A stretch of 59,488 nt of DNA, the filler included, from Sphacelaria rigidula (lineage: Eukaryota): assembly GCA_964200075.2 (NCBI GenBank). It is 10 parts of 10 records of this genome, joined end to end, with 100 filler letters (N's around TTAATTAATTAA, not from the genome) between each part and the next. Parts side by side here need not be neighbours in the genome. Positions count along the whole stretch, not along the records: positions 17,878 to 23,736 come from CAXNAA020023921.1; positions 23,837 to 29,695 come from CAXNAA020023922.1; 8 more parts are not named here. One strand, 5' to 3'. Made by a program: the position numbers and the translations under genes. Positions 1 through 59,488 of the stretch are shown here, piece by piece. Every line of letters starts with the position of its first letter. The first letter of the stretch is position 1. The notes below the pieces were generated by a model. It was given only the letters and a program-made list of their open reading frames with translations, made no database searches and was not told the origin of the DNA.

Positions 1-512
1 GCAATCAATCACCAAGCGCGAAGCGCCGTGGTGTGTTCGGAGAGTTGCTTTACGGGTGAACTGCATCCTGCCAAGATTGTTCGGCCCGAGGCCTACTGAT
101 TATCTTGCATTTGGATCACAGCCTACAATGCGTTGCTTTATTTTCTGGTATCATTTCCAGAGACAGTCACGGCTTATACACTGCCTCATGGGTGTCTCAC
201 CATTCAAACACCACGTAGTACCATCATCCCCATTGTGCGGAGTTGAAGTTCTCCCACGCCGCACAATATGATCTAGCTCGACGACCATCATGGTTTCCGC
301 AAGAAGAAACGCAAGCACACATAAAAAATCGGTAGCCTGGTTGCCTAGCTTACGCAGTGAGTGGCGTGTTATATAGCGTCATTGCCAACCGACGCCAACA
401 CCATGGGGGGTCCGCCCCTACAAAGCCGGGATGGAGCACGCCGGCTTCTCGCCAGACCAGGCTGAGGCAGCGGAGGGGGAAGGGGGACATAACTTTGCAT
501 GCCGTAGTCATA
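1..512 (-). mobile_element. Dispersed ~0.5-kb repeat 'family B' (probable retroposon 3' UTR or non-autonomous element), body 1-462 plus tail motif 488-512
   Basis: Same sequence recurs at 3587-3989(+), 6044-6130(-), 11919-12057(-), 16623-17352(+), 41714-41790(-) and 53328-53530(+), e.g. GGGCCGAACAATnTTAGCAGGATGCAGCTCAC...CTTCGCGCTTGGTGATTGATTGC. Confidence 0.8.
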
Positions 513-1309
513 TAATCATGGAGGGGGAGGGGCAAAAAAACACAAACGTGAATCACTCGCGACGGCACCCAAAAAAAACAACATTTTCTTCCACAAAACC
601 AATTTTCAGCGAGAATAATCAACATCAAGGGAGATAATAGCAGAATACACAGGGAAATGGACGACTTGGAGCTACACACGGGGTCACTGTTTGGGAACAA
701 TTTCAGGTACAAGTGATTCTGAGTGTCACCACTAGTTGCTGGAAAAAAAAAAAAAAGTGTGGACACCTGATCTTGTTGGCTGACACGGCGGGGTACCTGC
801 AGATTGGCGGCGAAACTAACAGCTACACCAGGACATGCCATATTCAAGAGCTTTCTGAAATGAAAAAAAACGAAAAACGAAACAAAACAACGACCCTTCA
901 CTCTTTTATTTTTTTCGTTTCCTTCATAATTAAAATCAAGAGCATATGACCAATAATACCCGAATGAAGATACGGCATCGAATCGAAAAAAAAGAGGGGA
1001 AGAAGAAAAATAAGAGGGGGCAGGACCAACAGAGAGAAGACAAACAAGAAAAATGGAGAATGATCCAAGAGAGAAAGGACGACATCGCCCGCCCCCGGAT
1101 TTGCAGACCGCAGATTTGGCGTACCACGGGGACTAGGGGGTACACCTTCGACATTGGTTGGTAGCGCACATGACATGGCTGCAGTCAACAAGTGTAGTGA
1201 CCATACCGTAATAAACTAAAATAATCCGCAAGTATCACTGCGGAATAAACTCAGATGTGAAAAAATATATAACAAATTTCGGAGTGACCGACAAACGTAT
1301 AAAGTAGGC

Positions 1310-2270
1310 GGGGGGGCGCACTTATTCGTTGCTCGCCGCAGTCGTTTGACCATTGACCACGCATCCCCGTCGAGGCGGAGCACCGTTCCTACTCCTAATA
1401 GAGACACCTCGAATATTTCGGAGCATATTACGTTTTTTCCATACGCTACACAAAAACCCTTCACATATCTCATCCCCGTCCTGTTTCGCCGTCTGTGGCC
1501 ACCGTCCATCTCCTAGTATAACAATGGTTTTCTCCCTACTGTCTAATGCATCAAACGATTTCATCCCACCTTCGTTTACGTCCCGCATTTTCCCCTCTAG
1601 CACGTCTCGTTCTTCGTGTATAGTTCACATCCTGCCATTATATGACTTCTGCCCTCTATTGCTTTGCCACAAGAGGAATTCTGTCCATCTACTTCCTCTT
1701 CCTCTTGACTACTGGTCTATCTCTTTCGTCTTTCTGGCAGGTCCAGGTCCCTCACCCGAAATCGCAGCTTAACGTTTTCATTGCGTCCATTGAGCCGTGC
1801 AGATATGTTTTCATCCCTATCCCTTCTCCTAACCCCCCCCTTCATCTTCAGGTGTTTTTTCTCGTCTGATATGCGTCTGAGCATTTCTTTTCCCCACATT
1901 TCCATCATGCCTTCTACTTTCGTTTTGTACCCGCACTTTCACCTAGGGACAGTATTTTGTCTTGATTGCCTCCCATCTCCTTCCATACTTTCTCGACTTG
2001 TGGATCTCACCATATTCCAGCCTGCCCTTTCGTAATCATCTTCCGTGCAGCCCCATCAACTACGGGTGGCAATCTCTGTATCTGCATGTTCTTTACGCTA
2101 TATTTTCATCTCAATTTCCTCGTGTCTCAGTTTTAGGTGGGTACATTCCAAACTCTGCTGTCAAAGTTGTATTACTCGTCGTTTTCGAGCACCCGAGTAT
2201 TTTGTTAGCTGCTGCCATCTGTACTATTTTCAAGTTCTTTACCAACTTATCCTTACCCTTCCCGACGGGA
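1310..2270 (-). mobile_element. Degenerate 3' part of a non-LTR retrotransposon (LINE 'family A') ORF and 3' end
   Basis: Broken minus-strand frames read ...AAANKILGCSKTTSNTTLTAEFGMYP..., ...KLRFRVRDLDLPERRKR*..., a decayed CCHC-like region (SCGKAIEGRSHIMAGC) and ...EKTIVILGDGRWPQTAKQDGD...FLCSVWKKRN. Shorter copies sharing the same 3' end occur elsewhere in the window. Confidence 0.75.
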
Positions 2271-2500
2271 GGGTGAAGATACGGCAAGAAAAACTGAAAA
2301 AAAAAAAACAGCACGGAGAAAGTGAGGTAGGTACATGTGAGGGCGCACCTAAATCACACAAATCACACAAAACAGAAGAAATATACGGTCGATCGTCGAG
2401 CACGTTGAAAATGAGATAATCCCAGCTGTGCAGAGAGAGAGAGGAAGAGAGAGAGAGAGAGGTGAAAAAGAAGCGGGGAAATACACGACTCAAGTCTCAC

Positions 2501-2651
2501 CATCAATACAGCATACTTGCACGAAGCCTTCTGACTCGTAGAACCGATGTGCGGGCGGATTGGTGGTGATCACGTGCAGGTAGACCGCGCCTATGGACGC
2601 CTCCTGCGTCGCAAGCCAAACGCACCGTCGCAGCAGTGCTCGCCCTATTCC
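2501..2651 (-). CDS. NAA60: Exon of GNAT N-alpha-acetyltransferase (NAA60-like): GIGRALLRRCVWLATQEASIGAVYLHVITTNPPAHRFYESEGFVQVCCID
   Basis: CCCAG acceptor and GTGAG donor. Motifs R-x-G-I-G, AVYLHV..N and FYE..GF. Joins exon 4059-4193 in phase 0. Confidence 0.8.
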
Positions 2652-2659
2652 CTGGGAAC

Positions 2660-2730
2660 ATGCACACACGCACACGCACACGCACACGCACATGCACATG
2701 CATGCACACGCACACGCACACGCACACATG
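2660..2730. repeat. (CACACG)n-type microsatellite in intron
   Basis: Direct reading. Confidence 0.9.
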
Positions 2731-3490
2731 CACCCGCAAAGGGGAGGGGGGGAGAAAGAGAAAGAGAAAATGAATAGCAAGTGTGAAAGAGCACGTGGGA
2801 CAAGAACGAATCAGGTGGGTGTGAAACCGACGCTAAATAACGGGGAGGAAAGAGATCAAGCCCTCGCTGCGGAGGAGTATGTACTGCCTGTTGCACACGA
2901 GAGATGAAACAACTGCTCTACTCTACTGCCAAGTTGTCTGTGTTCGTATACATGTGCGCGTGTTTTTTCTAAAATTATTTCTTGCTCCTTCTTCTTCCTC
3001 TTGTTGGGGTTTCCTCCGGACCGATGCGATTTGTGTCGACACTTCTCCGCTTTCTATTCTACGATCATCACTCCTACCCCGCCTTCCGTCATACGAGGGG
3101 CTCTACCGTAGGGGTGCACGATTCTTTCCGAGGCTCTGTACTTAAGGAGACTGTCGATGACGAACATTTGGGCCTTCGTGTGCAGCCCCAGAACACATTT
3201 GGACTGAAAAAGTGCACCCCTACCGTGGAATCACTCATCCCACGCTATCATGATCTCGGGCACCACACAGCACGAGCATCACCGGCTCCTCGTTTCGTAG
3301 TGGCAGAGGTGAGTGAGGGAAACTGAGCATACACACACTGCACTGCATCATGTACGAACGTACATGTAAGCAGTTCGGTGAGCCACAACATCGCCCTTCG
3401 TCAAGAATGACGATCGTGGCTCCTTCTTTTGCAAGTCAACTCAACTAGTAGCAGGATTGCTACTGTCATACTCCAAGCACAACGTTTTGG

Positions 3491-3528
<38 letters not shown>

Positions 3529-3586
3529 GCGACCAAACAAACCAACGGGTATGACTCACCATTGCCCCTCCCAAGCTCCCTTTTGA

Positions 3587-3989
3587 GGATTGGCGTCGGT
3601 TGGCAACGACGCTGTAAAACACGCCTCTTTCTGGGTAAGCTAGGCTATCAGGTTACCGATTTTCTTGTGCGCGTGCGTTTTTTTTTGCGGTGACCATGAT
3701 GGTGGTCGACCTAAATTATATTGTGCAGAGTGGAGAACCTAAATCCCTCGCAGAGGGGGATGATCATACACCACAGTGTTTAGATGGTGAGACACCCATG
3801 AGGCAATGTGGAACCCGTGGCTGTCTCTGAAAATAGCGATACCAGAGAATGAAACAACTCATCGGAGGTTGCCATCTATATGCAAGATGATCAGTGCGCT
3901 TCGGGCCGGACAATCTTAGCAGGATGCAGCTCACCCTTCATGCGACTCGCCGAACACATCACGGTGCCTCGCGCTTGGTGATTGATTGT
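3587..3989 (+). mobile_element. Family B repeat copy
   Basis: Colinear with 16680-17090. Confidence 0.8.
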
Positions 3990-4058
3990 CAATCATCATT
4001 AAGCCTCTTGGAGAAAACCCGGGTGCGGTATCCTACTCCAACGACCTTTTAAACCTAC

Positions 4059-4193
4059 CCTTCGTCGGTAGGCCATCTCCGTCCCGAGGGTGAGAATGTA
4101 CACCACTTCCGTGTACGCCTGTCCGCCGAATGCCCCCAGTTGTCGCTGCAGCCCCAAGCGCTCCCGATCCAAGCAGCGCTCCAGCGGCACCAC
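4059..4193 (-). CDS. NAA60: Exon of NAA60-like GNAT: VVPLERCLDRERLGLQRQLGAFGGQAYTEVVYILTLGTEMAYRRR
   Basis: CATCAG acceptor, GTAGGT donor, 135 nt in phase 0. YILTLG...YRR motif precedes GIG in the next exon. Confidence 0.8.
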
Positions 4194-5394
4194 CTGATGA
4201 GTCGCGAATAAAGTAGCGATCAGTGTGCTGATTATTTGGGGCGAGAAGAAGTGAAGAGTTAATAACAATAAAGATGCCGGCGGCGAGCAAAAGACATGCC
4301 CATGCAGGACTGGCTGCATATCAAATGTCAAGCAGGCCGCCGCGCCCCGGTGGTGTAAATTAAAATGGCACAACTGACACCATTTGGGTCGACAAGAACG
4401 CTGGCTTGATTTCCGTCAGATGCGACCGGTTTGGGTGTTGCTCTCCGAAGAACAGAATCTGATTCCCGTCGTTAAAAGCGTGACGGCGTACGTGAGTGGC
4501 AAAAACGACGTGGTTCGACCGAGATTTTGTTTTTACCAGAGTGGACGCGGTGGTACGGGAGTGCCGATCCAATCTCATCCGCGAGAGCAGGATGTAAGGC
4601 ATGCACTATTCCGGGCGGGTAGAGAGAGTTGGGTTGATGGTTGATTCCTTGTACACTACGGACTAGTCTCGACGAAGGGGAGGGATTCTAAGTGTGACGA
4701 AAAAAAACGGAAAACTGCTTATTTTTCTCGCCGCATCTTGTCAGCTTGCACTTCAAAGGCAAAAACATGCCAAGGTAGATATGGCTGAGGGAGGGATAGA
4801 GAGATGGCGCGAGCGCGCCCGGGGAAGCGGGGGGACGACGACGACGGCGACGACGACAGCGACAAAGGGAAAGCGCCGATTGTACACAGCACCGTTCGAA
4901 GAATAAAGAAAAATCGCAATGCGCAAAACATGAACAAGTTTCAGTCCTGCCCGAAACGCGCCCTCGGGGTGGAAGTAGATGTCGACGCGTTGATTATACC
5001 CTGTATCTTGGGATTATGGTCGGGAGTGACCGAGTGAGGAACAGGGTACGCACTCGTCGTCCATGACCAGGCTGACCGACTGCTCCGCGTCAGAGGGTAT
5101 GACGGCATATGACACATCTGGTGCGCGAGGCAAACGGGTGTGGGTAGACGCAGTGGAATATAGTGACTTCATGAGAAATGACACCACCGCCCACCTCTTG
5201 CTGGTTGGCGATTAGGAGCCATACATACACCTCTCTGTACCAGAAAGTGTTTTTATGTGTATGAGGTATGGTCCTCGATGAGGGCTTCTGCTTGGAAGTG
5301 TAGCGGTGGAGGAACGATACAGTCTGAAACATGTGTTTTCACGAATAATATAGCGATGATGATGATGACAGTAATAATACCGCCACTATATTTT

Positions 5395-5413
5395 ACCACC
5401 ACCACCACCACCG

Positions 5414-5465
<52 letters not shown>

Positions 5466-5487
5466 GACTACGACTACGACTACTACC
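5395..5487. repeat. Compound (ACC)n(ACT)n(ACTACG)n microsatellite
   Basis: Direct reading. Confidence 0.95.
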
Positions 5488-5805
5488 TGATATTATCAAA
5501 AACACAATTAAAGCGGGAATGGTCTTCGTTGTTGTCTTGGTTGCTCCATCGCTGACTTAGATTTGATGTTGGGACTTCCATTTCTGCTTCATTTCCCCTC
5601 CGAAAAACACATCACACCTACAGGCATCGTTTTTCACTAGTTAGCCTACAGCCTACACAATGAACGCGGACTGAACGGGCAAAAAATCGTGGCGAGAAAA
5701 AGGGCATCGTGAAGTGTATGAAACACGCCCCCCCGGTGAACTACATAAAAAACTCCGTTTCCCCCTTTTGAGCTGTAGCACCACAGTCCTTACTAAAGAA
5801 GATCG

Positions 5806-5846
<41 letters not shown>

Positions 5847-5859
5847 CATGAGGGAGGGG

Positions 5860-5959
5860 NNNNNNNNNNNNNNNNNNNNNNNNNNNNNNNNNNNNNNNNN
5901 NNNTTAATTAATTAANNNNNNNNNNNNNNNNNNNNNNNNNNNNNNNNNNNNNNNNNNNN
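5860..5959. other. Artificial contig-joining linker (also 11819-11918, 17778-17877, 23737-23836, 29696-29795, 35655-35754, 41614-41713, 47573-47672, 53531-53630)
   Basis: Identical 100-nt N-TTAATTAATTAA-N spacers with stops in all six frames. Intervening pieces are 5858-5859 bp, as expected for size-sorted contigs. Confidence 0.97.
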
Positions 5960-6812
5960 CGCCCCCCCCCAGTCTACCGTCCACAATGACGCCACCCGTT
6001 ACCCGGGCGCGGCCGGTGTTGTTGCGCGGGGGGGGGGGGGGTATGGTCTTGCATGCCGTAGTCATATGACAATTCATCTCGCATCCCTACAAAGCTGGGA
6101 CGGAGCACGCCGAAGTTTCGCCGGCCCGGCCTCGTCCCTCGTGGGGAGCGTTGGGGGGGTTAAGGGGGTTGGAGAGGGCTGTAGAGGGCTTGTGGTCGGA
6201 AGTAATGATTGGTACTATAAATGAGGTGTCGCCAACCTTATCCCCAACCCTAAACCTGAACCTGACCAAGGCATACGAGAACCCTCGGGCACAGGGAATA
6301 GCAGAGGATGTCCTGGGCAAAGTGTGCCTTGGCAGTCGTTGTCGAAGAGAGTTTCGATCAATTAACAAACCTGTTCGGACTGTGTGTTTGGTTTTGCGAT
6401 TGTTGTGGTACCTTCCGCTTCGTTGTTGGTCTCCATAAAACGCTCTACACCCGTGAGCTCATTCATACTTTGCGGACGAAGGTTCGTGGCACAGGCCGAT
6501 GCCCTATTTAGTGCCCACGGGAATGCTTACATATCCTCGCGCCTTGTTTTCACTGGCGATTCGTACTGAGCTTGCTACGCCGTAGTAGGGTCCAGGCCGA
6601 GCAGGTCTGCACATTTATTTTACCCCCGGTCTCGGATTTTCTCGCCATCTTTTGCTGGTCTGTCCATTCAGGACGATAAGCTGTGGCTACTCCGAAGCAA
6701 GAGCGAGCAGACAGGTCGGCGGAGAAAGGGACGCAGCCATAGCTATCCTCTGCCCCTCGTGCCGTGCACGGCTCATGAGGTGTCTGGAGGCACGGTAAGA
6801 TGAGAGAACCGG

Positions 6813-7141
6813 AAGCCCAACCGAACCGATCCAAGCCGAACCGGACCGCACTGAACCAAATCGAGCCGAACCACACTGAACAAAATCGAGTTGAACCTCT
6901 CTGAATCACATCGAGTCGAACCGCACCGAACCAAATCAAGTCGAACCGCACCGAACCAAATCAAGTCGAACCGCACCGAACCAAATCAAGTTGAACTAAA
7001 CAAGAACGAACCGAGCCAAACCCAACCAATCGAGTCGAACCCATTCGAGACGAACGAGCCGAACTGGACCGAATCGAGTCGAACCAAACCAGGACGGACC
7101 GAGCTGAGCCGAACTGCATTGAATTGAACTGAACCGAACCG
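6813..7141. repeat. Degenerate (GAACC)n pentanucleotide satellite
   Basis: GAACC/GAATC/GAGTC units, with a 25-bp higher-order unit CGAACCGCACCGAACCAAATCAAGT repeated near 6918-6991. Confidence 0.9.
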
Positions 7142-7359
7142 GAAATGGTGCGCAGAACTAAAGTGAGAGACACCAGCACCGATAACAAACAAGCGAGGAC
7201 TGGACGTGTACCTGTGTGCGACTGATGATCGAGAAGGCGTGGAAGGTATCCTCTCAGGGAGGGAACAATGGCGTTCATGCACGAACCGCGTTTGCGGAGG
7301 AAGTGGGGTTTGTGAGGAGAAAAGCACGCACTTTGGATGATGGCGATGGAGTACATGAT

Positions 7360-7458
7360 TCAAAAGTGTATTGCGTACAGTATCGACTATTGCGTGTATT
7401 GCATTAGACAATAGGTTTCATACTGTACACAGTACACTTTTTGATAATGTAATCTAAT
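7360..7458. mobile_element. Truncated copy of the 138-bp CAC...GTG MITE
   Basis: AAAAGTGTATTGCGTACAGTAT...ATACTGTACACAGTACACTTTT matches the interior of 30815-30952. Confidence 0.7.
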
Positions 7459-7462
7459 AGAC

Positions 7463-9261
7463 AATGTGACGGGAAATCGGTCTCTTCCATCGGCCATCTT
7501 CGACGCAACAATCGCTTCCCGCTCCCAGCAAAGGCCCCAAAATACACATCTTACCGCTGCAAACAACCATGCAGCCCGTGCAGAATATCGTGACCACGGA
7601 TTTTCCATCGGCCACTTTGGCCGAAGGAAGCACTTCCCCCTGCCAGCAAAGGGCCCCAAGATACAGATCTTACCGCTGCGAACAACCGCGGCACCCCGCT
7701 CAATGCCGTTGGCACGTTGCTTCCATCCCCCTCTCAACACACCACATATCACATACTGCACCCGTGCTTGCTGTACACAGCTTGCTGTATACAACACCGT
7801 ATGTAGTAAGCAGGAGTGATGTCCACGGGGCATTTACGGTATATCGTCGCGTGTCCTGCTGCGATAGTACTACTACTGCTGTCCACGCTGCTATGTAGAG
7901 TATCATTGAGGAGTGATGTGTGTAAAACGCTTCGTTATACGTAGCTGTATATTTTTAGAGAGGTATATAGACTGCAGTGCTTGCTGTGACAACAGCAGGT
8001 CTCTTTTTGCTACTACCGTTCTCTCTATATGATGGCCCCTTTGTTGAGGATTGTCCACGATAGGTGACCGCCGGAGGTTTATGATCCCTCGTCTCTCCGC
8101 ATACAGCGCCCGGGCGAGGTTGACAGTGAAGTGTACATGAACACCGGAGTGAGGCGGGAGGCGAGGGAGTAGCCTCGCACCTCGCCTTGGAGAAAACGAC
8201 AGCCCAGAAACCAGTAAAGCACATAGAATGTGATGATGGTATTGGGTGCGACACCCTTGACCTCGGAGCTACACATAGGACCGTAACTCCGAGAAGGCTT
8301 GCAGACATCGGTGTAGCCGACAACCCGAGGAATCTTTCTCGTGGCTAGAAGTTTCCTATGGACAGAATCAAGAAGTACGGTGGGTTCTGGACAGAACCAT
8401 AAAGCATGTTGGGTTCGCAGGACTGGGACTGACATTGTTGTCGAGTACGAAATACCTAGAGAATACTATCGGGGTGGCATGGAATGAAAACGTCACCGTT
8501 TGTAGTGGTTTCTGGGCTGTTGTTTTCTCCAAAGCGAGGTGCGAGGCTACTCCCTCGCCTCCCGCCTCACTCCGGTGTTTATGTACACTTCACTGTCAAC
8601 CCCTCCCGGGCGCTGTCTGCGGAGAGACGAGGGCTCATGAACCTCCGGCGGTCACCTATCGTGGACAATCCTCAACAAAGGGGCCATCATATAGAGAGAA
8701 CAGTAGTAGTAAAAAGAGACCTGCTGTTGTCGTCACAGCAAGCACTGCAGTCTATATATTTCTCTAAAAATATACAGCTACGTATAACGAAGCGTTTTAC
8801 ACACATCACTCCTTAATGATACTCTACATAGCAGCGTGTACAGCAGTAGTAGTACTATCGCAGCAGGACACACGACGCTATACCGTAAATGTCCCGTGGA
8901 CATCACTCCTCCTTACTACATACGGTGTTGCGTACAGCAAGCTGTGTACAGCAAGCAGCGGGTGCAGTATGTGAGATGTGGTGTGTTGAGAGGGGGATGG
9001 AATATCCGTGCCAACGGCATTGAGCGGGGTGCCGCGGTTGTTCGCAACGGTAAGATCTGTATCTTGGAGCCCTTTGCTGGGAGGAGGAAGTGATTCCTTC
9101 GGCTAAAGTGGCCGATGGAAGATCCGTGGTCACGATATTCTGCACGGGCTGCATGGTTGTTTGCAGCGGTAAGATCTGTATTTTGGGGTCCTTTGCTGGG
9201 AGCGGGAAGCGATTGTTGCGTCGAAGATGGCCGATGGAAGAGACTGATTTCCCGTCACTTG
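7463..9261. mobile_element. Long inverted repeat / foldback-like element: arms ~7463-8211 and ~8506-9261, spacer ~295 bp
   Basis: Arms are reverse complements along their length. Mirrored ORFs (7955-8323 minus vs 8435-8767 plus) both read GFWAVVFSKARCEATPSPPASLRC. Confidence 0.85.
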
Positions 9262-10187
9262 TGGGTACAATTTCCAAAAACAAGGGTACAATTGGGAGAA
9301 AAGTAGTCACAGAAGGGTACACCGTGGCCGTCTACTGCCGCCGCCGGGTGAAAATGGTCGTTGGCCAATCAGCTGCGGTCATTTCTCCTCCAAACAAAGA
9401 GGGTACCCAGGTTTGTCGCTAGTGTCCCATGGTATACCCTACTGTGACGTTTGCCCTTATAATTATTATAACTATTATTAGTATTAGTATATGTCACGAC
9501 ATAGAAAAGTATACATCGTATGATGTTATGATTACTTTACTGGAATTCGCAGGCCGGACTAACTCCACTGGATGTGGCCCGATTAGCGCAGCAAAAAGAA
9601 ATGGTGTCCCTTCTGGAGGCGTTTCTCAGAGCTGAACCCGCACATGAGGTCATCTCCGAAGGTAGAGCCCAGGTGACATATATAGACACATATATTACGA
9701 TGCTGAGTAATCAAAGAAAGGAAAGCATGAGGCTTAATCGAGTGGTTGGCACCGCAGGAAAAGGACCGGAGTAACCCGGATGTCATCCCCAAGAGTTGCG
9801 ATCTATAAGCGTGTGTGCGCGCGCTTTTTTTAGTTCGAGAGAATGAATTGCCGTCAAAGCAGCGTTTGAGTGATGGGGGGCGTACGTACACCTCGCTACG
9901 GAAAATACATATGTGTATTTCGCATGTGTGTGTGGTGGTAGTTGCATCTTGATCGCGAGCTTCAGTCGTGTAGGGGGCCTGTGGCGATGTGTTTTGGTTT
10001 CAAGGTATTTATGACGGTGACCCAGGTGCGCTTGCACTTTTCATATATATATACATATATTCATGTATATATTGGAGTGAAAACTACGACACAGCAGCGT
10101 CAACTTTAATCTTCGCCCTACTCCTCTCTTTCCTGCTTCGTATATGCTGAGCTGCACGTGTTCTCTTTTCTCCTTGGGTCATCGCAG

Positions 10188-10343
10188 ATCTGGCAAGGGT
10201 CTCACGCGGCTGCTTACCCTGTGTGGGCCAACGATCAGAAGTTTCAGTGTGTGCTCACGATCGCCGATCCTCGACTACCCGATAAGAAACTGGCATGGTT
10301 AGACCATGATGAAGACATTGATCACTTACGGGTCGAGGCTGAG
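10188..10343 (+). CDS. Putative exon of unknown product (IWQGSHAAAYPVWANDQKF...DHLRVEAE), within an otherwise decayed coding-like region
   Basis: Pyrimidine tract and CGCAG acceptor, GAG|GTAGGC donor, 156 nt open in phase 0. No recognised motif. Confidence 0.3.
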
Positions 10344-12174
10344 GTAGGCGAAGGTTTCAGCCTGGTTCGTGCTCTGTGTCGAGGCACTCGTACGATCTCT
10401 CGTCGACACGCGGGGGGGGAAGGGTAAGCATCGTGTACAACCATCAGAGGCATCGTGCAATGACATTGGATATAATAATCTACGTATAGCGAATAGCAGG
10501 GCACACATCCTTCGCTTTAAGATCGCAACACATGTTCTTCGGCTGCTATGTAAGCGCATCAAGTGCGTTAGCGGGATGGGAAACACTATGTGTTTCGGTG
10601 AGAGAGGCGCCGTCAAGAATTGGATCCTTGAGAAACTCTCGCTGACGAACGATAAACGGCAGAAAAAGCAAATTGGATATATACGTCGAGTTGACTGATG
10701 CACACAGCCGGTAGTTTGTGCGCAATACGTAACGATGCCACGGTGCGTTATGTCCATTCCTCGTAGTATTTGGGGGTTCGTGTTGAGGCTACAGCGAGAA
10801 GCGTACGTAAATGCCCCCTCCAAAAAATAAAACGGCGAGAAAACAGTGCGGCCGGATTTGTTTTCTTTCTTAAAGCTGTGGCCACATCATCTGGAATGTC
10901 CACCGGTGGTTCTGGAGAAGATATCTGACGTCGTCTAGGAACCATCTCGTGATCATTTTCACCACAAGGAATGCCTCACACGTATGACCGTGTATATACA
11001 GAGGTAGTTGGCAGCCTTACACGTTTTCCTACATGGCTCTTAGACAAAGCACAGTAAAAGCTCACCAACTACTGTTTGCAGGTTGAGCCTATTGTTGTTC
11101 TAACGACTGTATGGTGAAGCGGTCGTCTCTCACGCATCGCTAGACACAGTGGTATGAGAAAACAGTGAATCGGCGTAGAAAAAATGCGACCTGGATCACA
11201 TGAGCCTCGTGGGGTCCTCAAAAGCTACGTGCCAGTAACGGGCCAAAATGTTGTGCTTTGAAAGAATGCACACAAGGGAAGGACACACATCTTCCAGGAA
11301 GGTCCCCTCTCTTTCCTGCTTGTGCTGCAGGTGAACCACGAGAACATTTTGACGGGACCTTGGACTCAATTTGCGCAGCATACACGTGCCATGATCAGCT
11401 TTCTTCACCGAGCGGTGAGCGAGAACAAAGGTTGCGGGAATGTACAACCGAATAACAACCATTCAACTTTGGTCAGGTAGAGCGCTAAGCACAACTTACA
11501 TAGGCATCATCCCCTTACTGATTCACACTTACAATTGCCACGGATAGCATACTGCGCCGATGTCCCGAATCGCTTCATGAGGCGTAGATGAAGTCGCGGA
11601 CTCACTTTGTCATTCCTGCTACTGAACGCTGACTAGATGATTGTTGCGCGTGTCCCAGATGTGTCAGAAGAGATACTACTCTCCTCCTGATGTTTGCTGC
11701 GATCTTTTTCGCCTTCACCGTGCGTTTGTATTCGGGGGGGGGGGGGGGGGGGGTTTTTTCCAACAAAATTTTCTTTAAAAAAAGCGGGGCTTTATTTTAT
11801 AGTTTTGGGGCTTAATATNNNNNNNNNNNNNNNNNNNNNNNNNNNNNNNNNNNNNNNNNNNNTTAATTAATTAANNNNNNNNNNNNNNNNNNNNNNNNNN
11901 NNNNNNNNNNNNNNNNNNCATCCTGCTAAGATTGTTCGGCCCGAGGCCTACTGATGATCTTGCATTTGGATGACAGCCAACAGTGAGTTGCTTTATTGTA
12001 TGGTATCGCCACTTCCAGGGACAATCACGGCTTATACACTGCCTCATGGGTGTCTTACGGTGCACTTTTTGTGTGTGTGTGTGTGGGGGGGGGCTATCTC
12101 GGCATGAGTTGGTGAAGAAAGTAATGCTGTTGGATGTATGCTAAAAAAACAAAAAACGCCGATGAACGGTTCTT

Positions 12175-12495
12175 GGGAACCGCGACGGGTCAATACCCTG
12201 CACTCGTATTCAACGTATTAATCGTGAGAGATGTATTTTTGGAATGCATGCCATCATGTATTCATATATGTAATCATAAACCGGCTCAACGTGCAGCGGG
12301 GCATTGATGAAAGGGATATTTCGATAGTTGTTGATATGCTCATTCCACCTTCTTTTGTTTGCTTCAAGAAAACGGATCGTTCCCATTCCTACTCGTCACC
12401 ATTTACTCCACTTATGAAAACAACAGTCTTGCGATTAAAAGCTGACTCTCAATCGTCGGCTATACTCTCAATCTCTCGAAAATGTTGGTGTGAGT
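12175..12495 (+). repeat. Dispersed repeat shared with 18178-18440
   Basis: AACCGCGACGGGT...TACCCT.CACTCG...GCTCAACGTGCAG.GGGGCATT...AAAACGGATCGTTCCC...GACTCTCAATC in both. Confidence 0.7.
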
Positions 12496-12912
12496 ATTTT
12501 TTTTTTCTTTTCATGTAAGAAAGTCGACGCGGTCCGGGAATGCTGGTCATTATTCAATCTGCGATTCCAAAGTGCAAGGCGTCTACCGGGGGGAGATGAG
12601 TTGATCCCTTGAGACCAATAGACCGTTAAACCGTTGGACCATTAGACCATTAGACCACGGGCCCGTCTCGAAGAAGGAGAGAGGTTGAAAAGATGGCGAA
12701 AAAAACACATGCGGACTTTTTTCGCAACACGTGTAAACCCTCCGCACGATCATTATGAGAGTCGCTGGGTGTTGTTGTAAGGCTTTGCGTGTTGTACCCG
12801 CTCTCGTATTGAATTTTGTCCTTCAAATCCTTCAATCACAGAAACGATGCCTGCATTCAGTAGTCTCAACGTCCCGTCCCGTCTCGTTTTTTTTTTTTTT
12901 TTTCCAATGCAG

Positions 12913-13072
12913 TGTGCTGGACACGTACAAAGATATTCACAACACCTACGACCTTAAGGGGTCGTCCTTGGGTCGGTCGGCAAAAGAAGGGGAGAAGGTG
13001 CTTAAGGATAACGATCTCGCGGAGAAGCAGGGGAAGCTTCACCTGGGCTCCCAGCGAGAAGCATTTCTCAAG
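12913..13072 (+). CDS. Exon of phosphatidylinositol phosphate kinase (PIP5K/PIP4K family): VLDTYKDIHNTYDLKGSSLGRSAKEGEKVLKDNDL...EAFLK
   Basis: YDLKGS and LKDND motifs; poly-T plus TGCAG acceptor; AAG|GTAGAT donor. Confidence 0.9.
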
Positions 13073-13500
13073 GTAGATGTTGTTACATGCGTGGACCTGT
13101 CGTTCATAGAAATGGAAGAGGTCATCATTCATGGACCGCGAGTATACTGATTTTGGTGTACACTGAACATGATGCTCCCGTGCAGGACAAATCGAGTGTA
13201 CCACTACTTCAATAGATCAATCGTATTATGTCGTACATGTGAAGATATTGCAAGTAGGCTCTCAACGAGAACCAGTCTTTAAGGTACACGTTCTGTGTGT
13301 GACTTCCGAGTTTTGGACAAGAGCTTTCATGAAAGTCAACGAGTCAGGGAGTGAGTCTAATGCTATGTTGTGGAGTGCAGGGCAAGTACCGGGGAGCGAT
13401 GAATTGTGATTCCCTTGAGACGCCAGACTAGTCCAGAGGAAGCCAAGAATGTGACATCAAGAAATAAAGTTTTTCCTGATTTCTGAGTCGCAGCCTTAGG

Positions 13501-13971
13501 CCGCCTTATAACAGACAAAAATAAAAATCTGGAAAAGTGCCTTTTTTCAGCTTCTACGTCGTTTTACGCCCCAACAGAGAGCTAGGCAGAGTTGGACACC
13601 TTGGAATGACTTACTCCACTAGTTGAGACGGTTCCAGGACATTGTCCCGTTTTCCGGTGGCTGCAGTTTTTATTTTGGCCAAACAAGAGTTTTTGTCCAA
13701 GAACGGTAAATAACGGTCAAGTGCAGAGAACAGTGGTGATTTTCCCTAGATTTGACTGCTTTTTACCGTTCTTGGACAAATATTCTTGTTTGGCCAAAAT
13801 AAAAACTGCGGCCACCAGAAAACGGGAATATGTCCTGGAATCGCCTCAACTACTAGAGCAAGTCGTTCCAAGGTGTCGAACTCCGCCTAGCTCTCTTTTG
13901 GGGCGTACAACGACGCAAAAGCTCCAAAAAGGCACTTCTCCAGATTTTTATTTTTGTCTGTTATAAGGAGC
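13501..13971. mobile_element. ~470-bp almost fully palindromic foldback MITE in the PIP kinase intron
   Basis: CCTTATAACAGACAAAAATAAAAATCTGG... mirrored by ...CCAGATTTTTATTTTTGTCTGTTATAAGG. Related copy at 33822-34350. Confidence 0.85.
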
Positions 13972-15660
13972 AGCTTCAACGGCCAAAACGCGTAACGATG
14001 CCAACAAGGTGGCTGCGACAGTTTCACCCTGACGGACCTTATGTCCTCCCCGCGTTCCATTTCGTGGTGTGCGGTTGCTTCGCCAAAAGCGATGAACTCG
14101 CCCGGTTTTACTTTGTGATTTTTGGGGTGGTGTGTCATGTAAAAATGAGACAATCCCATTTATCGTTTGAGCGTAAATGGGGAGCAGGGTCATTCGTTGC
14201 ATGTCGTAATCATTTGGCCATTAATCATTCGCCCCCTTCGAGACGGAGCATCATTCCTACTCCTGGTAGAGACTCCTCCAATGTTTTGGGCCGTTCGTTT
14301 TCTCCGTGTGTTTAATCAGAATCATTTGCATATCTGATCTCCTTCCGGTTAGACGGTAGGAGGATGAATCCAAACGCTTGAAATGCCAGACGCGGTCAGA
14401 CGTTAAAATTGAAGCTGGCTTGAGTGTCGAGAGTATGGTCGGAGTAAGGATGTACGGTCTGTGGTGAGACCGACTGTAGTTGACCGCGAGTCACGGAAGT
14501 AGGACTCACGTGGCACCAAATCAATGTAGAAAACGATGGTAGTTGCAAGATTGCCCGGAGACCAACCGTCACGAGAGAGGAATGGGGTAGGAAGAATTCA
14601 GATCGCTTAATGAATACCTGTTTGTTCGGTCACTCGTGCAGTGCGTGCGGGGGGGGACTGAGAGACATGCGACCGCTTGGGTGTGATGCCAATCCTTTTG
14701 ATTTCAGAAGTTTCGTTTCTCTTTGTGCAAACATAGTCAAGGTTCAGCAAATTAGAGTCTGGGACTCACCGACTTTCGATCTCAGTGGTCATCGAATTAT
14801 TTTCATTTATTACATATTGATTTTTGTATTTGTCGTACTTCGAACCCCTCCCCTTCCTCGGCACAAGTCCGTGGTCTCAAGGGATCAACTCATCTCTCCC
14901 CGGTACATTGAAATCTCGTGTAAATCATGTCCGGTATCGTCATCTGCTGCATCACGCTGTAGAAATTTCGATGCCTTCATGGAACGGCCTAACTCAAGGG
15001 AGATTACATGAAACAACACGGTCCTTGATGGCGTAGGTCATTGGAAACAAAGCCAGGCGAATGAGGTGTGATAGAGTGCACCATGCCGTTGTCGAGGGGC
15101 ATACAATAAGGGGCATCACCCGGCTTTTTTCTTATCAGGGAATCCTCTATTCGAGTTTCGCCGAGGCTTTGAACCCGAACGCAAGTATTCGGCCAAAATT
15201 TGGGTCATGGTGCGAAACCAACATGCGGTGTTTTAGAAATCGTCGTTGCGAGGTTTGTGAGGGTTGAGTTGCGCGGTGATTCAACTAGCCTTCGTTTCAG
15301 CTCAAAGCTTGGGGGGTTGTTTTTACCTGCAATCCAGTTTCTTTATCGTCGTTTTTCCATGGTAGGTTGCGCCTGTACCTCGCGAGAACCGTCTACCGCC
15401 AGTATATTATTTTGATCGCGCCATGTTCGCTTGCCTTCATCAGTTGCGGGGCGAGTAGGTTCTGGTGAACAAAAATGAACAATGTTACATGATGGACTTT
15501 GGTTCGTGCGTACTGTATTTCCCATTTGTTTTTCCAGACTCGAGTCGTTGCATTTCGTGCTTCCACTCACTGCAGTTTAGGTTGTACAGGACACAGATTG
15601 ATTCACCCACCGTCTCAACCCCCCCCCCCCCCCCTTCTGCGCCGCCACCCCGAATATCAG

Positions 15661-15797
15661 GTGGTGCGAGCAGACTCCGAGTTTTTGGCGCGCATGAAGA
15701 TCATGGACTACTCCCTGCTCACGGGAATCCACGACAGAGCGGTGCCGGTGCCAGCGGAGGAGGAAATTCGACAGTCTCCGAGGCGTTACTCGAAATT
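15661..15797 (+). CDS. PIP kinase exon: VVRADSEFLARMKIMDYSLLTGIHDRAVP...
   Basis: D..FL....IMDYSLL.GIH catalytic motif; TCAG acceptor; GTAAGA donor; phase-compatible with the previous exon. Confidence 0.9.
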
Positions 15798-15967
15798 GTA
15801 AGAATTGCAAAAGTTCAGCGCCTCAGAGCGGGGCGCTCCCCCGGTTTGGCTCTACGCTTAGAATTATGTGCCCCAGCCCTTCTCTGTCTCTCTTTCTGTC
15901 TCTGTATCTGTCTACATTGTAGCTCCTTGACACTATAGAGTCTCCGATTCCCCACGAAGTTTCTCAA

Positions 15968-16087
15968 AAGTTGCTCCGGTAGTTGTTCCGACAGTTGCTC
16001 CGACGGTCACACCGACAGTTGTTCCGACGGTTGCCCCGACAAGTACGACGATATCTGCCCCCGACAGTTGCCCCGACAGTTGCCCCA
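15968..16087. repeat. 12-bp minisatellite (GTTGYYCCGACR)n
   Basis: About 9 degenerate units read directly. Confidence 0.85.
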
Positions 16088-16129
16088 CCAATATGTAACG
16101 TTCCGATATTTTGCCGCATTTCTTGACAG

Positions 16130-16492
16130 TTTCACGTTCGCTGACGAGGCGGAACACAAGACCACCCCGGGTTTCAAGCAGGTACCCGCACTCCCATCCA
16201 AGCCGCAACCGGGAACCATCGCCGCAAGCGGTAGCGACATCGCAACCCCTTCAAGATCAGCACCACCAACAGCAGCGACAACACAGAGTGGAAACGATCC
16301 AATGGACAGTATCGCGAAAGATTCAACGGGGTCGATCCCCAGTCGAGGGGTAGGGTCAGGGGAGGTCCGGCGGCAAGGTGGTCGAGCGTCGGAACGAATT
16401 TTGTCGTTTAGATCCGGCGCGTCTGCACTGGGGGGCGCCACGGTTCGCAAAGCGGAAGCGGGAGATAAAGCGGAGTCAGTGTTGTCGGGCAG
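16130..16492 (+). CDS. Probable further PIP kinase exon (Ser/Pro/Gly-rich insert)
   Basis: GACAG acceptor, CAG|GTACGG donor; phase 2 matches the end of exon 15661-15797; frame open throughout. Confidence 0.6.
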
Positions 16493-16622
16493 GTACGGGG
16501 CCCTTGTCGTGTCTCTTTTGGGTATCAGAAGGTGATGAGTCCTCGACGGACAATTGTGGGGATTTTTCTCTTCTGCTTGGTTATGTCCACTCCCTCCCCC
16601 ATGCCCCCCCACCCTCGCACAT

Positions 16623-17352
16623 AGCCTGGTCCGGCGAAAACCCGGCGTGCTCTGTCCCGATGAAGTCGGGACGGACCTATGGGGTTGGTGTTGGTTCGCA
16701 GTGGCGCTGGAAAACGCGTCACTCACTGGGTAAGCTAGGCAACCATGCTACATTTTGTTTGTGCCTTTGCTTTTTTGTTGTTGTTGTGGTGACCATGATG
16801 GTGGTCGAGCTAGATCATGTTGTGTGGGGTGGGAGAACCTCAACTCCGCACGATGGGGATGATCATACAACGTAGTGTTGAAAGGATGAGATACCCATGA
16901 GGCAGTGTGGAACCCATGGCTGTCTCTGGAAGTCACGATACCAGAGGATGAAGCAACTCATCTAGGGTATTGCCCAAATGCAAGATAATCAGTACGCCTC
17001 GGGCCGAACAATGTTAGCAGGATGCAGCTCACTCCTCATGCGACTCGCCAAACACATCAAGGCGCTTCGCGCTTGGTGATTGATTGCAAGCCTGGTCCGG
17101 CGAAAACCTGGCGTGCTCCGTCCCGGCTTTGTAGGGATCACACCCTGAACAATATATGGTTGATAGATGCTATGTACTCAAAACATACTGGAGTAAGTAT
17201 AGGCCTATTGCAACTATTGTCGACACAATAGTTGCAATAGGCCTGTGCTCAATCCAGTATAATTTAGGTCTATTGCATCTATTGACCACATACTGTCCGG
17301 GGTGTGGTAGGGATGAGAGGTCAAAGGCCGTATGACTGCGGCATGCAAGATT
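16623..17352 (+). mobile_element. Most complete family B copy, interrupted by a MITE at 17139-17306
   Basis: Head GCCTGGTCCGGCGAAAACC..., body, repeated head at ~17090, tail TATGACTGCGGCATGCAAGA, then a C-rich tract. Confidence 0.85.
17139..17306. mobile_element. 168-bp palindromic MITE, CACACCC...GGGTGTG ends, 8-bp TSD GTAGGGAT
   Basis: Exact TSD at 17131-17138 and 17307-17314; central palindrome AGGCCTATTGCAACTATTGT..ACAATAGTTGCAATAGGCCT. Confidence 0.9.
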
Positions 17353-17383
17353 ATGAGAATACCCTCCCCCCCTTCCCCCTCAA

Positions 17384-17414
<31 letters not shown>

Positions 17415-19213
17415 CCTATGGACCTCCGCATGTCCTTTGACGACAAGAGGTTTGTAGAGGCGACTTTTTTTGCCGACAAACGGCTAGGAATAGTTTTGTG
17501 TATTTTTTTGACACGGGCTACTTTGTGAGTTTGTAAAACTTTGCTTCGTGGTCACTCAGCAGTTTCCACCTCCTACACTAGTTTCACGATGTTTCCCCCT
17601 GCCCGCGTAGCTTCAGGATCGCTTATATTTGTTTGTCGTGTTGGCCGGGATCGAGTTTTTTTTACTCTGAAGCTCCTGTCCAGGAAACACACAGGGCCGC
17701 CCACCTCTCGAGTCATCATACGATAGGGGGGGGGGCGTACTCATTTGTTGCTTGCCTTAGTCATTTGACCATTGACCNNNNNNNNNNNNNNNNNNNNNNN
17801 NNNNNNNNNNNNNNNNNNNNNTTAATTAATTAANNNNNNNNNNNNNNNNNNNNNNNNNNNNNNNNNNNNNNNNNNNNTGACTGGTTGTGCGCAGGCTCCT
17901 GCACTTACCATAAATTGTATTTTGTGGAGGTACCTATCTATGATTTGCGTGTTGGTGCTATCGTAGAAAGTGTCGAGTCTGGCTTCTGATTAAGAGTACG
18001 CTTTTCAGCGGTTTGTGGAATTGATTGATTGATAAGAATCGACATCATTTCACTTGAAACGTTGGCGGGGGGGGGCTGATTCTCAACCCTGACGGCTCAA
18101 AGGTTTAGCATTTCGAGTAGTCGGTCGTTGGATATATAATCCGAAAGCAAACACACGCCGATATACGATTATTATTTATAACCGCGACGGGTTGCTACCC
18201 TACACTCGCATCCAATATATTGATCGGAAGAAAAAAATGAAATGATGAGATTATGTGCGACACGTATTCATGACCTGCTCAACGTGCAGAGGGGCATTAA
18301 TGAGCAGCATGTTCCTATGGTTGGTATGTGCGTTCTCCTTCTTTTTATCGTCATGTCAACAAAACGGATCGTTCCCTAATGTTGATCGTAAAGCTAAGGA
18401 CTCTCAATCCACACGTGTTCCGAAACATCGTTGGAAATAACCTTTCGATCGCTAGGATAGGTGGTGCATTGTACCGGCATCGCTACACCTGACATTCGAA
18501 AAATGTTTGTGTTTGATCCACTAACAGGAACACATGAGAACATCGTGTACCTATTTCAAGCCGACTCTCAATCGAGAGCTACGCTGTCAGTCTGGCGAGT
18601 ATCTTGATGTGTATCATGTTGGGCGTGTAGGCGTATATTACACTGGCCCACCCACCACGTACATCATTTATACTGTAGGGTCGTCAACGACACGAGCCCT
18701 ACTTTGCATTTACTTCGTCATAGTATAAATGGTGTTTTCGTTTGTCAGATTTGCGTTTGAACTTTTGTTCGGGTCAACAGATTGTACGTTACATACGTAG
18801 ACCGGGTGTATCTGCCTGCTGTTGCTGCCGTCTGTATGCTGAATGAAAAACCACACTTGCGTTTTTGTTCGTCCACCGTTTGATACCAAAATAGCACAAT
18901 GACCAGCTAAAAAACCTGCTTCCATGTATTTTTCGTCCAGCATTACTGGTACCGAGAGAGTCTAACTCATCTACACGCGGTTGTTGATTACCTTTTGTGG
19001 ATCACCAATTTTATTCAAGCGATCGTTTTCCTCGACGACACGCATGAGCATAGAACCCTCAACCTCCGTACTACAGTTTTCCCCAACCGGTTCACGGTTG
19101 CAGTTCCCCTTGTGTAAAGGTCTGGCTTTGACCCTCATGTCTGCTACCCCTGCCTGAGACGAAGTGCGTTATTCTTTCTGGACACTGTGCTGTGGTCGCA
19201 AAACAAAACGCAG

Positions 19214-19324
19214 GGGAGTGGGAACGTCGTGGAAGAGTTCAGGGAGGCGTGCGGACCGGCTGATCCAGAGGTGGCCCGAGTGCTGTACCCCGACACAATA
19301 AGGGCTCTCCTGGGTGTACAACAG
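19214..19324 (+). CDS. NME7: Exon of nucleoside diphosphate kinase (NME7-like): GSGNVVEEFREACGPADPEVARVLYPDTIRALLGVQQ
   Basis: FRE.CGPADPE.AR...P.T.RA..G is the NDK7-type Kpn-loop region. CGCAG acceptor; 111 nt in phase 0; likely GC donor. Absent from the ORF track. Confidence 0.75.
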
Positions 19325-19565
19325 GCGAGACGTTGTCATACTGCCGTTGCTGCACTCTTGTAGCTCTTCTTCATATCATCATCATCAGCATCACCATTAG
19401 AGAGTTTCGGAAAACGCTCTGTTGTCATTTCAGAGCGCAAATATCTCAGAATCAGAATGTAACGAAAATTTATTTCCCCCCTGTCGAATGTGGTCTCCTC
19501 TTGACTTTTTTTCGATGAGGTTTTTTTTTTCTATTATGCACTCTGATCCGGAGATATTTACACTC

Positions 19566-19882
19566 TCTTTTTTCTTGTGTTTCGCACTTTGAACCCCTCT
19601 CCTTCCTCGGGATGAGTCTGTGGTCTCAGGGGATCAACCCATCTCTCCCCCGGTACACACCTTGCATTTTGGTCTCGTGGATTGGATCATGACCAGCACT
19701 CCCGCACCGCGTCAACTCACGTCACAAAACCCAGTCGACGACTTTGTTTACTCACGTTCCCACACTTTCCACGGTGAAAGTCATACATTACGAAGAAAAA
19801 ACCCAACGCATCGGGAATCGAACCCTCGTTCTCCCCATCCTAAGGGCGATAGACGGACCATTACACTACCGGGGCACGGCGG
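19566..19882 (-). mobile_element. tRNA-headed SINE (other copies 48888-49201 and 3' part 14820-14930, both minus)
   Basis: Minus strand has A-box-like GGTAGTGTAATGG, B-box GGTTCGATTCC, a shared body and an A-rich tail. Confidence 0.8.
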
Positions 19883-20727
19883 CAATACTCTGAAATGACA
19901 AAAAAGCGTTCTCCGACACTCTCTATTACCCTCATCATCATCATCATCATCACCACCATCGCGAATGTTACTATTGCACCCTACCGTTTGGCTTGCATTC
20001 TAATTGGTAGGACTTTGAAACCGTTCTCTAAGGGGGCATTACAGGCATGTTTCTCGTGTAAACCTTGTCAAAATCTCAACACTCGCCAAACCCCAGAGCC
20101 AAACCCCCTCATTGATGCAGCTCACAAGAGCCTAAAGACTGCAAACATTGCGTCGAATGCAAATGTTCAACCTTCTGTGGGCCCTTATGTGAGGTGCAAA
20201 ATGTGAGAATTTTTGCTTCCAACACTCGGCGAGATTTGACATGTGGTGAGATTTACGCGAAGATAGGGCCTGCTAGCAAGGGCCCACAATTGATATCAAA
20301 TATACTAGAGTAAATGAAAGTTTATGATGTCCAGTATTAACAAATATCAAAATGTTCATACCCGCAACTAGCTTCTTCTGTGATGCGAGAATTCATTTAG
20401 ATGCCCGGGTGCCGTAGGGGTGCAAAATATGCAGCAAGATCTGGCTCGTGGGTGTTTCGCTACTCCGGGCTACTGCGCGGGGTTCAATGAAGTCAGATCA
20501 ACCACGGGCGTGTAACGTTCCGGATCTTTGTCGAGTATCCATGCTGATCGTGTTCCTCCCTGGCCCGACGGGCAAGCACGGCTGCTTTGTTGACTGTGCG
20601 TAAAATTTCGAAGGCGGAGACCTCAACTAATCTTGCCCCCATCTACCCCTGTGTTTGGATAATTAAATCTGTTGTTTTATTTGGGTAGTACTCTGAGTGC
20701 TACTCTCATCGAGAGTAACGCCACAGA

Positions 20728-21304
20728 CAGCCGATCATCGAGATTGAGGATGGAGATTTTCATTGAGAATGAGAACCCGTAGGATGAAAATCTTCGTGTC
20801 CAAACCGAATCTTCGAAATATCGTCCCATTCCTTCACCTACTGGTGGCTATTAAAATTTACTACACGCTCTACAAATTTGGATTTCGATTACTGAAATGT
20901 TGGGGTCCTAGATGTAAGAAAAAATTGGGGAAGTTGGGTGATCATATCGGAGCCCTGAAATTCCCCGAAATTGGTTTTTCATTTAGGACCTTAACATTTC
21001 GGTGATCGAAATCCAAACTTGTATGACGTGAAATACTTGTCAATAGCTACCAGCAGGGGAAGGAATGGGACCACATTTCGAAGGTTTGGCGTGGATACGA
21101 ACATTTCAATCCTCCGGGTTCTCATCGTTATCGAAATCCAAACTTGTATGACGTGAAAAACTTGTCAATAGCTACCAGTAGGTGAAGGAATGGGACCACA
21201 TTTCGAAGGTTTGGCGTGGATACGAACATTTCAATCCTCCGGGTTCTCATCCTCAATGTAAAGCTTCATCCTCAATCTCCATCCTCCATTTCGATGATCG
21301 GTTG
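20728..21304. mobile_element. Foldback MITE with CAGYCGATCATCGA termini and an internal ~123-bp tandem duplication
   Basis: Ends CAGCCGATCATCGA / TCGATGATCGGTTG; 21005-21126 is duplicated at ~21128-21250; copy without the duplication at 55373-55815. Confidence 0.85.
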
Positions 21305-21651
21305 TTCACAGTAAAGATTGCACACATTTGGCCCCAGAGCGTTCTTATTGAGGGGCTCCTCAAGTTGAGCGCTACACACATGTATGAGTCAAGACACCCC
21401 CGCTTTAAAATCAATTCGAGATGTCGTTAGACCATTGGGATGCTGATAGTGCGGTGCTCTCACATACTTCATACTACGCTTTTTTTTATGAGATAAAGGG
21501 TTCCAAACCATTCATCTCTGAAATATAATGTGCACACCTACCGTGGCGAACTCCGATGCCGGACGCATTTTAGATCTTTGAAAAAAACACCCGGATCGAC
21601 AACGAAGTAAAAAAGGAGTATGCTATATTTTTGTTCTGCTCATACCTTATT

Positions 21652-21748
21652 GTGGGTAGCTAGCCTGTGACCACGGAAGGCGTCCGCATCAGATGCCCAG
21701 TACGGATGTATCGCGCAGATATCGGGACGACGTCTTTTCAATATGAAG

Positions 21749-21790
<42 letters not shown>
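21652..21790 (+). mobile_element. Retroposon 3' end with (CAA)n tail (second copy 33688-33803, minus)
   Basis: TGTGACCACGGAAGGCGTCCGCATCAGATGCCCAGTACGGA shared; both end in CAA repeats. Confidence 0.75.
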
Positions 21791-22315
21791 TGATGTGATT
21801 GTTCCACCGTTCTGAACCTCAACCCAGCTGCTTTCGATTTTCCGAGCCCTACGAAGATCCCAATCTTTGCGTGTAACAGACATGATGAGCACCTTCATCG
21901 AGAGCGCAGCGTAGACAGTGCATACATATAGCCCTCAATTTGTGTCAGAGCGTTTCGGTGGAAGCGTGCGCCTAGACTTTCAGGGCATGCAGGTTGTGTG
22001 TAGACCTTCGCCGCAACAGAACACACATGTATGAAGTGATGGATGGAGTCCAGTAGAGTGCAAGGTGCCTCCATCGATTGCTCCCGGTTCCATATTGGCG
22101 GGTAACCGTCAACGGTCTGTGCTAACTAACCATGGCGTGGTATTTCCGCCGCGGAGCGTACAATTTCGGCATCGTTTGTACCGAGCACCTTTACGGATAC
22201 AAATATGCAATATCTCGCCTGAACTGGCCACTAGACCGCGAGGGCAGTCCATCTGAACCATGCATACTTTTCTCAAGTGAAAATTGATGCCGATTCAGCA
22301 GGTGACCAACCCTCG

Positions 22316-22650
22316 CGGTCGAAGGGTTAACCGGCGTCGGGCTACAAATGTTCATGGTACAAAACACATCTTACAAGTACCGCTACCCCCATAACCCCAA
22401 CCCCAACCTAACGCATACCGAAAACCCTCGGGCAAGGGCGGTACATAGCATTCCCGTGGTAAATAAAGTACGCCCGTGGTAGACCCCAAATCTGCGCCTG
22501 TGGCGCCGATTTGGACGAAAACGCGTTCTGCGCACGGCATTAGCGCACGGGACTGTCAGCCCTACTAAAGATCGATTCTCGTTGTACACTCAGGTCAAGT
22601 GATGTCTTAACCATGGACATTTTGTAGCCCAACGCCGGTTACCTCTACTG
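22316..22650. mobile_element. MITE with TAACCGGCGTYGGGCTACAA inverted repeats (truncated copy 25991-26155)
   Basis: TIR of ~30 bp at 22328 and 22610-22641; exact outer termini uncertain. Confidence 0.75.
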
Positions 22651-22898
22651 CATATGGGCGATACTGGCGGTCCCAAGCGTAGAAGTTCCCAGCTGCTCGG
22701 TGTGCTTGGCTCTTGTCCTTTTGATTCGCATGTAGATTTTGCCACCTTAGACCAGCCTCTTTTCCGGGACGGCTACCGCGGCATCACCCGGCACATTTGG
22801 GTAAATAATGGGCCGACATGGTTGCAGTAGGATGCTGTAGCCAATCAACTAGGACACGTAGCTTGTAGTAGATCCAGTGTAAGAGCCGGCGCCACTAA

Positions 22899-23091
22899 GG
22901 CCGTGTCTCATCAAATTGTTTCCGACTCGAAAACGCACGGTGAAATCCAATCTTCCTCGTACCTGATACGTCTACGGGATACGTGTTTCCAACCGTCTGA
23001 GAAAATAAATAGGGCGTGGACGAATCAGAAACGAGCGAATTGGATTCGACCGCACGTTTTCGACGTGAAAACAGCTTGATAAGACACGGCC
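22899..23091. mobile_element. PIF/Harbinger (Tourist-like) MITE
   Basis: TIR GGCCGTGTCTYATCAA; TAA duplicated at 22896-22898 and 23092-23094. Confidence 0.85.
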
Positions 23092-23936
23092 TAAGACGTC
23101 TGCTAAGTTGAATTAGTTGGTACAGAGTCTGATCTGGTGTACGACGAGTGACGCAGTATTGTTTTGTCTCTGACGAGAAATGGCAACTTGGGGGTGACGA
23201 TCTTCACACCCCACCCCCCCCCCATTTTTTCATTCTCCAACAGTACTCTGCTTCCAGAAGAGACTACTGTGCTTTATTCCTTGTTGGCCAAAGAAGCGCC
23301 CCGGGAACACAATTTTGTGGATCTTTCTTCTTCACTCCGAAAGCAAGCGGGCCTCATACCCACTGTGCATCCTCTGCAATTCTATCTGCTGACAATAGGG
23401 GGTCTCTGTCTCTTGACAGTATCACACCACACGAGCCTTCGAGCCATGCTACAATAGGGAGGGGGGGGGAGAGGGGGGGGGGGTTGATTCCACGAAACAA
23501 AATGCTCATAGATGCGTCAAACGACCTAAAACACTCGCGGTGCGCTTGTATTTGGATAAAAGCGGTGTAAAGCAGTATGAATGCGCGTTATTTATCGGAA
23601 GGAAGCGTGTCCGAACAACTGCTGCATGCTTTCAACGGCGATTAGAGTGGAATTTCGTGGAACAAGACCGCCCAAAATACGTTCATATACCATACTAGAG
23701 CGTTGGAAAGTTGCAGGCTGAGTAGGAGTCGGCAGANNNNNNNNNNNNNNNNNNNNNNNNNNNNNNNNNNNNNNNNNNNNTTAATTAATTAANNNNNNNN
23801 NNNNNNNNNNNNNNNNNNNNNNNNNNNNNNNNNNNNGGATGCGTGGTCAATGGTCAAACGACTGAGGCAAGCAACAAATAGGCACGCCCCCCTTCCCATA
23901 CACACACACTGCGTATGCACTTGCTTCCTGCATCAG

Positions 23937-24129
23937 CCTCGTCTGTGTCCATGTCGTGATCTCGCCGAGACTGAACACAATCGACGACATCAGTAGATTT
24001 TACCGCCGAATGGAACCCGTGGACGGTTCTCTGTCGGCCGACTTGCTGTGGTCCGATCCAAGCGACGACCAAGCAGTTGTACAGAGTGAGGAGACCGGTC
24101 ACAGCGCTGAGGGTAGTGTTATGCTAGAG
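23937..24129 (+). pseudogene. Inverted duplicate of a PPP phosphatase exon (LVCVHVVISPRLNTIDDI...DLLWSDP...)
   Basis: Mirror of 24154-24345 including acceptor and donor; HGG motif altered to HVV. Confidence 0.85.
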
Positions 24130-24153
24130 GTATGTGTACCATTTTGCACACAC

Positions 24154-24345
24154 CTCTAGCATCACACTACCCTCAACCTATGACCGGTCGCCCTACTCTG
24201 CACAACTGTTTGGTCGTCGCTAGGATCGGACCACAGCAAGTCGGCCAACAGAGAATCGTCCACGGGTTCCATTCGGTGGTAAAGTCCCCTGATATCGTCG
24301 AGTGTGTTTAGTCTCGGCAAGATCCCGCCGTGGATACAGAAGAGG
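24154..24345 (-). CDS. PPP phosphatase exon (LFCIHGGILPRLNTLDDIRGLYHRMEPVDDSLLADLLWSDP...), 1 nt shorter than its mirror copy and hitting TGA before the donor
   Basis: FCxHGG and DLLWSDP motifs; CATCAG acceptor in phase 2 matches the upstream exon. Confidence 0.8.
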
Positions 24346-25018
24346 CTGATGCGGGAAGCTAGTGTATACGCAGTGTGTGTATGGGGGGGGGGATGATGAG
24401 ATGCCTTGATTCAGTCGATTCGGGGGCTGATCGGATTGGTTGTCGTACATAACCTGATCGTTTTCCATCAATACAGCCGGGGTCAAACAAGAGAGACGTA
24501 TCTACTTTTTGTCGAGGGAAGCAAGAATGCGAAACATTCGCCGCAGCAAAGTCGGCAAAGGGGGGCAAGGCGGGAGAAGGAAGGAAAAGAAAACACGGAG
24601 GGAAAACGGGGAGAAGAGAGAGAAGGGTAGGGAAATCAAAGGGAACGACAAAATGCCAGGCTAAAATGACGTAAAGTGCCAGGAGATACCATGGTGCCAA
24701 CTTACCAAGCTCCCACGTGGGCAAACTCACACAGACCTAGCTATCCTTCCTTGACTTATCACAAGTAGATTCATTCATGTTCAGACTCTTGATAAGGACC
24801 CCGAGAACAAAAATCTTGAAGGCTAAACGAGAGCTCGAGCTCAAGACTGACGTGACTTTGGACAAAAACATGGGGATCCAACAATTTGTAAAGTACAGCC
24901 ACAGCACGTACAGATGTTCGCGCTCGAAGCTGGTGTAGAAAGGGCTGTCTTTTGTTTTGGCAGCAACTATTATCTTGTTATTTTCCCCCCTCCCTTTCCT
25001 TGCTTTTTTTTTGCTTCT

Positions 25019-25070
25019 TTTCGTTTCGTTTCGTTTCGTTTCGTTTCGTTTCGTTTCGTTTCGTTTCGTT
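25019..25070. repeat. (TTTCG)n microsatellite
   Basis: Direct reading. Confidence 0.95.
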
Positions 25071-25312
25071 CTGTTTTTTTTTTTCCCTCGTCTTTTTTTT
25101 TCCTACTTCCTTCTTCTCCATTTTTTCTGCAGTGCTGTCCTCAGTGTTCCTTTGCTTTACTTACTAAAAACATAGGGATTTTTTTCGCAGGCGAGTCGTC
25201 ATCTTCACCGCAGAGCCACAGTACACACAACTTGCGAGTTCAATGGTCTTCAAACAAGAGTTTTTTTCAGGGGGCAAAGATACGCGAAGGGAAAAGTACC
25301 AGCTTCCCTCGC

Positions 25313-25419
25313 CTCTTTTCCTGGCCATCTTGGGACAGGGTGGCGCACATCGGTAGCGCCGAAAAGCATACGAGAAAGTTCTCGTACGTCTCCAGGCCGT
25401 ACTTAGCGCAACATTCCTT
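25313..25419 (-). CDS. PPP phosphatase exon KECCAKYGLETYENFLVCFSALPMCATLSQDGQEK
   Basis: EC..KY...Y..F...F..LP..A segment that lies between GNHE and HGG; GAGCAG acceptor; AG|GCGAGG donor. Confidence 0.8.
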
Positions 25420-26889
25420 CTGCTCGGATCCAAACAACGACCGAGTGCACGGAATTAAAATGAGCAGGCTTGGTTGCTTGTATATACATCGTTCTCAGAA
25501 GTACAAAAACACGTACATTTGGGGGGGGGGAGACGGGAAAGCGATTGTGTGTCGAATTCAAGAGGCACCGTTCAACTCGTAAGCATACAAAATAACGCGT
25601 AATTACCCAACGAAAATCCATTCATTTGCGCAGCAAAGTAACGCTGAATCGTAGTTTATTTCTTCACTGAAGCCGAATCGCGTGAAACGGTGCCTGCAGC
25701 TGAACGGCTCCTGCGGGAGTCCGCCGCGGGCCCAAGGTACGGGCCGGAGAGATCCAGCGTACTGGCTGCCGGAGTAGCCACTACAGTAGATAGCATATGG
25801 AGTGGCTGCACCAGATCAACCTCTACTTCACCGATATTTTTTCGCAGGCGATTCGTCATTTTCACGGCAGAACCACAGAACGTACAACTTGTTAGCGCAA
25901 CTGTCTTCAAACAAGAGCTTTTTCAGAGAGAAAAAAATATTCGAAACAAAATCACGTGCTTCACTCGCCTCTTCTCCTGGCCCTCTTGAGCAGTAGAGTT
26001 AACCGGCGTTGGGCTACAAGTGTTCATGGTTGATAATTACCTGATTCGAGTGTGTGCGACGAGAATCGGATCTTTGGTAGGGCTGACAGCCCCGTGTGCT
26101 CCTCGCGTGCGCGGAACGCATTTTTGTTGAATTGGTTTGGGGTCTACCAAGGCCGCACGTTGCCTAGTGATAGAGGTAAAGTAAATTTATAGTCGTATTT
26201 GAACTAAAGTAAATTTAATTAATAGTGGTTTTATATTGCTGGAATCATATGTTATTCACATTTTTTTTAAGATATTAGTTTTTATTCGAGAAAACATATA
26301 AATAAATTTATGACACCATCGTCAACATTTTTTAAAATCTAGTTTAGTTGACGGTGGTTCAATTGTTGTTTTGCCAATCAGTTTAGCATTATTTTTTGGT
26401 CTCCAGGCCGTACTTGGCGCAACATCCCTTTTGCTCGAATCCAAATGCTGAGAACCGCAAAAATCTCAATATCAATTGCAAATGTTGCCACACCATACTA
26501 CCAGCTGTTGGTGAAAAACATTACACGTGTGGAGAATCAAGACGTGAAATACAAAGCCGACAGGATGACGACGATACTCAGAAGTAAATCTATTTTACCT
26601 TACCGTACTCGACGTTTCGAGGTTAATAACTGTTTTAAATCGATTCAGCGTACACGTATATACCGTCTTTTATCATTGTTGCGGAAAAGAACTGAGGAAA
26701 GAAACGAGATGGCATGACAACTTTAATAGTAGGGGAAGGGGCCGAATGATTCACCCATGTAATCTATGCACGCAGCGATTGCGTTGAAAAAAACAAGAAA
26801 CACACACACACAAATAGAAAGTGAGCAAAAACGTGGAACTCGGAAAATAAAAATCACCGGATGTCAAAATAGAAAAAACATGAACCCAC

Positions 26890-27057
26890 CTCAAAACCGC
26901 ACGCGGCCGTCTGGTTGGTCGTCTCGTGATTGCCTCGAATAAGGAACATATTCGAAGGGAAGGACACCTTGAGGGACAGAAAGTACAATGCTACTTCGCA
27001 GGAAAACCGTCCCCTGTCCACGTAGTCCCCCAAAAACAGATACTGCCGAGATGGCGG
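26890..27057 (-). CDS. PPP phosphatase exon PPSRQYLFLGDYVDRG...LIRGNHE...CGFE
   Basis: GDYVDRG and RGNHE signatures; canonical AG/GT; 168 nt in phase 0. Confidence 0.92.
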
Positions 27058-27426
27058 CTGCAGAAAATGACGATACGGTTGTGCGAAGCAGAGCAAACAG
27101 CGCAGAAAAAAATGGCTCATCCTTTTTCGCGTAAGGAATATTATCCGTGGTTTTTAGTGGAGGAAGGCGAGAGGTTTTCATCCTCCTTTTCCTGCCTCGA
27201 GATCACATGGGTCAGTAATAGATTATGACTATTTTCGCGACGTGTTAAGGGCTACTGTAGCATGTGTAGTTTTCAAAGTAGACGTCCCGAAATGGCATTC
27301 CGTTCCAATAAAATAATACAGGCAAGAGACACTGAAATATTTCTGTTTCTTTGCTGGCCCGGAAGACTAGAAGATTGGATTCCGCTGCCCACCACGGTGG
27401 CTCGGAAGCCGTACCAAGAAACACAC

Positions 27427-27558
27427 CTGTCCGTAGGTCTTCAAGATATTCAGAAGATCGAAGAACTGCTCGTGCAAGTCTCCGACAACGACCGTTTCGC
27501 TTTTGAGCTCGAGGATGTTGTCCTCGGCGTCGAGCTTCGACGTTGCCTGTCGCAAAAC
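27427..27558 (-). CDS. PPP phosphatase exon VLRQATSKLDAEDNILELKSETVVVGDLHEQFFDLLNILKTYGQ
   Basis: GDxH motif (GDLHEQ instead of GDxHGQ); CAG|GTGTGT donor; inferred acceptor reads CG, not AG. Confidence 0.85.
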
Positions 27559-28343
27559 CGCATCACACCACACACAATTGAGTGAGCGCGACCATACGGG
27601 TGAGAAAACAAACGTGTGCACGCAGCACCCCGGTGTTCACGGTGGTACAGTACATGATGGATGGACCAGCTTGGGCTGGAGTGTAGTGAGTTGGAACTCC
27701 TGCAGTAGTGTTGTACTGGCTTCCACCGCGAAAAGCGTGAAAACGTGAGCGAGCAAAAGTTGAGCCAGAATGTAAACGGGCTGCGGGAGTGCATAGTCAT
27801 CATCCAGTGTTCGATGCCAAAATGGCAGGCATTTGCCGGGGGGGGGGGGATTAGCTGATCCTTGGTACTGTATGTATACTATAAACCCGTCGAAGGGTAG
27901 GGATCAAACGTATTACAGAGTATGTAGATATAGATATAGATGTCTGCATGGCGGAAGACATGCATGGAACTTCGACAGACGTAGAGGGCAGCCTAAATCG
28001 GCATCAGGTGGAGTTCCTCAAGACAGGGAGCAGGTGACATATGCTCAGCCTACGGGGACAATACCTCATCTGCCACAAACTGCCTCTGATAAGTTACCGC
28101 ACAAAACACATATACTGTTATTCGTATGTGCATCGTTAAGAACACTGAGAACAATCACATGGCGTCATGAAACGCACCACCACAGGAAACACTACGTAAT
28201 AGGACGGGTGGATGATCTAGGATCCGGAAAAAGAGTTGATAAACCACGAAATTGAAAAAAACAAAAACGCTGAAGGAACGGCCCGAGGAACCGAAGGAAC
28301 CAAAGGCAAGTTCCAATCGATCCATGCATGCAGTATCGTGTAC

Positions 28344-28526
28344 CTCTCCCGATAGATGCGCCGTCTCTGCCTTTGACAGCACGTCCTGTCGGGTGAACCT
28401 CGTGGCCAGATTGTCGGGGGGGTCAAGGGCGAGATCGCGCAAGGACATGAAACGCTCGTCGGTACCCGCCACCGCAGCCCTCATTCGGACGAAGCCGTTG
28501 AAGACCGCCATGGTCGAGGGAGTCAC
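28344..28526 (-). CDS. Probable upstream exon of the phosphatase, resembling the calcineurin A N-terminal segment
   Basis: GGCAG acceptor, GAG|GTACAC donor, 183 nt in phase 0. TDERF...PP...RFTRQDVL loosely echoes calcineurin T.R....PP..RLT..EVF. Confidence 0.55.
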
Positions 28527-30100
28527 CTGCCATTTGTTGACGAGTTGATGTTGGTGCGCATATCGAGATACAAGGTCTTACGTGAATGACTCAGTAACTT
28601 CAGTCAAGTCCGTGTCAGATATATTTGATTGATGGTCGCACTTCAACTGATTCCCCCAGGGATCCAGCCGTGATCACATGATGGACGTACCTGAGACAAA
28701 ACAAAACCGAAATACTCGCTGAAGAAAAGGGAGGGAAAAACAGAAGAGGTGTACATTAAAACAGAGCAGCAGAGTAGACGATAAAAAGAAGAAAAAAGAA
28801 TACAAATGGCCGGCCTCTATCACATGGCTTTGATGGAAAAGGTCTTGTGCAGAAAGCACGAGCATGGAAATGTACATGGGCCTTCATGAATGGAGTCACA
28901 ACAAAGCTTCGCACACGAAACGACACTGATTGGAAGTTGTTACTTTGGGGAAAAAAAAAACACACACACACACACACACACATAACACGCATGGAAATGT
29001 GCGGTTTACGTGTATAATGTCGGGAGTTTGTTGTTGAATTCGAATTAAAGAACACACAAAAGACGGCCATTGACGAAAAATAATGGCGCCGCATAGCAAA
29101 AACAAATCACAAGGAACACCAAGCCTCATGCGAGACCGCTCCTGATACAAGTACAAGCTGAATCGACCGATAAAATATGTCAGATGATGAATACTTACCT
29201 TGCACTGCAATTCATGTCCAAGTGAAGCAAATGATGAAATCGTTCTATCCAGGCGCACACGCCAGTTTACGTCCGCATGTATTCGAAGACGGACGTCACA
29301 CATATCCCAGAAGAAAAAAAATGATACAAAAACATTCAAGTCTTGTGTCCACCGGCGATCAAAGCCTCGACCCTCAGCTATAAGGGGCTTCGGTTGTACC
29401 ACTTTCAATGTGCAGCGCCCCCGAGTGATTGCACCCCATGCCACCACATGAGCGATACGTGACCGAAAAACGTACGAGTGAAGATTTTGCAAGTGACAAC
29501 TCCAAAGCAGAGCCGAAAATTACGATGTGATGATTCCGTGTGCTGGTCATATGACTTTGAGACCCGACAGCTTTTCGCGGGGAAGGGCGGGAGGGGGGGA
29601 GCGGGGGGGGGGGGGATACGTACTTTCGTGTGTGTGTTGCGGGGGGGAAGGGCTCATGACTTTGCATGCCGTAGTGGTGAGATCATACACAGTGCNNNNN
29701 NNNNNNNNNNNNNNNNNNNNNNNNNNNNNNNNNNNNNNNTTAATTAATTAANNNNNNNNNNNNNNNNNNNNNNNNNNNNNNNNNNNNNNNNNNNNATCTC
29801 ACACGAGAATGCAATCATCCCCTTGTTCAGTTTTTCGAGAGGTTGTTCGGTGCAAAAATAAAGTCAATCGCGGAAACACGCCATACGACGGGGGACAAAG
29901 ACATCAATTGTGCATAACAATAAAAATGCCGAATCATTAACAGAAACCTCCCCGATGATTCACAAAAAAAAAGACAGGTGGAAAACAAAAGACAGGTGAA
30001 AAAAATGAAAGAGACAGATGGGGAAAAAAAAGACAAAAAAAATCATGTGGTCATGTCGGGATACGAAATCGTGACCTGTGCAATTGGAATCGGATATTTA

Positions 30101-30242
30101 CACGGTTAGGACAAATAATGATTCGTCAGGAAATTACTTGGTTTTAGTATAATAAATTGACTCGTGATGNNNNNNNNNNCAATCAGGCAGAAGAAATCGT
30201 GAATTTGGTGATTTTGAGTCGTGATGATTTGTCCTAACCGTG
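30101..30242. mobile_element. MITE with TIR CACGGTTAGGACAAAT and exact 8-bp TSD GATATTTA (internal N gap)
   Basis: TSD at 30093-30100 and 30243-30250. Confidence 0.88.
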
Positions 30243-30814
30243 GATATTTACCAGTTTGACCACTGGAGCACGGAGGCGCAGCCCTGTCACACAAGAACTG
30301 CTCATCGAGGCCCAATTCGACGAGTGATGGGCTGAAATTTTACAGGAGTGCCCGGGACGCGATTGCCCACCACCTGGTTGAACGTACATTTGTTACTTTC
30401 GATTGAACACGGAATTATGGCGATTTTCCTGTTTTCGTATAAATTTGAAGTCGCTCTAACTTCTTTATTATTCTTTTTTTCAAGTGTACAGACACTCGTC
30501 CTGTCCGGACTGGTGATAAAAATGTTGTGTCAAATTCTCAGCGCCTAACTCTTCGAATTACCGCCCGCCGGTCCTTTCCGCTGTTTCGTTATCCTCACAG
30601 CTGGCCCAGCTCGTAGCAATATTGAAAATCTCGCGTCTTCATCTTTGACGCGGGTACAAATCTCGCATGGCCATCAGTGAGCCGAACAGCAAAATTGAAA
30701 AACTCGCATAAGCTATCTTGAATGGGTTTATGAACTTGAACAAATTGAAGCTGTCGATCAAGCGTGTCATTGAACAAATCTGTGTTTTTCGTTCATGTTC
30801 GTGGTCATAAACAT

Positions 30815-30952
30815 CACACCCTGGACAAGAGATTACATTGCCAAAAAGTGTACCGCGTACAGTATCGGCCATTGCGTCTATTGCAATAGACAATAGATCT
30901 CATACTGTACGCAGTACATTTTTTTACAATGTAATCTTTTGTCCAGGATGTG
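30815..30952. mobile_element. 138-bp hairpin MITE CACACCCTGGAC...GTCCAGGATGTG
   Basis: ~50-bp TIRs; flanks CATAAACAT / CATAACAT are a near-exact TSD. Confidence 0.85.
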
Positions 30953-33821
30953 CATAACATACAGTAAATAGTTGACAAGCTTTGGAGGTCTACATCAAAA
31001 TCATCCGGTCATGCTTGAACTGTTGTGTCGATCACGAGGGTGAACGCTTGTGCACGGGCAAAAATCACATTCGCTGTGAACGTGCTTTTGCGTGTTAATC
31101 AATATAGCCATACGTACTCTACGTGCTCTCAACAAATTATTGAAAAATGTGTATCCGTATCCAGTTAGGCTCCATTTACCCGATAAATTTGTTCGGTTTC
31201 GGCTGGCAAGTTGTGAATGAAGCTGTTACCTTCCGACAAATAGTATACTCGGGGGATGGAGTCGAAGAGTTCAGCTAAAAACCACAACTTGGGTTGTCTA
31301 CATCTACGACTACCCCGTTCTTGACTATTCAGTGTTATTCCTTTTCAATAATATGGAGGCGATATGCTGATCAGATAAATAATCCGAAACGGCAAAATAC
31401 TTCGAGACGGTCACAACTACCTTAATCGCGGAAGACACGGTCCAGGGTGTTGCAGGGACAGAACCAGCAGTACGGGTGGGCCTTACTGCCGCCAGATATT
31501 TTCTCACTGCCCACGCTTCCTGTTTATCCCCGCGGCATTCCGCAGTGTGCCCCCCCTGGCATTTGCTCGGGATAGGTGTACTGCATACAGTATGGAAAAT
31601 GTGGTCGTGATACAAACGGCGTGCGATACTGTAGTTGTATGCAGTACACCTGTTGCGACAGGTTGTTGTCTGACCGGCGGAAACTGCATACTAGAAGCAA
31701 ATGAAAATCGCGTGAAGTCCGCAAAACGCTGATGGCGTGCCTGTCAGGGAAAGGTCAATATCTTCACGTGGAACCAGGATGTGGCAGAGGATCCGGTTGA
31801 TTGTGGTAAAAGAAAGATACAACTACCTCCCGTATCATTCTCACGCCGCCGTGATGATGACACAGGTACGTCTGGCACTGTAGGATAAGAAACGTTGCCC
31901 GCTGCCGGTGCAGGTTCGCAGTGCTCCTCGGCTGCACACTCTCCTCTTTGGCTACTCTGCGTGGCCCCATCTTGCTCGACACGGCGCCTGAACCCCAACG
32001 GCATCAACCTCTAACATATAGAGAACCTTCACTGATAAGCATTTCTCGTGTTGGTGTCAGCCTCGACCGACAGGGGGCCGATTTAGACAACAAGGCTGGC
32101 AAGATATGCCCCTCGCTCTGCACGGGTTTGATAGCATTGCCCTCTAGAACTGTCATTAGAAAGTGTTCTTCTTTCCGGAACAGGTTCAGCATCGTGCAAA
32201 GTCATTGTTTCAGGTCACGCTGCGCTTAAAACGCATTGGGTCGCCGCAACTGCCGCGCCGACACATAGCTTTGGCCTCAATCCACACACACATCAACTTT
32301 CAGCTTCATCAGACGCCAGGTGTGCTGTGTTGGGGCGCCAATTCTCCGAAAACACCGCCTCCATATTATTGAAAAGAAATAACACTGTGTTGTTGTTGGC
32401 TACCTCCTTTCTAAGTGCCCGCTCTATGTCAAATATATTTCAGTTGTTGACGGGATAATGTTGCGTCTGGGGTGATGGGTGACGCGGATGGGGGATACGC
32501 TCTCAGATCAACTGAAAACACTTGGTGCGATTGACACACTTGTTATCCCGACAAAAACCGCTGTTGGGTAAAGGGGTCTTGCTAAGGGCTCATTGTTATC
32601 GACGTGGTTTTTTTTCCTGATTATCTCCGAAATTTCCGGGTAAAATTTCCGGGTAAAATTTCGGACTCTGGGCTCGGTTATCTCCGAAAGTAAAGCGGCT
32701 TGATTCTTTTTCCGAAGCTTCGCGTTTGGAGAAGTCCGAACGATTCGGACCGCAACGCAGGACTTCGGAGAGTTTCTCCATGTGTGTACGCCCTGGCGCT
32801 CGCTATCGATCGAGATTCATCAGGAAGCTTGCTGGTGACAACCGGGGCCATGTCGGCGAGTAGAAGGAGCCGTGGTCCGGCGGGAATAGGATCTTCAGGC
32901 CGGCGACGGCGAGCCTATGATGAGATCAGCACTGCGTCGATAATGAGAGGTCTAACGGCAACAGCAGAACTCGATTAGAACGCCACCCTCTGGGCCGTTT
33001 GGAATTTTCCGAAATTTCAGGACTTCTCTGTTCCAAAAACTCAAAAAAAAAATGGGCTCGACGGGGCGATTTTTCACAGTTTTTCCGAGTTTTTTCCTGA
33101 CAAACAATATCCGCGTTACGACTTCTCCCAAAAACGTGTTGCTGAACAAAATATACGAACCTAGATTTTCGGAGACACCTGGTAGTCAGTCTCCGAGTGA
33201 TCTATTGCCTCACCTGATGGAAAAAAAAAAAACTGCCGTCATATTTTCGCGGAAAATATATATTTTTCTCCCGCTCAATTTGAGGATTTCGGAGGGGAAA
33301 TTAGACCCGTGAATAATACCCCAAAGGAGTACGGCATCTGTGGTTGCGTCGTGCTCGCGAAATTTGAATAGTACAGCGATATGCGAAACAAATGACACGC
33401 ATCTGAGTAGAAAGGTGATGAACCAAAAGTCAGCGTCCGGAGAAATTGTCTGGTTACCTCAGATCTAGGCCAAAAACATTGCCGAACGGGCTAGGGTCCG
33501 AAAAATTAATCCACGAGAGAAAATCGAGTGAAGACGGGCTGAAATCTCGTATTTGTACAAATACAGATTGGTTGCCACACAAGACGGTCTAACTGGACGA
33601 GAAATTGGTGCAACGACAGGATGAGAAACCTGTGAGTGCCAGTAGACAGCTTTTGATCGGAGATTTCGTGCAACTTGTTTCCCCGTAGTTGTTGTTGTTG
33701 CTGTTGCTGCCTTCACATTGAAAAAAACTGTTCCGATATCTGCGCAGTACTCCGTACTGGGCATCTGATGCGGACGCCTTCCGTGGTCACAGCTTAACTA
33801 CCCAAAAAGAGACGTGAGCCC

Positions 33822-34350
33822 GCTCCTTGTGGCAGACAAGAATAAAAATCTAGCATAGTGTATTTTTGGAGTTTGTACATCGTTTTTCGCCCTGAAAGAG
33901 AGCTACGCGGATCGTGACACCTTGGGATGCCTTGCTGTACTCGTTGAAACTGTTCCAGCACACCTGTGCGTTCCTTCCGGTGGACGCAGTTTTTTTCTTG
34001 CCGAACCTTGCATTTTTCTCGGAGACCGTTCATTTTCCTCGGAGACTGGTCAAGTCCAGAAATTTTTCAGAGATTTGTCTGGACTCGACCGGTCTCCAAG
34101 AAAATGAGCAGTCTCTGAGGAAAACGAGCGGTCTCTGAGGAAGATGAGCGGTCTCCGAGAAAAATGCGAGTTTGAGCAAGAAAAACTGCGGCCATCGGAG
34201 AAGGCACAGGTGTGCTGTACCCGTCTCGACGGGTACAGCAAGGCATTCCGAGGTGTCGAAAACGGCCTAGCTCTCTCTTAAAGCGTAAAACGACGTCGAA
34301 GCTCCAAAAAGGCACTTCGCCAGATTTTTATTTTGTGTGCCATAAGGAGC
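33822..34350. mobile_element. Foldback MITE related to 13501-13971
   Basis: GCTCCTTGTGGCA...TGCCATAAGGAGC; shared AAGCTCCAAAAAGGCACTTC.CCAGATTTTTATTTT; internal ~20-bp repeats GAGCGGTCTCYGAG. Confidence 0.85.
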
Positions 34351-35589
34351 GACCTGAGGGGGAAAAAATAGTAGAACCCAGAAAAATTCACACAAACACG
34401 ATACAGAATTACGAGTGAATACTGCTAACCTCATGAGTACCGGTGCCGCAGGCGGCCATTCGGATTACTGGAGGCAGAGCCCAATAACGCTCCCACTCGG
34501 CACGCGACGCCAGACAGAGTTGGAGCCAAACTCAGAAGCCAAAGATTACCAACCATGGGCATAAGAATCGCATGGTTATATACTTGTACCTCTCTACACA
34601 AGCAATATATGAGAAACCATTGTGACTAGTTTCCGTGTGTCAACAACTTGTGGATGAACACGTTACGTAAATACCGCAGTTGGCCGTACTGCAGACAAGT
34701 ATTGTGTAAACGTTTTTATTTGCAACTAGTTTGCCTCTGGACAACCTTCGTTCGAAAATTCGCGCAACCTTGTTGCATGTGGACAACTCTCGGCGGACGT
34801 TTCCCACAACCCGCTATCTGTAATCAATAACCGAATGGGGAATCTGCGCATATGGCCATGCACTGGTGACTACAACAACAGCTCAAACGACAATACCGTC
34901 TTCCCTAGGCCCTGGCCGATCAGGCACGAAGGCGTGCCTCAGGCAAATGTGCCAGGCCCGTCGCAGGCGAACACATGGGGGTCAGGCAAAAACTCAGGCA
35001 TGCCTGACACCAATTTTCATGCCTGACGGTTTCAATCCATGCCTGAGATGTCTTAGTTAATAAGACAGGATGCCTTAGACTTGCCCGAGAGAATCTCCCC
35101 GGTATCCCGAATAATTGGAGTTGGCGTCGTCATAGGCGTGCCTTACTCCCATTCAGTTCTGTAGTATAAGTGGTTGACTGGCGCAAACAAGGCATCTCAA
35201 GGATCAAACACCGTCTCAGGCAACCCCTTTCCAAAAAAGGGCCCCGCAGGCATAAAGTAAGGCACACGTGATCTACGAGGGCCTAGTCTTCCGCTTGTCC
35301 CAACCCTCCCCCCAAAAATATAAAATAAAACGCACCACCCACGTCCAGTAAGTCCAGCTGCCCCTTGGCCAAGAAAACGCAAAACACTCAAAAGCACATC
35401 CCAACTCATTCTAACCATATTATGCAAATACCAAACACCCATCCAATATTATATATATATATATATATATTCTGTACTGCTCGCCGCGACTACATGCACG
35501 AATGACTCTGACGCGCCTCAAATGCTCGACGTCGACCTCTTCAATGCCTGATACAGTCTCTCCGTCAAATAACAAGTATCTGGGATCCC

Positions 35590-35625
<36 letters not shown>

Positions 35626-36419
35626 ACCCCCCCGCCCCCCGCCCCACGAAAAAANNNNNNNNNNNNNNNNNNNNNNNNNNNNNNNNNNNNNNNNNNNNTT
35701 AATTAATTAANNNNNNNNNNNNNNNNNNNNNNNNNNNNNNNNNNNNNNNNNNNNTTTGTGTTCTCCTCGGTGCACCATCAACAACACAACACTCTTGCCC
35801 CCCCCCCCCCCCCCCCCACACACACACGAGGTGCAATGGTCTTACGACTCTGGCATACATGACCATGAGTACACCCCACACACACACAAATTCCCGCCAA
35901 AATCGACAGTTAATGTAGATAGCAGGGAGGGCAATGTCGAGGACTCTGATTCTGATGAGTCGGGCCTCGATGAGGGGGAAATGGTTTTGGGGGAAATAGT
36001 GACGGAGAAGGATGATCCAGGTGTGATGAAGGGCCAGAATCCATGTCCGACGATGGCGACGACATTAGCACAGGGTAGCCGCCGGCATCGTCTGCGTCGT
36101 CTGCTTTGAATTGATCGTCATCATCGACATGCACTCATGAGTCGTCAGGAACGTTATCCGTCGGCAGCGCGGACACCACGAAGTAACCAAATCAGTTGAG
36201 CCGACGCTAGGACGTATAAGGCTGCAGGCATGAATCTTACAGCAACGCCAGGAGCAGTATGTTCCTGACTTTTGCCAGGTGATCATAGTGCGTTGTGGAC
36301 GTATACGGGAGATTTGTGGGCCACGGAATGGATACTAGCTCATCTGGCCGACACAAACGACCCAGGTCAATCAGGAAAGTCCAAATTTGAGACGATTTCG
36401 GACTCGACGCTTGGCGAGA

Positions 36420-37905
36420 GAGAAGCAGTTCCAAAAACAGTGCAGGGTGTTTACAATTCGCAGTTCAAGAACGTATGGATGAATGCGATGAACAAGGAGA
36501 TTGAAGGATTGGAACGTAATAATACTTGGACAGTTGGTTGTAGATACATCGCCAGAAGGAGAAAAAACAGTTGATTTAAAGCGGGTTTTCAGTGGAAACA
36601 GACGAACATGGTTACGTTATTAAAGCAAAGGCTCGGTTGGTGTTCAGGTGGAGACAAACAAGAGACATACGATATTCCGACGTCCTGCAAACACAGCAGA
36701 CAGAGTGGCTGCAGCAGTAGCTGGCGCTGAGGGAAAAGCGACTTTCATTTCGACGTTGAGAACGCTTTCGTTTTTCCTGATCCGAAGGAGGAGGTGTACA
36801 AGCGATTACCGACAGGTCTTGGTGAGCGGTCTGGCACTATCGTACAGTTGAGGAGGACGTTGTACGGCCTTCGACAAGCAGCTAGAGAATGGTTCGGTGA
36901 GCTAGGGAGGACTCTAGGAAGCCTGAGTTTCGAGCAGAGCTCAGCGGATCCGTGCACTTACGGACTGATGGAGAGGGAAGAGATCAAGGTTTCGGTTGAG
37001 AGACATGTTGATGACATGTTCGTCATGGGTGACGATTCTGAATGCAATACATTAGCCGTTGATCTCAATCTTCACTTTCCGACAAAAAATTTGGGGCAAC
37101 TGGTTTTGTACCTAGGATGTCAATACAGGCACGGCCTGGAGAAAGGTGTTCTTAAGTTGACACAGACCGCGTATGACCAGGAGATTATTAAAACGTTCTC
37201 GATCGACAAAACCGCCGGGACCCCCGCATATGTTTCATCTTTGTTCAAGGTTGAGGAAGGAAAGGACTACACGGGAATATACCGACAGGCGGTGGGATCG
37301 TTAATGCGGCTCTCAAACAAGACCCGTCGGGAAATCGCCGATGCCGTGAGAGCTGGGTCCAGACACAACGAGAACCCGACCCCCGAGGACTGGCGGTTAG
37401 TGTTGCGGGTGCTCGATTACCTTAATAGTGCTGTATATTTGGGCATCATGTACGTGAGAGACTCGAGCGAGGAGTGGTTGGCGTAAGCAGACGCCGACTA
37501 CACAATTTCGTGATGAAGGTTCAGTTTCGGGCGGTGCAATCTTTTTTCATGGAGCTGTTGTCGGGTTTTTCTCAAGGACTCAGAAGAACGTCGCGCTTTC
37601 TACTATGCAGGCCGAGTGCGTAGCCGTGGAGGATGTAGTGAAGGATGCGTGTCTCGTTAAGGCGGGGCTTCGATTCATGCTGCACTTCCAGTGACAGCGT
37701 ACGGCGATAATCAGGGGGCCATTCAGCTCGCCAATAATCTGCGAAGCTCACACAACGTCAAACACACAGAAATACGCCATCATTTTTGTAGGGAATTGGT
37801 ACCTGAACAGGTCATTCAGAGTGGACTATGTTTCGTCAGCTGAGCAACATGCTGACGTGCTGACAGAGTATTTAGCTGTGCACAGTTTTCGGTACCACCT
37901 GATGA
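36420..37905 (+). mobile_element. Ty1/copia LTR retrotransposon pol relic (reverse transcriptase + RNase H) with frameshifts and stops
   Basis: W..AM..EI..L..NNTW, KARLV, LYGLRQAAREW, HVDD (YVDD), YRQAVGSL, ADADY, Q..VALST..AE, DNQGAI.LA.N, KH..IRHHF, QHADVLT. Confidence 0.92.
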
Positions 37906-38529
37906 ACATCAGGTGATTTTGGCTGTCGTGAGTGTTCCGGACCTAATTCATACGTCAAGCTATGAACGCTGGAGTGAGGTGCCGACACGAGAATTAACTC
38001 AGTGTATTCCCATTCGGGGTATGATTCATCCAAATAAGATGCGTGTCATAGCCGAGCCCGAGCGGTACTTCGGTTATCGCTTGAGTGTGAGTTTCAACAC
38101 GGACTGTAGTTTGTGTGAAACACCATGTCAATGTTGACGCATGTTGTTGTCGGCGTTTGGGTTCCCGTTGCGCGAAGTTGGGGAGGGGTGCTGATCATGG
38201 GTACAGGAAATGGAGAGCCATGCATCCCTTTCAGGGATGCTGTTCTTTGAAGGCACAGGAAAAGGTGCAGTACGGCTGGATGGTTGAGAGATGATCTTAT
38301 TGATTCGGGGACAAACAGATCGACAGCTAAGCCCGTCGTGTTGCTTCTCCACCTTGGGTCAGTGTGCATGTCTTCTCCCCATTGGTGCTGCTACGCTGGG
38401 TTTAACGATCAAGGATAAAGCCAAACTACTTAGTTTTGAGTGACTACCGGCTCGGCAGTTGGTGCTATTCGAGTAATCCTTCACGTGTTGGTCATACAGT
38501 CGGTGATTTTTGGACCAGGGTGCCTGAAG

Positions 38530-38640
38530 CTTGAAGCATATGAGCGATACCGTGGTGAAGACGTTAAATCAGAAGTTTCGGACCAAACGCCTCGGCGAGT
38601 TGACTTGGTTCATGGGCAGTGGGTACATTAGAGACAGGAA
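38530..38640 (+). mobile_element. Second short copia RT fragment (L.QKF.TK.LGELTWFMG)
   Basis: Parallels LNLHFPTKNLGQLVLYLG in the upstream relic. Confidence 0.6.
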
Positions 38641-39259
38641 GTTCCAAGTAAAAGAGCAACGTGTTGTTGGCGTTTTGACAAGTGCATTGGGGTTTGCTTC
38701 TTTCAGTGAGCATCGCGGTCCTCCTTTGGGTGCCAAGAAGTATGAAAAGAAAAAAGAGTGGTAATTGAATTCTGAGGTCTGACATCAGACAAAATGACGC
38801 TGGGACGGTAGTCGTATGAGCGTATCATGTCTGGATGTATCGGAGCCATACTACAGAGGAACGGCACTCGCAACAAGTCTATCGTCAAATTATTGGACAT
38901 ATTTAACATTGTAGATCATATCGATACCTTCGGAATTGAATCGAGATACATCAAGAGTTGTGGGACATATCAAATGCCCTGTGGGGCAAGGTTATGTTCC
39001 GGGGCAAAACTATGTTCCGCGGGGGTAGATAGCCCCGTTGAGGTATGATTCCAACCGTTCGTTGTAGATCAGAGTTGTCGATCGCCTTTTGGGTCATTTC
39101 CTTTTCATCCTTCGTCTCAACGAGAGATGCACGAAAGTGCTACGTTCAACACAGTTTCACGTTCACTGCACTTTGGTTTACACCAACAGGCGGGAGTGTG
39201 TTCATGCTGCAATGAAGGAAAACATTGCGTGTGTCCCATAGTTTAGTTATTTGCCCGAT

Positions 39260-39735
39260 TTTGAACAGCTTTTCAATTTTGGTCGGGAGTTCAAAATGGG
39301 CACCCCGTTTTGATCAGACACTTGCACACGTCGGACAGCTCATGAGCTACCGAAAATAACAAATCGAAAGGGACTCTCAGATTGCTCATCCAAAAACACA
39401 AATTACGTGTCAGCAGGGCCCGAGAAGCCAAAGCGCGACCTTTGCGCTTCTCCGCGTGCTCGGTGTCCAGCGCTGTAGGGAGAAAATATGGAAAAAGCGA
39501 TCACATGAGCTAGCTCGTGATCCGGATCAGTACACTAATAAGAAGTAATATTTAGGTAGCTCATGAGCTGTCCGATGTGTGGACACTTGTCCGCTGACCA
39601 AGGTTCAAAATCGTTGGGTCCACTTTCAATCAAAGTTTTACTGGTCTTGTTCCATCAAATGCGGTTTTCAATATGTCTTTTCAAAACAGGGGCGATGTTG
39701 AATTCGGACATGTCCGATGAAAGTTTCTCTCATTC
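39260..39735. mobile_element. Degenerate foldback element
   Basis: TCGGACAGCTCATGAGCTACC (39331) mirrored by GGTAGCTCATGAGCTGTCCGA (39555); weaker outer mirror 39285-39320 vs 39673-39710. Confidence 0.55.
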
Positions 39736-39872
39736 TCCATACAGCGAAATAGAAAAGAGATTGCAGCTTTGGATCAACAATGCCGACGAAACTCGTAGGA
39801 TTGATACGCCTGCATTATGTGCTGTTGGAACTGAATTACGGCGGTGTATCATTGTACTGCACCTGTGGATTT

Positions 39873-40010
39873 CACATCCTGGACCATAGATTCTATTGTC
39901 AAAACATTTACTGCGTACAGTATGGAATCTATTGTCTGCTGCAATAGGCGCAATTGTCGATGCTGTACGCAGTACACTTTTTGACTGTGTATTCCATTGT
40001 TCAGGGTGTG
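39873..40010. mobile_element. 138-bp CAC...GTG MITE copy
   Basis: CACATCCTGGAC...GTTCAGGGTGTG; flanks GTGGATTT / CTGGATCT match at 6 of 8. A further decayed copy lies at ~45975-46094. Confidence 0.8.
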
Positions 40011-41894
40011 CTGGATCTTACCCTGAAAACTCGTCGTCATTGCACAACTCATCCGCGGTGTCGCAGCATCTTGTGGGCGTACTCAAGGAAAGCTAAATGT
40101 CATCGTCCACATTGGAACCCACCACGCTCAACACAGCTTTCTGTTTTGCGTACACGAACGATCGCCGCCTTTATCCCGCGTGCGTGTACCTCTGCGTCCT
40201 GCTAACAACGCCCGACTTTACCATCAGCATCACCGCTTCTCTCCAACTGGTCCTGCTGGTCTACAACCATCCTGTCTTGGTCCTGACTTCCGCCCCCTTC
40301 AAACCTAACAGCCTCGCAGAAGTCCCTCAAGCACAAGGCATCGACGCCCCCGCACCCGGCGCCGGCGGTAGCAGTAGGTCGTATCCCTGCTTCTCCAGCA
40401 TGACTGATCGCCCCCCCCGCTTCCCTTCCCTCACGAGTGCTGCCCAGCACACTTGGAGCTAGCTCCTCGTATGGCGAAATAATGAGGTGCTTGAGTGATG
40501 CCGTAGACAGGAGGGCTGATGCTGAGTACGCGTTGAGAGTCGGAAACAGCTACACGTGTTTCAGAGGGCAGCGGCGGGACAGGGGTATACCCATAGGGGA
40601 AGGAGGAGAAGGGATATACTGTAATCACGAGTCATCCATGATCGCAAAAACTAAAATTGAATCTATGATCGACGATGGTATGTATTAGTCGTTTGACCAA
40701 GTGGTCCATCTGTGATACCGGCGTATATGATGTTGGCGTCGTTATTCATTCCGCCCAAAAACGACCACTGTCAACCATCGCAGGATGTGCGGCGGTGCTC
40801 GGGGAGGTTGGGGGAGGTTGCATCGGGATTGTCATGTCGACAACAGTACTTGATTCTGGGGTTTTTGAAGCCTTGTCTCTGGGGTGGGTCCAAGTGATGG
40901 ATCCATGACAAAAGAGCGCAGATGGCGGTAGGACGGAACTTGTCTCTGGTAGTCAATACGCGACGCGCACTTGTGCAACATGCGACTTGACGCTTTCGAA
41001 ATGCAATCCTTGTTGACTCAAACATCGAACGGCGGGCGTTAACGTAGATCAATTGAGCCCGCCGTGGAAAATAGTTCGAATAGAAAATACTAGCGCATAT
41101 TGGGGGGCGTGTTGTCCTCAGCTATCCGCGAAAATCTTCGACTGGGCACTGCCTTCTCTTGCCAAACCTTGGCCGTACCTCGAACCCAAACCCACAACAC
41201 GCTTGACATCCGTTGGTGATGTTGTAGAAAGTGCCCAAGGTGATGTTGAAGAGAGTGCCCTAGGTGGCTTATGCGTTGGCAGAGCTCAAACCGGTGCCGA
41301 TTTGAGCACACACGCGTTCTGCGCACGCTGGCGAAAGTGGGAAGCCTTAAGTTGTCGTGCAACCTTCATCTTGAACGTCACATTGATTGGTGAGATATGG
41401 ATTGTCACACGTTAACGGACGCCCCAAGGATCCAGCCGTAGACTCAATATAACTATACCCACGGTACACAAAACGGGAACACTCGCTGAAGGAAACTCGA
41501 TAAAGGGGGCGAGCGAAGATAGAGAGGACAGAGTAGGCGATGTTTTCTACGATAGCCCCCCCTGCTCCGTCTCGAAAGGGATGCGTGGTCAATGGTCAAA
41601 CGACTAAGGCAAGNNNNNNNNNNNNNNNNNNNNNNNNNNNNNNNNNNNNNNNNNNNNTTAATTAATTAANNNNNNNNNNNNNNNNNNNNNNNNNNNNNNN
41701 NNNNNNNNNNNNNACAGTCAACAATGAGTTGCTTAATTTTGTGGTATCGCCACTTCCAGAGACAGCCACGGCTTTTACACTGCCTCATGGATATCTAACC
41801 CAAGAGGGATTGGGGGTTGGGGGGGGGGGGCGATGCTCGATTTCAGCCTCGCGTCGTTCACGTCCACCAACCCTCCACCCCCCTGTAAACGCAC

Positions 41895-42080
41895 CTTGAC
41901 CACCATGGAAACACCGGACAAGATAGGCTGGAGATAGTAGAACACCAGCAGAATCACGAGCCACGCGATGTTGAGGGCCGAAAACACGTCGACAAGCGTC
42001 TTCTGCGCTCCGGGCATCCAAGACTGAGGCTGAGCTTCCACGAAACCCGTACCCTCCTGCGAGCACTCCACCCAGCCTCC
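41895..42080 (-). CDS. TMC/OSCA-like membrane protein, exon 5 of the visible fragment (GGWVECSQ...SWMPGAQKTLVDVF...SMVVK)
   Basis: CTCAG acceptor, AAG|GTGCGT donor, 186 nt in phase 0, hydrophobic helix. Confidence 0.75.
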
Positions 42081-42214
42081 CTGAGCAGTCGGAGAAGGAT
42101 ATTTTTTCATCACCATTACCATCATAATCATGATCCTTATTATCCCCATGTTTCATCATTTGTCATCCACTGATCAATATCATATCATCATTCGTGGTAT
42201 CGATACGACTCCTG

Positions 42215-42412
42215 TGTTGTCGTCCCATCTATTCTGGACGTCACTCTACACCTTTCGGTGTACGTGGGCGCATCAGCCGGGGTCACACGGGAGTTTTCTT
42301 CTTCGTGTTTGTTTTAGTTTTCCACCTTCCCTCTACGGCGCTTGCCTCTATTTTCTATCGCGAGAGGGGTTCAGTAATCCCTTTCCCTCGTCGACCATCA
42401 CGTCGAATTTTG
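42215..42412. mobile_element. Dispersed SINE-like repeat (partial reverse copy ~54570-54640)
   Basis: GTTGYCGYCC.ATCT.TTCTGGACGYCA...CACCTTTC.GTGTACGT...CGCATCAGCCGGGGT.ACA shared. Confidence 0.65.
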
Positions 42413-42790
42413 AGCTACTACTCCTACTACACGTGCACCGTCTCTCCAACCCGTGGTTGCATACCCTCGCCTTCCAAATACCGTCACTACTCTTCCTCAA
42501 ATACTTCATTCATATGCTGCCCCCAAAAACAAATTTATCGCACGTGCAGGAAGTTACATCAACACACTCCGTGTTTTCTCTACACAACTATAAACACCTC
42601 TCGAGAGGAAACACAGCAAGGTTGCTGCGCTCTTGGAACATTCAGCGACATTGTTCCAAGCACCCCATATTCCATCAAGAGCCGACGGATGGACGAACGC
42701 AAAAAATACACGAAAATTCACGACACGGAACTCAACAGCCAACCAGAATATTACTATGCACAACAACGCGAACACCCACAACCCCCCACC

Positions 42791-42833
<43 letters not shown>

Positions 42834-43093
42834 AAAGCAAATGNNNNNNNNCAGAACCCAAACCCCAACCAAAAAAATACTAACCAAAACACCACCACCC
42901 CCCCCCCCCCCCCCCCCCGTCGAAAAAAAAGAAGACAACATCGTGCCGAATCAATGGGTTACATGCCAACAAACAAAAAAAACTTTAGATGAATGTAATG
43001 TAAACTCATTGCGGCGCCAGAAAAAGCACCACAGTTAATGGCTAACCTAAACTAAGCTTCGTTGGAGTGTAGCACGAAGCACATATACCTCAC

Positions 43094-43367
43094 CTCAACG
43101 CGACAGATATGATCGAACGGCCAGCCAGCGTAGTAGTACAGGGCGAAGAGACAGTGGGCCAAGACAGCCAGGGCCAGATGCCGGCGCGCCAGCTTCGCCA
43201 AGGCGCCGCTCTGACCCGCCGGTAAAGGAGTGCGCCAGGCGCGCATGAACAGGTACTTGTCCGCCCAGTAGGACAGCGTGAGAGAGGCCAGACACAGCCA
43301 CATTGCCAGGGGTAGCACGGGAGCGTACACAAGACAAGCGAAGATCGTCTTGGTTGTGTCGGAATAC
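43094..43367 (-). CDS. TMC/OSCA-like protein exon 4 (RYSDTTKTIFACLVYAPVLP...YWADKYLFMRAWRTP...WPFD)
   Basis: Y.P.LP...YW.DKY...R....P pattern typical of TMC/TMEM16/OSCA superfamily C-terminal helices; canonical splice sites. Confidence 0.8.
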
Positions 43368-43561
43368 CTATGGAACAAGAGGCGGAGGGAGAGAGGGCAT
43401 CCACCGGAGTGAATTGAACACATACATGTCAAGGAGGGCGATTTCAAGTGATGTCTTCTCCTTTCGTCTTCTTTCCCTCCTCAGGTTCCGAGCTGATGGC
43501 GGTTGCTACAAGGTGAAGCACGTGGAGATTAGGTGGAAATTGTACTGGGAATTCGTGTTTT

Positions 43562-43745
43562 GACACTTTCTACGATAGCCCCCCCCCAAAACCAGCTAAA
43601 AGTGTCACGAAAAAAATGGCCANNNNNNNNNNCGTGGGAATTCCCACCTGCTCGTTGTGCTCGGCTTTTCCCATTTCGATTGACGTGAAGATTTTGTCCC
43701 CCAAAACCATGCACGTTTGAGGGGGGGGCTATCGTATAAAGTGTC
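43562..43745. mobile_element. MITE with TIR GACACTTTMTACGATAGCCCCCCC, TTTT on both flanks (internal N gap)
   Basis: 24-bp TIR read directly; lone TIR fragment near 41543-41561. Confidence 0.75.
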
Positions 43746-45007
43746 TTTTGAAGATATCTTTACGATACGTTACGCACTTGAGCACCCTTTCCTTTGACGG
43801 TGAGTGTGTGTGTGTGTGTGTGTGCTCGTTCATGTTCTTTTTCTCTTCATCACTTCATCCTTTGTTCTCTATTTTGGTCCTCAGTTACTCGAGTTGTTCC
43901 ATTTCATCGACCTTTGGGCACGTCACCCTCTGAACCGGGGGTAGGTCGTTTGGATCATGTATGACTTTTTTTCACCTCAAAAATTGACACCAACTCGACA
44001 TGAAACCTGCGCTGGCGTTCAAAGGGTTTACGTTGTACAAAGAGTGATTGATTGCATACCGGACGTCATGTACAAACGGAAAATATTGTTCTGTCACCTG
44101 GGGTGACGGGGGTAAAGGAGGAGAGAGAGGGAAAGAAGTCCTCACTTTTCCACCATGTTCATGATTACTCCTGCACTACCGCGTGATATCCCTTTCGTAA
44201 CGAATAATTTTGATAAAATATCATCTCATTGTTACGACTTCCTACCCCGTCGTGTCGGCATCGCAAATTATGACGAGGAAAGAGACTCATCCAGCTTGGA
44301 GAATTCTCGTCGACCTGGGTCGATAACCTACGGTACGTGGAAGTCGGCACTACACGGCATGTATAGATTTGAATCGGAAGCTACGCATACCATAGTCGTG
44401 ACTCACATACTTCAAGGTGTGATGAGCACCGTATACATAAATTGAGATACATATAGGACACACAAATGATAAAAAATATACAAGCTTGAATCCTGTTCAG
44501 TCAATGGCTCACATCCTCAAAATTCGATGCTTGATGGTGATTGATTGCGTCATCCCTTAGTGGGCATTTTCCAAATAGTTTAATAGATGAAATGCGGGTC
44601 ACCGACCTGCTCAAGCAGCAGGAAACACCGGGAAATTTTTACTTTGCTTGCGTGCATACTCGAGAGAAGAAAAAAAACTGCTTTTCGTTTATAGCAAACA
44701 AGATACAAATAGGGATGAGGACTACCTGTTTTTCACACCGTACACAAACAATTCGAAGACACGTCCCAGCAATGTGGCAAACCATCAAAAGCAGGGATGT
44801 ACATTATGCAGTCACAAATGTTAGACGGGTAAGATCAAACAGAAGAAGTTCCCAACGTTTGTTTGCTTCGAAGAGGAAAAATATATATATATATGAAAGA
44901 AAAAAAAGTGAGAGCGGCTGCCAATAGTATCATAGTACTGTTGAAACAACTCAAAGTTGACAACACAAGGAACAAACAAGCCTATCAATTCGTTGCTCTT
45001 CATTCAC

Positions 45008-45097
45008 CTCTCGGTCATGTACCAGCGCGATCCGGTAAAGTGCGCGTCCATTCCCGACTGAACAACTGCCCTGCGAGCGAGGACATTCCTCGACCAC
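45008..45097 (-). CDS. TMC/OSCA-like protein exon 3 (WSRNVLARRAVVQSGMDAHFTGSRWYMTER)
   Basis: 90 nt, phase 2 at both ends matching its neighbours; TCAAG acceptor; AG|GTGAAT donor. Confidence 0.78.
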
Positions 45098-46133
45098 CTT
45101 GAACAACAACACGAAAAAAAGGGGGGGGGGGGGGAAATCAACGAGCGACACGGACATTTATTTCACGCGTGCAAGGACACGTTCTAATACAAAAAAGGGC
45201 AGGATTCGGTGTCTAGTTTGACATGTTGAGTTGTTCCCATATATTCCCCCCCCACGCAGCACTCCGTCTCGAAACGGATGCGCGGTCAATGGTCAGACGA
45301 CTAAGACAAGCACCTAATGAGTACGCTCCCCCCCCCCACACGGCACAGGAATAAATACACCCACACACACTCATCACTTTTCACCGTTCAATACCGTATT
45401 ATTCCATTCCGTGCCCGAAAATTACAGCATTCGCTCCCGGAGAACCAAAACAGACCAAAGGGGTCACAAAAAGCCTCCTCATTTCGTGACGAGTTTAATC
45501 AAAATCGAGCACCTCGACAAAACAAATGGATGGACAAGCAACCAAGAAAACAGAACACACGAGGTGATTTCAATTTTATCTTCTCCACATTTCGTTAAAT
45601 GGCACGCATGGATGTGAGTGAGCAAGCACATCGTGAGTCGCCAAAAAAAACCCCAAACAAAACCCTTAGACCACGACATTAGTCTTTCTGGATCATGAAT
45701 ACTTTTTTTCGATTGAAATTGATGCCAATTCAACAGAAGACTAACTTTGCCATCTAAGGGTTAAAAGAAAAAAAAAAAAAAACAATGCGATGATATGATG
45801 AATTCCGAAAAATATTTTCCCGGACTGAGTAGGAACGGTGCTCCGTCTCGAAAGTGATGTGTGGTCAATGGTTGAACTACTCATGGAAGCAACAAATGAG
45901 TACGCCACTCCCCCCCCCTCCTTTTCTTCTGTCCCGTCATTCTTCTAATATCAATAATTCCTGTTACTAATGACATGGTCAAAAGTATACTGTGTGCAGT
46001 TTGGAATCTGTTCTCCATTGCAATAGATGCGATACTATAGTCTATACTGTATGCAGTATGCTTCCAGACAGAGCAATCTACTGTCTAGGGCGTGATTCTC
46101 TTCTCCGGTCAAACTAGCAGTACCCTCACACAC

Positions 46134-46291
46134 CTTCCTCGAATGTCCAGCAGACGCAGCGCTGGGGGCACGACGACATTTAGCCATAACACGTCCGCCA
46201 CGAGCTCAAGATTGTCCGCGGTCAGCGTACCCAAGTGATCGTTCAAGAAAAATGGGACGGCCACGAGGTTCACCCACCGTGCCATGGTCAG
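46134..46291 (-). CDS. TMC/OSCA-like protein exon 2 (LTMARWVNLVAVPFFL...PPALRLLDIRG)
   Basis: TGCAG acceptor, AG|GTGTGT donor, phases 0 and 2. Confidence 0.78.
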
Positions 46292-47262
46292 CTGCACGCA
46301 CACAAACACAAACAAAACACAAGCAGGAGGACATTCGAGGCGATGATACACACGGGAGGTACAGGAAGGAGCGGGAAGGAGCGTAATACGCCCGTAGAAA
46401 ACCATCGAAAGCATTATGAATCACGAAAAAAGTCGCAAAAAGTCTTTTTCCTGCCAGGGTACAAGGGATGGCGTGGGAGGTACGTGAAGAAATAACACCA
46501 AGTCCTTATACACGAGAAACATTCCGAGATTTGTGTCGGTTAGGGTAAATACCCGGAAAGTATTTACTCTCCCGAATTTTGTGTTGCGATATTTCGATCT
46601 CGAAACTTCAGCGAAATATTGGGTGAAGCTCGGTACAATGACACCACTTTACTTAGATTTCTGGTGCTCCGAGTGCGATTTTTCAGAATACCTCATGTGT
46701 ACGAAATACCGTACCCGACACACCCCTGAAATATTTGGCATACGTAAATAAAAACCTCAAGTTCACACAGTTTCAAGTGTCAATTTTTCATCCTGTCCGG
46801 GGAAGGACGTGTGCGTTAAAATTGTCACTCTTTCGCGAGCGATTACGCCTTAGAAATCGTCGAGTTGGTGATTCGAAACTAGCCATGATTCGTCCAACCC
46901 TTGAAAAGAAAAAGAAAAAAGAGTATCATGTCTGGACCATGACATCTTGCAACCAATTTGCGTGATCGCACCTGCAACAAAAGTTGACATACGCGCACAT
47001 CCACACCTCACACAACCCAACACAAAGCACAAAACCCTGCAAAAAGCCAGGAAAACACATACCTTGTTCATAATGCTGTACTCCCCCCCCCCCCCAAAAA
47101 AAGAGCACCATGTCTCGACCATGACTCGTTTTTGCGACAAATTTGGGTCATCATACCTATAACAACCGTTCACATACGAGCACGCATATCCATAATGCAA
47201 ACAACACAACACACAACACAAAAACCTACAAAAAGCCAGGAAAACATACCAAAAACACACAC

Positions 47263-47460
47263 CTTGTTCATAATGCTGTACTCCCGCCCAATCTTGTTGT
47301 GGTGTTTCTCCAGCGAAGACACACAGCGCACGACGAGCGGGAGCAGCGCGTCCACCACCATTATCACCACCGCGGTTGCGAAGTTACCCACGGCCTGCAG
47401 CTCCGCCGCAAAAAAGAAACCCACAGCCACCACCACTGCCAACGCGGAAAGGCTCATCAT
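47263..47460 (-). CDS. TMC/OSCA-like protein exon 1 of the visible fragment (...DALLPLVVRCVSSLEKHHNKIGREYSIMNK)
   Basis: Two hydrophobic helices followed by the E.H......S...KL motif; 198 nt; AAG|GTGTGT donor. Confidence 0.75.
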
Positions 47461-47672
47461 CTTCGCGGGGCCAAGAGGGGGGAGGGGGGGGGGGGGGCAA
47501 CAAGGGGGGGGGGGGTTATGGCTTGGGGGATGAGCGTTGTGGTTCACCAGGGGGGGGGGCGGGCGGTTAATCNNNNNNNNNNNNNNNNNNNNNNNNNNNN
47601 NNNNNNNNNNNNNNNNTTAATTAATTAANNNNNNNNNNNNNNNNNNNNNNNNNNNNNNNNNNNNNNNNNNNN

Positions 47673-48450
47673 TGATCGATTGTAGGTGAGGTTGCGTTCA
47701 GCAGTGTGTCAAACCATTCCTTCCATCGTTGCAGGATAGCTTGCTTGTCCCGCAACAGCTCGCCAGTCGCGTTCCGGATGTAGATTGAGTCGCTCTGCTT
47801 CTTCCCTTCCAGTTCCAAGGTCTTGATGTGCTGGTACAGTCCTGCTTGATCCTTCTTGCAAACAAAGTCCGCGGTCCGGACTGTGAACTCGTGGGCAAAT
47901 TCTGCAGCTCAGCATTCTTCACCCGCTTAAACGCCTTGTCCGTCACCTTCAGCGCCTTCTTCAGGGCAGTATCTTTGGGGTTTGCTCGTTGTTTTTTTCA
48001 TACCCTTTCCCGGATGTCCCATGCCGTTTGGAGGCGGTCCTGAGCTTGAGATGATTCACTGAAACCTCTAGATTGGCTTTTCTTGGGGCATCGAGGGAGT
48101 GCATCCGCGGCTGTCTGTCGCAGGGCGTTGGCAAAGGTAGATGCCATGTGGTTGACGTCCGTCACTGCAGGGGAATCAGTGGCATTCGGGAGCTTAACGA
48201 CAACGGCCTGTGCAACAGTAGCCCTCCAGTTTCGGTCGGAGGCGAGGGCTTGGCGGTCGAAACGCACTCCCCTATCCCCGCCTCTCCGTCGGGGTTGGCG
48301 GTTGGGGGCGTTCCGTCCACGGAGACGGATTGCGGCAGAGACCAGACGATGGTCCGATTTTATCTCGGGGTTCACTGTGACATTTCGGACGAGTCTGCGA
48401 TCTTGCTGACGTACGAGGATGTAGTCCAGGCGCCAGCGGTGTTCGACCTT
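47673..48450 (-). mobile_element. RTE-like LINE fragment: end of APE endonuclease and linker preceding RT, frameshifted
   Basis: RLDYILVRQQDRRLVRNVTV...SDHRLV and IRNATGELLRDKQAILQRWKEWFDTLLN. Confidence 0.85.
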
Positions 48451-48451
48451 T

Positions 48452-48670
48452 GGCTATACTAGGAGATAAATGGTGGCCACAGACGGCGAAACAGGACGGG
48501 GATAATATGTGTAGAAGGTTTTTGTGTAATATATGGAAGAAACGTGATGGGCACCTAAACGTTAGAAGTGTCTCTATTAAGAGTAGGAACGGTGCTCCGT
48601 CTCGAAAGGGATGCGTGGTCAATGGTCAAACGACCAAGGCAAGCAGCAAATGAGTACGCCGCCCCCCCCC
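48452..48670 (+). mobile_element. 5'-truncated LINE family A 3' end (others: 14185-14310-, 17726-17777-, 23837-23893+, 41562-41613+, 45263-45337+, 45827-45917+)
   Basis: ILGDKWWPQTAKQDGD...GAPSRKGCVVNGQTTKASSK* then GTACGCC plus a C-run; matches 1310-1520. Confidence 0.85.
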
Positions 48671-50564
48671 ACCCGTCCATGATTTCGGAAAGGGTGATTC
48701 ATCCACGGGCATTTTTCTCTCCCTCCGATATTCACGGGCAATCTTGCAGCAGTAGGATAAGCTTGTTCGCCGGCCATCGCCCACCCAATAGCCATAGCCG
48801 CAACAACACCTGCATCGGGCAAACAGTTTGGAAATCGATGCCTCACGAAGAAGTGAAGCCTCGAGGGGGGACACGTCAGGTTCTCTATCTCTCTTCTTTT
48901 TTTACACTTAAAACCCCTCCCCTTCTTCGGAGCGAGTACGCGGTCTCAAGGAATCAAAGCACTTCTCTTCGGTACAAGCCTTGCAAATTGGTCTCACGGA
49001 TTGGGTCAGCACTCACGCACCGCGTCAACTCTCATCAAACAAGCGCAGTCAACTATTTCTTGTCTAATCACCAACATTCCCCTTTCGACGGTGGACACCA
49101 GATACTTCGAAGAAAAACCCAATGCATCTGGCATGCATCGAGTCCACGTTATCTCCATCCCAATGGCGACAGTCGGACCATTACGCAACCAAAGCGCGGC
49201 GGTGTCGCTTCCTATATTGTCAAATCGTTACGTCTCAACAGTTATCGAAATGCGTTTGCAAACTTATTTTAGCATATCGTGTGTGACATCCTCGCATACC
49301 GCATGTTAATTCAGCTTGGTCGGCAACAGCTCGTCCAGCAATCACAACGAGAGATGCGAGTTGCACTTTTGCTTTGGCAAGTTGTGCGCAACATACTCGC
49401 ACACCACATATGTTCAGTTTGATAAGCAATTTCAGCTACTCTATCAACAATCAAAATGTTGATGCAGACATTCTATCTGTACAGCAGCGCGCCAATGATT
49501 CCAGCTAGTCAACACCAGCGATTGATAATTTTGGAATGCAAAGATCCCACATCGCGTGTGAGTACCAGTCAATTTCCATCGCTGCTCCTGTCCAAACAGT
49601 CCCCTACACCACCCCCAGCTTCTCTAGCCCAACCGTTTCCGTCAGCTGCTGATGCCCAGGGCGTGACCAACCGCCCTTTGGCATATCTTGTTTTCCCCCT
49701 TTCTAGAAACTGATATTAAGGGTCGGTCCAACAATTTTCAACGAAGGGTTCCACATCTACGTGCAAAAAACAAAAGAGGGAGCAACATCATCAGCAAAGC
49801 AAACGGCGGTTACTAGTCTTATTTTGGGACGGTACTGGTTGCTATCAGTAATGTGGTTTCAGTGCCCGGTGCCCAGCAGTCGTCTGTATCCTCTCGACTT
49901 TATAAACATCTTATCGACATCATCACGCAATCAAGTCAGGCGGTTGCGTCCAACTGCCCGCATTTATCGAGACAACAAACAGATGACATTATCAACAAAT
50001 CCAGCTAGCAAGCGTTGCCTCGCGACCCACGCTTGTCAGCGTAACAAGAAGTGAGGCATAGGTGCTGAGCTCGGCAACTATATACACATGGTCCCAACAC
50101 TGAAAAAGGTTTTCCCGCAGACTCCGGGGTTAATGCATTACCGACATCATCGTTCAATCAAGTCAGGCAGTCGTGCTTCACTTCTACCAGCACCTACCGT
50201 GATGACAGTCACATTATCGCATCAACTAATCCAGGTAGGAAACAAATGTCTTGCAACCTACACCCACGAGGATGACAAAACGTGCGGTACACCTATGCAG
50301 ACTTCGGTAGTGTCACAGACATAGCATCAAACAGAAAAATATCATGCACAGACTCTTCATAACACACGCGAGGTTATGTATTCGAGCACTTTCCCACCAT
50401 ATATCATCCTCCAGTACGTTGTCTGGATAATCGCGTTGACCCAAATACTTTACGGTTCGGACGAATATAATCGTGATTCGACTCATACTCGACATTTGTG
50501 CGAACTAATCATGCGATTCCTATACAAATTGTGGTTCGTACATATTGGGTTCGTGATTAGTGCG

Positions 50565-50622
50565 ACACTATTTCGAGTGTACACATTCCGAGTGCACACA
50601 TTCCGAGTGGACACATTCCGAG
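50565..50622. repeat. 15-bp tandem repeat (CACATTCCGAGTGNA) x ~4
   Basis: Direct reading. Confidence 0.85.
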
Positions 50623-50689
50623 TTCGTGATTCGTGCGGTACACCGTCGACGGTACACGTTTTTTTACCTTCCGTTCGTATGGTTTAGAG

Positions 50690-51192
50690 GTACATGTTTT
50701 CCAATTTTCATCCATGCAGCATGAATCATAAGCTCATGTTCCCCACCTTCTATTCGTTCGCTATGAATCATCGATATACGTTTCTCCCCTTCGATTCATG
50801 CAGCATGAATCACAGGCTCATGTTCGTCAACTTTCTTTCATACGAGATGAATCAAGCGTACATGTTTCCCATTTTTCATCCATGCAGCATGAATCATGGG
50901 TACACGTTCGCCGACTTTCTCTCATACGAGATAAATCAAGCGTACATGTTTCCCATTTTTCATCCATGCAGCATGAATCATGGGTACACGTTCGCCAACT
51001 TTCTCTCATACGAGATAAATCAAGTGTACATGTTTCCCATTTTTCATTCATGCAGCATGAATCATACGTACATGTTCTGCGCCTTCCATTCATTTGAGAT
51101 GAACCGAGTGTACATGTTTCCCACTTTTCATTCATGCGGCGTGAAACGACGTACATGTTCGCCACCTTCTGTTCATACGGCATATACCATGA
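50690..51192. repeat. 42-bp tandem array, ~12 units with an 84-bp dimer higher order
   Basis: Units such as GTACATGTTTCCCATTTTTCATCCATGCAGCATGAATCATGG alternating with GTACACGTTCGCCRACTTTCTCTCATACGAGATAAATCAAGY. Confidence 0.92.
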
Positions 51193-53699
51193 GAACCATG
51201 CGGGCATGTTTGTTTTTGCTCCCTCCATCGGGAAACATACAGCACAACTTCGTCACTACGGGATCATGAACCGGGCAACGTGAACAGTACTGATTACCTT
51301 GTCCATTAGAGCAAAAATGACATCATGTCGTGTTGTGCGGCTATTAATTGGGTGACCAACTCGTACGTCGCATCAAGAAGGCTGGGGGTTTTGGATGGGA
51401 GTTGTTTGTTAAGCCTCGGAGGGGTTGAAAATCGCAGGTAATCCCTTTTATGGTATCTATATTTCACGCTTATCGTGATCCACACGGCTTAGTCAAAACA
51501 CAGAAAGGGGCGCAGCAGCCATGCATATGATACGACTCGTATAGGACGGGGTAAGGCAAAGGGCAAGACTATTGGGCCGTCTACCTCGTGCCGTTATTCT
51601 GCTGCTCATTTCCCCTGCGACATAGTGACTGATCTAATTCTTCAATCTACCGTATTCTTACTTACGCGGGGAGGATCAGCCAAGGCCAATCGAGTGGCCG
51701 CAGGTGTACGCAAGAACGCTGCGAAGCGTTTTGAGGAGGCCAAAGCTAGCCAGACCCAGGTCACCACCGATCTCAGGTGAGAGCCAAGATGCGCGTAGAA
51801 GTGCTACAGAGGTATATACTTGAAAGAGACACTGGAAAGTCTAAACAGCCGCGCCTAGCTGGTGCCACAATCTTAGACTTTCCAAACCAAATCTCGGTCT
51901 TTGCATGCTCATGGCGGTGGCGGTGGTTCACAACACACCATGTTGGCGTGATGACCGCCTTCGCGACGCTGTCTTTGAAGAACATTTTTTAACTCTCGAC
52001 GCCCCCTAGGATGTGTCTTCGGCAGTCTTTCGGGGGATTGACCTACGCCACAACCTCAGTTGCTTCTGTTCGGACACCATTGCTGACCTCAGCAGCCCCT
52101 CAATCGCTGCGTCATCGCACGTAACAGAAGCACGATGGACACCCTACGGTCGGCGTTGGAAGAAGAGGCAGCACGGACGACGCGCATGGCGATAGAGCAA
52201 AAGGCAGCTCTCAAGAGAGCCAACGATAATTTCAATGAGGTGCAGATGCTAAGCGTTTGTTTGGTTCAAATACCCCAGTGTTCGGTTGTCTTTCACTGAC
52301 GTTGTTAGCCCCAAACAACATACGCATATATGATATCTATAGTGTATTCAAAGCTATGAAACGCCCAAGCGGACGAAAACTGGCCTTGTCTTTCAGGTGG
52401 TTACATTCTGAACGACACAAAATAGTATCCATCTGCACGACCGGCACTGTCAATACGTCACGGAAAGCTACAGCATGGCAGCAGAGCAACGCTCCACGCC
52501 GGTGTACAGCCGCGATTGACGGGAACAAAATCGTCGGAAAAGACTCTGAGTTGAAACGGCGAGGTGGATATACATCTTATGTACAAGAACGTATGCTAAA
52601 CAATCGTCATTTGACAAAGCCACAATGCCCTCCTTCTGACGAGCATTGAGGATACTATTTAGCGGCCATACATGAGCCGACGCATCCCAGGAATTGGCCG
52701 CCATCGTGTGTATTTCCAGTCGATCGTATCGGAAAAAGTGCAATATCTGGTGTTTGCTTCAATACGTACACGTATACGTGTCTACAAGCAGACATCCCAA
52801 ACAGTAGGGTATAGCAAAGAATGCAGCTATAACATGTGATGCCGTATTTCTCAGCAGCCAAACACGGCGAAGTGTGTAAGATGTTTTGTGAAATATACTG
52901 CCGGGATCGGTGGAAGTTGAAAGTGTGACAAGATCAATCGAAACGGCCTAAGCCTCTTCATCATCGTTTTTGAACGGAAGTTGCCGATTCTTCGCTACTC
53001 TTCCATCTATCTGCGTACACACTGGCTTGACTTAAAAAAAACGTACACAGCAATAATAACCACCATAGCATCCACTCAACGTCTTACTCTCTAGCCTATA
53101 AAACCCGGCCCTGCTCAGCTCCGCGCCCGCACACCGATTGGTGTACTCATCATCACGCAACCGCACCACGCTACAGATTTGATGACCGTGACACATGTGG
53201 GGGCTTACGTTGATGCCCCAAAAAGCACGCGGGGGGGGGAAATACATGAGATCAGCCCAGAGTTGAATTTTTCGGATTTTTTTCATCATCATTCGTTACC
53301 TCCCTCCCCCCCGCCGCCTTGGTTAGGCACCCATGAGGCAGTGTAAAAGCCGTGGCTGCCTCTGGAAGTGGCGATACCACAGAATAAAGCAACTTGTTGC
53401 TGGCTGACATCCGAATGTAAGATCATTAGTAGGCTTCGGGCCGAACACTCTTAGCAGGATCCAGCTCACCCTTCATGCGACTTGCCGGACACACCACGGC
53501 GCTCCGCGCTTGGTGGTTTGAGTGCAAGCCNNNNNNNNNNNNNNNNNNNNNNNNNNNNNNNNNNNNNNNNNNNNTTAATTAATTAANNNNNNNNNNNNNN
53601 NNNNNNNNNNNNNNNNNNNNNNNNNNNNNNCGTCAAGTGACTCTTGGCACTAACCAGAGTTTTTCTTCGGCAGGTGTGGTGCCTGTCGACCGCAGCGCA

Positions 53700-53960
53700 G
53701 AATGTTTGCGCGCTGATCTATCTATACCCGGTTCTGTTGGTTCTTTTATAGCTCGAGTTTTTCTCGACTCTGGATCAGCAGTCACGTCAATAAGTGTGGG
53801 GTTACTGCAACAGCTGTCTTCACAGTTTGTTCGAATCTCGGTGAAGCCAGACGATCGGAGATTGATATCACACATCACGACCTCCGGGGGATAGCGAGTA
53901 CAAAAGGTCTTTTTGACATTGAGAGTGAAGCTGACGATTGTGAAACAGAGTTCAACCGGA
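53700..53960 (+). mobile_element. Retropepsin (LTR retrotransposon aspartic protease, probably Ty3/gypsy) remnant
   Basis: ARVFLDSGSAVTSIS active-site motif; in-frame stop at 53892-53894. Confidence 0.65.
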
Positions 53961-55372
53961 AGATGGCTGTTTTGATGCGTTCCATTGATGCACGAAACGC
54001 TTATGAGTAACAACAAGAACGACCCGTAGGTCGAATCGTGAATAGAAGCAGGGACGAGCACATCAGTCATCGAAACTCTTTTCTCTGTCAATGCGCCATG
54101 TACGTTAAATAGGTTATGATTACTCGTCGGACAGAATGCCATACATTCCAAAACGGTTTGTCCGATTAATACGTCGAACGCGAGTGTAGGGCATCGACCC
54201 GTCGCGTTTCCAAAGAACCGTATGTCGGCGTTCATTTGCTTTCGAAACATTTGTCCAACGACAACTTCGTCGGGACCTCAAAGCTGTGGTTGAAAAGATT
54301 ACAGATCAGGGTCACCCGGTAGCGTTTCATGTGAAGATAGTGCCGATTTCATAAAGGATAAAAGACATTTGACTCTCAATCGAATGCCATGCTCTCAATG
54401 TCACGGAATCATCGTTTCATGTCATGAGTACGCAACGTTCGACTTCACGGCTGACGATGGAAAGGAATCACCAGAGGCTTTTCGTGACAAAAAGGATGGC
54501 AAGGTTAGCAGAATGAAGGTGGGGTACTGAGGAGGGAAAACGATACACATCTATTGACCCTTCTTCTATGTAACCCCGGCTGATGCGTTTACGTACACTG
54601 AAAGGTGTTGACTGGCGTCCAGAAAAGATAGGGCGGCAACACACACAACTAAAGTATTACGGCGTCATAGTGCAGTTGCGGACAGCCTGTCGTATGCATG
54701 TGCTAGTGCGTGTCCTCCACAATGGTGACCGAGCTCTGAGCACCACCTCTGCGTAAGTCGGGTCGACTGCGCGGCGTGGGCTCAAGCTGAGGTCATGGTT
54801 TGCATCACCGACCACTCCCGACGCAAGGACAGGCAAGAGCACAACGGGAAACTGCTGTTGTCTGCAGCCGTACCGTTGTGTATTGGCCGTATACGGGCAG
54901 TGCACATACTCCAAGAACATGATGCAACTCACCGCCCAACGACCATCTTCATGCTTTGCCGATACGGGGCAAAGAAAAAAGCACCGTAGAACGCCAACAC
55001 AGGCAAGCGCAGCTGAAAGATCCCATCGCACCATCGAGCGTGGTGTCAGTTCGGGACAGCAGCGATGGTGTATACACAAGTACACAGCGGAGCCGGAGGG
55101 CAAGAGGTGGCGCAGGGTGGTGTAAGCTAATATCAGTGCATGTGTACGAGGTCACGCCATGTGGAACATGGAGAATTGCTGATAGATAGCAAAAGCGGCG
55201 TCGTGTGTTTTCATCGAATACAAGTACGAGTACGCGTACCTGACCTTACAGCAAGAGACCTCGGACCGTAGGTGGAGGATGAATGCAGGCAACCGCACAT
55301 CATAGTTTCCTCGATCTGGTCGACAAGTTCGACGGTTCAAAACCCCTTGTTGTACGTGTAGACGAGCACAGA

Positions 55373-55815
55373 ACAGTCGATCATCGAAATTGAAGGTGGC
55401 GCTTGACATCGAGGATGAGAACCCGGAAGATTCAAGTATTCGTATCCGCACCCAATCTTCGAAATATGATCCCGCCCCTTCATCTACTAGTAGCTGTTTG
55501 CAGGTACTACACGTCATACAAATTTGGATTCCGATAACGGAAACGTTGGGGTCCTAGGTGAAAAACCAATTTCGAGGAATTCCGACACTTCGATTGGATC
55601 CCTTGAATTCCCTAGAGTTGGTTTTTCGTCTAGAACGCCAACTTTTCGGTTATCGAAATCCAAATTTGTAGGGCGTGTAGCAGTTGTCGATAGCTACCAG
55701 TAGGTGAAGGGATTGAACTATATTTCGACGGTTTGGTGTGGATACAAAGATTTGTAATCCTCCGTGTTCTCACCCTCAATGAAAAGCTTCATCCTCAATT
55801 TCGATGATCGGCTGT
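55373..55815. mobile_element. Foldback MITE, same family as 20728-21304
   Basis: ACAGTCGATCATCGAAATTGA ... TCAATTTCGATGATCGGCTGT. Confidence 0.85.
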
Positions 55816-56319
55816 GATATTGGATCTTCCAGCGGCCGAGAGTCCCGGACGCCCGCCAGAGTGCGCCCGCCTCGGTTTCGCTCGAGTCGGCGCCCTCGCG
55901 TTAAAACGTACCTTACTGTGGCTATCCTATCTGCAGCTAAGAAGCTACTGGCTGACGAAAAATGGTGGTGGGTACTAGGAGCCATGTCGCATCGTAGAAC
56001 TGATGGCTTCAGATGTATGATGACTACAATATTATGAACTCAGGCTGGCGTGCAGCTAGCTGATGCTCTGCTTTGTATATATTTGAGAAAGTAGGATCCG
56101 GTCGTTGAAGAGCCAAAGGTAAACAATCTGGGTACCCCACCCCAGAGGTGTACCGCTCCTGGGCGTTACTTGCAGCTCCAAATATCTCAAGGCAGAAGCT
56201 CGATCATCGACTGAAACCAGAAGCTGCGTGTTATTCCTCAGAGCATCACAACGGCTGAGCCGACTTGCCCCTGCAGTTCCAAATCGACAGAACAACGAAC
56301 ACATGCACACACTACACAC

Positions 56320-56991
56320 CTGTCCGTCCGCTGGATCCGCTCCACCACGGAGAGCCGCATGTCCACCTGAACGCGACATCCCAGTGTTGCGGGGAATTGT
56401 TTTGATGTATCCGCGGTTGACCCTCCTCGTCCCGTGGCGGCGACGAACTCTGCGGCTATGCGTAGGCCTCCAACCAGACTTGTAGCGTGTTCTTAGACTA
56501 GCGCCGGCACCGACATCTCGAGTGGCAGCGGCAGTGGTAGAGGCCGTGGTAGTGACAAAGGCAGCGGCAGCGAGACGGAACGACAGGGTGACGGTGATCC
56601 AGCTCAAGACGACCAGTTCGAAGGCGGAAGCAATCGCAATGCCGAACGTCGCGGCAAGAGCGAAAGCAGTAGCGAGATACACCGAGCTATAGATGGCCGC
56701 GGTCCGCGTAGAGGTACTCGAATCCACAGGAGGACAGATTTCGTCGAAGATGTCGCCGAGGATTGTCAAATTCTTGTTAAAAATCTCGCGGCGCATGCCG
56801 CCAGGTTTCCCGGGGCGATAACGCCTGCCACGGACCAGTCTACACGCGTTCCACTTTTCCGGAGCGATGATCGTCGGTCCACCGCCTCCATCGGCGTCGC
56901 TGTCGTCCTCGCCGCCACCGCTGTCGCTGCTGCTGTTGGCTACCACACAAGCTTCGTCATCCGCCCTTTCCGGCGTTGCAACCACATAGGC
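56320..56991 (-). CDS. Exon 3 of OTU-like/membrane gene (acidic linker, hydrophobic segments, Arg-rich tail)
   Basis: GGCAG acceptor, CAG|GTGTGT donor, 672 nt in phase 0, inside the 354-aa ORF. It either splices to 56238-56270 (stop) or reads through to 56056. Confidence 0.6.
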
Positions 56992-57133
56992 CTGCCGCTT
57001 TGAAAGGAGGGTGGATACGAGACGGAAACGGACAAAGCCAGGAAAATGGATCAGGTTTCGTACCGTGAAGACAACAATGAGAAAAAAGATACAAGAAATA
57101 ACTACCACATTCGCGCGCACTTTAATATCTTAC

Positions 57134-57580
57134 CGTGCATGTCTGAAGCGCTCCTCCAATGATGAAGCGGTAGAAAGAGGTGGCCATTTCCCTGGCCCCG
57201 TCGCAAAAGATGGCTATTGCCGTCGTGGCGCCGCGGGCGAATATAGTAGCGATGGACTTGACCTTGAGCGCGGAGAGAACCGTGGCTACCACCAGAAGCA
57301 ACGGAGGCAGGAGGAGCACGCATGTCACCACCCCTAGCGATGTCTCATCCGCAACGCCCTCGATGTCACCCGCAGATTCACCAGACGTGGCCTCGACGTC
57401 GCGCACCGCTTCGCGGGAGCCGAAAGCAATGCCACCATCCCCGCTACTGTCGGTGTCGCTGGTGATGTCGCCGTTCGTGGAACTAGCTTCGCCCACCGTG
57501 CCAATAGTGGCTCCCCTTCCACCAGCCACCTCCCGGCCAGCCGCCTTGTCGATCTCCTCAGCCACCTCGTCAGCCTCAGC
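57134..57580 (-). CDS. Exon 2 of OTU-like/membrane gene (acidic linker plus hydrophobic helix)
   Basis: ACCAG acceptor, ACG|GTAAGA donor, 447 nt in phase 0. Confidence 0.65.
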
Positions 57581-57733
57581 CTGGTTAAATTGAAGCCAGA
57601 AACAACGTGGGATTGAAATTTGAAACAATATGGGTTAGATTGATTAAATTATGATGGAAATAGCTGTGACAATACCAGCATGTATATACCTGCCCACCAT
57701 TTAGTCTCTTTACAACAATTCGACTAGACTCAC

Positions 57734-58384
57734 CGGTGGAACCACAACCGCTTCGTAGTGTCCCCGGCGATAGTAACGAGCCATGGGAATTCCCTCGGTG
57801 CTCTCGTGCCGCCCGTACGTCGATAGCAATTTCCCTTCCTTGTTACTTTCAACGATCCTGAAACCATCCAGCCGCAGCAACTCAGTCCCGATCATCACCG
57901 TCCTCCAGCCGATGTAGCCGTCGGGACAAAGTATCACCGCCTTGAACATCTCCATCGTCTCGATCTCGTACGTCGTGTCGCACACTACATTGCGGAATTT
58001 TCGGGGCTCCTTCGACCCGTCGCCAAGAAGTCCATGACACTTTTCATGGCCGTCGGCTGCTGCGACGATGTCCTCATGGAGCTGCTGCACCCTGCCTTCC
58101 ATCTCTGTGGTGAGCTCGCCGTTGACGGACGCGAATACGGTATCGTAAGGGATTCCGTCTCTCAGATCGCGCAGAGTGATCAGGGTAAGGAGCGTGCACC
58201 GACCAAGGCCGCTGTTTGGCATCGTCATCACGGTGTTGCCTCCCGTATCGTGGAGACGGATGGGGACATGTGGCACACGGTTCTCCGTCTTCCCCTTCCG
58301 TGCTTTGATTCTCGCCCTCTCCTTAGCACGCTTCTTCGCTTTTCGCTTCTCATACAGTTGCTTGGCCGTTTTGACGCGTCGCAT
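57734..58384 (-). CDS. Exon 1: basic N-terminus plus OTU-like cysteine protease domain
   Basis: PNSGLGRCTL (compare DGNCLF) ... YYRRGHYEAVV (compare HY.AV); CCG|GTGAGT donor in phase 0. Confidence 0.6.
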
Positions 58385-59488
58385 GTTTCACCTGACATGG
58401 TTTCGAAACGTCGTTGTATCGAGCGGTGAGGTGGATGGTCAAGGGGTGGCGTCACAAATAGATCCATGTCAAAGCGCGCGTTTCATTTTAGCGCGGATGA
58501 AAGAAGATATTGATAAAGGGGGCCTCGTAGGTACTAACACGGGGGTACGCGCTTGGGACACATGCGCGAGGGGAGGGGGTGATTGGATATATTTGAGAGC
58601 TGATGGAGAGGTGCTATTTGTTAAAGCTGTATTATTTTGTGATGAGAGGAGGTACTTGTTTAAAAATAGGAAAATACGGGGAGGGGCAGGGCACATGGAC
58701 ACTCTGACTTGCTTTTTGAGCAGAGCTGTCCTCGAAAATATTTTTGATATTATGTAAGGCCTTTTTTGTGCGGGCCCGTGTCCTCTATTAATACTATGAA
58801 CGACTAATGCCGAGAGAGCCCCCCTGCAAAAAGTGCACCGAAGACCGTCCGGCAAACCGGCTGCGATTCACTGTTGGGCTCGTTTACAGCAACTTCGCCC
58901 CCATGAGAGGCGTGTAGCAGTGCGAAATCAGCTATGACGCCCAAATGAGTCGCGTCGGCCAGCAAGAAACCAGCTCTAACGGCATTTATGAGTATCGCCC
59001 CCGTGCACGTTTTTGGCCGGTTTGGGGGGGGGCTATCTCGGCAGTAGTCGAACCACTCTGTTGTTTCTCAGTCTATGATTTCAAATTAAAGTTTATAAGT
59101 CGCGGCGACTCGTTTGGTCGTGGCGACCATCTACAAGCCGCGGCGACTCATAGATGACGTAATGGCCAAAACAAGCCTTCCAATCACCGAGAGTGGAAAA
59201 TCCGTTTAACCTAGATGCTGGAAATGTTGTAATAATTCGTGGTTGTGGCACTGTCCTTACCACAGGCCAACTACTGTTCAGCGAACAGTTGTATGCAGAG
59301 GTTGCATGCACCGTGGTTGATTAGACCACTTGCTTCCGCAGCTTCAGAATAAATCAGTGAGACAAATGGTTGATTGGGCGCTTACTTGGCCAACAAAAGC
59401 AGAACTTGCAGCTTCCTCTTAATACGGAGAACTGATGGTAATGAAGGAGAGTGACTGTAGGGGGCGGTGAGGACCACCGACTACAATT

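Follow-up and report, generated by a model that had tools for sequence, protein, structure and literature searches.

Does a hairpin formed by two inverted copies of a phosphatase exon in a brown alga serve as a young small-RNA locus directed against a related gene, or is it what a rearrangement has left behind in a dying gene copy? The inverted-duplication model for the origin of plant small-RNA loci reportedly goes back to Allen et al. in 2004, and a preliminary description of the locus studied here regarded it as a candidate hairpin RNA (hpRNA) or proto-miRNA locus. The locus belongs to Sphacelaria rigidula and is found at the beginning of contig C23922, within a window of 59,488 nucleotides that consists of ten unrelated, size-sorted contigs of ~5.86 kb joined by linkers of 100 N. 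These linkers (5860-5959 and eight more, one each ~5959 bases) carry a six-frame stop linker in the N runs, and features on different segments are not neighbours. Searches covered the whole assembly (244 Mb in 27,214 contigs), and four public sequencing runs were compared as contigs aligned to C23922, the comparison drawing on 40 of the 252 rows of differences, 12 of the 21 rows of gaps and 15 of the 50 joints.

Structure of the hairpin

The inverted duplication proposed in the preliminary description is confirmed at 23888-24138 and 24145-24392, with arms of 251 and 248 nt in which 217 of 251 aligned columns are identical (86%), and so is the loop of about six nucleotides, CCATTT at 24139-24144. 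The left arm (23888..24138, plus strand) comprises 49 nt of the upstream intron, an acceptor AG at 23935-23936, a pseudo-exon at 23937-24129 and the first 9 nt of the downstream intron. The right arm (24145..24392, minus strand) contains an acceptor at 24347-24346, an exon at 24345-24154, the final one visible in the minus-strand copy of the gene, and a donor at 24153-24152, so that acceptors and GT donors are present in both arms. The left pseudo-exon has the 193 nt of the paralogous exon and remains in frame, carrying HVV, while the right exon is 192 nt long and keeps HGG, having a 1-nt deletion followed a few codons later by a TGA within the exon. The lesions are thus as they had been described; the suggestion of complementary damage has to be given up, because the right arm carries six further private amino-acid-changing substitutions, leaving two decaying arms and no pattern.

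On each of the two strands, 23888-24392 folds with an energy of -436 to -448 kcal/mol (z ~-36 to -38; none of 100 shuffles equally stable), and when 23837-24700 is folded on the minus strand, the right exon has its acceptor as well as its donor paired. The hairpin is single-copy in the assembly: with the left arm as a query, the whole assembly returns three matches, i.e. both arms and contig C6752, which carries the paralogue. A pattern spanning the loop had no exact match in a metagenome collection.

The hairpin is only 51 nt away from the contig end, which lies within a short, very-high-copy repeat (23837..23886, plus strand; families D9/D15/D17) reaching an X1 depth of ~1.6 million in the first bin, and the C-rich end of this repeat runs into the outer C-run of the left arm. 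C-tailed short repeats of this kind are extremely abundant and often found at contig ends (23837-23886, 41563-41613, 45248-45337, 45827-45916, 48581-48670; L003:1275-1350); C6752 has two copies just 5' of the matching exon and one inverted copy 3' of it. On the other side of the hairpin, a 124-bp repeat with many copies at 93-97% identity is inserted at 24675-24798 in the intron adjoining the right arm.

The gene copy carrying the hairpin

The right arm is the fifth exon of a minus-strand calcineurin-like (PP2B-type) gene copy with the exon order 28526-28344, 27546-27427, 27057-26890, 25419-25313 and 24345-24154. The most upstream exon on the contig (28344..28526) has one codon more than the paralogue, the second (27427..27546) reads GDLHE in place of GDLHG, the third (26890..27057) has intact GDYVDRG and GNHE motifs, and the fourth (25313..25419, 107 nt), which precedes the right arm, ends in a GC donor where the paralogue has GT. 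Between the third and the fourth exon we found a dead tandem copy of the latter together with the start of its intron (25837..26445, minus strand; 26445-26399 and 25988-25837), its halves being split by a repeat insertion, from which it follows that the locus has been rearranged more than once. The GC donor (25312-25311) also occurs in this dead tandem copy and may belong to a working GC-AG intron. With GDLHE in the second exon, the deletion and stop in the right arm and HVV in the left arm, catalytic motifs and reading frame are not those of a functional calcineurin-like phosphatase, and the window copy cannot make a phosphatase.

An intact paralogue, as the preliminary description had expected, is present in the assembly on contig C6752 and is 69-76% identical to the window copy. 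Its protein has relatives in Hapterophycus, Scytosiphon, Ectocarpus (where it is named calcineurin catalytic subunit) and Laminaria, and its best 25 matches among solved structures are PP2B/calcineurin A. The window copy shares this kinship with the calcineurin A catalytic subunit and differs from it by the lesions in its catalytic motifs and in that C-terminal regulatory regions were not seen. Searches with two homologue tails found 3' exons for neither the window copy nor C6752, matching two other phosphatase loci instead, a blank that does not amount to absence; the gene may be truncated at the hairpin. A protein search with the translated left arm gave a single match, an allele-like piece of the paralogous exon and not a sister copy.

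Divergence of the arms

Compared with each other over 55 codons, the arms show 16 nonsynonymous and six synonymous differences (dN/dS 0.78), a ratio compatible with neutrality (p=0.62) and incompatible with a dN/dS of 0.07-0.15 (p 6e-8 and 2e-4). Two upstream exons compared with C6752 have dN/dS values of 0.05 and 0.07, and the exon at 27549 has a pN of 0.094 and a pS of 0.513. Polarised against the paralogue, 11 private changes fall to the left arm and eight to the right arm, with three unpolarised. The upstream exons were also set against an unassembled sister version described below: among seven listed differences in exon 27546-27427 the window copy is derived at four nonsynonymous and one synonymous site and the sister at two synonymous sites, and exon 28526-28344 gives a mixed result, the window copy having one nonsynonymous change, the sister two nonsynonymous and one synonymous, with one change unpolarised. 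With low power throughout, these counts suggest that the arms drift neutrally and reject coding constraint, and amino-acid changes have built up freely in the two arms and in one or more of the upstream exons.

Constraint on the stem, in the form of strand-biased wobble or a conserved duplex, was not found either, at the low power that 22 transitions afford. G-U wobbles are distributed 12:10 or 13:9 between the strands (12 of 22 gives p=0.83), the longest perfect stem run of 24 bp is matched by 67% of 10,000 shuffles, no stem segment is locally better paired than by chance, and mismatch rates are alike in the intron part (7/49) and the exon part (25/193). This pairing without a signature of selection speaks against a functional hpRNA. 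Long hpRNAs, however, need neither a wobble bias nor a conserved duplex, and 22 substitutions give little power.

A sister copy in the sequencing runs

Contigs of run X1 cover 27278-27568 in two versions, one that is identical to the assembly, at a depth of 65.7, and another with 19 differences, at a depth of 57.3. X1 contigs from other loci in the joint table mostly have depths of 60-72, so both versions look single-copy, and at least one ~93% identical copy, which may be a paralogue or a very divergent allele, therefore exists outside the assembly. This copy keeps the G of GDLHG, as do the only versions aligned from runs X3 and X4, and since G is intact at 27470 in X3 and X4, the assembled strain has undergone some of the decay on its own, which counts against regarding the locus as a scar. 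The arm exon, too, has a third version in X1 (~24001-24120, depth 46.2) with at least eight differences from the left arm. It has the paralogue state at 24035, 24081 and 24088, all of them sites where the left arm alone is derived, and is apparently what one would expect of an intact sister exon; X3 and X4 did not show it. Distances among the three exon versions are about equal (7-11% over 119 nt), so the inversion would date to near the split from the sister copy.

The contigs also bear on the reality of the hairpin. X3, which stems from another study, and X4, from another sample, both carry the letters of the left arm at 24054-24085, which shows that the assembler did not create this arm as a mirror, and the earlier judgement that the hairpin is not a simple assembly mirror is borne out, the hairpin being single-copy as well. 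A chimera joining arms from different copies or haplotypes that are not adjacent in the genome is very improbable: the arms differ by 14% with private changes on each, a 509-nt X1 contig matches 24226-24733 without a substitution, and the loop is native intron and offers no mirror point. What a chimera would account for is that none of the listed contigs bridges the loop, that sister copies have collapsed out of the assembly, and that at 24035 both X1 contigs have T where the assembly has C. It could also claim a same-strand joint of 24508 to 23887, seen in X1 and X4, which connects the unique intron with the start of the left arm and lacks the high-copy repeat; this joint would also follow from a tandem unit or small inversion in the sister copy. 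Over 27389-28433, X3 and X4 are mosaics of the two X1 versions, which suggests conversion or recombination between copies or alleles.

Depth raises a further alternative, according to which the 505 bp show just the middle of a palindrome or inverted triplication that is larger and has been collapsed, with two tail-to-tail truncated copies, an intact third one and the contig-start repeat inserted in the intron of the left copy. X1 depth amounts to 127-162 over 26973-28540 outside one repeat bin, as against ~65 for single-copy contigs, and X1 contigs of depth 105.8 (27598-27637) and 93 (24446) might each represent two collapsed copies; the end of the contig in a repeat so close to the arm, the three versions of the arm exon and a loop orientation that fits the entire minus-strand copy being the product of a fold-back point the same way. 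Summed contig depth is not a copy number, though, 24817-25208 has a depth of about one copy in X1, X3 and X4, and neither 24393-24660, which is unique in the assembly, nor 26860-27640, apart from the paralogue, has a further assembled copy. We therefore consider the larger palindrome unlikely.

Probable origin by a fold-back event

The locus is probably the scar of a rearrangement that struck a young duplicate of a calcineurin-like gene, now in decay. What is duplicated in inverted orientation is an exon with short intron flanks, and the junction lies 9 and 15 nt into the downstream intron. The left donor together with the loop matches the start of the C6752 intron at 12 of 15 positions and nothing past that; the loop (24139..24144) is hence native intron in plus orientation, the left side represents the native exon-intron junction, and the turn falls at intron positions +9/+15. 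The arms are accordingly separated by a short unduplicated native spacer, as looked for in events of the fold-back or template-switch type. In yeast, fold-back inversions with small loops are closed by secondary, mostly homology-driven rearrangements, according to the accessible part of PMC7467729. The small native loop, the inverted copy starting from it and the second junction at a repeat liken the window locus to the duplications treated in that part of the work; in contrast to these, the window case is old (14% arm divergence), its visible arm measures just 250 bp, and its mechanism is read from one junction.

A fold-back of DNA or an inter-strand template switch just beyond the donor may have copied the strand backwards, the event being closed by a second junction at the C-run common to the left arm and the high-copy repeat, presumably at about the time at which the window copy split from its intact sister. 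Should the copy still be transcribed, the exon would have both of its splice sites locked inside the stem, from which a few 21-nt RNAs might be released as a by-product without selective maintenance. Some observations sit less easily with a scar: the stem is still 86% paired, the left-arm letters have been kept in two other samples, one of them from another study, and, with 3' exons found for neither copy, the truncation at the hairpin is presumed.

A possible role in silencing

The geometry fits the earlier proposal that the hairpin lies within a read-through transcript of the minus-strand gene, as judged from the exon order and the very stable stem. In a functional version of this proposal, the promoter of the duplicate would transcribe the hairpin, Dicer would produce 21-nt RNAs, and guides from the left arm would repress the ~93% sister, probably at translation; we regard such a working gene-derived hpRNA as a tentative and rather unlikely reading. 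That a single fold-back turned the duplicate into a trans-silencer of its ~93% sister, so that a gene-derived hairpin small-RNA locus is seen here at its birth, is likewise doubtful. The inverted duplication of coding sequence that forms a long stem is found, and the resemblance to the precursor of a gene-derived hpRNA, judged from the predicted fold, is one of shape only.

The assembled paralogue C6752 was rejected as the main target, as none of 173 left-arm 21-mers matches it perfectly, 15 of 173 match with at most three mismatches, and the longest identical run that it shares with either arm is 14 bases. Silencing of an intact paralogue, as proposed before, therefore stands only in a changed form, via the unassembled ~93% copy of X1: of 100 left-arm 21-mers compared with the third exon version, 26 are perfect matches and 90 have at most three mismatches, if the eight listed differences are complete, and the match may be overstated as it draws on 40 of 252 difference rows. 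This copy is, judging by partial contigs, a plausible target, and what sustains the reading is the apparent existence of a close, intact sister. The guide strand of a minus-strand transcript would be the left, antisense arm. The stem lies downstream of four exons on the same strand, and one Argonaute (Piwi-domain) locus was found in the genome, both in favour of an hpRNA. An RNase III profile had no match in an exon-by-exon search of the incomplete genome, and the seven Rfam matches all stay well under the gathering scores, reflecting a generic hairpin and no known miRNA family. Run X8, which we guess to be RNA, covers nine of 30 bins, mostly repeats, with one 163-nt intronic piece and a depth of ~1 in the right-arm bin, and was left out of the evidence.

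The preliminary description had argued from plants, whereas the host is a brown alga. In the available portions of Tarver et al. (PMC4513859) and Cock et al. (PMC5381526), the pre-miRNAs of Ectocarpus and Saccharina are without similarity to coding genes and are traced to genomic hairpins, neither survey reporting miRNA loci from duplicated coding genes, which weighs against an hpRNA here. These surveys, in the same portions, filtered out extended hairpins and terminal loops <8 nt, and as of PMC5381526 there was no confirmed target of a brown algal small RNA. The loci they describe resemble ours as long fold-backs within a gene, possibly on the strand of the host transcript, and differ in averaging 170-183 nt and being mostly intronic, as opposed to a 505-nt, exon-derived hairpin. 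The accessible sections of PMC12867755 report, for Ectocarpus, a single AGO whose bound 21-nt RNAs derive from inverted repeats, which favours an hpRNA, and little change in target mRNA levels; they also count 295 additional putative loci arising from inverted repeats, in datasets that could include gene-derived cases. Translational repression seems to be the main mode of action of this AGO, for which reason degradome cleavage would be a weak test. Small RNAs tied to intact transposons are described in the part of PMC12477816 available to us. In the literature searched, with most subscription papers outside its coverage, no small-RNA locus based on a gene-derived hairpin was found to be reported for brown algae.

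Precedents exist elsewhere. The Antirrhinum SULF and Mimulus YUP loci (PMC12371187, available part) exemplify inverted duplication in plants, and the likeness to such loci consists in a partial inverted copy of a coding gene, a long imperfect stem and a related gene as a possible target. The window locus differs in its stramenopile host and in that the hairpin sits inside a decaying copy, includes both splice sites and is known from its sequence alone. Drosophila hpRNA loci producing siRNAs that suppress Dox-family genes (10.1101/2021.08.05.454923, accessible part) likewise pair a gene-derived long hairpin with a recently duplicated family; unlike the window hairpin they are known to be expressed, processed and under conflict-driven selection. 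If AGO-loaded RNAs came from the arms, the locus would be a counter-example to the published derivation of brown algal miRNA loci from generic hairpins rather than duplicated genes, the inverted-gene route would have arisen independently in stramenopiles, and a brown algal small RNA would, unusually, come with its own predictable target; the interest would lie mainly in the lineage. If silent, the hairpin is an ordinary, well-preserved rearrangement scar.

Hairpins and repeats in the genome

To what extent the hairpin stands out was judged from 60 stretches chosen by contig number (581,792 bases), in which near-adjacent inverted repeats with arms of at least 100 nt were counted. The sample contains 33 of them, some overlapping, i.e. 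~57 long hairpins per Mb, a frequency that by itself tempers the case for an hpRNA. Other copies inside the sample exist for 29 of the 33, and two of the other four, searched genome-wide, belong to multi-copy families; none of the 33 was recognised as exon-derived, translation covering four. This genome abounds in long hairpins, nearly all of them members of repeat families, among which a single-copy, exon-derived one is unusual.

The abundance of palindromic families of the same size, with arms of 210-265 nt, invites the idea of an exon captured by, or built like, a fully palindromic repeat element of ~400-500 bp of the MITE or fold-back type. We consider this highly unlikely, as 641 kb hold no similar place, genome-wide matches are confined to the hairpin's own arms and the paralogue, the hairpin ends in native intron on both sides, where foreign terminal repeats were not seen, and the right arm stands in gene order with the upstream exons. 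Membership in a MITE-like family is largely refuted, multiple dispersed copies not having been found.

End-to-end palindromic elements of 140-550 bp occur in the window at 13504-13968, 33821-34351, 20737-21282, 55373-55815 and 30815-30952, with further ones at L061:5890-6378 and L074:4466-4846. One such family has 357 candidates genome-wide, making these families a large possible source of double-stranded RNA. A fold-back-like inverted repeat at 7461-9262 has ~760-nt arms that are 95% identical, a 286-nt spacer and internal repeats of ~120 nt, and tandem arrays are present at 50690-51145 and 6813-7140 with periods of 42/84 nt and 25 nt.
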